51,509 bases of DNA from Verrucomicrobiota bacterium (GTDB taxonomy: Bacteria; Verrucomicrobiota; Verrucomicrobiia; Limisphaerales; Palsa-1400), in contig JBEKYR010000040.1 in NCBI GenBank assembly GCA_049510745.1, positions 1-51,509 of the forward strand, written 5' to 3'. A program made the position numbers and the translations under genes. Under the pieces are notes generated by a model that saw only the letters and a list, made by a program, of their open reading frames with translations, was not told the DNA's origin and made no database searches. How positions within the stretch are numbered: the stretch's first letter is position 1; every line of letters starts with the position of its first letter. Below, piece by piece: positions 1-51,509 of this stretch.

Positions 1-5
1 GCTAC

Positions 6-34
6 AGAATAAAGCGGGACCATAGGTATGTCAA
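6..34 (-). promoter_or_regulatory. sigma70-type promoter firing leftwards out of the window
   Basis: Minus strand TTGACA-17 nt-TATTCT, with an AT-rich upstream tract at about 35-62. Confidence 0.7.
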
Positions 35-131
35 GAGATTTAATCAATTATTACTTGCTACATTTTCTGGCCGTTGCTTTGATTTGCAAGCACTTACGCA
101 AAATCAAAAGGAACTTAGGCTAGCGGCCGGT

Positions 132-812
132 TCAATCCGGCACGGTCAACGATTCCCCATTCTGCTTCGGGCCGAGGGAGAGGAGGAAGGGGACGGCGCG
201 GGCGGCCCATTTTTCGGGCGTGTCGTAGGAGGCGGCCGAGCCGCCAAAACAACTGCGCAGCATGGCGGTGTCGATGATGCCGGGGTTCAGCGGGATGGCC
301 GCCAGCCCGGCCGGGAGTTCCAGCGCCAACGCGCGGGTCAGTCCTTCCACGGCAAATTTCGTCGCGCAATACGGGGCCACTTCCGCATCAACCGACCGGC
401 CCCAGCCGGAACTGAAATTGACGACGACCCCCCGCCGCCGCTCCACCATCGCCGGCAGAAAGGAGCGAATCGTGTTGAAAACGCCTTTGATGTTGACATC
501 GATCACGGCGGAAAACTCCGCGGGGCCGACGCGCCACAGCGGAGCGTTGCGGTTGATCAACGCGGCGTTGTTGATGAGCAAATCGGGCGCGCCGCGGGAT
601 TTCAACAACCGTTGCGCCCACGACTCCACTTCCGGGGCGGCGGCGACATCGACCGCCTGGAAATCGTGGGGAGGGCCGAAGGCGCGCCGCAGTTTTTCAA
701 TCTCACCCGCCGAACGCGCGCAGCCCAGAACGGTGTGGCCCGCCGCGATGAACTGTTCGGCCATCGCGCGCCCCAGGCCGCGGGAGACACCGGTGAGGAC
801 GATGGTTTTCAT
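132..812 (-). CDS. Short-chain dehydrogenase/reductase (SDR)
   Basis: TGVSRGLG Rossmann motif, NNAA, catalytic YCATK; 4-nt overlap with the upstream DnaJ stop. Confidence 0.93.
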   Translation of the reverse strand: MKTIVLTGVSRGLGRAMAEQFIAAGHTVLGCARSAGEIEKLRRAFGPPHDFQAVDVAAAPEVESWAQRLLKSRGAPDLLINNAALINRNAPLWRVGPAEFSAVIDVNIKGVFNTIRSFLPAMVERRRGVVVNFSSGWGRSVDAEVAPYCATKFAVEGLTRALALELPAGLAAIPLNPGIIDTAMLRSCFGGSAASYDTPEKWAARAVPFLLSLGPKQNGESLTVPD

Positions 813-1825
813 GCGCGCGGGTCAAAATGCGACTCGCGGGCCAACTGCTCCCACAAATCCTTTTCGCGGTCGGTGATTTTCGGCGGCATTTGGATGCGCG
901 GCACGACGTAGAGGTCGCCCTTTTCGTTGTCGCGTCCGGGCAGGCCGCGCGCGCGCACTCGGAGGCGTTGTCCGGTTTGGGTGCCGGGGGGGATTTTGAT
1001 GCTGACCGGCCCGGTGAGAGTGGGGACGGAAACCTTGGCGCCCAGCGCGGCCTCCCACGGGGCCAGGTCAAGGTCGTAATAGAGATCGCCGCCCGCGACG
1101 CGGAAATCCGGATGGCTGGCCAGACGCACGCGCAAGTAAAGGTCGCCGGGCGGGCCGCCGCCGGGGCCTGGTTCGCCTCGTCCGCTGACGCGCAGGCGCT
1201 GGCCGTCACGCACGCCCGGGGGAATTTTAACCTTGTAATCCTGCGTGAGAGAAACCTGCCGGCTGCCGCCGCAAGCGGGGCAAGGGCGGCGGCCTTTGAT
1301 GCCCGTGCCGTGGCATTCGGGGCAGAGGGAGTTGCGGCGGACGGAGACGGGGCGGACGGCGCCGCGCATGGCTTCCTCCAGAGTCACCATGAGAACGCCT
1401 TCGACATCCTGGCCCTTCTCGGTTTCCATCCCGGCGGCATCGCCCTGGCGGGCAAAGCCGCCGCCAAAGAACTGTTCAAAGAAATCGCTGAAGCCCGTGC
1501 CGCCGAATTGGAAATTCTCGCTGTCGGTTCCGCCGCGCCAAGTGTAAGCGTGGGGGCCGCCCGCCTCTCCCGGCTGAGGCCCTCTGAAACCGCCGTGTTT
1601 CCAATCGGCGCCCAATTCGTCGTATTTTTTGCGGTTCTCGGCGTCGCCCAGCACCTCGTAGGCCTCGTTGATCTCCTTGAATTTTTCCTCCGCGCGCTTT
1701 TTGTCCTTGGCGACGTCGGGATGGAATTGGCGGGCCAGCTTGCGAAAGGCCTTGCGGATGTCATCGTGGCTGGCGGAGCGCTCGACGCCCAGGCTCTTGT
1801 AATAGTCTTTGAATTCAACCGGCAT
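809..1825 (-). CDS. DnaJ/CbpA-family co-chaperone
   Basis: J-domain with HPD, G/F-rich linker, two CxxCxG motifs, DnaJ C-terminal domain (GDLYL/GDLYV). Confidence 0.93.
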   Translation of the reverse strand: MPVEFKDYYKSLGVERSASHDDIRKAFRKLARQFHPDVAKDKKRAEEKFKEINEAYEVLGDAENRKKYDELGADWKHGGFRGPQPGEAGGPHAYTWRGGTDSENFQFGGTGFSDFFEQFFGGGFARQGDAAGMETEKGQDVEGVLMVTLEEAMRGAVRPVSVRRNSLCPECHGTGIKGRRPCPACGGSRQVSLTQDYKVKIPPGVRDGQRLRVSGRGEPGPGGGPPGDLYLRVRLASHPDFRVAGGDLYYDLDLAPWEAALGAKVSVPTLTGPVSIKIPPGTQTGQRLRVRARGLPGRDNEKGDLYVVPRIQMPPKITDREKDLWEQLARESHFDPRA

Positions 1826-1849
1826 AGCGTGTCAATAAAACGTTCCGGC

Positions 1850-3361
1850 TCACGGCCCGGATTCTTCCAGGGCGGCCGGGGACAGCGGCCGGCGGGGAGC
1901 GCGGGCCTTGTCCTCGACTTCCGTGATATACTTTTCGGTGGCGGCGGGCAAGTCCTTCCAAATGCTCAAGGCCAGGAGCGTGCCAATGACGGCAAAGGGC
2001 ATGAGAAACAAAGGCCACCAAAACCAGTTGTGGCCCGAGGTCAGATAACCCACCCCGAACGATTGCACGCTGCTGCCCAAATAGACAAAGCCGTCGGTGA
2101 TCCCGCTGCACGTGGCGGTGGCTTTGCGCCCGCCGAAATCGGGCGCGGCGGTGCCGGCCATCAGCGAATGCACGCCAATGACCGCCATCGAAATCAGCAC
2201 GGCGGACCAACCGACGATCCCCGGCGAGGTGCGCAGGAACACCGCCATCAGCACCGTGAGCAAAAACATCAGGGCGCAACAAATGACTGCCGGCGGCCCC
2301 CGGCGCGAGCGGAAGAATTTGTCCGAAACCATTCCGCCGGCGAAGCCGCCCAGAATGCCAAAGATACAAATGAGCAGGCCCCAGTGCTCGGTGAAGAATT
2401 GCGTTCCCGGCTGAGGCGCGTCCTTGGCAAAGTTGGGATACCAATTCATGATCCCGTTGCGCAGCACGCCGACGGTCAGGCCGATGAAGGAGACCGTCAG
2501 CATGAGACGGCTCAGAAAGACCTTTTTCAGGAGGTCCCACGCCGTCAATTCAATGTGCATCTGGCCGGAGGAAGCGTCATGGGTGTCGAAGGGCGGGAAA
2601 TCGGCTTCCTCGGGAGTGTCCTTGATGAGCCACCAGTCGATGAGCGCCCAGAAAAAGACGATGGCCGCCGGCACATAAAAGACCGCCCAGATCGCGTCCA
2701 CCGGCGAGGAGTTCAGGGCGAAGAGGCGCTGGATCAAGCGGTGAAACCAGCCCAAATCCCCTGACGGATTCGCCTTGGACAGATCGACAATGGCCTTGCC
2801 CCAATCGAAGGCAAAATAGACGCCGAGCGAGATGAGGGTGCCAAAGACCGCGCCAAAGACGCCGCGCTCGCGGACATGAAACCAATAGGCCTTGACCTTG
2901 ATGATGGAAACGGCGCCATAGCTCTGGAAATACATGTTGAGGGCATAGACAGTTGAGAAGGGGATCAACAGGTTCATCCGCAACCGGCGCGTCGCCAGCA
3001 GGTAAGTCAACACGCCCAGAATCACGTTGGCAGCCGAGGCGCCGACGGCTCCGATAATAATCCCCTTTTTTCCGCCGATTCTGTCCACCAGCGGGCCGTT
3101 GACCAGGAAGGAGCAGCCATAGACCAGCGCCCCCACGCCGAAAATAATGCCGATGTCGGCATTGGACATGAGGGGGCCGAGGGCGTTTTGGGCCACGTTC
3201 AAGTTGTAGCGGGCCATGTACATGAAGGCGTAAGTCATGCCCAGGGGAAACCAGTTGACGAAGCGGCGCACGAGGAACCGGCGGCTGTGCGCCAGCGGAT
3301 TATTGGCGAAGTAGATGGCGATGATCGTGGCTAGACAGGTGAGAACGATGCAGGCGCCCAT
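1850..3361 (-). CDS. MFS transporter, GlpT/UhpT (organophosphate:Pi antiporter)-like
   Basis: Multiple TM helices, YMARYNL, DRIGGKKG, WFHVRERG. Start placed at ATG 3361, downstream of a TTGACA-16-TAAGCT promoter. Confidence 0.85.
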   Translation of the reverse strand: MGACIVLTCLATIIAIYFANNPLAHSRRFLVRRFVNWFPLGMTYAFMYMARYNLNVAQNALGPLMSNADIGIIFGVGALVYGCSFLVNGPLVDRIGGKKGIIIGAVGASAANVILGVLTYLLATRRLRMNLLIPFSTVYALNMYFQSYGAVSIIKVKAYWFHVRERGVFGAVFGTLISLGVYFAFDWGKAIVDLSKANPSGDLGWFHRLIQRLFALNSSPVDAIWAVFYVPAAIVFFWALIDWWLIKDTPEEADFPPFDTHDASSGQMHIELTAWDLLKKVFLSRLMLTVSFIGLTVGVLRNGIMNWYPNFAKDAPQPGTQFFTEHWGLLICIFGILGGFAGGMVSDKFFRSRRGPPAVICCALMFLLTVLMAVFLRTSPGIVGWSAVLISMAVIGVHSLMAGTAAPDFGGRKATATCSGITDGFVYLGSSVQSFGVGYLTSGHNWFWWPLFLMPFAVIGTLLALSIWKDLPAATEKYITEVEDKARAPRRPLSPAALEESGP

Positions 3362-3471
3362 AATGCGTGGGCCAAGCTTATTTGCGGGCCGGGCCGTGTC
3401 AAGCCGCATCGGCCAGCCCAGGTCTTGCCTGACGAATGCACAGTGAAACGAGGACCGCGTAAAATGGGAGG

Positions 3472-3488
3472 GTCAAAAACCGTGCCAA
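3472..3488 (-). promoter_or_regulatory. Possible sigma54 (-24/-12) element
   Basis: TTGGCACGGTTTTTGAC (GG-N10-GA, -12 imperfect); palindromic words TGCAATATCGCA and CTCATTTCTGAG lie about 70-100 nt upstream. Confidence 0.4.
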
Positions 3489-3591
3489 TATGGAAATGAT
3501 CAACGCCCAGTGTTTGGTGACCGGGTTGGCATGAACAGACTCCTCGTTGCAGTGCAATATCGCAAAATCGCTCATTTCTGAGAAAACTTTC

Positions 3592-3677
3592 TCACCACGA
3601 AGGGCGCGAAGAACACGAAGTTTTGAATAGGCCCATCCGGATGGTTTTTCTTCGTGCTCTTCGGCTCTTCGTGGTGA
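3592..3677. repeat. REP-like long imperfect palindrome with roughly 9-nt periodic arms
   Basis: Left arm TCACCACGAAGGGCGCGAAGAACACGAAG (3592-3620) pairs with right arm CTTCGTGCTCTTCGGCTCTTCGTGGTGA (3650-3677). Confidence 0.8.
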
Positions 3678-3680
3678 AAA

Positions 3681-3702
3681 TTGGGTTGCGGCTGCCGCGC
3701 TG
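3681..3702 (+). repeat. Dispersed 22-bp repeat, copy 1
   Basis: TTGGGTTGCGGCTGCCGCGCTG; 21/22 match to the reverse complement of 18394-18415. Confidence 0.75.
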
Positions 3703-3864
3703 GGTCTTCGCGCCTTTGCGTTGAAATCTTCCTTCCTTATTCAGCGGATACGGTTTAGGCGCTTTGGCGGCCGCGCCGGGCCCCATGAAAATGCTTTGCA
3801 TTTTTGGGCACGGTCGCCTTCGCGAAAAGCTTTGCTTGAGCGGCAGGACGAAGGACAGTAAAGT

Positions 3865-4095
3865 GTGCTTCTGAAATACGCCGAGCGAATCACGTTTGAC
3901 CCGGAACAATGTGGCGGACGGCCCTGCATTCGCCACTACCGCATCCGGGTGAAGGATGTGCTGGACATGCTGGCGGCGGGCGTGCCGGAGTCTGAAATCC
4001 TGAAGGATTATGACTTCCTGCAACCCGAGGACATTCGCGCCTGTCTGGAATTTGCCGCCGAACAGGTCAATTATCCCGTGTTGGTGAGCGCCTGA
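3865..4095 (+). CDS. DUF433-domain antitoxin-like protein
   Basis: ITFDPEQCGGRPCIRHYRIRV...LKDYDFLQPEDIRACLEFA signature. Confidence 0.9.
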   Translation: MLLKYAERITFDPEQCGGRPCIRHYRIRVKDVLDMLAAGVPESEILKDYDFLQPEDIRACLEFAAEQVNYPVLVSA

Positions 4096-4343
4096 TGCGT
4101 TACCGGATCGAAATCAGCAGGAAGGCACGGGAGCAGTTGCGGGCATTGCCCAAGGAACAGCGGCGCAACATCGGTTGGCGGATGGAGGAAATGCGCGAGG
4201 ACTTGCAAGGTGATGTTCTTAAGCTCCAAGCCAAGGGCAATTTTTTCCGGCTCCGCGTTGGAAATTTTAGGGTGCTGTTCTTGCTGGCAGGGGACGCGAT
4301 CAAAGTGTATGCTGTTAAAGACAGGAAAGAAGCTTATGAATGA
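4095..4343 (+). CDS. RelE/ParE-family toxin
   Basis: 82 aa, basic, FRLRVGNFRVLF and C-terminal DRKEAY motif; TGATG coupling to the upstream gene. Confidence 0.88.
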   Translation: MRYRIEISRKAREQLRALPKEQRRNIGWRMEEMREDLQGDVLKLQAKGNFFRLRVGNFRVLFLLAGDAIKVYAVKDRKEAYE

Positions 4344-4512
4344 GGCCGCCGTGTTGCAAAAAGTCGAGGCACTGACCAAGACTGTGGAACGTTTGCAGGA
4401 ACGCGTCGAAGAGTTGGAGGACTTGCGGGACCTCCAAGCTGCCATCGCCGAAAACGGCAACGAGCCGCTCATCCCCTGGGAACAGGCCAAGGCAGAGTTG
4501 GACTTGGATTGA
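4336..4512 (+). CDS. Small acidic putative antitoxin
   Basis: 58 aa MNEAAVLQKV...EELEDLRDL...IPWEQAKAEL; overlaps the RelE stop. Confidence 0.75.
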   Translation: MNEAAVLQKVEALTKTVERLQERVEELEDLRDLQAAIAENGNEPLIPWEQAKAELDLD

Positions 4513-4750
4513 TATTCTTGGCGCGCCCGCTTGGGATGCCTGGCAATGTACGGCGAAGAAGCAAACGTTTGGGTATAACGCTACCCCGCCCCTCTTGCCC
4601 CCGATAAAAAGATCACGATTACGAGCAGGATTAAGATCACGGGCCAAAAAACCGCTACCCCAAACAGTGGAATACACCCGCGCCCCACCAGGCTCGGCGC
4701 TTGACGCCGGCGTCGGGGTTGGGCATAAGATATTGCTTGAGGTCGAAACC

Positions 4751-6151
4751 GTGAAGACCCTGATTGTCCCGCTCTGCGTTTGGCTGGTGGCCGGCCTTTT
4801 CTGCGCCCAGGCCGGCGCCGCCGTGGTCCCGGCCCGGAGCTTTTCGGGGCAATTCGTGGCGCGGGAATTACAGGCGCAGACCCCCGCCGCCGCCGCGCCC
4901 CAAGGCATTCGCGCGCCCATCGCCGGCGGCTGGGCCTTTTTGCTGGTGCCCAAGCCCCTGTCGTCCGGCACGAACGGGGCGGAAATCACCCTCGAACCAG
5001 CCGTGCTGGTCGTGTCCTGCGAGCGCCTCAAGGCATTATTCTTGTCTGAACTGGGGTTGAGCGGCCAGTGGCAGGGCAGGGTCGATCTGATCATCAATCC
5101 GGCCATGGCGGAAGAGAAAGGGCCGCTGCTGGCGGCGGTGCATGATCGGAGCGGATGGAATTATGAACTGGACCTGCCCAAGAAACTCCGCGCGGAAATC
5201 CTGGAACAGGCCTTGATCCACACTCTGCTTCTGGAAGTGGTCAACCGTCACGCCGGCAACCGGTCGGCCGAGATTCCGGCGTGGCTGGTCGATGGCCTGA
5301 GCGCCCACTTGCAGGCTTACAACCTGCCCACCTTCCTGCTTCAGCCGGGCGTGCAGATGGCCGCCAACAATGTCAGACTGGAAGGCTCGGACTTGGTGCG
5401 CGACCAACTGCGCCTCCATGCCCCGTTGTCCTTCCAGCAACTGAGCTGGCCCAAGGCGGACGACACGACCGGAGACGGCCTCAAATTATACCGCGCCTGC
5501 GCCCAATTGTTTCTGGAAGGATTGCTGCAATTTCCCGATGGCAAAGACTGCCTCCGGCGGATGTTGGAGCTGCTGCCCGAACATTTCAACTGGCAGACAT
5601 CTTTTCTCCTCGCCTTCCACCCGCATTTCGACCAGTTGCTGGATGTCGAAAAATGGTGGGGCCTGACCGCCGTCGGTTTCTCCAAAACAGATCCGGCCCA
5701 GCCTTGGGACGCCGCGCAATCATGGAACAAACTCCAGGCCGCCCTGGATGTGCCGGTGGCCGTGCATTTTGACGCCGGACGGATGCCCGTCGAGGCCCGG
5801 CTCACCTTGCAGGAAGTCATCGCGCAATGGCCGGCCCGCGATGCCACCCCGGCTTTGCAGCGGGCCATGGCCGACCTCCAATTGCTGCAAGCGAAGGCCA
5901 GCCCGGATTTCCGCCTGTTGGCGGCCCTTTATCTGAAAACCTTGCAGGATTACCTCAATCAGAGCCAGATGGCGCCGCGCCCGTTGGGCAAACATCCGCC
6001 CCCGGCACTCCACCCGCTGCAAGTCAATACGATCCGCCAACTGGAGCAATTGGATCAGCAGCGCGCCGCCCTGCGACGGCAGGCCTTGCCCCAAGCTTCA
6101 CAGTTGAGCGCCGCGCAAAATCCCGCGCCTCCACCGGCTGCTGGCCATTGA
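4751..6151 (+). CDS. Exported hypothetical protein
   Basis: GTG start followed by a signal peptide (KTLIVPLCVWLVAGLFCAQAGA); TTGACG promoter at 4701; IPAWLVDGL resembles the PxWxxEG motif of peptidase MA-like proteins but HExxH is not intact. Confidence 0.7.
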   Translation: MKTLIVPLCVWLVAGLFCAQAGAAVVPARSFSGQFVARELQAQTPAAAAPQGIRAPIAGGWAFLLVPKPLSSGTNGAEITLEPAVLVVSCERLKALFLSELGLSGQWQGRVDLIINPAMAEEKGPLLAAVHDRSGWNYELDLPKKLRAEILEQALIHTLLLEVVNRHAGNRSAEIPAWLVDGLSAHLQAYNLPTFLLQPGVQMAANNVRLEGSDLVRDQLRLHAPLSFQQLSWPKADDTTGDGLKLYRACAQLFLEGLLQFPDGKDCLRRMLELLPEHFNWQTSFLLAFHPHFDQLLDVEKWWGLTAVGFSKTDPAQPWDAAQSWNKLQAALDVPVAVHFDAGRMPVEARLTLQEVIAQWPARDATPALQRAMADLQLLQAKASPDFRLLAALYLKTLQDYLNQSQMAPRPLGKHPPPALHPLQVNTIRQLEQLDQQRAALRRQALPQASQLSAAQNPAPPPAAGH

Positions 6152-6159
6152 CCCATAAA

Positions 6160-6187
6160 GCATCCGGCGCCCTTGCGCCCGGATGCC
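6160..6187. terminator. GC hairpin between convergent genes
   Basis: GCATCCGG-CGC...GCG-C-CCGGATGC stem-loop. Confidence 0.45.
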
Positions 6188-6203
6188 GGCGGGTCTCGCC
6201 GCC

Positions 6204-6692
6204 CTATTGCTGGGCAGGCGGCGGCGGAACCGGGGTGGGAGACGGCATCGGAACAGGCGGCGGGGACTGTTGCGGCGGCGGGGCGGGCATCTGCGGCCGC
6301 TGCATCATGGGCTGTTGCGGACCGGCGGACTTCATGACCGCCTGCAACTCCACGAGCGCCGTGTCGCACGCGGTTATGGCCGACTCCCGATGTCCTTCGA
6401 AGTCATTGGTGGAACGCTGCAACTCAGCTTTCGCCCGCTGCAAATCAAAGACCGCGCGTTGACACATCATAAGCGGGGCCTGCCCCCGGAATCTTGGGGG
6501 CGGAACGCCAGGCCCGCCGGGGAATTGCGCGGGAGCGGGCGCCATGCCGGGCGGCGCGGGATTCGCGGGCGGCGCGGGATTTGCCGGAGCCGCGGGCGGC
6601 GCGGTATCGGTTTGCGCGCGCAAATTGTTCCACGAAAGGGCCAGCGCACCCGCGCAAGCCAGGCCGGCGAGAATTGTCATTTTTCTTTTCAT
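6204..6692 (-). CDS. Exported Pro-rich small protein
   Basis: Signal peptide MKRKMTILAGLACAGALA; helical core with DFEGHRESAI; Pro-rich flanks. Confidence 0.75.
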   Translation of the reverse strand: MKRKMTILAGLACAGALALSWNNLRAQTDTAPPAAPANPAPPANPAPPGMAPAPAQFPGGPGVPPPRFRGQAPLMMCQRAVFDLQRAKAELQRSTNDFEGHRESAITACDTALVELQAVMKSAGPQQPMMQRPQMPAPPPQQSPPPVPMPSPTPVPPPPAQQ

Positions 6693-6809
6693 ATTACTCG
6701 TTCACTTTATCAGGCAGGCCCCAGACTAATGGCGCCAAAGGAAATCGTAAAGTCCGAAATCTTTTTGGACGCCGCATTGACAATAGGATGGCCCAAACCG
6801 GGATGCGCC

Positions 6810-7289
6810 CTACGCGAAGGCTTCCAGCAGGACGCTCTGAAAAATGCCGCTGGTTTCCATGGCGGTGAACGCGGCGGGTTTTTCACGGGCCAACTCGGGG
6901 AGGCGCGCGTAGTCCAGTTCGGGGCAGCCCAGTTGCACCCAACTGCCCACCCGGATGTCGTTCAAAACTTGCAGCAGCCATTCCAATTGGGCGGCCGTCA
7001 GCGTCAGGTGCAGTTCGTCGCGGTCGTTCCTGAAGAACTGCTCTGGCGCGCGGAAAAACTCGTCCAGTTTTCGTTTGTGTTCGAACTGTCGTTGGGCCAT
7101 GGCCTCTTCCAGCAGGCGCTGCTCGGCGGCGCCGGCGGCAGTGCCGGTTTTGGTCAGTCGATGATGGGCGGCTTCCAGCACGGGAAAATGTTGCAGGGTC
7201 GCCAGCAGCGCCGCCTTCTCGTGCCGGGTGATTTGAAAGACCAGGAGCGGCGCCGCGCTCTTTTCCGTTCGTGGCCGCAGAAATCTCAT
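6810..7289 (-). CDS. DUF2017-like protein (ClpS-associated)
   Basis: WLLQVLNDIRV motif; ATGA overlap with the clpS stop. Confidence 0.65.
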   Translation of the reverse strand: MRFLRPRTEKSAAPLLVFQITRHEKAALLATLQHFPVLEAAHHRLTKTGTAAGAAEQRLLEEAMAQRQFEHKRKLDEFFRAPEQFFRNDRDELHLTLTAAQLEWLLQVLNDIRVGSWVQLGCPELDYARLPELAREKPAAFTAMETSGIFQSVLLEAFA

Positions 7290-7594
7290 TCTTCCCGCTC
7301 CAGGGTCGCGTGCAGGCCGTAGCCGTGCAGTTGATGCACGTAATGCTCCGCTTTTTCAAAGGTTTCCCGCGTCAGCAGGCTCTTGCCCGCGTTATGCACT
7401 TGCAGCATGTGTTTTTCCGCCCGGGCCTTGGGCCAGCCAAAAACAACCTGAAAAACGTGGGTGACGTAATCCATCAAATTCACCGGATCATTCCAGCAGA
7501 TCACCAGGTAGCCGCGGTCCAGCGATTCTCTGGAACGCGTCTTCTCTTCCTCGCCGATGTCCGGCCTCGTCATTGGTGCGGCTCTTTGCGCCAT
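7286..7594 (-). CDS. clpS: ATP-dependent Clp protease adaptor ClpS
   Basis: VICWNDPVNLMDYVTHVF...MLQVHNAGKS...LHATLE; this is the C-terminal part of ORF 7286..8353. Confidence 0.92.
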   Translation of the reverse strand: MAQRAAPMTRPDIGEEEKTRSRESLDRGYLVICWNDPVNLMDYVTHVFQVVFGWPKARAEKHMLQVHNAGKSLLTRETFEKAEHYVHQLHGYGLHATLEREE

Positions 7595-7671
7595 GCCGGC
7601 ATCGTAGCGGTTGCGGGCCGGCAACGCCAGCGCCGATTCTTCATTTGCCAATTCTCGATGCGCAAGATCGT

Positions 7672-9069
7672 TCACCGCCGCGCGCCCAGCGCGGCGAGCA
7701 GTTTTTCGTGGATGCCGCCGAACCCGCCGTTGCTGAAAACGCAGATCACATCCCCGCCGGCCGCCTGGTTTTTCAAATGGCCGACAATCGCGTCGGCGTC
7801 CGGCAAGTAGGCGGCGGTCTTGCCGCCGGCGCGGATCGCCTCCAGCAGCTTCTGCGGGTCCAGCCGCTCCTCCGGTTTGAGCAGTTCCAGCCGCGCAATT
7901 TGCGCCACGATCACCGCGTCCGCGTCGCGGAACGAGTCGGCCAGCTCGTTTTGGAAGACGTTGCGGCGCGTGGTGTTGGTGCGCGGCTCGAACACGGCCC
8001 AAATCCGCTGGTGCGCGTAACGCAGGCGCAAGGCGCGCAAGGTCTCGCGGATGGCGGTGGGATGGTGCCCGAAATCGTCCACCACCGTCACGCCCCCGGC
8101 GATGCCGCGCACTTCCATGCGGCGCTTGACGCCCTTGAAGGTGTCGAAGGCGGATTGGATATGCTTGTTGGACAAACCGCAGTGCTTGGCGCAGGCGATC
8201 ACGGCCAGGGCGTTGCGCACGTTCAATTCCCCCACCAGGTTGAGATGAAACTTGAAGCTGGGAATCTCGAATTCGCTCGCCGTCGGGCCGCAGCGCAAAT
8301 TGAAGCCGTGGATGCTGTTGTCCGCGCCCAGGCCGAAGCGCTTGACCGGGCAATGCGTCACGTTGAGCAGCGGCGCCAGGTTCGGGTCGTCCCCGTTGGC
8401 CAGGAGCTGGCCGTTGCGGGGGATGAGATGGATCAGGCGCTTGAAGGCGGTTTGCACCGCGCCCAGGTTCTCGAAAATGTCCGCGTGATCGAATTCCAGA
8501 TTGTTGACAATCACCACCTCGGGCAGGTAATGGACGAACTTGCTCCGCTTGTCAAAAAAAGCCGTGTCGTATTCGTCCCCCTCGATGATGAACCACGGGC
8601 CGTCCGTGAAGCGGGCGCCCTCCCCGAAATTATTCGGCACGCCGCCGATGAGAAAGCCGGGGTTCAACCCGTTGTGCTCGAAGACCCAGGCCAAAAGCGA
8701 GGTGGTGGTGGTCTTGCCGTGCGTGCCGCTGACCACCAGCGACCGTTTGCCGCGGATGAAATACTCCTTCAGCAATTCGGGCAGCGAACAATAGCGCAGC
8801 TTGTGTTCCAGGACCGATTCCGCCTCCGCGTTCCCGCGCGATATGGCGTTGCCGATCACCACCAGGTCCGGCTTGCCCGCCAGATTGGATTCCGCGTAAG
8901 CCGGCATCACCTCGATTTTTTTGGACGCCAGAAAAGTGGACATGGGCGGATACAAACTCTGGTCCGAGCCGGTCACGGCCAGGCCCCGGTCGCGCAGCGC
9001 CGCCGCCACCGCCGCCATGGCCGTGCCCCCGATGCCGACGAAGTGAATGGATTTAATTTCCGCAAACAT
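7672..9069 (-). CDS. mpl: Murein peptide ligase Mpl (MurC/Mpl family)
   Basis: GIGGTAM, GTHGKTTT, EGDEYDTAFFDKRSKF, DDFGHHPTAI, FSNGGFGGIH. Confidence 0.92.
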   Translation of the reverse strand: MFAEIKSIHFVGIGGTAMAAVAAALRDRGLAVTGSDQSLYPPMSTFLASKKIEVMPAYAESNLAGKPDLVVIGNAISRGNAEAESVLEHKLRYCSLPELLKEYFIRGKRSLVVSGTHGKTTTTSLLAWVFEHNGLNPGFLIGGVPNNFGEGARFTDGPWFIIEGDEYDTAFFDKRSKFVHYLPEVVIVNNLEFDHADIFENLGAVQTAFKRLIHLIPRNGQLLANGDDPNLAPLLNVTHCPVKRFGLGADNSIHGFNLRCGPTASEFEIPSFKFHLNLVGELNVRNALAVIACAKHCGLSNKHIQSAFDTFKGVKRRMEVRGIAGGVTVVDDFGHHPTAIRETLRALRLRYAHQRIWAVFEPRTNTTRRNVFQNELADSFRDADAVIVAQIARLELLKPEERLDPQKLLEAIRAGGKTAAYLPDADAIVGHLKNQAAGGDVICVFSNGGFGGIHEKLLAALGARR

Positions 9070-9190
9070 CGCCTCCCATCATGGCGCAATCCCGCCGCCA
9101 GAAAAGCAGGAAATGGCGCGGCTGGAAATCCGGCTTGGCGGACGAACCCCGCGCCGGGCGAAAGTTTCGAAAGAGGGTCAAACCATCAGT

Positions 9191-9664
9191 TCAGTTGTCC
9201 TTCTTCCGGGTGCAGGCGCCCAGGCGCTTGAGTTGGTCGCAACTGCCGGTGATCTGCAGCCGGTGCGCCTTGACCGAAAAGCCCAGCTTGTGGCACATCT
9301 CGCCTTCCAACTTCTTGAGCTGTGCGCTGTCGAATTCCACAATCATGTTGCACTCCTGGCAGATGATGTGGCTGTGGTTGGGATGGTCGGCGTAGTTGGG
9401 GTCGTAAAATTTGTGGTCCCGCCCGAAATCCATCTCCCGCACCAAGCCGCTGGCGGTCAGCAGGGGCAGCGTCCGGTACACGGTCGCCCGCGAGACCGAT
9501 CTGTCCCGCTGCCGCGCCCAGCGCAGCAATTGCTCGGCGGAAAAGTGTTCCTCGGTGCCAAAGACCGCGTCCATAATCGCCCGCCGCTGCGCCGTCACGC
9601 GCAATCTCCGGCGCTGAAGAAAACCGGCGAATTTCTTCTTGGCAGCGGATCGGTCCAGGGACAT
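9191..9664 (-). CDS. Fur-family transcriptional regulator
   Basis: RVTAQR, HFSAE, SRATVYRTL, HSHIICQEC, C-terminal CxxxxxxxxC. Confidence 0.92.
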   Translation of the reverse strand: MSLDRSAAKKKFAGFLQRRRLRVTAQRRAIMDAVFGTEEHFSAEQLLRWARQRDRSVSRATVYRTLPLLTASGLVREMDFGRDHKFYDPNYADHPNHSHIICQECNMIVEFDSAQLKKLEGEMCHKLGFSVKAHRLQITGSCDQLKRLGACTRKKDN

Positions 9665-9708
9665 GGACGCAGTTTAAGGTTTGAGGATTGAGGTTTAAAG
9701 CGGGAAAT

Positions 9709-11250
9709 TCATTCCCACTCGATGGTCGCGGGCGGTTTGCTGGAGATGTCGAAGCAGACGCGGTTGACGCCTTTGACTTCGTTGATGATGCGGTTGGAGA
9801 GTTTCTCCAGCAGTTCATAGGGGAGCTTGACCCAGTCGGCCGTCATCCCGTCCTGCGATTCGACGGCGCGGATGGCGATGGTGAAATCGTAAGTGCGCTC
9901 GTCCCCCATCACGCCGACGCTGCGGACGGGAAGCAAGACGGCGAAGCTTTGCCAGATGCGGTAATACCAGCCGCTGGCTTTCATTTCATCGACGACGATG
10001 GTGTCGGCGGCGCGCAGCATCTGGCAGCGTTTGGGGGTGACTTCGCCCAGGATGCGCACGGCCAGACCGGGGCCGGGGAAGGGCTGGCGCATGACAATTT
10101 CATGGGGCAGGCCCAATTCCAGTCCCAACTGCCGCACTTCGTCTTTGAAGAGGCACTTCAACGGCTCGATCAATTTGAATTTCATCCTCCGGGGCAGCCC
10201 GCCGACGTTGTGATGGCTCTTGATCAAGGCGGCGGGGTTGCCGCCGATGGGCACCGACTCGATCACGTCGGGATAGAGCGTGCCCTGCGCCAGGAAGCGG
10301 GCCGCGCCGGCGCGCTTGGTCGCGGCCTCAAAGACTTCGATGAAGGTCTTGCCGATGATTTTCCGTTTGCGTTCGGGGTCGGTCACGCCCTTGAGGCGCC
10401 GCAGGAAAAGTTGCGAGGCGTCCTCGTACTGGAGTTTGAGTTTGAAGTGGCGCCCGAAGACCTCCCGCACGACTTGCGGCTCGCCGCCCCGCAGCAAACC
10501 ATTGTTGACAAAGATGCAGGTCAACCGGTCGCCAATGGCTTTGTGGAGCAGCGCCGCCGCCACGCTCGAATCCACCCCGCCGCTCAACCCCAGCAGCACC
10601 CGTTCCCGGCCGACTTCCCGGCGGATTCCCTCGACGGCTTGGTCGATGTAATGGCGCATGGTCCAGTCCTTGCCGCAGGCGCAGACGCCATGCACGAAAT
10701 TGGAAATGATTTCCCGTCCCTTCGGGGTGTGGGCGACCTCCGGATGGAACTGCAATCCGAAAAACTTCCGCTCCCGGTCCTCGATGGTGGCGAACTCGGT
10801 ATTGTCGGAGGTGGCGACGGCCTTGAAGCCCCTCGGCGGCGCGGTCAGCTTGTCGCCGTGCGAATTCCAGACCTGCAACGAGTCCGGCAGGTTGGCGAAC
10901 AGGGCGGAAAACGGGTCGGTGACCAGCAGCGTGCCCTTGCCGTACTCCCGTTTTTGTCCCCGCCCCACTTTGCCGCCGAGGAGATGGGCCATGAGCTGGG
11001 CGCCGTAACAGATGCCCAGGATGGGGATGCCCAAGTCAAAAATGGCGCGGTCGGGAATCGGCGCCTTGGGGGCATAGACGCTGGCGGGGCCGCCGGAAAG
11101 GATGAGGCCCCTGGGTTTGGCGGCCGCGATTTCCGCCGCCGGCAGATCAAAGCGCACAATGGTGGAATAGACCCGGCATTCCCGCACCCGCCGGGCGATG
11201 ACCTGGGTGTATTGCGCTCCAAAATCCAGTATGAGAATTTGCTCCGTCAT
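9709..11250 (-). CDS. guaA: GMP synthase (glutamine-hydrolysing)
   Basis: [41 protein letters not shown]. Confidence 0.98.
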
Positions 11251-11349
11251 TGACACAATTGGTCATTCTTTTCGGGCGGAGGCAAGTCCAAAGTGAATCC
11301 CGAGTCCGAATGGGTGCAGTCCGCGCGCCAGCGCGATCCGTCATCGGCT

Positions 11350-11934
11350 CTAAGGCCACCACCCGCCGTCAACGGTCCCAGAAGCGTGACACATCACCCA
11401 AACATATCCGACAACGGCGGCGACGATGCTCGCGTCCCCCGTCACCGCCAGCGGCGTCAACGCCACCTGTGTGGCCGTTTCCCGCTGATCCTTAAAAACT
11501 GGCAGATCGCACGGCCCCAGGACCTCTCCCCGGCGATAAATCGTAAACGCGCAGAAATTGGGCGGGCAGACGGCGTACAATTCAGGCGGCGGCTCATCGG
11601 CCGCGGGACGCGGGTAAATCGGGATGACGGTTTGCGGCCCGGCCATGGCCGGATCGGCGAAGATCGGTTTTTGTCCTCTCGCCACTCGCTCAAGGTTAGG
11701 CTCCAGATAATAAGCGCGCCGATGGACGTCCCCGTTGCGTTCATTCGACGCATCATATTGCACCAGGATGCCCTGCCGCGTTTGGGAAAGGGCGAGTTTC
11801 GGGTCCGGCGACGGCACGACATAGTCCCGTTCACGCCAGAGCCGTCCGGTCAGGCTGGCATCGCGGACCGATTCGCATCCGCAGCAGCAGAAGCAACAGA
11901 CTGCCGCCAACAGTTTCACCACTCGCGTTTTCAC
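11350..11934 (-). CDS. Putative lipoprotein
   Basis: Lipobox-like LLAAVCCFCCCG-C; C-terminal TPLAVTGD motif; start uncertain (GTG at 11934, 11922 or 11919). Confidence 0.6.
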   Translation of the reverse strand: MKTRVVKLLAAVCCFCCCGCESVRDASLTGRLWRERDYVVPSPDPKLALSQTRQGILVQYDASNERNGDVHRRAYYLEPNLERVARGQKPIFADPAMAGPQTVIPIYPRPAADEPPPELYAVCPPNFCAFTIYRRGEVLGPCDLPVFKDQRETATQVALTPLAVTGDASIVAAVVGYVWVMCHASGTVDGGWWP

Positions 11935-12037
11935 GAAAAGCCGCAGGTTCGCAAGGCGGATGGCAGCTTCCCCCTTCTCCGCTGCGGCGTCAATCAAAAA
12001 AGTGGCGTCCGCCTGAAACCCCTTAAAACGGCATCTG

Positions 12038-15000
12038 TTACGGAGTGGTTGCGCGGTAGAAGCGGTGCGGGTAGGAGCCGGCGTTGGAGTCGATGTAGAG
12101 TAGGTTGCCGAAAGCGGAGGGGTTGGTGAAGATGGGAGTCCATTGCCTGAGATTGGTCGAGGCATCGATCACGACCGGGCCTTGGCCGACCAGGTTTGTC
12201 AAGGACAGGTACATCTGGCCGTTGCTGTAAAGGAGGCCGTGGGCATTGAAGGAAACAGGCGCGTCCACGATGCTCAAGGTGGCGACCAGACTGGTGGCCG
12301 AGCCGAAGGAATTGGAGGCGATGAGTTGGTATCCGCCCGCGCTCAAGGTCTGCGCGTTCAACAGCGTCAGCAGGTTGCTCTGTGAACCGATGATGGAGGA
12401 CGTGTCGCTGAGAGGCTGTCCATTGAGGAACCACTGGTAGGCCGAAGCGTTCTCAACCGTTGCCGCGAAGACGCCCGTTTGCCCCGCCGCCACCGTCTGG
12501 CCTTGCGGCTCGCTCAAGACCGTGGGAATGTTCTGGGGCAGATAATAGACCGTCTGGCCGCTGGCGATCATCTGTTGGGCCGCGTTATAGTCGGTCGAAT
12601 TGGTGTCGAAATTGTAATCATTATATGTGACATCCAGGTAGCCGGCCGAAAGGACCGGCAGGCGACCGGTAAGTTGGTTGCCATAGAGGATGACGGTCTG
12701 GAGGTTGGTCAGGCCGTCGAAAACGGTGTAGATGGCGCCGGTCAAATTATCGTTGTCAAGGTCGAGCCAGTTGAGTTGGTGGAGATTGGAAAAGGTTGAC
12801 GGAACGCCCCCGGAAAAGCTGTTGTTGGCGAGCGAGAGATTCTGCAAATGGGACAGGCTGCCCAGATTGGCGGGGATGCTCCCGCCCAGCGAGTTGTTGT
12901 TAAGATAGAGAGAACTCACGACCGGCAGCGCGCCCAGGCTGGCAGGAATCGAGCCGCTCAGGCTGTTGTGTTCGAGGTCCGCCCAACCCAGTTGGACCAG
13001 ATTGGAAAGGGCGTCAGGAATGGCGTCGCTCAAGGTGTTGTAAGCCAGGTTCAGGCTTTGGAGGTTCGTCAAGTTTCCCAAACTGGACGGAATGGCCCCG
13101 CTGAGGGCGTTCCCGTTCAGATAGAAAGCTTGCAGGCCCGTCATATTTCCGACGCCGGCGGGGATGAGACCGGTAAGCTGGTTATGGCTGAAATCCAGAT
13201 ACTGGAGTCGGGTCGCGTTGGTCAAGTTATCGGGGATTGGACCGGTGAGATCGTTCTGATCCAGTGTAATGGTCTCCAGGTTCGCCATATTCCCGACGGC
13301 TGCCGGAATGGTTCCGGAAATCAAGTTCACATCCAATTCCAGGCCCTGCAGGTTGGTCAGTTCACCCAGGGTGCTCGGAAGATTTCCAGTGAGGCCGTCC
13401 CCGGTCAAAAAAATGTTCTGCAATTTGGCCAGGTTGCCCAGTCCGTCCGGGATGCTCCCGCCCAGATTGGGGTTTTGCTGCAAGTAAATATCCTGCAAGA
13501 AAGTGAGGTTGGTCAACGCATCCGGGACTCCACCTGTCAGTTGGTTCCAACTGAGATCCAGGTAGTCCAGGTTCGTGCAGTTTTGCAGGCTGGGCGGGAT
13601 CGGTCCGCTCAGTGCATTGACGTAAAGTAAAAGACTTTGCAGGTTTGTCATCCCGTCGAACGCGTCCGGGATGCTGTTGCTAAGGCCATCGTTGTCAAAG
13701 TCCAGGGACTGTAACTGGGTGAGGTTGCTGATCCCGGCGGGAATGGTTCCGCCCAGGGTGTTTCCGGCCAAACTGAGAGTCAAGAGACTGGTCAGGTTGC
13801 CGATGCCGGCGGGCATCGGGCCGGTTAATTGATTTTGACTCAAGTAGAGGGTTTGCAACAGGGTCAGATTGGTCAGGCTGTCCGGGATGCCGCCGCCAAT
13901 GCTGTTCCAACTCAGGTCCAAGTACTGTAGTTGCGCGCAGTTGCCGAGGCTGTCGGGAATCGTGCCGCTGATGTTCGTGTTCACTTCCGCGTAAAGATTC
14001 TGGAGGCTGGCCAGGTTGCCGATCCCTTGCGGCAGGCCGCCGCTGAATCCGTTCCAACTCAGGTCCAATGTTTGCAGTGGCACGCAGTTCGTGATGCTGT
14101 CAGGTATCCCGCCCGTCAGCATGTTGACGGTGCAGGCGAAATACTGGAGTTGCGCCAGGTTGCCCAATCCGGCCGGCAGGCTGCCGGTGAGGGCGTTCTG
14201 ACTGAGATTGAGGTTCAGCAACGCGGTCAAGTTGGTCAAACTATCCGGGATGCCGCCACTCAACAGATTGTTGTTCAGATACAAAGACTGAACCAAGGCA
14301 AGGTTTCCGAGGTTGTCGGGGATGCCATTGCTCAAGAAGTTGTAGGATAGGTCCAGGTATGACAACTGGTCGAGGGCGCCCAATCCATCGGGAATGGCGC
14401 CGGTGAGGGAGTTGGCGTTCAGGGCCAGGTTTTGCAGCCCGGCCAGGTTTGACAAGCTGGCGGGAATGACGCCTGTCAACTGGTCGGCGCTGAGGTAAAG
14501 GACTTGCAGCCGGGGCAAATTGCCCAGGCTGGCGGGAATGGTTCCCCCCAGCGGATTAGCCGACAGGTTCAACTGCTGCAATGACGCCAGGCCGCCCAAA
14601 ACAGACGGGATGCCGTCGCTCAGGTTGTTGTTGTTCAAGTAGAGGGTCTGCAAACCAGCGAGGTTGCCGAGGCTGGCGGGAATGGTGCCGTTGAGGTTGT
14701 TAAAGGAGAGGCTGAGAACGAGGACGGGAGCGGTGCCCAGCAGATTCCAGTTGGCGTCATAATTCAACAACCCCACCGTCACCCCGTACCAATAGTCGTC
14801 CAGCGAATTCGTCCAGCCAGAGCGCAGGTTCCAGCTTCCGCCGGCGGTCGCGCTGTACAAATCCGTCAAGGCGCCATAATCAGCCGCGGGAATTTGCGCC
14901 GCCAGGCCGGGCTGGTGAACGGAGGAAGAGAACTTGACGATCGTTCCCGTGTTGCTGGTCCCGCCAGACACGGCCACTCCATAGAAATTGAGGTCCGTGC

Positions 15001-16084
15001 CTTCGACCAGCGCGCCGGGGTTGGCTCCGCTGCTGGCGGAATTGAACCGGAGCACAGTCGTCACCGCGCCCGCGGGAGTCAACTGGAAGGCCGTGCCGCT
15101 AAAGAATTCTCCAGAGAACAAAGTGGTTCCGTAATAATTCCCATCGCTTCCCCTGGCCAGGGGCGCGCCCGGGCTCGAGCCATCAAGGCCGCCGGTAAAG
15201 GAGTACAAATTCGTCAGCACGCCCGCCGGCGTCACGGCAAACGCCGTCCCATTCTGCGCTGCGCCGCCTTGCCCGGTCGTGCCGTAAAAACTCCCGTTGG
15301 CGTCCCGCACCAGGCCTCCGTTCGGAAACGCGCCATCGACGCCGTTGGTAAACGTGTACAACAACGTGAAGCTCCCGCCGGGGGTGATTTTGAAAATCGT
15401 TCCGCTGCCATTGGCGCCGCCGTATTGGCTGGTCCCGTACAAACTCCCGTCGCTGCCTTCCTCCAGGACCGTTGAGACATTCACGCCATCCGCGCCGTTG
15501 GTAAAAGAGTAAAGTTCGGTCCACGTTCCCGATGGGGTGACGCTGAAAATGCCGCCAACACCGTTGCTCCCGCCGTAATAGGTGGTGCCATAAAAATTGC
15601 CGCCGGACGCCAGGATGAGGCCGGCGTTTGCCACGCTGCCATCAGGGTTGCCGTTGAGCGCGTGAAGAACCGTCAGCGTCCCGCCCGGCGTGATGCTGAA
15701 GAAAGTGCCGCCTCCGTTGGCGCCGCCGAACTGGGTCAGGCCGTAGAAATTTCCATCCGCGCCTCGCGCCAGGCTGCCGAGCGGGATTTCTCCATCGGCC
15801 CCGTTGGTAAAGGCGTAAATTTCCGTCCAGTTACCCGCCGGCGTGATTCGATAGACGTCACCGCGGCCGCTGGCGCCGCCGTTGCGGGTGGTGCCGTAAA
15901 AATTGCCGTCTCTCCCTTCCGCCAGACCGCTGGCGCCGCTGGGATTGGCGCCGGGCGGGAAATTGGCAAGCACCTCCCAGGCCAGGTCGTTGGCGCGGGC
16001 CTGCAAGCCGGCGGCGAGAAAAAACGCGGCGGCGCAGGCGGCTTTAATCCACCGGGCGCGGATCGGATTCGTCGGACATTGCAT
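12038..16084 (-). CDS. Secreted protein: 7 TIGR03803-type propeller repeats, about 29 plant-type LRRs, Ig-like domain, verrucomicrobial C-terminal domain
   Basis: Signal peptide; 7 copies of L..G.DG.FYGTT; LxxLxLxxNxLxGxIP 24-mers; YQWFLNG...GGYQLIASN Ig domain; ASTNLRQWTPI...FYRA tail. Confidence 0.9.
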   Translation of the reverse strand: MQCPTNPIRARWIKAACAAAFFLAAGLQARANDLAWEVLANFPPGANPSGASGLAEGRDGNFYGTTRNGGASGRGDVYRITPAGNWTEIYAFTNGADGEIPLGSLARGADGNFYGLTQFGGANGGGTFFSITPGGTLTVLHALNGNPDGSVANAGLILASGGNFYGTTYYGGSNGVGGIFSVTPSGTWTELYSFTNGADGVNVSTVLEEGSDGSLYGTSQYGGANGSGTIFKITPGGSFTLLYTFTNGVDGAFPNGGLVRDANGSFYGTTGQGGAAQNGTAFAVTPAGVLTNLYSFTGGLDGSSPGAPLARGSDGNYYGTTLFSGEFFSGTAFQLTPAGAVTTVLRFNSASSGANPGALVEGTDLNFYGVAVSGGTSNTGTIVKFSSSVHQPGLAAQIPAADYGALTDLYSATAGGSWNLRSGWTNSLDDYWYGVTVGLLNYDANWNLLGTAPVLVLSLSFNNLNGTIPASLGNLAGLQTLYLNNNNLSDGIPSVLGGLASLQQLNLSANPLGGTIPASLGNLPRLQVLYLSADQLTGVIPASLSNLAGLQNLALNANSLTGAIPDGLGALDQLSYLDLSYNFLSNGIPDNLGNLALVQSLYLNNNLLSGGIPDSLTNLTALLNLNLSQNALTGSLPAGLGNLAQLQYFACTVNMLTGGIPDSITNCVPLQTLDLSWNGFSGGLPQGIGNLASLQNLYAEVNTNISGTIPDSLGNCAQLQYLDLSWNSIGGGIPDSLTNLTLLQTLYLSQNQLTGPMPAGIGNLTSLLTLSLAGNTLGGTIPAGISNLTQLQSLDFDNDGLSNSIPDAFDGMTNLQSLLLYVNALSGPIPPSLQNCTNLDYLDLSWNQLTGGVPDALTNLTFLQDIYLQQNPNLGGSIPDGLGNLAKLQNIFLTGDGLTGNLPSTLGELTNLQGLELDVNLISGTIPAAVGNMANLETITLDQNDLTGPIPDNLTNATRLQYLDFSHNQLTGLIPAGVGNMTGLQAFYLNGNALSGAIPSSLGNLTNLQSLNLAYNTLSDAIPDALSNLVQLGWADLEHNSLSGSIPASLGALPVVSSLYLNNNSLGGSIPANLGSLSHLQNLSLANNSFSGGVPSTFSNLHQLNWLDLDNDNLTGAIYTVFDGLTNLQTVILYGNQLTGRLPVLSAGYLDVTYNDYNFDTNSTDYNAAQQMIASGQTVYYLPQNIPTVLSEPQGQTVAAGQTGVFAATVENASAYQWFLNGQPLSDTSSIIGSQSNLLTLLNAQTLSAGGYQLIASNSFGSATSLVATLSIVDAPVSFNAHGLLYSNGQMYLSLTNLVGQGPVVIDASTNLRQWTPIFTNPSAFGNLLYIDSNAGSYPHRFYRATTP

Positions 16085-16294
16085 ATCGGGCCACTTTCAC
16101 TTTATTCAACGCGGCAAGGTTTGGGGCTGGCCGCTGGGTTGAGAGACGGTTCTTTGTTTTTGGCTGAGAATCCAACTAATTCTCAGGTTTAACGATTCTT
16201 CCTTCCCCTTTATTTGTCAAGCCCATGCCCAAAATAAAGTGCTTAAGTAAAACATTGCGGTGGCCCGAGCCTTGGCGATAATGGAACCCGGCTC

Positions 16295-16909
16295 ATGAAT
16301 GAGTGGAACATCCAGTCGCGCGCCCGCGCCTGCCAGGCTTGCGCCAAACCGTTTGCCGACAAGCAGCCCTTTCACACCCTGCTCTTCGAGGAGAAGCAGC
16401 AGTACCACCGCCTGGATATTTGCCCCGCCTGCTGGCAATCCCAGTACCGCGAAGGCGCCAGCGACCGCAAGGGCTTTGTCTCCCAATGGCAGGGCCTGTT
16501 CCAGGCCCCGCCCGCCGCGCCGGAGGACCCCATTCAAAAGGAATCCGCCGAATCGCTCCTGCGCAAGTTGATCGAGGCCAATGACCCCAAACACGGCCCC
16601 GTCTGCTACATCCTGGCCGTCATGCTCGAACGCAAACGGGTCTTGAAAGTGAAGGAGCAAATCCACCGCGACAACGGCCGCATCTTTATTTACGAACACC
16701 CCGGGACCGGCGACCTTTTCACCATCGCCGATCCCAATTTACAGCTCAATCAACTGGACGAAGTGCAGCGGGACACCGCCAACCTTTTGGCGCACGGATT
16801 GACCCCCCCGCCCGCCGTCCCAGCCGTCCCGGCCGAACCCGGCGCCGCGCCCGTGCCCGCGTCCGCCGCGCCGCCGCCGCCCGAGGAAAGTTTGAGCGCC
16901 CATCCGTAA
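16295..16909 (+). CDS. Conserved hypothetical protein with two CxxC motifs
   Basis: CQAC...CPAC, YILAVMLERKRVLK; ends 1 nt before rnc; TTGCGG-16-GATAAT promoter upstream. Confidence 0.8.
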   Translation: MNEWNIQSRARACQACAKPFADKQPFHTLLFEEKQQYHRLDICPACWQSQYREGASDRKGFVSQWQGLFQAPPAAPEDPIQKESAESLLRKLIEANDPKHGPVCYILAVMLERKRVLKVKEQIHRDNGRIFIYEHPGTGDLFTIADPNLQLNQLDEVQRDTANLLAHGLTPPPAVPAVPAEPGAAPVPASAAPPPPEESLSAHP

Positions 16910-16910
16910 C

Positions 16911-17606
16911 GTGATTCCTGTGTCGGACCTCAACGCACTCCAGACGGAAATTCAATACCGGTTTCGCGACGAGAGCCTCTTGCGCCTGGCCTTGACGCAT
17001 CCGTCTGTCGCCCACGAGCAAGGGCGGCCGGTGCAGCACAACCAGCGCCTGGAATTCCTGGGCGACGCCGTGCTCGGCCTGGCGTTGACCCGCGAGCTTT
17101 ACGAAAAATTCCCCAACGTCAGCGAAGGCCCCCTGACCAAGGCCCGCGCCCAAATGATCAACCGCCGCACCCTGGCCGAGCAGGCCCGCCAAATCCGCTT
17201 GCAGGACCATTTGATTTTGAGCCGGGGCGAGGAAGCCAACCTCGGCCGCAGCCGCGCTTCCGCCCTGGCCGACGGCTTCGAGGCGCTGATCGGCGCGGTT
17301 TTTCTCGACGGCGGTTTTGACGAGGCGCGCGCTTTTGTGCTGCGCTCCTTCCGGCGCGCCTTCGGGGAACTGACCTCCATTCCGACGCTGGAAAACCCGA
17401 AGGGCGAATTGCAGGAGATTCTTCAAATCCATTCGCCCGGCGCCCCGAAGTATCAACTGGTCAGCGTCAGCGGTCCCGACCACGACCGCGATTTCGAATG
17501 CGTCGTCACCCACGACGGCGTCGAATTGGGCCGCGGCAAAGGCAAGAGCAAAAAGGCCGCCGAAAGCGAAGCCGCCATCGCCGCCTTGAAGAAACTGCGC
17601 GGCTAA
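16911..17606 (+). CDS. rnc: Ribonuclease III
   Basis: ALTHPS, NQRLEFLGDAVL, ADGFEALIGA, C-terminal dsRBD. Confidence 0.97.
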   Translation: MIPVSDLNALQTEIQYRFRDESLLRLALTHPSVAHEQGRPVQHNQRLEFLGDAVLGLALTRELYEKFPNVSEGPLTKARAQMINRRTLAEQARQIRLQDHLILSRGEEANLGRSRASALADGFEALIGAVFLDGGFDEARAFVLRSFRRAFGELTSIPTLENPKGELQEILQIHSPGAPKYQLVSVSGPDHDRDFECVVTHDGVELGRGKGKSKKAAESEAAIAALKKLRG

Positions 17607-17639
17607 ACCTGGAATTAGTTCAATTCAAGTGATATGCTT

Positions 17640-17657
17640 AACATCATATTTGATGTT
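17640..17657. promoter_or_regulatory. Palindromic operator upstream of the HigBA-like TA pair
   Basis: AACATCA-TATT-TGATGTT perfect inverted repeat, 8 nt before the toxin ATG. Confidence 0.7.
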
Positions 17658-17665
17658 GCGCATTT

Positions 17666-18019
17666 ATGGAATTCACCGTAGAGTTCTACGAGACCGCGAA
17701 CGGGCGTTCGCCGGTGCGGGAGTTTCTGTTGGAACTGAAGGCCAGTGATTCCAACGACTTCGCAGCGGTGGCGTCCGGGTTGGAGAAACTGCGCCATCGC
17801 CAGTGTCACCGCGAGCCGCTGACCAAGGCGCTCAACGACGGCCTCTTTGAGTTGCGCCATGTCGGCAAGTTGAATACCCGGGTGCTGTGGTTCTTTATGA
17901 AAGGCCGGCGCATTATCGCCGTCCACGGCATCCGCAACAAAGGCCAGGCCATCCCGCCTGGCGACCTGGACACCGCGCGTGAGCGAATGCGCGACTGGAA
18001 GGAAAGAAATGAGCTATGA
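17666..18019 (+). CDS. RelE/HigB (Gp49-like) toxin
   Basis: VEFYETANGRSPVREFL, GLFELR, RVLWFF, HGIRNKGQAIP. Confidence 0.9.
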   Translation: MEFTVEFYETANGRSPVREFLLELKASDSNDFAAVASGLEKLRHRQCHREPLTKALNDGLFELRHVGKLNTRVLWFFMKGRRIIAVHGIRNKGQAIPPGDLDTARERMRDWKERNEL

Positions 18020-18366
18020 GCAAGACGAACTTTGACCTTTTCCTGGAAGATCAACTTCGCGACCCCGATTTTGCGGAGCGCTTCAAACGCGCGGGTGATG
18101 CCTGGGATGTAGCGTTGCAGATTGCGGCGGCTCGTGAAAAGGCCGGCCTTTCGCAAAAGGACCTCGCGCGCAAGCTCCACACCTCCCAGCAGAACATCAG
18201 CCGCCTCGAATCCCCGTCCTACGAGGGCCATTCCTTGAGCATGTTGCGCCGCGTCGCTCAAGTCCTCGGCGTGACGGTTCGGGTCACCCTCGCGCCCAAG
18301 GGCCAATCCGATCCCATGATCCTGTCGGAGGCCAAAGTCGCCTACAAAACCCGCCGCAAATCATGA
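18016..18366 (+). CDS. XRE-family HTH antitoxin (HigA-like)
   Basis: AREKAGLSQKDLARKLHTSQQNISRLE; ATGA overlap with the toxin. Confidence 0.9.
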   Translation: MSKTNFDLFLEDQLRDPDFAERFKRAGDAWDVALQIAAAREKAGLSQKDLARKLHTSQQNISRLESPSYEGHSLSMLRRVAQVLGVTVRVTLAPKGQSDPMILSEAKVAYKTRRKS

Positions 18367-18393
18367 ACTCTGCCCGCAAATTCCAGAAGGACG

Positions 18394-18415
18394 CAGCGCG
18401 GAAGCCGCAACCCAA
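18394..18415 (-). repeat. Dispersed 22-bp repeat, copy 2
   Basis: CAGCGCGGAAGCCGCAACCCAA, reverse complement of 3681-3702 with 1 mismatch. Confidence 0.75.
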
Positions 18416-18432
18416 CAAAAGACGTGGAAGAC

Positions 18433-20457
18433 CTATAAGGACTTGGCAGTCTCGTGTTTCTGACGGTGTGGATTGATGCTGTTGGCCGAGATTCTGCAGA
18501 GGAGGTTATTCAGTTCCTGAATCCGAGGCGGTTTGCTGAGCACGACATCCACTTCGGGGGCGGTTTCCCCAGCCGCCTTCATCATCGTACCCCAGCCTGT
18601 CAGCATGATGACAGGTGTGTGCGGCGATTCCGCTTTGATGGCGCGGGCCACATCGTGCCCGTCCATGTCGGGCATTCCCAAATCAGTGATGACGATCTCG
18701 TAAGGCTCGCGCCCCTGGCGATGGGATCGGAACATCTCAAGTCCTTCCCTCCCACTTGGGGCGACAGTCACCTTGTGGTGGTTGACCTCAAGGACATCGT
18801 GCATGAGTTGCCTCAACTCCGGTTCGTCGTCGATGAAGAGGATGCGCAGGGAAGGGCAGGTCTCCGGGTGCGCGGCCTGGGGCCGGGCGGGTGGAGTTGC
18901 CCGCTCCCGAATGGGGAAAATAAGACGCACACTGGTGCCTCGATTCGGCGTGCTCTTGATCTCGATGGCGCCATCGTGCCGCTTTACCATTCCATAAACC
19001 ATCGCCAGTCCCAAGCCGGTGCCGCCACTGAGGTGCTTTGTGGTGAAAAACGGCTCCAAACAGTGTTGACGGACCTTTTCATTCATGCCGACGCCGTTGT
19101 CCCGCACCTCAATCTGAAGCTCCTGCTCCACGCCCCCGTCCACCTGTAAACCCTGCCTGCTGACCGAGCGGCTGGTCACGAGGGTGATGACGCCCCCTTG
19201 CGGAAGGGCGTCCACGGCATTGAAGACCACGTTGGTCAGCGCCTCACGCAGTTCACCGGCATTGCACACCAGCACAGGCGGATTCGGCTCCAGTTCCGGT
19301 TTGATTTGAATGGAGATGCCCTGGCGTTGCGCCAGATCACGCCAGCGCGGGCGGGTAAGTTCAATCACCTCTTTGATGGCCTTGTTGACGTCCACCTTCC
19401 CCAATTGATTGGGGTCCAGGTCAGGACGGTAGAATTCCCGCATGCGCGCGACGATCTGAGCCACATCCCCGGCGGCCTGATTGATCCTCTGCAGGCGCTG
19501 CCGTGGGACCTCCGCCAAATCCGGCAGCGTGTCGAGCAACAGCTCCGAGTACGCCGTGATCGGGGAGAGCGCATTATTGATGTCGTGGGCCACGCCGCTG
19601 GCCATCTGACCCAGGGCACGGAGACGCTCCTGCTGGACCACGGCCTGCTGGGTCTGGCGCAGTTCATCGTAGGCCTTTTGAGTCCCCTCAGTCAGGCGCA
19701 CGCGATCATAGAGGCTCTGGCATTCCTCTTCGGCGGTGATGACTTTGGCCTGCAAAGCCTCTTTCTCCAGCCGGATGCATTCGATTTCCGCCCGCACCTG
19801 TTCCGCGTTGTAACGAACCTCTTCCAAAACCAGCACGATCATGCTGACGGCGATGAAGAGCTGCAGCACCGCCGCAACAAAAAAACCGGCGCTGTAGAGG
19901 TCGCCGTATTGTTGGGAGAACGGGTAGCTGCCCAGGTAAATACCCCACAGCAAAAACCCCAGGGACAACATGCCCGCGCCGACGAACGCCTTCTGCTTCC
20001 GCAACCGGAAAAAACAGACTCCGGCAAACAGGCTGCTCAAGCCAAGCAAAATGAACACGGGCAATTCGACTTGCAGCACACCGGTTGTCGCCTGCGGACT
20101 GACGAAGGTCCAGACCACCAGGAACAACATGAACGCGCCCAGAAGCTGCTGCCGGACTGGAAGACCCAGAAATCGAAGGCTGCCCCACAAGAGAAAGACC
20201 GCCGAAATGGACACGCAACATTGCTTGATTGCGAAGAGGATGCTGCCCGTGGCCGGGTTTCCCAGGCGCAAGCTCAGCGTCAGCCACAGGGCATAAAACA
20301 ACCAGGCCGCTGTCCAGATGGTGAAATACTCCCTGCGAGTGTAGCGGTTGAGGTAGAAGAACAGTCCCACCAAAACCCACACGCTCAGCAAGGATACCAT
20401 CAAAGCCGCCCGCAGGTATTCTTGGGGGAATACCAACCCCATGTCTTCAAGGTTCAT
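18433..20457 (-). CDS. Hybrid sensor histidine kinase/response regulator with multi-TM N-terminus
   Basis: About 7 TM helices, H-box GVAHDINN, N-box, EPFFTTK, GTGLGL, receiver domain (IDDE, TDLGMP, KP). Confidence 0.93.
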   Translation of the reverse strand: MNLEDMGLVFPQEYLRAALMVSLLSVWVLVGLFFYLNRYTRREYFTIWTAAWLFYALWLTLSLRLGNPATGSILFAIKQCCVSISAVFLLWGSLRFLGLPVRQQLLGAFMLFLVVWTFVSPQATTGVLQVELPVFILLGLSSLFAGVCFFRLRKQKAFVGAGMLSLGFLLWGIYLGSYPFSQQYGDLYSAGFFVAAVLQLFIAVSMIVLVLEEVRYNAEQVRAEIECIRLEKEALQAKVITAEEECQSLYDRVRLTEGTQKAYDELRQTQQAVVQQERLRALGQMASGVAHDINNALSPITAYSELLLDTLPDLAEVPRQRLQRINQAAGDVAQIVARMREFYRPDLDPNQLGKVDVNKAIKEVIELTRPRWRDLAQRQGISIQIKPELEPNPPVLVCNAGELREALTNVVFNAVDALPQGGVITLVTSRSVSRQGLQVDGGVEQELQIEVRDNGVGMNEKVRQHCLEPFFTTKHLSGGTGLGLAMVYGMVKRHDGAIEIKSTPNRGTSVRLIFPIRERATPPARPQAAHPETCPSLRILFIDDEPELRQLMHDVLEVNHHKVTVAPSGREGLEMFRSHRQGREPYEIVITDLGMPDMDGHDVARAIKAESPHTPVIMLTGWGTMMKAAGETAPEVDVVLSKPPRIQELNNLLCRISANSINPHRQKHETAKSL

Positions 20458-20470
20458 CGCTTCTGCTCTT

Positions 20471-20497
20471 ACATCGGCTGAAATCAGCGGAAGTTAA
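20471..20497 (-). promoter_or_regulatory. sigma28 (FliA/WhiG)-like promoter
   Basis: TTAA-N15-GCCGATGT versus consensus TAAA-N15-GCCGATAA, 13 nt before the kinase ATG. Confidence 0.5.
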
Positions 20498-20553
20498 GCA
20501 AAAAACATCTCTGATCCGCTTCTCCTTTAGAACTCGCGCGGGGGGGGGATGGC

Positions 20554-21990
20554 CTAATTCAGCAGCGCGCGGCAGGCGGCGCGCAACGGTTCGAGGTTCT
20601 TTTTCGTCCGCGTTTCAATGTAGCAGCGGAACACCGGCTCGGTCCCGCTGGCGCGGAAGGCCACCCAGGCGCCGCCCGGCAGCAGGAATTTGTAACCATC
20701 GGTCGTGATCTGCTTTTCCACCGGAAAGGAACCGATCCGGGCGAGGCCGCCGGACAGTCTGGAGAGCAGTTCGTCCTTTTTCGCCGGGTCAATGCGAATA
20801 TTGATGCGCTCGGTGTAAAAGGCGCCGCCGAGCCTGGAAATCTCCTTGAGGACCGCGCCCAGGGGCCGGCCCTCCGCCGCCACCAGTTCCGCCATCAACA
20901 GGCACGCCAGTATCCCGTCTTTCTCCGGCACGTGGCCGCGCACGCTCAATCCGCCCGATTCCTCGCCGCCGACGATGACCGGCTCCCGTTCCATGATCGC
21001 GCCGATGTATTTGAAGCCGACCGGGACTTCGTGGATTCTCACCCCGAAATGCGCCGCAACCGCATCGACTTGATGGCTCGTCACGACGGTGCGGACGGCC
21101 GAACCCTTCCAGCCGCGATGCTTGGCCAGGTGATAGAGCGTAAGGGCCAGGACCTGGTTGGGCGTCAGCCAGGCGCCGTCGGCGTCCACCACGCCGAAGC
21201 GGTCGGCGTCGCCATCGGTGGCCAATCCCAGGCGGGCCTGGCCGGAGCGCACCAGGCGGCGCATTTCGGCCAGGTATTCCGCGCTCGGCTCGGGGGGATG
21301 CCCGCCGAACATCGGATCCAAATCGGCGTGCAGCACCGTCAGCCGCGCGCCGGCCTCTCGCAGCAGCGCGTCCAGGTAGCCGCGTCCGCAGCCGTGCATC
21401 AGATCGACGGCGACCTTGAGCCGCGCCTTCTTGATGGTGGAGAATTCGACCAGTTTGCGGATTTGCTTGAAGTAGTCCGCCTGCGGATCAAGGCCCCGGC
21501 AGGCAAAGGTCCCGACGATGGCGGAGGGAAAACTCCAGTTTTCCCGCTGCAGCCGGGCGATGGCGGCTTCGATTTGCGCGGTGGCTTCGGGTGGCGCGCC
21601 CGCGCCGTCGTGGCGCGAGAATTTAAAGCCCGAGTACTCCGGCGGATTATGGCTGGCGGTGATATTGACGCCGCCGATGGTCTTGCGTTGGCGGATGGCA
21701 AACGCCAGCACCGGGGTGGGGGTGTCGCGATTGCAGAGCCAGGGCGTCAAGCCGTTGGCGGCAAACACTTCGGCTGCCGCCAGCGCGAACTGGCGTCCGA
21801 GGAAACGGCAATCGTAAGCCAGCAGGAGGTTGGGGCGACGGCCATGAAGGGGCGATTGCGGATTGGCGAGTTCAGCCTGGAGATAGCCGGCGACGGCTCG
21901 GGCGGCCAGGCGGACGTTACCGAAGGTAAAATCGCGCGCGATCCGGGCGCGCCAGCCGGCCGTGCCGAATTTGATGACGGGGGGCGGCAC
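20554..21990 (-). CDS. Phosphoglucomutase/phosphomannomutase
   Basis: FGTAGWR, TASHNP, DGDADR, GEESGG, RASGTEP. Confidence 0.95.
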   Translation of the reverse strand: MPPPVIKFGTAGWRARIARDFTFGNVRLAARAVAGYLQAELANPQSPLHGRRPNLLLAYDCRFLGRQFALAAAEVFAANGLTPWLCNRDTPTPVLAFAIRQRKTIGGVNITASHNPPEYSGFKFSRHDGAGAPPEATAQIEAAIARLQRENWSFPSAIVGTFACRGLDPQADYFKQIRKLVEFSTIKKARLKVAVDLMHGCGRGYLDALLREAGARLTVLHADLDPMFGGHPPEPSAEYLAEMRRLVRSGQARLGLATDGDADRFGVVDADGAWLTPNQVLALTLYHLAKHRGWKGSAVRTVVTSHQVDAVAAHFGVRIHEVPVGFKYIGAIMEREPVIVGGEESGGLSVRGHVPEKDGILACLLMAELVAAEGRPLGAVLKEISRLGGAFYTERINIRIDPAKKDELLSRLSGGLARIGSFPVEKQITTDGYKFLLPGGAWVAFRASGTEPVFRCYIETRTKKNLEPLRAACRALLN

Positions 21991-21991
21991 C

Positions 21992-22384
21992 TTATTGTTT
22001 CCAGTCGAAAGCCCCTTTCTTCAACGCGTAAAGATAACCGATGAAAAGAATGACCATGAAGACAACCATGGAACCGAAGATCAAACCGGGGTCGTGGCCG
22101 ACCATCCGCCGGAAATTGACCGCCCACGGATAAAGAAACACCACCTCGATGTCAAAAAGAATAAAGAGCATGGCCACCAGGTAAAACTTGACCGACAGGC
22201 GCGTGCCGCCCGGGCCGACGGGCAACATGCCGCATTCGTAGGCCGTGTCTTTGACGCGGGAGTCGCGGCCGCGCTTGCCCACGAGGACGGAGACGATCAG
22301 CGTGCCGGCGGCAAAGGCGACGGCCACGATCCCCAGGATGAGCACCGGGACATATTGCATCAACTGTGCATCTGGCGATTCCAT
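21992..22384 (-). CDS. nuoA: NADH-quinone oxidoreductase subunit A
   Basis: YECG, FYLVAMLFILFDIEVVFLYPWA, KKGAFDW. Confidence 0.95.
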   Translation of the reverse strand: MESPDAQLMQYVPVLILGIVAVAFAAGTLIVSVLVGKRGRDSRVKDTAYECGMLPVGPGGTRLSVKFYLVAMLFILFDIEVVFLYPWAVNFRRMVGHDPGLIFGSMVVFMVILFIGYLYALKKGAFDWKQ

Positions 22385-22430
22385 GCGTAAAATTTAGGAA
22401 GGACTGGGCGGGTTGGCAAGGGCTTAATCT

Positions 22431-22733
22431 TCAAGGGGGCAGAGTCGGCTCGCCTCGCGCGCCATGCCAAACGGTGAGGATTTCCGCTGTTTTGGACGAT
22501 TCGTTGACGCGATAGAAGATTCGATAGTTCCCGCAAACAATCTCCCGCGTCCGGCCCGAGGCTCCGCGGGGATAAGTGGGGCCAATATAGGGAAATGAAG
22601 ACAAAATCTCAACGTGCTCGACGATGCTCGCGCCTATTCGAGCGCCTGCGGGAGGATTGTCGCGGCTGATGTAGGTGACAATTTCCTCCAAGTCGCCCAG
22701 CGCTGGTTCTGTCCAGACTATTTTGACTTCCAT
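22431..22733 (-). CDS. ParE/RelE-family toxin
   Basis: IVWTEPALGDLEEIVTYI, YRIFYRV, VWHGAR. Confidence 0.9.
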   Translation of the reverse strand: MEVKIVWTEPALGDLEEIVTYISRDNPPAGARIGASIVEHVEILSSFPYIGPTYPRGASGRTREIVCGNYRIFYRVNESSKTAEILTVWHGARGEPTLPP

Positions 22734-22903
22734 GCGGCGACTCTTCTCTTGACCTCGTCGTGAGGAACAACCCGGCCTGCGTCGGCGGCCTTCTCGCCGC
22801 GGCGAATGGCGGCTAGAATAGCCACTTCCTCGCTGATGTCGTCGATCGTCGCTGTTTCGGGAAGCTTTCGCACGGTTTCAATGACAGTTTCCTTATCACT
22901 CAT
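22718..22903 (-). CDS. Putative antitoxin (ParD-like partner)
   Basis: 61 aa, KLPETATIDDI...ADAGRVVPHDEVKRR; overlaps the toxin start. Confidence 0.82.
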   Translation of the reverse strand: MSDKETVIETVRKLPETATIDDISEEVAILAAIRRGEKAADAGRVVPHDEVKRRVAAWKSK

Positions 22904-22960
22904 CGTGGGGACTTTAACCTACAGGGCGATGTTTTGCGAGCTAAAGTTTCTTCGCTGGCG

Positions 22961-23629
22961 CTACATCTTGTGTTTCACCATTTGCCAGACGATGTGGGCG
23001 CCTTGGGCCACAGCCAGGCCCAGCAGGCAGACGCCCGAGCCGTGCTCCATATGCAGCAAGGTGCGCTCGGTGAATTTTTTGTGGCCGCGCGAGACGGCGT
23101 AGCTCAAACCGGAAAACCACACGTTGGTGCCCAGGGCCACGCCGGCCACGCACGAGGCGACGTCTCCCACGCTCGCCCCGACCCAGTCGCGGGACTTGAA
23201 GTAGGCCGCCAGCACGATCCAGAAAAGAAACACCCCCGGATTGCCCATGACCCGCACGAAACCGGTGGCGAACGCCGAGTGCGGCTGCAACCGCTCCTTG
23301 ATCTTTTCCTCGACCGGCGCGACCGACTCGATGGTGCGGGTGTTCAAAAACCGCAGGCCCAGGTAAAGCATAAAAACAAAACTCGTCAGCTCCATCGCCG
23401 CCTTGACCACCCGGCCGTCGAAGAAGGAGGCGAAGCCGGTGAAGGCGAGCGCGCAATAGATCACTTCCATGGCCGTGGCCCCGAAACCGATCAGCAAGGC
23501 CCAGAGCAGGCCGCGGCGGGCGCCTTCGTTGATAATGGTGAGGTTGACCGGGCCGACGGGCACGGAGAGAACGAAGCCGCTCAAAAAACCGGTCAACGCG
23601 GCCAGCAGTGAAGGAGGGAGGTCGAACAT
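22961..23629 (-). CDS. LysE-family translocator
   Basis: SVPVGPVN N-terminal motif, GNPG motif, about 6 TM helices. Confidence 0.85.
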   Translation of the reverse strand: MFDLPPSLLAALTGFLSGFVLSVPVGPVNLTIINEGARRGLLWALLIGFGATAMEVIYCALAFTGFASFFDGRVVKAAMELTSFVFMLYLGLRFLNTRTIESVAPVEEKIKERLQPHSAFATGFVRVMGNPGVFLFWIVLAAYFKSRDWVGASVGDVASCVAGVALGTNVWFSGLSYAVSRGHKKFTERTLLHMEHGSGVCLLGLAVAQGAHIVWQMVKHKM

Positions 23630-23630
23630 G

Positions 23631-24488
23631 TCAGGGGGTGAAACCGCCGCCGTCCTCCTCTTCCTCCTCCTCGATCTCGTCGCGGACTTTGCGGGAAATC
23701 CGGGGCCGGACAAAGCCGTAGAGCAAATAGAGGGTGAAGATCAAGGGCAGGACGACCGGGAGGATCAAGCCGCGCAAAATAAAAAGGCAGCCGGCGAAGA
23801 TGAGGATGAAGACGGTTTTGGGGAACGTGCGGCGCGCCCGCAAATCCAGCGTCTTGAACGAGGGGTACTTGACCTCGCTCACCATCATGAAGGAGAGAAA
23901 CAGGAGCAGTCCCGGCAGCAGGTAGCGCCACGGGCCGGTGGAAAGGTTGGTGTAATCCTCGTCCCACATCAGAAACAACGTCAGCGACGCTACCAATCCG
24001 GCGGCCGCCGGGATGGGAAAGCCGAGAAACTCCTTGCCTCCGCCCCCGCCGGACATGGCCGCCAGGCAATTGAAGCGCGCCAGCCGCAGCGCGCCGCAAA
24101 TCAGGTAAATCGAGGCGATGAACCACCCGATTTCGGGCCGATCCGAAAACACCTGCCGCAGGACGACCCGATGCACCAGAAAAGCCGGCGCCACCCCGAA
24201 GGAAATCAAATCCGCCAGGGAATCAAATTCGCGGCCGAAGGGGCTTTCCACTCCGCCCATGCGCGCCAGCCGGCCATCGAGCAGATCAAAAATGCATGCC
24301 AGCAAGATAAACGCCAGCGCCGTCCGGATTTCGCCGTTTCCCGGCGGCCCGATTTTGGCGTCAATGATCTTGTGCAACGCCACAAAACCGCAGTAGAGAT
24401 TTCCCGCCGTCATCAGGTTGGGCAGAAAATAGATTTTCAGGGCCGGCTGCGCCTTGTCCGCTTCGGGTGGGTTTGGGGAAGTTTCCAT
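23631..24488 (-). CDS. pssA: CDP-diacylglycerol--serine O-phosphatidyltransferase
   Basis: LPNLMTAGN, DLLDGRLAR...GREFDSLADLISFGVAP, LRLARFN; adjacent to psd. Confidence 0.93.
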   Translation of the reverse strand: METSPNPPEADKAQPALKIYFLPNLMTAGNLYCGFVALHKIIDAKIGPPGNGEIRTALAFILLACIFDLLDGRLARMGGVESPFGREFDSLADLISFGVAPAFLVHRVVLRQVFSDRPEIGWFIASIYLICGALRLARFNCLAAMSGGGGGKEFLGFPIPAAAGLVASLTLFLMWDEDYTNLSTGPWRYLLPGLLLFLSFMMVSEVKYPSFKTLDLRARRTFPKTVFILIFAGCLFILRGLILPVVLPLIFTLYLLYGFVRPRISRKVRDEIEEEEEEDGGGFTP

Positions 24489-24491
24489 AGA

Positions 24492-25175
24492 CTATGCCTT
24501 GGCGGCCATGATGGTTTCGCCGCCGACGACTTTGTCGCCCAGCTTGACCTTGATTTTGTAATCCAGCGGAAGGTAGAGATCGCAGCGGGAGCCGAATTGA
24601 ATGAGGCTGATGCGTTCCCCGCGCCGCAGTTCATCCCCCTTCTGGACAAACGGGACGATACGCCGCGCCAGCACGCCGGCGATGAGCCGCACGCCGATCG
24701 TTTCGCCCGGGTTCTCGGTCGAGGCGAAGCCGATGAGCACGTTTTCGTTGTGGAGCGCGGACTCGGCCTTGAGCGCGCTGAGAAACTGGCCCGGCTCACG
24801 CTCCAACCTCTCGATTGTCCCGCTGACCGGCGCGTTTTGAACATGGACGTCGATCACGGACAAAAAAATGGAAATGCGGTGGCACGTCCCGAGGGAGGTG
24901 CATGAATGCATGAGAATCTCGACTGCATCCACTTTGCCGTGTCCCGGGGAAACGACCAGGCCCGGCCCGGCGGGCGTTTTGGCTTCGGGATCGCGAAAAA
25001 AATAGAGGGTGAAGCCGGCAAAGAGCAGCCAAAGCGCCGCCACGGCCAGCGCCAGCGCCTCCAGCCAGGCGGGCCAGCCGAGGAGCACGCCCAGCAAGCC
25101 GGCCGCAACGACCGCCAGCAAGGGCAGGAAGATCAGTTTGAGCGCCGCGCGCCGGGCTATCCCCGCGTGTTTCAT
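24492..25175 (-). CDS. psd: Phosphatidylserine decarboxylase proenzyme
   Basis: FFRDP, IFLSVIDVHV, FGSRCDL self-cleavage motif. Confidence 0.93.
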   Translation of the reverse strand: MKHAGIARRAALKLIFLPLLAVVAAGLLGVLLGWPAWLEALALAVAALWLLFAGFTLYFFRDPEAKTPAGPGLVVSPGHGKVDAVEILMHSCTSLGTCHRISIFLSVIDVHVQNAPVSGTIERLEREPGQFLSALKAESALHNENVLIGFASTENPGETIGVRLIAGVLARRIVPFVQKGDELRRGERISLIQFGSRCDLYLPLDYKIKVKLGDKVVGGETIMAAKA

Positions 25176-25224
25176 GCCCCAAGGTTAAGCGGTAAAGATT
25201 TCAAAGTTCAAACTCAAACGAAGG

Positions 25225-26112
25225 TTAGGGGACGATGACCCGCAGGGCGTTGGGCCGCACCGAGAACGTCACCGGCAATTCGCCCACATTCTCGCCGTCC
25301 AATTGCAAGACCACCCGGCTGGGACTGGTCAGCCGCACGTGGGACGATTGAAGGCGCAAAGCAGGGCGCCACCGATGCACCCGGCCGGTCAAAAGTCCCC
25401 CCATGACCTGAGCGGCGCCTTGCCAGGTGATTTTCGGAAAGACACACACGTCCAACAGCCCGTCGCGCACGCTGGCGGCGGGAAAAAAGGCAAAGCTGCC
25501 GCCATAGAATCGCCCGTTGCCCAGCAACACCAGCTCGCCGGAAACCAGGCTTTCGCATTGCACGGTTATGACCGGCTGCGTTTCCCGCGCCGCCTGAAGC
25601 CCGGCCATAACGTAGGCCAGAGGCCCCACCTTCTTCTTCAACTCCCATCTCACCAATTCAATGGCGCGGGAGTCCACCCCGGCCCCTGCCAGTTGCAGGA
25701 AATAACGCGACTGCGCGCCGCCGTTGGCGCCGAAATCGACCCGGCCCAAGTCCATGGTGGTTTCCTTGCCGGCCGCGAGCGTTTTCACCGCCCCGTCCAG
25801 ATGGCGCGGCAACCCCAGTTCGCGGGCGAACACATTGACCGTGCCCAGCGGCAGCAGGCCCAGGCGCGCCGCCGCCAAACCGCGCGGGACATCGGCGATG
25901 CCGTTGACGACCTCGTTGGCGGTGCCATCGCCGCCGGCGGCCACGATGGTGTCGAACCCCTCGCGCACGGCTTGGGCGGCCAGACGGCGGGCTTCGCCCG
26001 GGGCGGCGGTGATGCGCAGGGCGTAGTTGGGATGCAGGGCTTGGAGGCGGGAGCAAACGGCCTGCGCTTTCTCCCCTCGGGCTGAGGGATTGAAAATGAC
26101 GCAAGTATGCAC
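25225..26112 (-). CDS. Diacylglycerol/lipid kinase family (YegS/DagK-like)
   Basis: NPSA, GGDGT, PLGTVNVFA, GRFYGG, QLDGE. Confidence 0.92.
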   Translation of the reverse strand: MHTCVIFNPSARGEKAQAVCSRLQALHPNYALRITAAPGEARRLAAQAVREGFDTIVAAGGDGTANEVVNGIADVPRGLAAARLGLLPLGTVNVFARELGLPRHLDGAVKTLAAGKETTMDLGRVDFGANGGAQSRYFLQLAGAGVDSRAIELVRWELKKKVGPLAYVMAGLQAARETQPVITVQCESLVSGELVLLGNGRFYGGSFAFFPAASVRDGLLDVCVFPKITWQGAAQVMGGLLTGRVHRWRPALRLQSSHVRLTSPSRVVLQLDGENVGELPVTFSVRPNALRVIVP

Positions 26113-26125
26113 CAGGAACGGCGGA

Positions 26126-27190
26126 TCAGAAGGCGGACTGGGCAGCGGTGCCGATGGCGTTGGTCAGAACGCTGGCTACCTGCTCGACTTCGGTCATCTG
26201 CTGGGGCGTCAGGGAGAGGGTGAGACCTTCAGTCGGAAACCAGGCCTTGCAGGGCACGCCCAACTCCGCCTGCAGCAGTTGCAGGAGGAACTCGGACCGG
26301 GCCGGGCCGCCGGAAATGAGGATTTTGTTTACGGTCTTTTCCCGCTGATGCTCGAAGAAATCAATCGAGGCGCGCAGTTCGCGGCCCAGCGGCGAAACCA
26401 ACGGCTGCAAATGGGCTTCCACCTCCTGCGGCATGCCGACCTTGATGCCTTCGGCTTCGGCGTAGGTGATGTTCATCGCCTCGGCCAGCCCCGCCGTCAG
26501 CCGGTCGCCGCCCAATTCCACCGAGCGGCTCAGGCACAATTCGCCGTCGGCCAGGATGCTGATGCTGGAGGTCTTGAAGCCCAAATCGACCAGGGCGACG
26601 GCTTCCTTGTTGAACACCTCCGGCTGGGAAAATTCGAGGGCATTGACCGGGCCAAGCAGGGCCAGGGTGACGTTGGTGGGGACCAAACCCGCGCCCCTGA
26701 CGGAGGACTCGATGGTCATGAGCAGATCGCGCCGGATGCCGCCCACCCAAATTTTGTATTTGACGACGCCGGTCTTGGGGGCCTCGCCCTGCGGCTTGCC
26801 GCGCGGGGGGACAATGTAGCAATCGAAAATGTAGTCGCGCAAATCCTGCTGCAAATAGGTTTTGGCGTTGAACTTGAGCATTTGGCGCATCTCGTGCAAG
26901 GGCATGAGCGGCAATTCCGTGCTGCGCAGCACCGAATCGGACGCGCCAATGGCGATGGTGACCTGCCTGGTCTTGGGCTGCATGGCCGCGACGATGGCGC
27001 GCAGGTGCTCGGTCAGCAAGCCTTGCGGCAGGGCCTTGTCGTAAATGGGAGCGTCCTGCACGGTGAAGCGGGAAAGGCTGAAGGCGCCGGCCTGGTGGTC
27101 CAGCAGCACCGCCTTGGTGGTGCGCGAGCCTAAATCTATGGCAAAAATCTGGTCGCGCTTCTTGGCCCCGTTGAAAAAGGGAATCGTCAT
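26126..27190 (-). CDS. pilM: Type IV pilus assembly PilM-like actin-fold protein
   Basis: IDLGSRTTK, VDLGFKTS, EAEGIK, SIDFFE, ISGG. Confidence 0.85.
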   Translation of the reverse strand: MTIPFFNGAKKRDQIFAIDLGSRTTKAVLLDHQAGAFSLSRFTVQDAPIYDKALPQGLLTEHLRAIVAAMQPKTRQVTIAIGASDSVLRSTELPLMPLHEMRQMLKFNAKTYLQQDLRDYIFDCYIVPPRGKPQGEAPKTGVVKYKIWVGGIRRDLLMTIESSVRGAGLVPTNVTLALLGPVNALEFSQPEVFNKEAVALVDLGFKTSSISILADGELCLSRSVELGGDRLTAGLAEAMNITYAEAEGIKVGMPQEVEAHLQPLVSPLGRELRASIDFFEHQREKTVNKILISGGPARSEFLLQLLQAELGVPCKAWFPTEGLTLSLTPQQMTEVEQVASVLTNAIGTAAQSAF

Positions 27191-27765
27191 GGGTTCTTCT
27201 TAGCAGGTTCGGGCTGCAAGCGGAAGGAATTTAATAACCGTGTAAAACTCAGCTTCTCCTTGTCATAGTCGGCCCCGTTGCAGGTGAATGTAAACTCGAA
27301 GCTGCCTTCGGGATAGGAAACGTAGGCGTCCCGCAGACGCACGGTCAGGCCGTCGGCCACCGGCCGAATGAGTTCAAAACATTGGCCCGGGCCAAAGTCG
27401 GTGAAACAGACCGACGATTGCACCAGGGAGGCGCCCGGGTATTTCCTGGCCACTTCATTGCGCAAATCCTCCTGCTTGGGCAGCGCCGCCGGATAATTGG
27501 TCGATACCTGCACCGAAATCACGCTGGCGCCCGTGCGGGAGGTGAACACGATCGAAAGCGTTTCCAGATGAATCTGCGTGCCGTACCCTCTTGGGACCCC
27601 CAACTCGAATCGCTCGTTGCCCGCTTCCATCAGCAAAACATTCTCCCGCGTTCCTTCCCCGGCCACCTCCGTCCTGGGATAAACCCTGAACAACGGCTGT
27701 CCGAACGCCCACGAGGCCCCGAACAGCGCGAGCAAAATCACAGGATGCAGTCGGAGGCGGGCCAT
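27187..27765 (-). CDS. Exported hypothetical protein
   Basis: Signal peptide; within the pilin-pilM operon (ATGA overlap with pilM). Confidence 0.7.
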   Translation of the reverse strand: MARLRLHPVILLALFGASWAFGQPLFRVYPRTEVAGEGTRENVLLMEAGNERFELGVPRGYGTQIHLETLSIVFTSRTGASVISVQVSTNYPAALPKQEDLRNEVARKYPGASLVQSSVCFTDFGPGQCFELIRPVADGLTVRLRDAYVSYPEGSFEFTFTCNGADYDKEKLSFTRLLNSFRLQPEPAKKNP

Positions 27766-27769
27766 AGGC

Positions 27770-30031
27770 TCAAAATTGCGTCGTGCGCGGCGGCAGCGAC
27801 GTCCATTGGGCGCGGTTCAGATAAATGATGTGCGGCGTCAGCGGCGGAAGCTGGCTGGGGTTGTTGAACTGTGTGTCGAACGCCCAGTAACGATTCGGCG
27901 CGTTGTAAATATTGGCCGGCGCCCCTTCCTGCTGGAACGGCGCGCTGGCAATCTGGCTGGTGAACATCTCCACCATGGAGCCGTTGTAATAAAAATTGAC
28001 GCCCTGCCAATTCTCCTGGAAGCGGACAAAATTCTCCACCCCGCCGCTGAAGAAAGAACCGTTGGACGGAACGATCCCGGTTAAAATGGCGGCGGTGACG
28101 GTGTCGCCCGAGGCGTTGCGGCTGCCGCCCGTCAAACTGGCCGTGCTGTTATTGGGGTTCCAGGCCGGGGAGAGAATGGTGACGGCATCGGCGTAAATCG
28201 CGCTGGGGAGGGTATTGGTGACCGTGTTGGATTGGAGGGTCTGGTTGACGGGGGTGCCATTGGTGGAGACGTTGGTCGTGACATTCCAGTTGCCCACGAT
28301 ATAAGCCGGGTCGAACGTGACCACCGAAAGCCCGTTGGAGGGAAGCGCGGCGCCGTTGGTCAGGACAATTCCAGGCTCGGCAAACTGGATATAGTTGGTG
28401 ACATAAGTGATGTTGGTCGTGACTCCCGTGATGCCGGAGTACCTGTAGCCGGTGATGCCGTTGTAGATATAGCCGCTGATCAGGTTGTAGGAGTAGCTGC
28501 TGATCAGGTTGTAGGTGTAGCTCCTGGGGTTGCTGTTGGTTGTAATGGACCCCAGATAGGTGCCGCCCGTTGGCTTGTTGGACGTGGTCGTGAGGGTCGT
28601 GTTCGTGGTCACCGGAGGGAGGTAGGTTCCGTTGGTGGGGTAACCCCCCGAGGTGGTGCTCGTCGTGTTCGTCGTCGAGACCGGCGGGATATACGTGCCG
28701 GCGGACGGGTAAGATGAACTGGTGGTGATGATGGTGTTGGTTGTGACCGGCGGATAGAAGGTGCCGGCGCCAGGATAGCTGGAGTTTGTCACGATGGCCG
28801 TGTTGGTCGTGTAGGTGTAATTGGTGACGACCACCGTGTTGCTCAACATGCGCTCATCCGCCACGTAAACCGAGCTGACATCGGCATAGGCCGATCCGCG
28901 AAGGCTGCTCAACAGGGGCCGGAGAACGGTGTTGGTCGCGCTCCATTGCCGCAGGGCGCCAACATTGATATCGAGCGGGTCCACCGTGGCCCCGTCCCGC
29001 ATGTTGTAAAAGCTGCCGTTGGTATTGACAAACAACGACCATTGGTTGTTGGAAATAACCGTCGCCTGATTGTTGACGTCCACCCCGCTGGTAACGGAGA
29101 TCGTGTTGTTGTTGGAAATAATGATAATCAGGTCCGACTTGTTATACAGGCGGTTGGTTCCGGCAGCCGACGTTGGCGCTTCGCTGCTTGGAGGAATCTG
29201 CAGGATGGCATCCACGTTTTGCCCGACGTTGGTGACGTTGCCCGAAATGTTGGTTCCCACCGGCAGGTTTAACGGGTTCACATCGCTGACGTGATTGCCG
29301 TTAAAATTAATCGGCGCCGGCGACCCGCGCGAGGTCGGGTCCAACGGGTCTTCCAGCAGATAAATGTTTCCGGTGGATGAAACGTCGCTGTTAAAAGTCA
29401 AAGTCGAGCCGGGATCCAGCCAGATGTTGTTGTTGCCGTGAACCAGCCCGGTGACGGTCATGACCGGCCCGTTGTCGATTTCCATGTCGTCCTGGTAAAA
29501 AATCGCGAATTGGAAAATGGGAATCTGCCCCAGAACGATCTGCTGGCCCACGGTGCAGACAATCCCGTACTGCGAACTGAGGTTCTGCGCGTTGGCAATG
29601 ATCTCGTAGGTCGCTCCCGCCGAATTCAAACCTGAATAGGGCGGTCCCAGGACCAGCGCGGTGTTGGTGTTCAACCGGCTGACGACGGTGACATTGTTCG
29701 TCGTGCCTCCGCTGAACTGATAGTTTGTCCAGTAAGGATCGTCGCCGGCGGACGGGATCATCGAGCCATAGGTCGAGGTCCTGGTGAAGACCAGCCCTTC
29801 GCCGTAGTTTTGATCGTCCTGGATGACCGCCGCCAGGGCCTTCTCGGTGGCCGCTTCGGCCGCGTAGGTGGTGGCGAAGAACTCGTTGTTGCGGGCGACG
29901 ACCGCCGAGTTCTCGTTGGCCCAGCTCATCACGCCGGCCAGGACAAGCAACCCGGTGGCCGCCAGCGACATGACTACCAACAGCGCCCAACCTTTTTCGC
30001 GTGCCCGGGATTTTGAGGGTCTTGGATTCAT
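27770..30031 (-). CDS. PilX-like pilus-associated protein with a Thr-rich repeat insert
   Basis: KG|WALLVVM pilin-like N-terminus, YAAEAA, PIFQFAIFY, GGVENFVRFQENW, LPPLTP. Confidence 0.8.
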   Translation of the reverse strand: MNPRPSKSRAREKGWALLVVMSLAATGLLVLAGVMSWANENSAVVARNNEFFATTYAAEAATEKALAAVIQDDQNYGEGLVFTRTSTYGSMIPSAGDDPYWTNYQFSGGTTNNVTVVSRLNTNTALVLGPPYSGLNSAGATYEIIANAQNLSSQYGIVCTVGQQIVLGQIPIFQFAIFYQDDMEIDNGPVMTVTGLVHGNNNIWLDPGSTLTFNSDVSSTGNIYLLEDPLDPTSRGSPAPINFNGNHVSDVNPLNLPVGTNISGNVTNVGQNVDAILQIPPSSEAPTSAAGTNRLYNKSDLIIIISNNNTISVTSGVDVNNQATVISNNQWSLFVNTNGSFYNMRDGATVDPLDINVGALRQWSATNTVLRPLLSSLRGSAYADVSSVYVADERMLSNTVVVTNYTYTTNTAIVTNSSYPGAGTFYPPVTTNTIITTSSSYPSAGTYIPPVSTTNTTSTTSGGYPTNGTYLPPVTTNTTLTTTSNKPTGGTYLGSITTNSNPRSYTYNLISSYSYNLISGYIYNGITGYRYSGITGVTTNITYVTNYIQFAEPGIVLTNGAALPSNGLSVVTFDPAYIVGNWNVTTNVSTNGTPVNQTLQSNTVTNTLPSAIYADAVTILSPAWNPNNSTASLTGGSRNASGDTVTAAILTGIVPSNGSFFSGGVENFVRFQENWQGVNFYYNGSMVEMFTSQIASAPFQQEGAPANIYNAPNRYWAFDTQFNNPSQLPPLTPHIIYLNRAQWTSLPPRTTQF

Positions 30032-30678
30032 GGCCGGTTTCGGGAAGCAATCGTGGTGACGATCTGGTAAAAATCGACGGGGCTGCCCGGGCCAATAACG
30101 ATCTGCGGATTCTGCAGCTTGGTGAACGCCAGGCAGACTTGGATGATGGGAGTGCCGATGGCATTGGACACCGGGTTGCCCAAATAATCGTATTCCGCAA
30201 AGATATTACTGTGATAGATGTTGTTGGTCATCAGGAAATTGGCCGTGACCAGCTTGAAATCGCCGTAGCTGGAGCCGGTGTAGTTTGTCCGGTAGAGATT
30301 GCTGGTCGGCGGGTCGTAATAATAGAGCACCCAGGGAATGTTCGTGCCGGTGTTGGTGGTGCCGAGATAGATTTTCAAGGCGTTGCCCACCTGCCAGGAG
30401 TTGGTGGCTGCGTTGGTGAATCCGGCCAGGCTCCCGTTGCCGACATAATTGGAGGCCCCCGACCGGATGTCGGTCATCAGCTTGCCCAGCGCCTGCCCGG
30501 CGTCGTCGCTGGCGCTGAGCCAGATTTGCTGGCGGTAGGCCATCGAGAGGCCGTAAAGACTGCACATAATCATGGAGCCGGCCAGAATTACCAGCGTGGT
30601 CATCACGACCATGGCTTCGACCAGTGTAAAGCCGCTCCGGCGCCCGCTCCTCTCCGCATTGGCGAAAGTCATCTTCAT
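30028..30678 (-). CDS. Prepilin-type minor pilin (PilW-like)
   Basis: RRSG|FTLVEAMVV class III signal. Confidence 0.85.
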   Translation of the reverse strand: MKMTFANAERSGRRSGFTLVEAMVVMTTLVILAGSMIMCSLYGLSMAYRQQIWLSASDDAGQALGKLMTDIRSGASNYVGNGSLAGFTNAATNSWQVGNALKIYLGTTNTGTNIPWVLYYYDPPTSNLYRTNYTGSSYGDFKLVTANFLMTNNIYHSNIFAEYDYLGNPVSNAIGTPIIQVCLAFTKLQNPQIVIGPGSPVDFYQIVTTIASRNRP

Positions 30679-31127
30679 AGATCGGGTCCGCGCAGCACGG
30701 CAACGGTGTTGGTGAAGGTCCCCAATCCCATAAAATTCCACACACAATCCACCCGCACCATCACGTAGGGCGGATTGACGGAAAGCTGGGTGACCGTCGC
30801 AAAATTTGTCGCATACACCAGATTTGTCCCGGAACTGGGCAGACAAAGCGCGTTGGTTTGGGTCGCCGTCAAGGTGGGACTGAAGATATTGCTCACGGCG
30901 GTGCCCGACACCACCCAGGTGGCCCCGACAATGCTCTCCATTTGCTTCATGGCCATGGCGCTGGCGGCCAGCGAGTAGGAGGCGTATTGCGCCCGGCGCG
31001 AGGCCATTTGGTAGCCCTGGAACATCCCCGCCATGACCAGCACCCCGATGGCGAGGGCGACGGCCGTTTCGATCAGCGTAAAGGCTGCGGAACCCCTTCT
31101 GACCCGCACTGGCTGGCTCGTTTGCAT
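30675..31127 (-). CDS. Prepilin-type minor pilin (PilV-like)
   Basis: SAA|FTLIETAVALAI class III signal; VRVDCVW. Confidence 0.85.
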   Translation of the reverse strand: MQTSQPVRVRRGSAAFTLIETAVALAIGVLVMAGMFQGYQMASRRAQYASYSLAASAMAMKQMESIVGATWVVSGTAVSNIFSPTLTATQTNALCLPSSGTNLVYATNFATVTQLSVNPPYVMVRVDCVWNFMGLGTFTNTVAVLRGPDL

Positions 31128-31183
31128 ACTGGCGCCAATTCTCTGTTTTGTCGTTGGAAACCCGTTTAGAACACATCTGATAA

Positions 31184-31199
31184 AGCAGTTTGCGGGCCA
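31184..31199 (-). promoter_or_regulatory. sigma54 promoter of the pilin operon
   Basis: TGGCCCGCAAACTGCT = GG-N10-GC, 56 nt before the first pilin ATG. Confidence 0.7.
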
Positions 31200-31304
31200 T
31201 GTCAAGCCTCTTGCGCGTCGAAAGTTGTTTGCGTTCAGGGCGGCTTTCCGCTATACGAAAGGGAAGATGAACGGCGCCGTCGCACCAAAACCCGGAGAAT
31301 GCTT

Positions 31305-32003
31305 ATGAGCTTGGAGACACACGTGCCCGAAACCACGGCGCCGCAATGGTCCGTGGTTCTCAAAGCGCGGCGGCAGGACAACGGGCGCGCCATGGAGGCG
31401 CTGGCCCGGCTGGGCCAGCCGTACTGGTACCCCCTCTATGCCTATGTCCGCCAGCGCGGCCATTCGCCGGAGGAGGCCAAAGACCTGACGCAGGAGTTCT
31501 TTGCCCGCCTGCTCCAAAACAAAACGCTCTCCTACATGAAGCGGGACTGCGGGAAGTTCCGCTCCTTCCTGCTCACCGCCATGAACCATTTCCTGACCGA
31601 TGAATGGCGCAAAGGCCGCTCGGAAAAACCCGCCGCGCCGCCCGATTCCCCCGCCTCGGAGAAAGTCTTCGAGCAGAACTGGGCGCTGGCCGTCTTGAAC
31701 GTCGTCTATGACCGGTTGAAACGGGAATACGACGAGGCCGGCAACGGCGAGCTGTTCACGGCGATAAAGTTTTGTTTGACTGGAAGCGGCGAGGCCGTCC
31801 CCTACGCCGACCTGGCGCGGCGCCTGAGCCTGGCGGAGAACACCCTCCGCGCGCGGGTGCGCCATCTGCGCCAGCGCTTCGGCGAGGTCTTGCGCGAAGA
31901 AGTGGCCGCTCTCGTGGCCACCCCCGCCGAAATGGAGGAGGAACTCCGCTGCCTTTTTCGCGCCGTGCTGCCGGAGCCGATGCCCGAGAGCGCCCCTTCT
32001 TAG
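31305..32003 (+). CDS. ECF sigma-70 factor (PVC-type)
   Basis: WSVVLKA, YWYPLYAYVR, AKDLTQEFF, GKFRSFLL, region 4 YADLARRL...VRHLRQRF. Confidence 0.88.
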   Translation: MSLETHVPETTAPQWSVVLKARRQDNGRAMEALARLGQPYWYPLYAYVRQRGHSPEEAKDLTQEFFARLLQNKTLSYMKRDCGKFRSFLLTAMNHFLTDEWRKGRSEKPAAPPDSPASEKVFEQNWALAVLNVVYDRLKREYDEAGNGELFTAIKFCLTGSGEAVPYADLARRLSLAENTLRARVRHLRQRFGEVLREEVAALVATPAEMEEELRCLFRAVLPEPMPESAPS

Positions 32004-32004
32004 C

Positions 32005-34752
32005 TCACTTCTTCTTGGCCTTGGCCTTTTCCTCCAATGCCGCCTGCGCCGCCGCCAGGCGGGCGATGGGCACGCGGAAAGGCGAGCAACTGACGTAGGT
32101 CAAACCGGTGCGGTGACAGAATTTGACGCTGGCCGGATCGCCGCCATGTTCGCCGCAAATACCCAGCTTGATGTCGGGGCGGGTTTGGCGGCCCTTTTCG
32201 ACGGCCATCTTGATGAGCGCCCCGACGCCGATTTGATCGATGGTGGCGAAAGGATTCTGCTTGAGGATCTCCTCTTCCTGGTAGCGCGGCAGGAAATGGC
32301 CTGAATCGTCGCGGCTCATGCCGAGGCAAGTCTGCGTCAGGTCGTTGGTGCCGAAGCTGAAGAAGTGGGCGTCTTTGGCGATCTCGTCGGCCACCAGCGC
32401 GCCGCGCGGGATTTCAATCATGGTGCCAACCTGGTACTTGACCTTGGTTTTCTTCTCCTCCATCACCTGTTGGGCCGTCTTATTGACGACTTCCAATTGC
32501 AGTTGAAGTTCCTTCGGGAAACCGACGAGCACGATCATGATCTCCGGCTTGACGGGGATGCCTTCCTTTTGCACCTGGGCTGCGGCCTCGATGATGGCGC
32601 GAGTCTGCATTTCGGTGATCTCCGGGAACGTGATGCCCAAACGGCAGCCGCGCAGACCGAGCATCGGGTTGAACTCGTGCAATTCGGCCACGCGCTTGAT
32701 GATCTTCTCGACCGGCACGCCCATCTTGGCCGCCAGGTCCTTTTGAGCCGCTTCTTCGTGGGGCAGGAATTCATGGAGCGGCGGGTCGAGCGTGCGAATG
32801 GTGGCCGGCAAACCTTTGAGGGTGCGGAAGATTCCGACAAAGTCGTCGCGCTGATAGGGCAGCAGCTTGGCCAGCGCCTTTTTGCGATCCTCCAAGTTGT
32901 CCGCCAGGATCATTTCGCGCATGGCGTCGATGCGGTTGCCTTCGAAGAACATGTGCTCGGTGCGGCAGAGACCGATGCCCAACGCGCCAAAAGCGATGGC
33001 GTTGGCCACCTGCTCGGGCGAATCGGCGTTGGTGCGCACATGCATGCGCGTGGCTTTGTCGCACCACTTCATTAATTGCGCGTAATACTGGAAAGTGCGG
33101 CTCTCCTTGGCGTCGAGTGTCTTGGCGATGAGCACCTGGATGATTTCCGAGGGCGCCGTCTTCAATTCGCCCGCGTACACTTCGCCCGAGGTGCCGTCAA
33201 TCGAAAGGAAATCCCCTTCCTTGAACGTCTGCCCGCTGACGGTCAGGGTCCGCGCCTGGTAATCGATCTGCAACGCGCTGGCGCCGCAGACGCACACTTT
33301 GCCCATCTGCCGCGCGACCAGCGCCGCGTGCGAACTGACGCCGCCCCGCGCCGTCAAAATGCCCTCGGCCGCGATCATGCCGCGCAAGTCCTCGGGCGAG
33401 GTCTCGATGCGGGCGAGCAGCACTTTTTCACCGCGATGCGCCGCTTCCACGACCCGTTCGGCGTTAAAATAGACCTTCCCCGTGGCCGCGCCCGGTCCGG
33501 CGGGAAGACCTCTGGCAATGCATTTGGCGGACTTGATGGCGGCGCGGTCAAAGACCGGCGCCAAAAGCTGGTCCAACTGTTCGGCGGGAACGCGCTGCAC
33601 GGCCTCTTCCCACGAGATCAACTTCTCTTTCTCCATTTCGATGGCGAAACGGACGGCGGCCAGGCCGGTGCGTTTGCCGTTGCGGGTCTGGAGCATGAAG
33701 ACCTTGCCGTCCTCGATGGTGAACTCGAAATCCTGCACGTCGCGGAAGTGGCTTTCGAGGGTCTGGCGGACCAGCTCCAATTCTTTGGCCGCCTGCGGCA
33801 TGATCTTGATCAGTTCAGCCACCGGCTTGGGCGTGCGGACGCCGGCGACGACATCCTCGCCTTGGGCGTTGATGAGGAATTCTCCGTAGAACACCTTCTC
33901 GCCGGTGGCGGGGTCGCGGGTGAAAGCGACGCCGGAGCCGGACTTGTCGCCGGTATTGCCGAAAACCATGGATTGCACATTGACGGCCGTTCCCCACTCG
34001 GAAGGGATGTTGTATTTGCGGCGATAGACGATGGCCCGATCATTCATCCACGAGCCAAAGACGGCGCCGATGGCGCCTTCCAACTGTTTCCACGGATCGG
34101 TCGGGAACTCCTGGCCAGTGCGTTCCTTGATCAGCGCCTTGAAACGTTTGACCAACTCCTGGAGGCCGGCGGCGTCCAGGCGCGTGTCCTCGACGTGCTG
34201 TTCCTTTGGGAAGATTTCCTTTTTCAGGCATTCGATGACCGTTTCAAAGGGTTCATGGTCTTCGTTGGCGGCCTTTTGCACCCCCATGACCACGTCGCCG
34301 TACATCTGGATGAAGCGGCGGTAACAGTCCCAGGCGAAACGCGGGTTGCGGCTGACCTTCTCCAGCGCGACGACCGTCTGATCGTTCAGGCCCAGGTTCA
34401 GGATGGTGTCCATCATCCCCGGCATCGAATCGCGCGCCCCCGACCGCACCGCCACCAAGAGCGGCTTCTCCACATCCCCGAAGCGTTTGCCCAGGATGGC
34501 TTCGGTGTTGGCGATGCCCGCCTTGACTTGCGCCCACATTTCCTTCGGATAGGATTTGTGGTGGGCATAATAGTAAGTGCAGACTTCGGTGGTGATGGTG
34601 AAGCCGGGTGGCACGGGCAGGCCGATGCGGGTCATTTCGGCCAGGTTGGCGCCTTTGCCGCCCAGCAGGGGTTTCATGCCGCCGTTGCCGTCGGCTTTTT
34701 TGTTGCCAAAGAGATAGACGTATTTTTGTAATTTTGATGATGCTTTAGCCAT
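32005..34752 (-). CDS. ppdK: Pyruvate, phosphate dikinase
   Basis: [49 protein letters not shown]. Confidence 0.98.
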
Positions 34753-34875
34753 AAAAGTAGTCCTGTCATCCTCGCGGGTTTGGCGAGTCTTAATTTGCGC
34801 CCTCGACAATAACAAAGAGCCGGAGACAGTCAATTACCGTTTGCGAAATAGACCGGCCACATTTTGGCAAATGCT

Positions 34876-35787
34876 ATGCGAAAACTGTCCAGAGCCTTGA
34901 TTTCCCTCTGTTTGGCCGCCGCTTTGCCCGGCTGCGACCGGCAACCCGCCTCTGTGTCCGCCCGGAAACCGTCTCCGCCAGATTCGCAAATCTTTGTGGT
35001 CAAAGGGGTTGTAAAAGAACTGGAGCCGGACGGCAGAACAGCCGTCATCCAGCATGAGGCCATCCCCAATTACATGCCGGCCATGACGATGCCCTTCGAG
35101 GTCAAGGACACCAACCTCCTGCGCGGGGTCCAGGTGGGCGATGCCATCACATTTCACCTGGTTGTCACACCCAAGGCGGGCTGGATCGAGAGCCTCACCC
35201 GCCTCCCCTCGAACGCGCCGGACACCGTCGCGCCGCCGGGTTTACACTTCTCGCGCGCGTTGCCGCCGCTGGACGAAGGGGACTTGCTGCCGGAATATCA
35301 TTTCACCAACGAACTGGGCCAGGCCGTCAGCCTGAGCCAATTCAAGGGCCGCGTGCTGGTTTTCACGTTTTTCTTCACAAGCTGCCCTTACCCGGATTTT
35401 TGCCCGCGCATGACGGGCAACTTCGCCGAGGCCGCAAAAGAATTGGAGGCCATGAGCAACGCCCCGGCCCCGTGGCAACTGCTCTCCATTTCCTTCGATC
35501 CCGCCCACGATTCGCCCTCGCGCCTGGCGGCTTACGCCTTGGCGGCGCATTATGACCCGCGCCATTGGAGTTTTCTCACCGGCGATGAGGGCCAGATCGA
35601 GGGACTGGCCGATCAAATCGGGGAACAATACTGGCGCGAAGGGGCCGGCCTCGCCCACAACCTGCGCACCGTGGTGGTCGATCCGCGCGGCCGCATCCGC
35701 AAAATCTTCGTCGGCAACAAATGGACCGTCGCGGAGTTGATCGGGGAAATGGCGCAGGCGAAGAAGAGAATCAGTGAGTCAAGATGA
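34876..35787 (+). CDS. SCO-family protein with N-terminal CusF-like copper-binding domain
   Basis: Lipobox LPGC; IQHEAIPNYMPAMTMPF; FTSCPYPDFCP; conserved His (AHNLRT). Confidence 0.9.
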   Translation: MRKLSRALISLCLAAALPGCDRQPASVSARKPSPPDSQIFVVKGVVKELEPDGRTAVIQHEAIPNYMPAMTMPFEVKDTNLLRGVQVGDAITFHLVVTPKAGWIESLTRLPSNAPDTVAPPGLHFSRALPPLDEGDLLPEYHFTNELGQAVSLSQFKGRVLVFTFFFTSCPYPDFCPRMTGNFAEAAKELEAMSNAPAPWQLLSISFDPAHDSPSRLAAYALAAHYDPRHWSFLTGDEGQIEGLADQIGEQYWREGAGLAHNLRTVVVDPRGRIRKIFVGNKWTVAELIGEMAQAKKRISESR

Positions 35788-37835
35788 AGGCAGGAACCCC
35801 GGATTCGCCGCCCTTGGCCATCGTCATGGCGCTCTTGCTCATCGCCACCGTGGTGGCCTACCAGCCGGCCTGGAATGGCAAACCAATCTGGGACGATGCG
35901 GCGCATCTGACCTATCCGGAACTTCGTTCGCTGACCGGGCTGGTCCGCATCTGGACCGAACCGGGCGTGACGCAACAGTACTATCCGGTGGCTTTCAGCG
36001 TGTTTTGGGTGGAACACAAACTCTGGGGCGATGCGACCCTGGGTTATCATCTGGTCAATATCCTGCTCCACGTCACGGCGGCGTTGTTGTTGCTGAAAAT
36101 CCTGCAGACGCTGCAAGTTCCGGCCGCCGGGCTGGCGGCGGCCATCTTCGCCTTGCACCCGGTTGAGGTCGAAACGGTGGCGTGGATTTCCGAACTCAAG
36201 AACACGCTCTCGGCGGTCTGTTATTTCGGATCGGCCCTGGCCTGGCTGCGGTTTGATCGGACCCGGAACAAGGCGGCGTATGCGGTTGCCTTGGTGCTTT
36301 TCGTGCTGGGCTTGATGGCGAAGACGGTCATTGCGAGCCTGCCGGCGGCGTTGCTGGTCGTTTTCTGGTGGCGACGGGGGAAATTGTCCTGGAAACAAGA
36401 CGTGCTGCCGTTGACGCCCTTCTTCGCCGCGGGAATCACGGCGGGGCTTTTCACCTCGTGGATGGAACGGCAGTTCGTCGGCGCCCATGGGGCGGTGTTC
36501 AATTATTCCATCGTCGAGCGCTTTCTCATTGCGGGCCGCGCCATCTGGTTTTACCTGGGCAAGCTATTCTGGCCGACGGATTTGATCTTTTCCTACCCGC
36601 GCTGGAAGATCAGCCAGACAGCAGGGTGGCAATACGTGTTTCCGGCGGCGGCGGCGGCGCTGCTCGGCGCGATGTGGGGACTGAGGCGACGGGCGCGCGG
36701 GCCTCTGGCGGCGCTGCTTTTCTTTATCGGAACCCTCTTCCCGGCCCTGGGCTTTTTCAATGTGTTTCCATTCAAATACTCGTTCGTGGCGGATCATTTT
36801 CAGTATCTCGCCAGCGTCGGCCCGATCGTGGCGGCCAGCGTTGGCCTCCACACCCTCTTCGGTGGGATGAGAGAGCGGAGGCTGGTTTGGGAAAGGGCCT
36901 TTTGCGCGATCTTGCTGGCGGCTCTTGGCCTGTTGACTTGGCGGCAAAGCCGGATGTACGGCGACATAGAGACACTCTGGCGGACAACGATTGAGCGGAA
37001 TCCCGAGAGTTGGTTCGCCCAAAATGACCTTGGCGCTGTTCTTTATGAAAAAGGGCAGGTGGACCAGGCCATCGTTCGATTCCGGGCCTCGCTGGCGATC
37101 CAGCCTGACGACAACGCCGAAGCGGAGAACAATCTGGGCGCTGCTCTGGAAAAAAAGGGACAAGTCAACGAGGCCATCATCCGGTTCCGAAAGGCGGTGG
37201 CCAGCCGGCCGCACTTTGCCGAAGCCCATCGTAATCTTGGCAACTGCCTTCTTCGACAAGGGCAGGTGGACGAGGCCCTCTTTCATTTCCGGGCGGCGGT
37301 GGCCATCCGGCCTGACTCACCCCAACTTCACTCCACCCTGGCCAACGTCCTTCTTCAATATGGGCGGGTGGACGAGGCGATCATTCAGTATCAAGAGGCG
37401 CTGGAACTTCATCCCGACGATGACCAGGCTCATTACAATCTGGGCATCGCTCTGCGCCAAAGAGGACAAAGCGACGAGGCCATTCTTCAATTCCAAAAGG
37501 CGGTCGCCATCCGGCCTGACTTTGCCGAAGCCCAAAACAATCTCGGCCACTGTCTCCTCCAGAAAGGGCGCCTGGATGAAGCGGTCACGCATTTGCGGAA
37601 GGCGCTGGAAATTCATCCTGACTATGCCCAGGCTCACTACAATCTGGGCAACGCCCTGCTGCAAAAAGGGCAGTTGGACGAAGCCCTGATTGAGTTCCAA
37701 AAACTGCTGGCAATCGAGCCTGAGTCTGCCGAAGCCCAAAGAAGCCTGGCCGACATCACCCGGCGCCTGGCCACTTCGCCCCCGCGCCGCGAAGGAAACA
37801 ACTCGATCTCCGCGCCCCCCGCGCGCGGGCGTTGA
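35784..37835 (+). CDS. TMTC-like membrane glycosyltransferase with TPR repeats
   Basis: WDD, YYPV, YHLVNILLH, FALHPVEVETVAW, ADHFQYL; several C-terminal TPRs (AHYNLG). Confidence 0.85.
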   Translation: MKAGTPDSPPLAIVMALLLIATVVAYQPAWNGKPIWDDAAHLTYPELRSLTGLVRIWTEPGVTQQYYPVAFSVFWVEHKLWGDATLGYHLVNILLHVTAALLLLKILQTLQVPAAGLAAAIFALHPVEVETVAWISELKNTLSAVCYFGSALAWLRFDRTRNKAAYAVALVLFVLGLMAKTVIASLPAALLVVFWWRRGKLSWKQDVLPLTPFFAAGITAGLFTSWMERQFVGAHGAVFNYSIVERFLIAGRAIWFYLGKLFWPTDLIFSYPRWKISQTAGWQYVFPAAAAALLGAMWGLRRRARGPLAALLFFIGTLFPALGFFNVFPFKYSFVADHFQYLASVGPIVAASVGLHTLFGGMRERRLVWERAFCAILLAALGLLTWRQSRMYGDIETLWRTTIERNPESWFAQNDLGAVLYEKGQVDQAIVRFRASLAIQPDDNAEAENNLGAALEKKGQVNEAIIRFRKAVASRPHFAEAHRNLGNCLLRQGQVDEALFHFRAAVAIRPDSPQLHSTLANVLLQYGRVDEAIIQYQEALELHPDDDQAHYNLGIALRQRGQSDEAILQFQKAVAIRPDFAEAQNNLGHCLLQKGRLDEAVTHLRKALEIHPDYAQAHYNLGNALLQKGQLDEALIEFQKLLAIEPESAEAQRSLADITRRLATSPPRREGNNSISAPPARGR

Positions 37836-37886
37836 CGCCTGGCGCGACTGGATCAGGTTGGAAGCGGACTGGATTTGTCCGATGTG
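37826..37886 (+). repeat. Degenerate upstream copy of the suf promoter/operator (direct repeat 1)
   Basis: 47/61 ungapped identity to 39163-39223, counted by eye. Confidence 0.85.
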
Positions 37887-37933
37887 CGCAACCGTAAACA
37901 GGGGCGGCGGGGTGGTGGGCGAGGTTTACAAGG

Positions 37934-37962
37934 TTGACAATTTGCCGAACCCGCGCCAAACT
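37934..37962 (+). promoter_or_regulatory. sigma70 promoter, leaderless, for the Xre-RES TA pair
   Basis: TTGACA-17-CAAACT-6 nt-ATG. Confidence 0.7.
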
Positions 37963-37968
37963 TCCATC

Positions 37969-38550
37969 ATGATGCAAACACTGCTTGAGAAACGAGGGGG
38001 CAAAGCGAGGCTGCCGTCAAACCAACAAGCCTTGGTGGATGAATTCGCCGGCGTGATCCGTAAACACCGGGATCAAGACCCAACGACTCTCGCGCGGCTG
38101 CTCAACGTCGCTTTCGACCTTTCCCTCGGGGCGAGAGAATCGCTCGAGGCCAAACTGGCACGGGCGGTCGTGCGCGGGCTGGAAGCCCGGCAACAACTGG
38201 CGGAGGCAGAAGGCGGCAGCCTGTCCTCGGAGGAGGCGGCCCGGCTGCTGCAGATTTCCAAGACCGCCGTGTTGAAGCGGCTGGAGGCCGGCCGGCTGCT
38301 GGCGTGGCGGGAGGAACGGCTGCGAGCGGCGCGGTTTCCGTGCTGGCAATTCGATCAGCATGGCCAGGTGCTGGCCGGCCTGGAGGAAGTGCTGGCCATT
38401 CTTAACCAGGACGAACGCCTCGACGCCTGGGGAAAGATACTCTTCTTCTTGCAAGAGAAGAGCAGTCTGGGTGGCCGGCGGAGCCTGGACTTGCTGCGCG
38501 CCGGAAGACTCAAGGAGGTCAGCCGGGCTGCCCACGCGTATGCCGAGTAA
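37969..38550 (+). CDS. Antitoxin partner of the RES toxin (HTH plus Xre/MbcA-like C-terminus)
   Basis: LSSEEAARLLQISKTAV HTH, FPCWQF, LGGRRSLDLLRAG; overlaps the RES start. Confidence 0.8.
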   Translation: MMQTLLEKRGGKARLPSNQQALVDEFAGVIRKHRDQDPTTLARLLNVAFDLSLGARESLEAKLARAVVRGLEARQQLAEAEGGSLSSEEAARLLQISKTAVLKRLEAGRLLAWREERLRAARFPCWQFDQHGQVLAGLEEVLAILNQDERLDAWGKILFFLQEKSSLGGRRSLDLLRAGRLKEVSRAAHAYAE

Positions 38551-39151
38551 TCCCAAGCCGGCGCGCGCCCAATTAAAACCCGGTGCGGATTTCGATCAAC
38601 GGGTGATTCCCGTCACCCGTCAACCGCAGCGCATTTGGTTCCGGGTGCATAGGTCGGGGTCGCCGGCGGTCCTCTTTGGAAAATTCTCGCACCACCGCTT
38701 TTCCCATCCCAACTGTCCCTTCCCGCTGCTTTACGTCGGGGCGACCATCCAGACGTGCCTCTGGGAAGTCTTCGGGGACGACATTTTTCAGGGGCAACGC
38801 GCTCTCTCTTCCGGAAAGTGGGCTGGATGTTGCGTCAGCCAAATCGTCGTCCCGGAACTAAAAGTGTGCGCGGTCAGCCTTGATCGAACCCGGGACGCCA
38901 TGAGTGTGGATAAAGCCAGCCTCTTGGCGGCAGACCTGAGCATTCCGCAGGCCTGGGGCCTGGCGGTGCAAGGACACCCGGCAGGTTTTGAGGCGATCAA
39001 ATATGCGAGCCGGTTCCTGGACCAGCCCTGCCTGGCCCTGTTCGAGCGCGGAGGACTGCAACCCAAACTCCGGGTGAAGGCACTGGGGGCGTTGACTCGC
39101 CTCGACGCGGCCGCGGACTGGCTCGATGAGCGAAGGGCGGCGCTGGTTTGA
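38540..39151 (+). CDS. RES-domain toxin (NAD+ phosphorylase/ART-like)
   Basis: R (WFRVH, HRF), E (LYVG...CLWE), S (IKYASR), CLALFER. Confidence 0.85.
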   Translation: MPSNPKPARAQLKPGADFDQRVIPVTRQPQRIWFRVHRSGSPAVLFGKFSHHRFSHPNCPFPLLYVGATIQTCLWEVFGDDIFQGQRALSSGKWAGCCVSQIVVPELKVCAVSLDRTRDAMSVDKASLLAADLSIPQAWGLAVQGHPAGFEAIKYASRFLDQPCLALFERGGLQPKLRVKALGALTRLDAAADWLDERRAALV

Positions 39152-39162
39152 AGTTGATTGGA

Positions 39163-39220
39163 CGGGCGTTGACATCCCGCGGAGGTGGATTATGCTGGAA
39201 GCGGACTAAATTTGTCCGAT

Positions 39221-39223
<3 letters not shown>
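39163..39223 (+). promoter_or_regulatory. suf operon promoter with palindromic operator (direct repeat 2)
   Basis: TTGACA-16-TATGCT, then CGGAC-TAAATTT-GTCCG, then the sufB ATG. Confidence 0.8.
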
Positions 39224-40666
<1,443 letters not shown>

Positions 40667-40697
40667 GGCCGCCGCCCCGGACAACCAAAAGGAATAC

Positions 40698-41474
40698 GTG
40701 ACAACCCACATGCTTGATATTTGCAATTTATCCGCCGGCGTGGACGGCAAGGAAATCCTCAAGGGACTGAGCCTGTCCATCAAGGCCGGCGAGGTCCACG
40801 CCCTGATGGGGCCGAACGGCAGCGGCAAAAGCACCCTCGCCGGCGTGCTGGCCGGGCGCAGCGACTACCAAGTCACCGGCGGCGGCGTGACCTTCAACGG
40901 CGCCGACCTGCTGGAAATGAAACCCGAGGAGCGCGCGCGGGCGGGGGTCTTTCTGGCCTTCCAATACCCGGTCGAAATCCCCGGCGTCAACAGCACCTAT
41001 TTTCTCAAGGCGGCGCTCAACGAATGCCGCAAGGCGCGCCAGGAGGAGGAATTGGACGCCGTCGAGTTCCTGGCGCTCGTCAAGAACAAGACCAAGTTGC
41101 TCGAGCTGGACCCGGCCCTGCTCAACCGCCCGGTCAACGAGGGCTTTTCCGGCGGCGAAAAGAAACGCAACGAGATTTTCCAGATGGCCGTCCTCGAACC
41201 CAAGCTCGCCATCCTCGATGAAACCGATTCCGGCCTGGACATCGACGCGTTGCGGGTGGTCGCCGGCGGCGTCAACAAATTGCGCCGCCCCGACAACGCC
41301 ACGCTGGTCATCACCCATTATCAGCGGTTGTTGAATTATATCGTGCCGGACTACGTCCACGTGCTGGTCAACGGCCGCATCGTCAAGTCCGGCGGCAAGG
41401 AACTGGCCCTGGAATTGGAGAAACGCGGCTACGATTGGCTTCTCGAAGGCGCGGCCTCGAATGGGAAGGCGTGA
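40698..41474 (+). CDS. sufC: Fe-S cluster assembly ATPase SufC
   Basis: GPNGSGKST, FQYPVEIPG, FSGGEKKRNE, LDETDSGLDID; GTG start after AAGGA. Confidence 0.97.
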   Translation: MTTHMLDICNLSAGVDGKEILKGLSLSIKAGEVHALMGPNGSGKSTLAGVLAGRSDYQVTGGGVTFNGADLLEMKPEERARAGVFLAFQYPVEIPGVNSTYFLKAALNECRKARQEEELDAVEFLALVKNKTKLLELDPALLNRPVNEGFSGGEKKRNEIFQMAVLEPKLAILDETDSGLDIDALRVVAGGVNKLRRPDNATLVITHYQRLLNYIVPDYVHVLVNGRIVKSGGKELALELEKRGYDWLLEGAASNGKA

Positions 41475-42820
41475 TGCAAACATTTAAAGACATGCCGGCC
41501 CAATCGCCCGCCGCCGTTGATGCGCTGGCCGCGGCGCTGGGCGATTTTGCGTCCGTGCAACCGGGCGCCAATCCCCCGTGGCTGAAGTCCATTCGTGAAG
41601 CGGCGCGGACGGGCCTGGGCAGAATTGGCTTTCCCAATACGCGGCAGGAAGAGTGGCGCTTCACCAGCATGGCGCCGCTGTTGCAGTTGCCCTTGCACCC
41701 CGCCGCGCCCAACGGGCGTCACGTCACCGCGCGGGATATTGCGCCGTTTCGGCTGGAAGGGATGGGTCACTGCCTGGTGTTTGTCGATGGCTGGTTTCGC
41801 GAGGATTTGTCCGCGCTGCCGGGCCGGGCCGGCGCGGTGCAAATGGGCGGTTTGCGGGCGCAACTGGCCGGCAACCCGCGCGAATTGGAACAGGACCTGG
41901 CCCGCCACGCCGGTTGCGGCGAGAATTTTTTCACCGCGCTCAACACCGCGTTCTTCCAGGATGGCGCTTTCATTTCGGCGCCGGCCGGCGCGACGGTGGA
42001 GGAGCCGGTGCAATTGCTTTTCCTCGCCGCCTCGGAGCGGCCCGGAGCGACCGTGCATTCGCGCGCGCTGATTCTGGCGGGGAAGGGCAGCGGCCTCAAG
42101 ATCGTCGAATCCTATGCCAGCCTGACTGACACCCCGCACCTGACCAACGCCGTGACGGAGTTGGTGCTCGGGGCGGAGGCGCGGGTGGAACATTGCCGGC
42201 TGCAAAACGAAAACGGGCGGGCGTTTCACGTTTCGACCGTCCAGGCCGTGCAGGGCAGGGGCAGCCATTGGATTTCCCATTCCATTGCCACCGGGGCGCG
42301 CCTCGCCCGCAATCAAGTCCAGACCTTGCTCGACGCCGAAGGCGCGGAAGCCGTCCTCAACGGCCTCTATTTGGGGCGGGACGAGCAGTTGATCGATCAC
42401 CACACGGTGGTGGACCACGCCAAGCCGCATTGCGAAAGCCACGAGTTCTTCCACGGCATCCTGACCGACCGCTCGCACGGCGTCTTCAACGGGAAAATTT
42501 TCGTCCGGCAGGACGCGCAAAAGACCAACGCCAAACAAACCAATCGGAACCTGGTGTTGTCCGACAACGCCACCATCGACACCAAACCGCAGTTGGAGAT
42601 TTTCGCCGACGACGTCAAATGCACGCATGGGGCGACCATCGGGCAATTGAACGACGAGGCGCTGTTTTATCTTCGTTCGCGCGGCATCGGGGCGGCCCAG
42701 GCGCGCCGGATGCTCATCCGGGCGTTCGCCAATGACGTGGTCGAGCGCATTACGATCGCCCCGGCGCGGGAACAATTGGACCAGCTTCTGGCCGGGCGGT
42801 TTGAAAGCGCGGCTATCTGA
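41474..42820 (+). CDS. sufD: Fe-S cluster assembly protein SufD
   Basis: EEWRFT, FNGKIFV, KPQLEIFADDVKCTHGAT, FYLRSRGI. Confidence 0.96.
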   Translation: MQTFKDMPAQSPAAVDALAAALGDFASVQPGANPPWLKSIREAARTGLGRIGFPNTRQEEWRFTSMAPLLQLPLHPAAPNGRHVTARDIAPFRLEGMGHCLVFVDGWFREDLSALPGRAGAVQMGGLRAQLAGNPRELEQDLARHAGCGENFFTALNTAFFQDGAFISAPAGATVEEPVQLLFLAASERPGATVHSRALILAGKGSGLKIVESYASLTDTPHLTNAVTELVLGAEARVEHCRLQNENGRAFHVSTVQAVQGRGSHWISHSIATGARLARNQVQTLLDAEGAEAVLNGLYLGRDEQLIDHHTVVDHAKPHCESHEFFHGILTDRSHGVFNGKIFVRQDAQKTNAKQTNRNLVLSDNATIDTKPQLEIFADDVKCTHGATIGQLNDEALFYLRSRGIGAAQARRMLIRAFANDVVERITIAPAREQLDQLLAGRFESAAI

Positions 42821-42835
42821 CGGAGGCGCCCGCCC

Positions 42836-43288
42836 ATGGCCGACGACTTGAACGAACTTTATCAGCAGGTGATTCTCGATCACTGCCGCAAGCCGCGCAA
42901 TTTTCGCGTTCTTGCGGGGGACCATCGCGCGGCCGAGGGCCGGAACCCGCTCTGCGGCGACCGTTTCACCATTTATCTCCAGCTCGAAGGCGAGGTCATC
43001 CGGGACATCAGCTTCCAGGGGTCGGGCTGCTGCATTTCCAAGGCTTCCGCCTCGATGATGACCGGCCAGCTCAAGGGCAAAACCGCCGCCGAGGCCCGCC
43101 ATTGCTTCAGTCAATTCCAAACCCTGGTCACCACCGGGAAAATGGACGAGGAGGCGATGGGGAAGCTGTGCGCCTTTGCCGGAGTTCACCACTTTCCCAT
43201 GCGCGTCAAATGCGCCATCCTGCCCTGGCACGCCATGCTGGCCGCGCTGAAAGGCGAAACCATCGTGACCACCGAAGAGAAGCCATGA
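42836..43288 (+). CDS. sufU: SUF system NifU-family protein SufU
   Basis: LYQQVILDH, NPLCGD, GSGCCIS, RVKCAILPW. Confidence 0.93.
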   Translation: MADDLNELYQQVILDHCRKPRNFRVLAGDHRAAEGRNPLCGDRFTIYLQLEGEVIRDISFQGSGCCISKASASMMTGQLKGKTAAEARHCFSQFQTLVTTGKMDEEAMGKLCAFAGVHHFPMRVKCAILPWHAMLAALKGETIVTTEEKP

Positions 43289-43833
43289 GCAGCGAGATCA
43301 TATTAAAGCGCGATTGCGAAGCGGTGCTCATTCCCGCCGGAACCAAAATCACGCTCCAAGCCGGCGAGCCGGTGGTCATCACCCAGGCGCTGGGCGGGAG
43401 CTTCACCGTCCTCATTCATGGCAACATGGCCCGCATCGAGGCGCGCGACGCCGATGCCCTGGGCCAGGACCCGCCCGCCGCGCCGCCCGCTGAAAGCGTC
43501 GCGGCGCCGGACACCGCGGTGGTGGGCGAGGAGCAGGTCATGGAACAATTGCGCACCTGCTACGATCCGGAGATCCCGGTCAACATTGTCGATTTGGGCC
43601 TCATTTATGATCTGCAAATCCAGCCGTTGCCCGCCGGCGGCTCGCGCGTCGAAATCAAAATGACCCTGACCGCCCCCGGCTGCGGCATGGGGCCGGTCTT
43701 GCAGCAGGACGTCGAATCGAAAGTTTCCAGCATTCCGGGGGTGAAAGAGGCGGCCGTGTTCCTGGTTTGGGACCCGCCCTGGAGCCGCGAGATGCTGACG
43801 GACGCCGCCCGGCTGGAACTGGGGATGATGTGA
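43285..43833 (+). CDS. sufT: Fe-S cluster assembly protein SufT (DUF59)
   Basis: TQALGGSFT, CYDPEIPVNIVDLGLIY, TLTAPGCGMG, WDPPW. Confidence 0.93.
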   Translation: MSSEIILKRDCEAVLIPAGTKITLQAGEPVVITQALGGSFTVLIHGNMARIEARDADALGQDPPAAPPAESVAAPDTAVVGEEQVMEQLRTCYDPEIPVNIVDLGLIYDLQIQPLPAGGSRVEIKMTLTAPGCGMGPVLQQDVESKVSSIPGVKEAAVFLVWDPPWSREMLTDAARLELGMM

Positions 43834-45065
43834 GCCGCCCACCACCAGATTGGGCGGCGCTGCGGGCGGACTTTCCCATCCTGGAACAACAGGTTCACGG
43901 GTTCCCCCTCGTTTATCTTGACAACGCCGCCACCTCGCAAAAGCCGCGCGCCGTCCTCGAGGCGATGGATCAGTTTTACCGCCGCGACAACAGCAACGTG
44001 CATCGGGGCATCCACGAATTGAGCCGCCGCGCCACCGTGGCCTTCGAGGCCGCCCGCGACCGCGTCGCGCGCTTCCTCAATGCCCGCGAGTCCGCCGAAA
44101 TCATCTTCACCCGCGGAACCACCGAAGCGATCAACCTCGTCGCCTACGCCTGGGGCGCCAAAAACATCAAGGCCGGCGACACGATTTTGCTCACGGAGAT
44201 GGAGCATCACAGCAACATCGTGCCGTGGCAGTTGCTGGCCGGGCGCACGGGCGCCAAGCTGGCCTACGCGCCGATTTCGGGCGACGACGGGCTGCTGGAT
44301 TTGAGCGGGCTGGACCGGTTGTTTGACAACACGGTCAAGCTGTTCGCGTTCACCCATGTTTCCAACACGCTCGGGACGGTCAATCCCGTTGCCGAGTTGT
44401 GCGCCCGCGCCCGCCGACGCGGCATTGTCACGCTGGTCGATGCCGCGCAGAGCGCCGGCCATCGGCCGGTCGATGTCCAGGAGATCGGCTGCGATTTTCT
44501 GGCCTTCTCCGGGCACAAGCTGTGCGGGCCGACCGGCAGCGGCGCGCTTTACGGGCGGCGCGAACTCCTCGAGGACATGCCTCCCTTCCAGGGGGGCGGC
44601 GACATGATTTCGAGCGTCGATTTCTTCCATAGCACATGGAAGGAGCCGCCGCACAAATTCGAGGCGGGCACGCCCGATTTCGCCGCCGCCATCGGCCTGC
44701 GCGCCGCGCTGGATTACGTCGATGCCATCGGTTGCGAGAACATCGCCCGGCATGACGAGGAGTTGGCAGCGCGCGCACTGGAGAAACTTGCGCGCCTGCC
44801 GGGCCTCCGGCTTTTCGGCCCGCGCCAGGGGCACGCCGGCGTGGTCAGTTTTCTTTTGCGGGACATTCATGCCCACGATGTCGTGACGGTGGCCGATCAG
44901 CGCGGCGTCGCCTTGCGCGGGGGCCACCACTGCAACCAGCCGTTGATGAAACGGCTGGGGGTGGAATCGACCGCCCGCGCCAGTTTTTATTTTTACAACA
45001 CCGCCGCGGAAGTGGACCGGCTGGCGGAAGTGCTGGTGGAAATTCAAAAATTCTTTGGCGCATGA
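43830..45065 (+). CDS. sufS: Cysteine desulfurase SufS
   Basis: YLDNAATSQKP, EHHSN, SGHK (PLP Lys), RGGHHC. Confidence 0.96.
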   Translation: MSRPPPDWAALRADFPILEQQVHGFPLVYLDNAATSQKPRAVLEAMDQFYRRDNSNVHRGIHELSRRATVAFEAARDRVARFLNARESAEIIFTRGTTEAINLVAYAWGAKNIKAGDTILLTEMEHHSNIVPWQLLAGRTGAKLAYAPISGDDGLLDLSGLDRLFDNTVKLFAFTHVSNTLGTVNPVAELCARARRRGIVTLVDAAQSAGHRPVDVQEIGCDFLAFSGHKLCGPTGSGALYGRRELLEDMPPFQGGGDMISSVDFFHSTWKEPPHKFEAGTPDFAAAIGLRAALDYVDAIGCENIARHDEELAARALEKLARLPGLRLFGPRQGHAGVVSFLLRDIHAHDVVTVADQRGVALRGGHHCNQPLMKRLGVESTARASFYFYNTAAEVDRLAEVLVEIQKFFGA

Positions 45066-45607
45066 CAAATCTCCTCCAACCGTCGGCCACGATGAAACGC
45101 GTGCTGGAAGTTTTTCCCGGCGCCCAACGCGCGTTGTTTCGCCGCTATCACATTGGCGGCTGCGCCAGTTGCGCCTTTCAGCCGGACGAAACTCTCGAAG
45201 GTCTCTGCGCCCGCAACAATTTGAACGTGGCCGAAGTCCTGCAACACATCGAGACCAGCCATGAGCAGGATCAGGAATTGCTCGTTTCGCCCGCCGCGCT
45301 GGCCCAACTGCGCCAGGCCGGCGGCGTGCGCCTGGTCGATATTCGCAGCCGCGAGGAGTTCGACGCCGCCCGCATCGACGGCGCGGTCCTCTTGTCGCAG
45401 CCCGTCATGCAGGACATTCTGGGCCATTGGCCGCGCGAAGGGCTGATGGTCCTCTACGACCATCGCGGACAGCAGAGCCTCGACGCCGCCGCTTATTTCA
45501 TGGGCCAGGGATTTCGCAACGTCCGCTGTTTGCGCGGCGGCATCGACGCCTGGTCGCGCGAGGTGGACGAAAAAATCCCGCGCTACCGATTGGAGCTTTC
45601 CGCATGA
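45062..45607 (+). CDS. Rhodanese-like protein with N-terminal DUF1858/ScdA-like CxxC domain
   Basis: HIGGCASC...ETLEGLC; VDIRSREEF, LRGGIDAW; Asp at the active-site position (LYDHRG). Confidence 0.85.
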   Translation: MTNLLQPSATMKRVLEVFPGAQRALFRRYHIGGCASCAFQPDETLEGLCARNNLNVAEVLQHIETSHEQDQELLVSPAALAQLRQAGGVRLVDIRSREEFDAARIDGAVLLSQPVMQDILGHWPREGLMVLYDHRGQQSLDAAAYFMGQGFRNVRCLRGGIDAWSREVDEKIPRYRLELSA

Positions 45608-46101
45608 ACCCCGCCGACGATTTTCAAAAACGCCTCGAGCAAGCCCTGCGCGACCCGAAGAACCTGGGCGAACTGGAAGGGGCCGACGCCGTCGGCACCG
45701 CCGGCAGCGCCGCCTGCGGCGACATGATCCGGCTGTGGATCAAATTCAAGGAGCAGGCGGGCAAAAAAGTTGTTGACCGCGCCACCTTTCAAAGTTTCGG
45801 CTGCGAGACGGCGATTGCCGTCGCCAGCCTGGCCACGGAAATGATCCGGGGCAAGACGGCGGAGGAAGTGCTGGCGCTGTCCGCCTCGGAACTGGCGCCC
45901 GGCCTCGGCCCGCTGCCGCCGGTCCGGATTCACTGCACGCAACTGGTTGAAAGCGCCCTCCATTCCGCCTTGCAGCCGTCCGCCGCGCCGTCGGAACCCG
46001 CTCCCGCCGTTACGGCGCCGAGCTTGGTTGATAAATTCACCCAGGCCGGCCAGCCCCCCGGCAAGTTGAAGGTCATCCTGCTGGATGAAAAAGATAATTA
46101 G
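45604..46101 (+). CDS. IscU/NifU-type Fe-S scaffold
   Basis: PKNLG, ACGDMIRL, FGCETAIA, LPPVRIHC. Confidence 0.88.
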   Translation: MNPADDFQKRLEQALRDPKNLGELEGADAVGTAGSAACGDMIRLWIKFKEQAGKKVVDRATFQSFGCETAIAVASLATEMIRGKTAEEVLALSASELAPGLGPLPPVRIHCTQLVESALHSALQPSAAPSEPAPAVTAPSLVDKFTQAGQPPGKLKVILLDEKDN

Positions 46102-46193
46102 CGGTAACCGTGACCTTAAAAGCCCGGCGTTTCAATCGGTATTCCACTTTCGCCGCCGTTGACAGCAATGCCTTGGTGTTTTAAGCTGATTGC

Positions 46194-46415
46194 GTGAATT
46201 CAACAATTGCCGCGCCGGTTGACTGGATAGAAGCCGTTGGAAATCTGCGTTTTCCATCGAAGGCGGACCATCGTCTCCAAGAACTAATGGGCCGCAACAA
46301 CGAAGGGCTTTTGCAGGAATCTGAAAGGGAACAACTGGAGGCGCTGGTTGAATTGAGCGAGCAACTGTCGCTCGTCCGCGGCGAGGCATTGCAGATTCTA
46401 GGCAAGCAGCCGTAA
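46194..46415 (+). CDS. Small antitoxin-like protein of the type found upstream of HNH genes
   Basis: RLQELMGRNNEGLL...ELSEQLSLVRGEA; leaderless TTGACA-17-TAAGCT-6-GTG promoter. Confidence 0.75.
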   Translation: MNSTIAAPVDWIEAVGNLRFPSKADHRLQELMGRNNEGLLQESEREQLEALVELSEQLSLVRGEALQILGKQP

Positions 46416-46586
46416 TGAGCGCCCCGGAAGAACTGTCGCGCACAGTTTCGCTTTAACGGCTATCAAATCGAAGGATTGACCGCCGTGGGCCGCGCAACCG
46501 CAGAAGCTCTAAACTTGAATCACTCTCGCCGTCAGCGCATCCGCGAAGTTGAGGAAGCATTTGGCCTCTATCCGCCAGTTCCTTGA
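46415..46586 (+). pseudogene. HNH endonuclease pseudogene (internal deletion)
   Basis: TAATG-coupled start MSAPEELSRTVSL*, then an out-of-frame C-terminus QFRFNGYQIEGLTAVGRATAEALNLNHSRRQRIR...YPPVP*. Confidence 0.72.
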
Positions 46587-46639
46587 GGGAATATGTTGGC
46601 AAGCCTTGACATAGCCTGCCAACGGATTAACTTCGAGCC

Positions 46640-46909
46640 ATGAAAGCAGTGACCATCAACATTTCATTGAATCCAGAGCTGGCCGAATTCGCACGGGCCG
46701 ACTCGGAGGCGCGGGCGTTTGATTCCATGAGCGAGTATATGCGGGATTTGATCCGCCATCGCCGCCAGGAACAAATCGAGGCGGATGTGGCCTTTTTGGA
46801 AAAAGCCATCGAGGGCGCGCCGCTGGGTGATCCTTCGGATAAGGAAATGGCCGCAATCTACGCCGGCATCAAAGCCCGTCGAAAGAAAAAGCATGAAGGT
46901 CGTCTTTGA
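46640..46909 (+). CDS. Ribbon-helix-helix (ParD/CopG-like) antitoxin
   Basis: TINISLNPEL...FDSMSEYMRDLIR; leaderless TTGACA-16-TAACTT-6-ATG promoter. Confidence 0.85.
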   Translation: MKAVTINISLNPELAEFARADSEARAFDSMSEYMRDLIRHRRQEQIEADVAFLEKAIEGAPLGDPSDKEMAAIYAGIKARRKKKHEGRL

Positions 46910-47300
46910 CGCGGGGGTGGTGTTTTCAGGCGCCGGGTGGCGGGGCGAAGCGCATCGTTGTCTGCTGGCAATGGCTCATCGCCGGGTCATTGCCTATGCC
47001 ACCGAGGAAACCCTCAAGGAATTGAGCACTCTGCTTGCTGATCGCGCGGACAGGGCGAAGCACCCGGCGGCTGCCACATTGTCCTGGTATCAGGACAACG
47101 TGAAGCGCGTTGAGCCCGCGCCGCTGGGCAAACAACGGAGCCGCGATCTGAAAGATGATCCTTATTTGGCCTGCGCGTTGGGAGCCGGAGCGAAGATCAT
47201 TGTCACGCGGGATGGCGATTTGCTGGCGTTGGGAAAGCCCTTTGGAATCCAAATCATTACGCCGCGCGAGTTGCTGGTTCGATTATCAAGGCCGCTTTGA
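46893..47300 (+). CDS. PIN-family toxin
   Basis: MKVVFDAGV, RDLKDDPYLACA, IVTRDGDLL, IITPREL. Confidence 0.9.
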   Translation: MKVVFDAGVVFSGAGWRGEAHRCLLAMAHRRVIAYATEETLKELSTLLADRADRAKHPAAATLSWYQDNVKRVEPAPLGKQRSRDLKDDPYLACALGAGAKIIVTRDGDLLALGKPFGIQIITPRELLVRLSRPL

Positions 47301-47335
47301 AGGCGCGGACGTGTCTGCGCCGTGGAGTTACAACG

Positions 47336-47542
47336 TCATTGCCGTTCGTCAGCTTGATCGAGCTTGTCATCCTGCTCGCGCTCTCGAATCAGATCGCCGA
47401 TAGGGTCGGCTTCCGGCTTAAGCCAACGTCTGCCCGCGCCCATGAGTTGGCGGGCCAGTTCGCCCCTGCTGGACAACGGCTTGACGAGGATCGCTCCCTC
47501 GCGCGTCTTCGCCCAGTCCAACCGCGTTCCGGAGTGAATTCC
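47336..47542 (-). pseudogene. 5'-truncated AbrB/MazE-type antitoxin
   Basis: GIHSGTRLDWAKTREGAILVKPL...DLIRER; the N-terminus is missing and the frame starts at the stop of the DUF5615 gene. Confidence 0.6.
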
Positions 47543-47907
47543 TATTCGTCTTTCGTCTGAATCCAGCGCACGCGGCTCAACGACACAATCACCAGCTTGT
47601 TGCGGAAATCTGCTTGTGAATGATTCGCCAACAACGGAAGCAACAACCTGGCAACGTTTGCCGTCGAAGTTGGGTGGGCTTCCACCCGAATGACGCCGTA
47701 ATGTTCAGACAACGGCAGGACCACCCAATCACCAAAGTGACGATCAATCGTGACGAGCGTTCGTCCCTCCTGAACAGCCCGTTGCAGAATCAATGCATCA
47801 TCAGCCCGTGCCTGGCCAGTTTCCTCCGCGCGAGCGACCTCATGCCCAGCATCGCGCAAAAGCAAGGCCAGTTCGACCCGAAGCATCTGATCCAGGTAAA
47901 GGCGCAC
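47542..47907 (-). CDS. DUF5615 PIN-like toxin
   Basis: MRLYLDQML, ADDALIL, RTLVTIDRHFG, GVIRV. Confidence 0.88.
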   Translation of the reverse strand: MRLYLDQMLRVELALLLRDAGHEVARAEETGQARADDALILQRAVQEGRTLVTIDRHFGDWVVLPLSEHYGVIRVEAHPTSTANVARLLLPLLANHSQADFRNKLVIVSLSRVRWIQTKDE

Positions 47908-47913
47908 AGCGGC

Positions 47914-48141
47914 TTACGCGACACCCAGGGCGGTGATCTCCGTGTGCAGAATGGAATGCCGGGCGTACTCCAAGGCAGCCTGAATATCATCCCGCGTCAA
48001 TTCCGGGTAGCCACGCAGCAAGGAATCCCAAGATTCATCGTCGGCCAGTTGTTCCAGAATTGTGGCCACAGGAATCCGTGTGCCCTTGATGACCGGCTGG
48101 CCGCCACACACACGCGGATTGATTTCAATGCGCTCGCTCAT
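47914..48141 (-). CDS. DUF433 antitoxin
   Basis: IEINPRVCGGQPVIKGTRIPV...YPELTRDDIQAALEYA; leaderless TTGCAG-17-TATGGT-6-ATG promoter. Confidence 0.92.
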   Translation of the reverse strand: MSERIEINPRVCGGQPVIKGTRIPVATILEQLADDESWDSLLRGYPELTRDDIQAALEYARHSILHTEITALGVA

Positions 48142-48224
48142 GTCTGAACCATACCCGCACCGCACGAAGACTGCAAGCGCCCGATATTTCATCTTCCTCA
48201 CCGGCTTTGCTGGTTTGGACCGTC

Positions 48225-48239
48225 GCAAAGACTGTGCCA
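48225..48239 (-). promoter_or_regulatory. sigma54 promoter
   Basis: TGGCACAGTCTTTGC, a near-perfect -24/-12 consensus. Confidence 0.65.
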
Positions 48240-48467
48240 TGCCGGGGACGAAAATGGGGGAAGCGAAGTCCAGAGCAAAGCAGTTCCCGGTTTCCTTCCG
48301 GTCAAGGGGCTTGCGGGTGCAATTTTTCTCTTTAATCGGTGCTTCTTGCAAAACACAGACATGAAATTGTGCGAGACCGTACCCGTATGTCAGAATTTCC
48401 TCCAAACCGGGAGGGACTGCGTTTTGAAGTTGTATAAACGAATCAGCCGTTGTTGAATAAAAGATAT

Positions 48468-48935
48468 ATGAGTGCATCCAACGACCTAGACGCCCAAGCC
48501 AAAGAAGTCATAAGGCAGGAACAGTTTTGGTTTACGCTCACGACCGTCACTGTCACCCTTTTTGTCGGTACACAGCTCAAGACCCCCAGTGTGTGGGAGA
48601 TGAGAATCTCCCTTTGGTTCATCATCTGGCCTCTGGCGGTACTGACCTTTTACCTCGTTGTTGGCCGCCACAAGGCGTATTGTAACATTAACAATCGTAT
48701 CGACAGGAAGCCGGAAATCTGTTGGTATGGAGCTTTAAAGCACTTATTCAAAGAGAAAAGCGGAGCTCTTTATTGCTGCTCGGTTATCACCTTGGCGGCG
48801 ATTGGATTCACGGTAATTATTTTTTCGCGGCCTGTCGCGCCAGTTCCGCCGACTCAGGCAGCATCGCCCACATCAGCGGTGGTTCCCGTGACCATTCCGA
48901 TATCGACTACATTAATACCAGCGCAGAAACCATAA
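48468..48935 (+). CDS. Small AT-richer membrane protein (about 3 TM), unknown function
   Basis: Three hydrophobic segments, Pro/Thr-rich tail, composition visibly more AT-rich than the backbone. Confidence 0.6.
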   Translation: MSASNDLDAQAKEVIRQEQFWFTLTTVTVTLFVGTQLKTPSVWEMRISLWFIIWPLAVLTFYLVVGRHKAYCNINNRIDRKPEICWYGALKHLFKEKSGALYCCSVITLAAIGFTVIIFSRPVAPVPPTQAASPTSAVVPVTIPISTTLIPAQKP

Positions 48936-49027
48936 TCGGCACGATGTTCTCTTAGGTGGCATAATGGGTGCCGCGGTCTTGCGGTGGGCTTCCGCCCAGG
49001 GGGTTGCGCATCCACAAAGCCTCTCAT

Positions 49028-49414
49028 CTATTCGGCTTTATTTTTGGCGGGAGCGTGGACCGCGATTCGACTTGACCAGTCGGCATGGACGAACATGCGG
49101 GCGGCATCCCCGCGAGCCTTGAGAAACCCGATAATCCACCGCAAATTGTCTGCCGTCAACGAAAACCATTCACCGCGCCGCCTATGTCGTTTAAACAAAT
49201 CATGCAAATTGCGCTCATCCTCCTTGTCCGCCGGTATGGCAAAGCGCAAAATGGTTTCAGGAACTTCGGACTGTAACGTCCGCTCCCGCGTGAATGGCGT
49301 CTTACTACAGCCGATCTTGAAACTCTTGTTCCGAGGGTCTTCCATGATGTAAACATATCGAGTACAGCCACTCCTTTCCCTTTCGTGTATGAGCGCAGCC
49401 TCTTTTTCACGGCG
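49028..49414 (-). pseudogene. GIY-YIG/T5orf172-like nuclease domain fragment
   Basis: YVYIMED...FKIGCSKTPFTRERTLQ...ERNLHDLF...RGEWF; no native N-terminus. Confidence 0.75.
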
Positions 49415-49504
49415 TGCGCCGCCGTCCTGGTGTCCGAGCCAACGTGAGACAGTTGGGATGTCCACGCCGTTTTCAATGCAGCGGGTTGCGAACAAATGGC
49501 GCAA
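49415..49504 (-). pseudogene. Tyrosine recombinase C-terminal remnant
   Basis: LRHLFATRCIENGVDIPTVSRWLGHQDGGA (RH...LGH box); cut before the catalytic Tyr. Confidence 0.8.
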
Positions 49505-49783
49505 GGGGCATTCAGTGTTTCCTCTAAAATCGTTCAACAGGACAAGACGGGGTTCAACCCACAGCCACAAGGGCTTCCGCAAGGCCGCCGCTAGGCCGAG
49601 AGAACGAAAACAGACCCAAAAACCCGCAAAAATCCGACTTCATTTTCTCCACGATCCTGTGTTGTCCGCTCAAGTGGCGCGAAACTTCGCCGCGCCCTTT
49701 CTGGCGATGAAGTGTGCCGCGCATTGAAAGTCGTCCTAAATCCGCCTTGAAACGTGGCCGGGTTTGGTTGAATATAGAGGCAG

Positions 49784-49858
49784 GCCAGTTTAGCTCAGCG
49801 GTAGAGCAACGGTTTTGTAAACCGTAGGTCGTCGGTTCGAGCCCGACAACTGGCTCCA
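49784..49858 (+). tRNA. tRNA-Thr (UGU)
   Basis: Acceptor GCCAGTT/AACTGGC, D-arm, anticodon arm ACGGT-TTTGTAA-ACCGT, T-loop GTTCGAGC, encoded CCA. Confidence 0.97.
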
Positions 49859-49911
49859 TTTCCAACGTGTTGGAACACAATGGATTGAAGAGGAAAAAGC
49901 GGCAGCGGACA

Positions 49912-49980
49912 CCAAAATGGATACCAAGTTGGCCAGGATGCCAGAATCCTTCCAGAATGGTGCCAGAATGCTGCCAGAAG
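49912..49980 (+). repeat. CCAGAAT-type direct repeats, 11-bp period
   Basis: CCAGAA at 49941, 49952, 49963 and 49974; degenerate copies at 49912, 49924 and 49933. Confidence 0.8.
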
Positions 49981-50022
49981 CCGCTAACGCAAAGGCTTCG
50001 CACTTCATTACGATCAAAAGTT

Positions 50023-51045
50023 ATGAAGCGCTATCGTTTGGTTTATCGCGGAATCCGCAACGCCTATTACTGTTTCGACACCCATACCAAAAAGCGTGAA
50101 AGCCTCGGCACCGGGAATGCCGACGAAGCCCAACGCCTTGTTGACACCAAAAACGAGGCCGTGCAGCACCCGGAAATGAACCTGCAAATCGCCCAGGTCT
50201 ATTTGCAGCACAGCGACCCCGCTTTATCTGCCCGCACTTGGCAACAGGTCATGGAGAAGATTATTTCCCTCAAATCGGGGCCAACGCGCGAGCGGTGGGA
50301 ATACGCCATCGACGACCAGGCGTTCGATTTGATCCGGCACCGGAAACTTTTGCAAACCACGGCAGAGCATTTTCTCAACGTCCTTAACAAAGGCTCCGTA
50401 GCAACGAACGTCTTTCTGCGGCGCGCCCACAATTTTGCCATCGGAATGCACTGGCTGCCCTGGCCTGTTCTGCCGAAATTGCAATGGCCACCCGTCACCT
50501 ACAAAGAGAAACGCGCCATTACGCGCGAAGAACACCAGAGAATCATTCAGCGCGAGCGCAATCCCGAGCTCCGCGCTTTTTATGAATTGCTCTGGCATTT
50601 GGGCGGCTCTCAGACGGATATTGCAACGCTGTCAGCCGAGGACATCAACTGGACGGACCGCACGGTTTCGTTTCAACGCCGCAAAACCAAAGTTGCGGTG
50701 GTAATTTCATTCGGGCCGGAGGCGGCGACCATTCTGGAGACTCTGCCCAAGTCGGGTTTGTTATTTCCTTGGCTTTCCGGCTTGCACGAAAAGCACCGCG
50801 CAAAACATTTCGTCAAACGCTTGGCGACGGTAGGGGTAAAAGGCATTTCGTTGCATTCGTATCGCTACGCCTGGGCAGAGCGCGCCAAAGTCGTCGGTAT
50901 GCCGGAGAGATTTGCACAGCAGGCCCTTGGTCACAGTTCCAAGGCGTTTGCGCGGGCATATTCCAAAAATGCCAAGGTGGTTGTTCCCTCACTGGAGGAC
51001 TACGAAGCGAAGGTCATTCCGCTGCCTGTGGCAGTAAATCAATGA
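50023..51045 (+). CDS. Tyrosine recombinase/integrase
   Basis: N-terminal arm-binding-like RESLGTGNADEA; RRKTK, LHSYRY, ALGHSS, AYS; adjacent to a tRNA. Confidence 0.9.
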   Translation: MKRYRLVYRGIRNAYYCFDTHTKKRESLGTGNADEAQRLVDTKNEAVQHPEMNLQIAQVYLQHSDPALSARTWQQVMEKIISLKSGPTRERWEYAIDDQAFDLIRHRKLLQTTAEHFLNVLNKGSVATNVFLRRAHNFAIGMHWLPWPVLPKLQWPPVTYKEKRAITREEHQRIIQRERNPELRAFYELLWHLGGSQTDIATLSAEDINWTDRTVSFQRRKTKVAVVISFGPEAATILETLPKSGLLFPWLSGLHEKHRAKHFVKRLATVGVKGISLHSYRYAWAERAKVVGMPERFAQQALGHSSKAFARAYSKNAKVVVPSLEDYEAKVIPLPVAVNQ

Positions 51046-51389
51046 AGTCCATTGCCATTGGATGAAGCGACAAGAGGAAACGGGCTGCTCTTTGAAACAT
51101 CCGCAAAGCCGCCCTTCTGCCGCGTATTTCTCTTGTGCCAATGCTGGCTGATGGTTTGCGTCATCTTTGCCAGCCAGACCCGGTCTTTGGACATTTCCGT
51201 AACCTCTGCCGTCGAGAAGAACTTGATTCCGTTTTGCGGCGGGTTTCCGAGAGGTTTGAGCAGACGAGATGCAATGAGGATTGGCACGTCATGCGGCTGA
51301 CAGCCCAACACCCAGGCCGCTTGTTCCACAGTGAGCCGGGCCGGCGCCCGTCCAACCAACGCCAGAAATTGATGTTGTTCTTCTTTCAT
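51039..51389 (-). CDS. Small HTH-like protein (excisionase/regulator candidate)
   Basis: PARLTVEQAAWVLGCQPHDVPIL...LLKPLG; convergent with the integrase, overlapping its 3' end by 7 nt. Confidence 0.65.
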   Translation of the reverse strand: MKEEQHQFLALVGRAPARLTVEQAAWVLGCQPHDVPILIASRLLKPLGNPPQNGIKFFSTAEVTEMSKDRVWLAKMTQTISQHWHKRNTRQKGGFADVSKSSPFPLVASSNGNGLH

Positions 51390-51509
51390 ACGCACTGCCT
51401 TTGCTGGAACCGGAGCCGGTCACACCGACTCTGGCCGCCAATCACCACGACCAACCCAGTACAGAATTCATCTTCAAGTCACCCAGGGGGCGGGCGGGCG
51501 GCGCTGGCG

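What the first reader, a model, noticed from the sequence alone, without database searches (positions are those of the whole stretch)
37826..39223. Xre-RES toxin-antitoxin cassette bracketed by a 61-bp duplication of the suf promoter, operator and start codon
Seen: 37826-37886 and 39163-39223 align without gaps at 47/61 positions. The downstream copy is the intact suf promoter (TTGACA-16-TATGCT, palindrome CGGAC-N7-GTCCG, sufB ATG). The upstream copy has decayed -35/-10 boxes (TTGACG/CAGGTT) and ATG changed to GTG, but keeps both palindrome arms perfectly. Only the antitoxin-RES pair lies between the copies, with no transposase or integrase. Inference: either the cassette inserted by a mechanism that duplicates or regenerates the host promoter, or the operator was retained so that the TA shares the Fe-S regulator's control. 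The second option would link NAD+-targeting toxin activity (the established activity of RES toxins such as MbcT) to Fe-S/oxidative stress. Read-through from the TA promoter could also drive suf.
Basis: partly seen in the sequence, partly recalled or inferred. Interest (0 to 1): 0.85.

Follow-up and report, generated by a model that had tools for sequence, protein, structure and literature searches.

The report
Toxin-antitoxin insertion duplicated suf promoter
A toxin-antitoxin gene pair sits between two diverged copies of the promoter of the iron-sulfur assembly operon; unrelated toxin-antitoxin pairs in this genome sit between copies of other host sequences, so this is likely the scar of a known enzyme-free insertion route rather than a link between the toxin and iron-sulfur control.

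Summary
The repeat is real: 47 of 61 positions match, against 37 for the next best site in the genome, and independent peat assemblies span it unchanged. The palindrome is likely the box of an Rrf2 regulator: it precedes sufB in 27 of 27 family loci, this genome's rrf2-cysteine desulfurase genes, and sufC in split operons. The shared-control idea gains little support. The cassette has its own conserved promoter (36 of 42 homologues), and no other homologous locus lies at suf. The upstream copy's four departures from family consensus all hit the -35/-10 boxes (P about 0.01, post hoc); its intact operator is within chance (P about 0.14). Other toxin-antitoxin pairs here carry the same scar: 4 of 81 toxin anchors against 2 of 642 control genes (Fisher P 0.002). 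One such site has an empty allele in relatives. This is 'insertion with long target duplication', published for restriction-modification genes (PMC2853133) and noted before by this scan on other DNA, including this genome. The likely route is single-crossover integration of incoming DNA carrying a short host homology. No strict empty site was found at suf.

The parts
35784..37835 (+). TPR-repeat membrane protein gene (TMTC-like, 683 aa); its TGA stop lies inside the -35 box of the upstream copy; its C-terminus differs from the closest homologues
37826..37886 (+). upstream (orphan) copy of the suf promoter, operator and start codon; 47 of 61 identical to the downstream copy
37832..37837 (+). 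altered -35 box TTGACG (family TTGACA in 22 of 23)
37854..37859 (+). altered -10 box CAGGTT (three letters seen in 0 of 23 family promoters)
37865..37881 (.). intact palindrome CGGAC-N7-GTCCG, predicted Rrf2 box; its central GG variant also occurs in functional family promoters
37882..37884 (+). ATG created by the A-to-G change, in frame with the antitoxin gene (would add 30 residues); probably incidental, homologues start at 37972
   Evidence: read from sequence
37923..37962 (+). the TA module's own predicted promoter: 9-nt tandem repeats over TTGACA (37934-37939), 17 nt, CAAACT (37957-37962); likely autoregulatory site
   Evidence: motif in 36 of 42 distinct homologue upstream regions; homologous contigs begin to match at 37906
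37972..38550 (+). predicted antitoxin, 192 aa: helical N-terminus, HTH_17/Rv2175c-like winged HTH, MbcA/ParS-like C-terminal part
38540..39151 (+). RES-domain toxin gene, 203 aa, overlapping the antitoxin stop; R35, R53, Y65, E76, S157 invariant in 17 aligned homologues
39163..39223 (+). downstream copy: intact suf promoter (TTGACA 39169-39174, TATGCT 39191-39196), operator 39202-39218, sufB ATG 39221
39221..46101 (+). suf operon: sufB, sufC, sufD, sufU-like, sufT-like, sufS, rhodanese-domain gene, nifU-like gene

Best explanation
The two 61-bp copies are likely the scar of a recombinase-free insertion of a self-contained RES toxin-antitoxin module, which likely arrived on foreign DNA carrying a short stretch of suf promoter and integrated by one homologous crossover, leaving an upstream orphan promoter whose -35 and -10 boxes were then likely weakened. 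Shown: the repeat, its uniqueness, the module's tight ends (about 37906 to 39162), its own promoter, the single-copy state in relatives, and the same footprint around other TA pairs. Inferred: (1) the module moves between Verrucomicrobiota as promoter plus two genes; (2) a fragment joined to 40-170 bp of host-homologous sequence is trimmed, circularised and integrated by RecA, giving host copy - TA - host copy, with copies that may be different alleles from the start; (3) only insertions that keep one whole working copy of the host element survive, here the downstream suf promoter; (4) the upstream copy would have driven the toxin operon past its own autorepression whenever suf was induced, so promoter-down changes were likely favoured, while the operator has simply not yet decayed; (5) loss by recombination between the copies is likely slowed by their divergence and by toxin addiction. 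That it is an insertion scar at all I put at about 0.8; the stated confidence includes the single-crossover route.
For: Unique two-copy repeat. One promoter copy and no RES pair in 27 of 27 family sufB loci. Homologous modules in other contexts with their own promoter. Flank test in this genome: 4 of 81 TA anchors against 2 of 642 small control genes carry a unique, at least half non-coding repeat (5 of 81 against 5 of 642 without the non-coding filter; Fisher P 0.0018 and 0.0025); the RES locus was not among the anchors, and the two control hits are a PIN TA that the family search missed and a PD-(D/E)XK gene. Repeats copy gene ends or starts at 56/56, 107/115, 88/97, 35/36, 47/58. At the ETF-QO/flavodoxin-like junction an empty allele exists (L152, 2-nt gap); this genome's orphan differs from the intact end at 11 positions, 8 of them third-codon, and 10 of the 11 orphan letters occur in working orthologues, as expected of two alleles. 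G008 has the same TA at the same boundaries between two identical copies of its own gene end (56 of 56). A distant RES homologue in G022 sits in a 166-bp two-copy duplication of the ribF end. Precedent: in E. coli, incoming DNA with one-sided homology gave 109-950 bp duplications by circularisation and single crossover (duplication PCR product in 56 of 60 clones, 14 sequenced; PMC3240628, passages). Upstream copy: 4 departures at 30 conserved positions, all in the -35/-10 boxes (P 0.012; 0.006-0.016 across thresholds).
Against: No strict empty allele at suf: the gene upstream of the promoter differs among the relatives read, and none of 20 has the TPR gene adjacent. No donor with this TA at suf was found. 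Only 2 of 35 RES-family loci and about 5-7 percent of TA anchors show a repeat, so it is a minority footprint. Replication in relatives is modest: 6 of 52 ParE/PIN_3 loci, of which 2 are confirmed two-copy, 1 is a multicopy repeat and 3 were not tested, against 1 of 27 rrf2 control loci. The third-position excess at the ETF-QO site is P 0.009 against random decay but only 0.08 if the intact copy also kept evolving; other sites show no such excess. G008's identical copies could equally come from later gene conversion. The promoter-box statistic was chosen after seeing the data, and the two most critical -10 letters (A at 2, T at 6) are still intact. No excised or joined form was seen in 8 runs (contigs only).
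Confidence: 0.55

Rival explanations
1. Same scar, different route: the module was inserted by a replication or repair event (template switching, or widely staggered strand transfer by an unknown enzyme in trans) that copied the host's own 61 or more bases, so both copies began identical and the upstream one decayed.
For: Perfect repeats exist (56 of 56 at C4, 56 of 56 in G008). Both suf copies share letters rare in the family (A at spacer position 28 in 0 of 23 relatives; G at position 3 in 1 of 23), which points to a common origin within this lineage. Repeat lengths vary widely (36-166 bp).
Against: In the spacer the upstream copy fits the family matrix better than the working copy (6.1 against -0.4 bits), and the ETF-QO orphan carries letters of working alleles, both easier to explain with two alleles. 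No candidate enzyme or shared end sequence links the RES, PIN, ParE and DUF433 modules seen.
Confidence: 0.22
2. Regulatory capture: however it arose, the upstream operator is kept by selection, so that the Fe-S-sensing Rrf2 protein influences the RES toxin operon (as a roadblock to read-through from the TPR operon, a looping partner 1337 bp from the suf operator, or a weak inducible promoter CAGGTT).
For: 0 departures at 11 conserved operator positions; operator score 27.6 bits against a family median of 28.0. It is the second strongest site in the genome. No terminator was predicted between the TPR gene and the TA. The A-to-G change creates an ATG in frame with the antitoxin.
Against: An intact operator is expected by chance with P 0.12-0.15, and the 8 other conserved non-box positions are intact too. 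The TA keeps its own promoter and repeats 52 nt further down. None of 67 other homologue loci has the box, and the matrix scan shows no strong site beyond the three named. No such link appeared in the listing of one paper search.
Confidence: 0.13
3. The promoter was duplicated first, by a local rearrangement or an earlier insertion whose cargo was lost, and the TA landed between the copies later; the suf upstream region is simply a tolerant landing place.
For: Functional copies of this promoter exist where the operon is split (before sufB and before sufC in G005 and G018). Other TA-like genes lie just upstream of the suf promoter without a second copy (L062, L063). The TPR gene's unusual C-terminus suggests a separate rearrangement here.
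Against: The module fills the gap almost exactly: homology starts about 20 nt after the upstream copy and the RES stop is 11 nt before the downstream copy. TA pairs are enriched for this footprint genome-wide.
Confidence: 0.1

Closest known systems
Insertion with long target duplication (Furuta, Abe and Kobayashi 2010, PMC2853133; seen: passages, sections 13, 14, 15 and the Discussion; the earlier H. pylori paper it cites was not read)
   Same: Addiction-type genes, no mobility gene, under 20 kb, between two imperfect copies longer than 30 bp that occur once at the empty site; the paper notes that repeats often span a translation start or stop and leave the host gene intact, and that flanking repeats are enriched over control genes.
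   Different: Cargo is a type II toxin-antitoxin pair, not restriction-modification genes ('toxin' occurs 0 times in that main text; supplements not seen). The paper suggests DNA breakage by the RM enzymes, which RES, PIN and ParE modules cannot supply. The copied piece is a whole promoter-operator-start unit, at 77 percent identity. No strict empty allele was found for this site.
Single-crossover integration of trimmed, recircularised incoming DNA in E. coli (Amarir-Bouhram et al. 2011, PMC3240628; seen: abstract and passages)
   Same: One-sided homology gives RecA-dependent insertions with duplications of variable length (109-950 bp) and no dedicated enzyme.
   Different: A laboratory conjugation set-up with engineered plasmids; homologies here are shorter (36-166 bp); not shown in Verrucomicrobiota.
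MbcT-MbcA and related RES-Xre systems (PMC6436930; seen: passages)
   Same: RES toxin downstream of its partner; best structural match is MbcT (6fkg, E 1.4e-3, low-confidence model); invariant R35, R53, Y65, E76 have the spacing of MbcT R27, R47, Y58, E69; the partner's second structural match is MbcA.
   Different: No sequence match to any solved chain. The partner is 192 aa with an extra N-terminal helical part and an Rv2175c-like HTH (best match 2kfs, E 5.6e-5), not a canonical Xre HTH. Activity untested.
Rrf2-family control of Fe-S assembly genes (IscR, SufR-type; general picture recalled)
   Same: Palindrome over the predicted transcription start of suf and upstream of an rrf2-cysteine desulfurase pair.
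   Different: The protein passes only the Rrf2 superfamily model, not IscR (90.9 against cut-off 207.55) or the Xanthomonas suf regulator model. No paper on this box in Verrucomicrobiota was found.

Membership tests
Insertion with long target duplication (criteria of PMC2853133) | flanking direct repeat longer than 30 bp | tested here: met
   61 bp, 47 identical
Insertion with long target duplication (criteria of PMC2853133) | insert under 20 kb with no mobility gene | tested here: met
   unit length 1337 bp; only HTH and RES matches
Insertion with long target duplication (criteria of PMC2853133) | repeat is not a multicopy genomic element | tested here: met
   two copies only; next best 37 of 61
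Insertion with long target duplication (criteria of PMC2853133) | empty site in another genome, homologous on both sides, with one copy | tested here: inconclusive
   one copy and no RES pair in 27 of 27 loci, but upstream neighbours differ; met for the sister site at ETF-QO (L152)
Insertion with long target duplication (criteria of PMC2853133) | cargo contains restriction and modification genes (the paper's selection filter, not a property of the footprint) | tested here: not met
   cargo is a TA pair; filed under the insertion mode, not under RM elements
RES-Xre / MbcTA-type toxin-antitoxin system | RES domain toxin | tested here: met
   PF08808 37.7 bits, cut-off 23.2; MbcT best fold match
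RES-Xre / MbcTA-type toxin-antitoxin system | active-site Arg, Arg, Tyr, Glu, Ser as in MbcT | tested here: inconclusive
   R35, R53, Y65, E76, S157 invariant in 17 sequences with matching spacing; equivalence is by spacing, model pLDDT 61
RES-Xre / MbcTA-type toxin-antitoxin system | upstream coupled antitoxin with Xre-like HTH and MbcA/ParS C-terminal domain | tested here: inconclusive
   coupled gene present (11-nt overlap); HTH_17 in 25 of 27, Rv2175c_wHTH in 14, Xre_MbcA_ParS_C in 6, all weak; folds like Rv2175c, then MbcA; no Xre HTH model matched
RES-Xre / MbcTA-type toxin-antitoxin system | NAD+ degradation or ADP-ribosylation, neutralised by the partner | not testable with these tools
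   needs an assay
Rrf2-regulated Fe-S assembly operator | conserved palindrome at suf and at the regulator's own gene | tested here: met
   GGAC-N7-GTCC before sufB in 27 of 27 family loci, exact before rrf2 in 9 of 29 with near matches in several more, before sufC in G005 and G018
Rrf2-regulated Fe-S assembly operator | binding by the Rrf2 protein, Fe-S dependent | not testable with these tools
   needs EMSA or ChIP
Site-specific or transposase-made insertion | recombinase or transposase in the element, terminal inverted repeats or att core shared between sites | tested here: not met
   none in the insert; the repeats at different sites are unrelated host sequences

The most novel reading that the evidence does not exclude
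Long-target-duplication insertion can hand a selfish module a host regulator site: here the orphan suf promoter was silenced at its -35 and -10 boxes while its Rrf2 box was kept, so that Fe-S status now gates an NAD-attacking toxin operon. More widely, unrelated TA modules of these peat Verrucomicrobiota would cycle through host copy - TA - host copy structures, excising and re-integrating by homologous recombination alone.
Probability: 0.13. Interest if true: 0.7.

Novelty: new member of a known kind. Interest (0 to 1): 0.38.

Why it matters
How chromosomal toxin-antitoxin pairs reach new sites without a recombinase is an open question (my own knowledge, not a call). This genome gives a set of scars of graded age (77 to 100 percent identity), enriched about 16-fold around TA genes, and one site (ETF-QO end) with empty, filled, converted and differently filled alleles in relatives. 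That makes the route testable by comparison alone. It also argues that the footprint published for restriction-modification genes needs no DNA-cutting cargo. The suf case itself adds a predicted Rrf2 box for this family and an example of an orphan promoter that appears tuned down. The eye-catching claim, Fe-S control of an NAD toxin, is unsupported at present. Five paper searches listed no study of TA modules with this footprint; only listings were seen, the library lacks most subscription papers, and supplements were not read.

Tried and rejected
Exact palindrome count as evidence: rejected, 12 sites, like other spacings. All-against-all local repeats: 994 hits, mostly repeat proteins and paralogues, too noisy; replaced by flank tests. 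In one search, 8009 gene runs gave 70 hits, 35 with at most 3 copies; 5 enclose TA pairs including this one, 1 a lone putative antitoxin, 1 a PD-(D/E)XK gene, and most others are tandem paralogues. Extension of the repeat into sufB codons 5-7: a 9-letter match that 3043 of 100000 random 25-mers reach, not used. RNA structure as the reason for the kept palindrome: the 61-mers fold no better than shuffles (z -1.3 and -1.0); a 101-nt stretch round the TPR stop gives z -2.3, one of six folds, left as a lead. Excised or empty form in population data: no joint between the copies among those listed in 8 runs (contigs only, 5 joints not shown); no RNA holder listed. Promoter pattern in viral contigs: 0 matches. 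Second promoter copies near other TAs upstream of suf (L058, L062, L063): none. TPR-gene homologues as an empty site: none of the 17 read to their stop is followed by the suf promoter within about 160 nt. ComEC in 31 of 31 family genomes but also in 10 of 14 controls, so weak. Dropped rows: the C1 row was out of frame; the orphan comparison had an indexing slip and was redone; L239 dropped as multicopy; C53 (35 bp, both copies coding), C25 (tRNA 5' part, 3 copies) and C10 (score 35) were not counted in the 4 of 81. Sequence search of solved structures: no hit for either protein.
Full report
1. Observation. The two stretches align without gaps at 47 of 61 positions and the likeness stops sharply on both sides. 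In the 5,625,675-base genome the next best ungapped match to either copy is 37 of 61. Single contigs of two independent peat runs cover the whole junction with no difference. The genes are a TPR membrane protein, an HTH protein, a RES protein and a full suf operon. Titles of homologous records name Verrucomicrobiota and Limisphaerales and the holders are peat or wetland metagenomes, so the host is likely a peat verrucomicrobium; this is inferred.

2. The downstream copy is the family's suf promoter. All 27 family sufB loci fetched besides this genome's have TTGAC, a -10 box and GGAC-N7-GTCC just before the start; two more distant loci lack it. A weight matrix finds three strong sites in this genome: the two copies and C1:49620, which lies upstream of an Rrf2 gene followed by a cysteine desulfurase. 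The exact core stands before rrf2 in 9 of 29 loci, with near matches in several more. In G005 and G018 sufB and sufCDU are apart and each has its own promoter and box. The box is therefore likely the operator of an Fe-S-sensing Rrf2 repressor; binding is untested, and the protein does not pass the IscR cut-off.

3. The cassette is a self-contained module. RES homologues are many (325 proteins) and patchy in the family (12 of 31 genomes, 0 of 2 in the same genus). Of 69 loci examined (some redundant, many short), only this one and an identical metagenome contig show sufB or the box. A tandem-repeat promoter motif precedes the antitoxin in 36 of 42 distinct upstream regions. Homology begins near 37906 and ends a few bases after the RES stop, so the module fills the space between the copies almost exactly. 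The toxin's best fold match is MbcT (model pLDDT 61) and its invariant residues have MbcT's spacing. The partner folds like Rv2175c and then MbcA, so 'Xre' is a loose label.

4. Relatives carry one copy. None of the 27 loci has a RES or antitoxin match within about 1.5 kb (some contigs end sooner), and 20 longer stretches show no second operator. A pattern search of 31 genomes finds two perfect boxes close together only here. The gene upstream of the promoter differs among relatives, so there is no strict empty allele.

5. The footprint is general. A flank-against-flank scan of 8009 gene runs gave 35 low-copy repeats. They include a ParE pair (88 of 97; end of a dehydrogenase gene), two PIN pairs (56 of 56; 47 of 58) and a PIN_3 pair (35 of 36; start of the next gene). 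A uniform test on 81 anchors from eight family searches gave 4 of 81 against 2 of 642 small control genes, or 5 against 5 without the non-coding filter (Fisher P 0.0018 and 0.0025; anchors are not fully independent). It added a DUF433 pair (107 of 115). Among RES-family loci 2 of 35 have a flanking repeat: this one and a two-copy 166-bp duplication of the ribF end in G022. In relatives 6 of 52 ParE and PIN_3 loci scored: 2 two-copy, 1 multicopy, 3 untested, against 1 of 27 rrf2 loci. So the footprint is enriched here but is a minority state, and its replication in relatives is modest.

6. A sister site speaks to the route. At the ETF-QO/flavodoxin-like junction, G027 has the empty allele with a 2-nt gap; G008 and G014 have the same TA with the same 750-nt gap; G016 has another cargo in its own duplication. 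In G008 the copies are identical (56 of 56) and differ from this genome's. Here the orphan differs from the intact end at 11 positions, 8 third-codon, and 10 of the 11 orphan letters occur in working orthologues. This fits two alleles brought together by recombination (P 0.009 against random decay, but 0.08 if the intact copy kept evolving). Other sites give no clear codon bias. In E. coli, incoming DNA with one-sided homology mostly gave 109-950 bp duplications by circularisation and single crossover (PMC3240628, passages), a direct precedent.

7. Is the upstream operator kept on purpose? Of 30 positions conserved in at least 20 of 23 family promoters, the upstream copy departs at 4, all in the -35 and -10 boxes (P 0.012), and at 0 of 11 operator and 0 of 8 other positions. 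An untouched operator has P 0.12-0.15, so the signal is damage to the boxes, not protection of the operator. The likely reason is selection against a strong, stress-induced promoter above a toxin operon. The test is post hoc and the key A and T of the -10 box remain. Against a purely two-allele origin, both copies share letters rare in the family. A regulatory role stays possible (0.13).

8. Known kind. PMC2853133 (passages, sections 13-15, Discussion) defines insertion with long target duplication for restriction-modification genes and notes that repeats often span start or stop sites. This case meets the length, size, no-enzyme and copy-number criteria; the empty site is inconclusive at suf; the cargo differs. 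I found that paper, before the scan's own notes, which report the same mode elsewhere and in this genome (AI notes, used as leads only); no note matched the suf or Rrf2 words. Five searches listed no paper on TA modules with this footprint and none on this box; only listings were seen, and supplements that I did not read may bear on this. The general picture of Rrf2 control and of toxin addiction is recalled, not from a call.

9. Verdict. Observation confirmed; insertion with duplication supported; shared Fe-S control unsupported but not excluded. New member of a known kind, interest 0.38.

Noticed in passing
G000:C22:21518-22322 (L124) and L142-L160: The ETF-QO/flavodoxin-like junction is a repeated landing site: empty in G027, same PIN TA in G008, G014, G017 (partial) and G029, a different HTH cargo inside a duplication of about 120 bp in G016, other small genes in G001. 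G008's copies are identical and lineage-specific.
   Followed up: partly
G000:C4:53745-54644 (L123): PIN TA between two perfect 56-bp copies of a DUF2252 gene end; the youngest-looking scar and the best place to look for circles in raw reads.
   Followed up: partly
G000:C23:28699-29762; C1:185335-186076; C24:65538-66396; C14:94194-94690; C10:82217-82967; C25:33934-35179; C29:8967-9651: Further two- or three-copy repeats round a DUF433 pair, a ParE pair, a PIN_3 pair, a lone 78-aa gene, a second ParE locus (orphan reads like a diverged DUF58 gene start), a PIN pair (41 bp that look like a tRNA 5' end) and a PD-(D/E)XK gene.
   Followed up: partly
L120:3185-5014 (G022:C156): Besides the 166-bp ribF-end duplication, 44 bp just inside the upstream copy match the downstream peroxidase gene in inverted orientation, hinting at a more complex joining event.
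   Followed up: no
L276, L277 (G005, G018): suf operon split into sufB and sufCDU(T), each with its own copy of the promoter and operator.
   Followed up: yes
window 37810-37850: Two of the changes in the upstream copy complete a GC-rich hairpin round the TPR gene's stop codon (101-nt fold z -2.3); the 8-mer GACTGGAT occurs twice within the upstream copy.
   Followed up: partly
window 37923-37962 and homologues: The RES module's promoter carries two to three 9-nt tandem repeats over its -35 box and a start codon about 10 nt after the -10 box, suggesting a nearly leaderless transcript and head-to-tail binding by the Rv2175c-like antitoxin.
   Followed up: partly
window 3889-4056, 17723-17989, 22455-22721, 46640-47300, 47962-48129: The window holds at least five more TA-related genes (two DUF433, Gp49-like, ParE, PIN_3 with a ParD-like partner); eight family searches gave 81 anchors genome-wide.
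   Followed up: no
L062, L063, L058: Other TA-like genes (AbrB/MazE-PIN in two genomes) lie directly upstream of the suf promoter with no duplication.
   Followed up: partly
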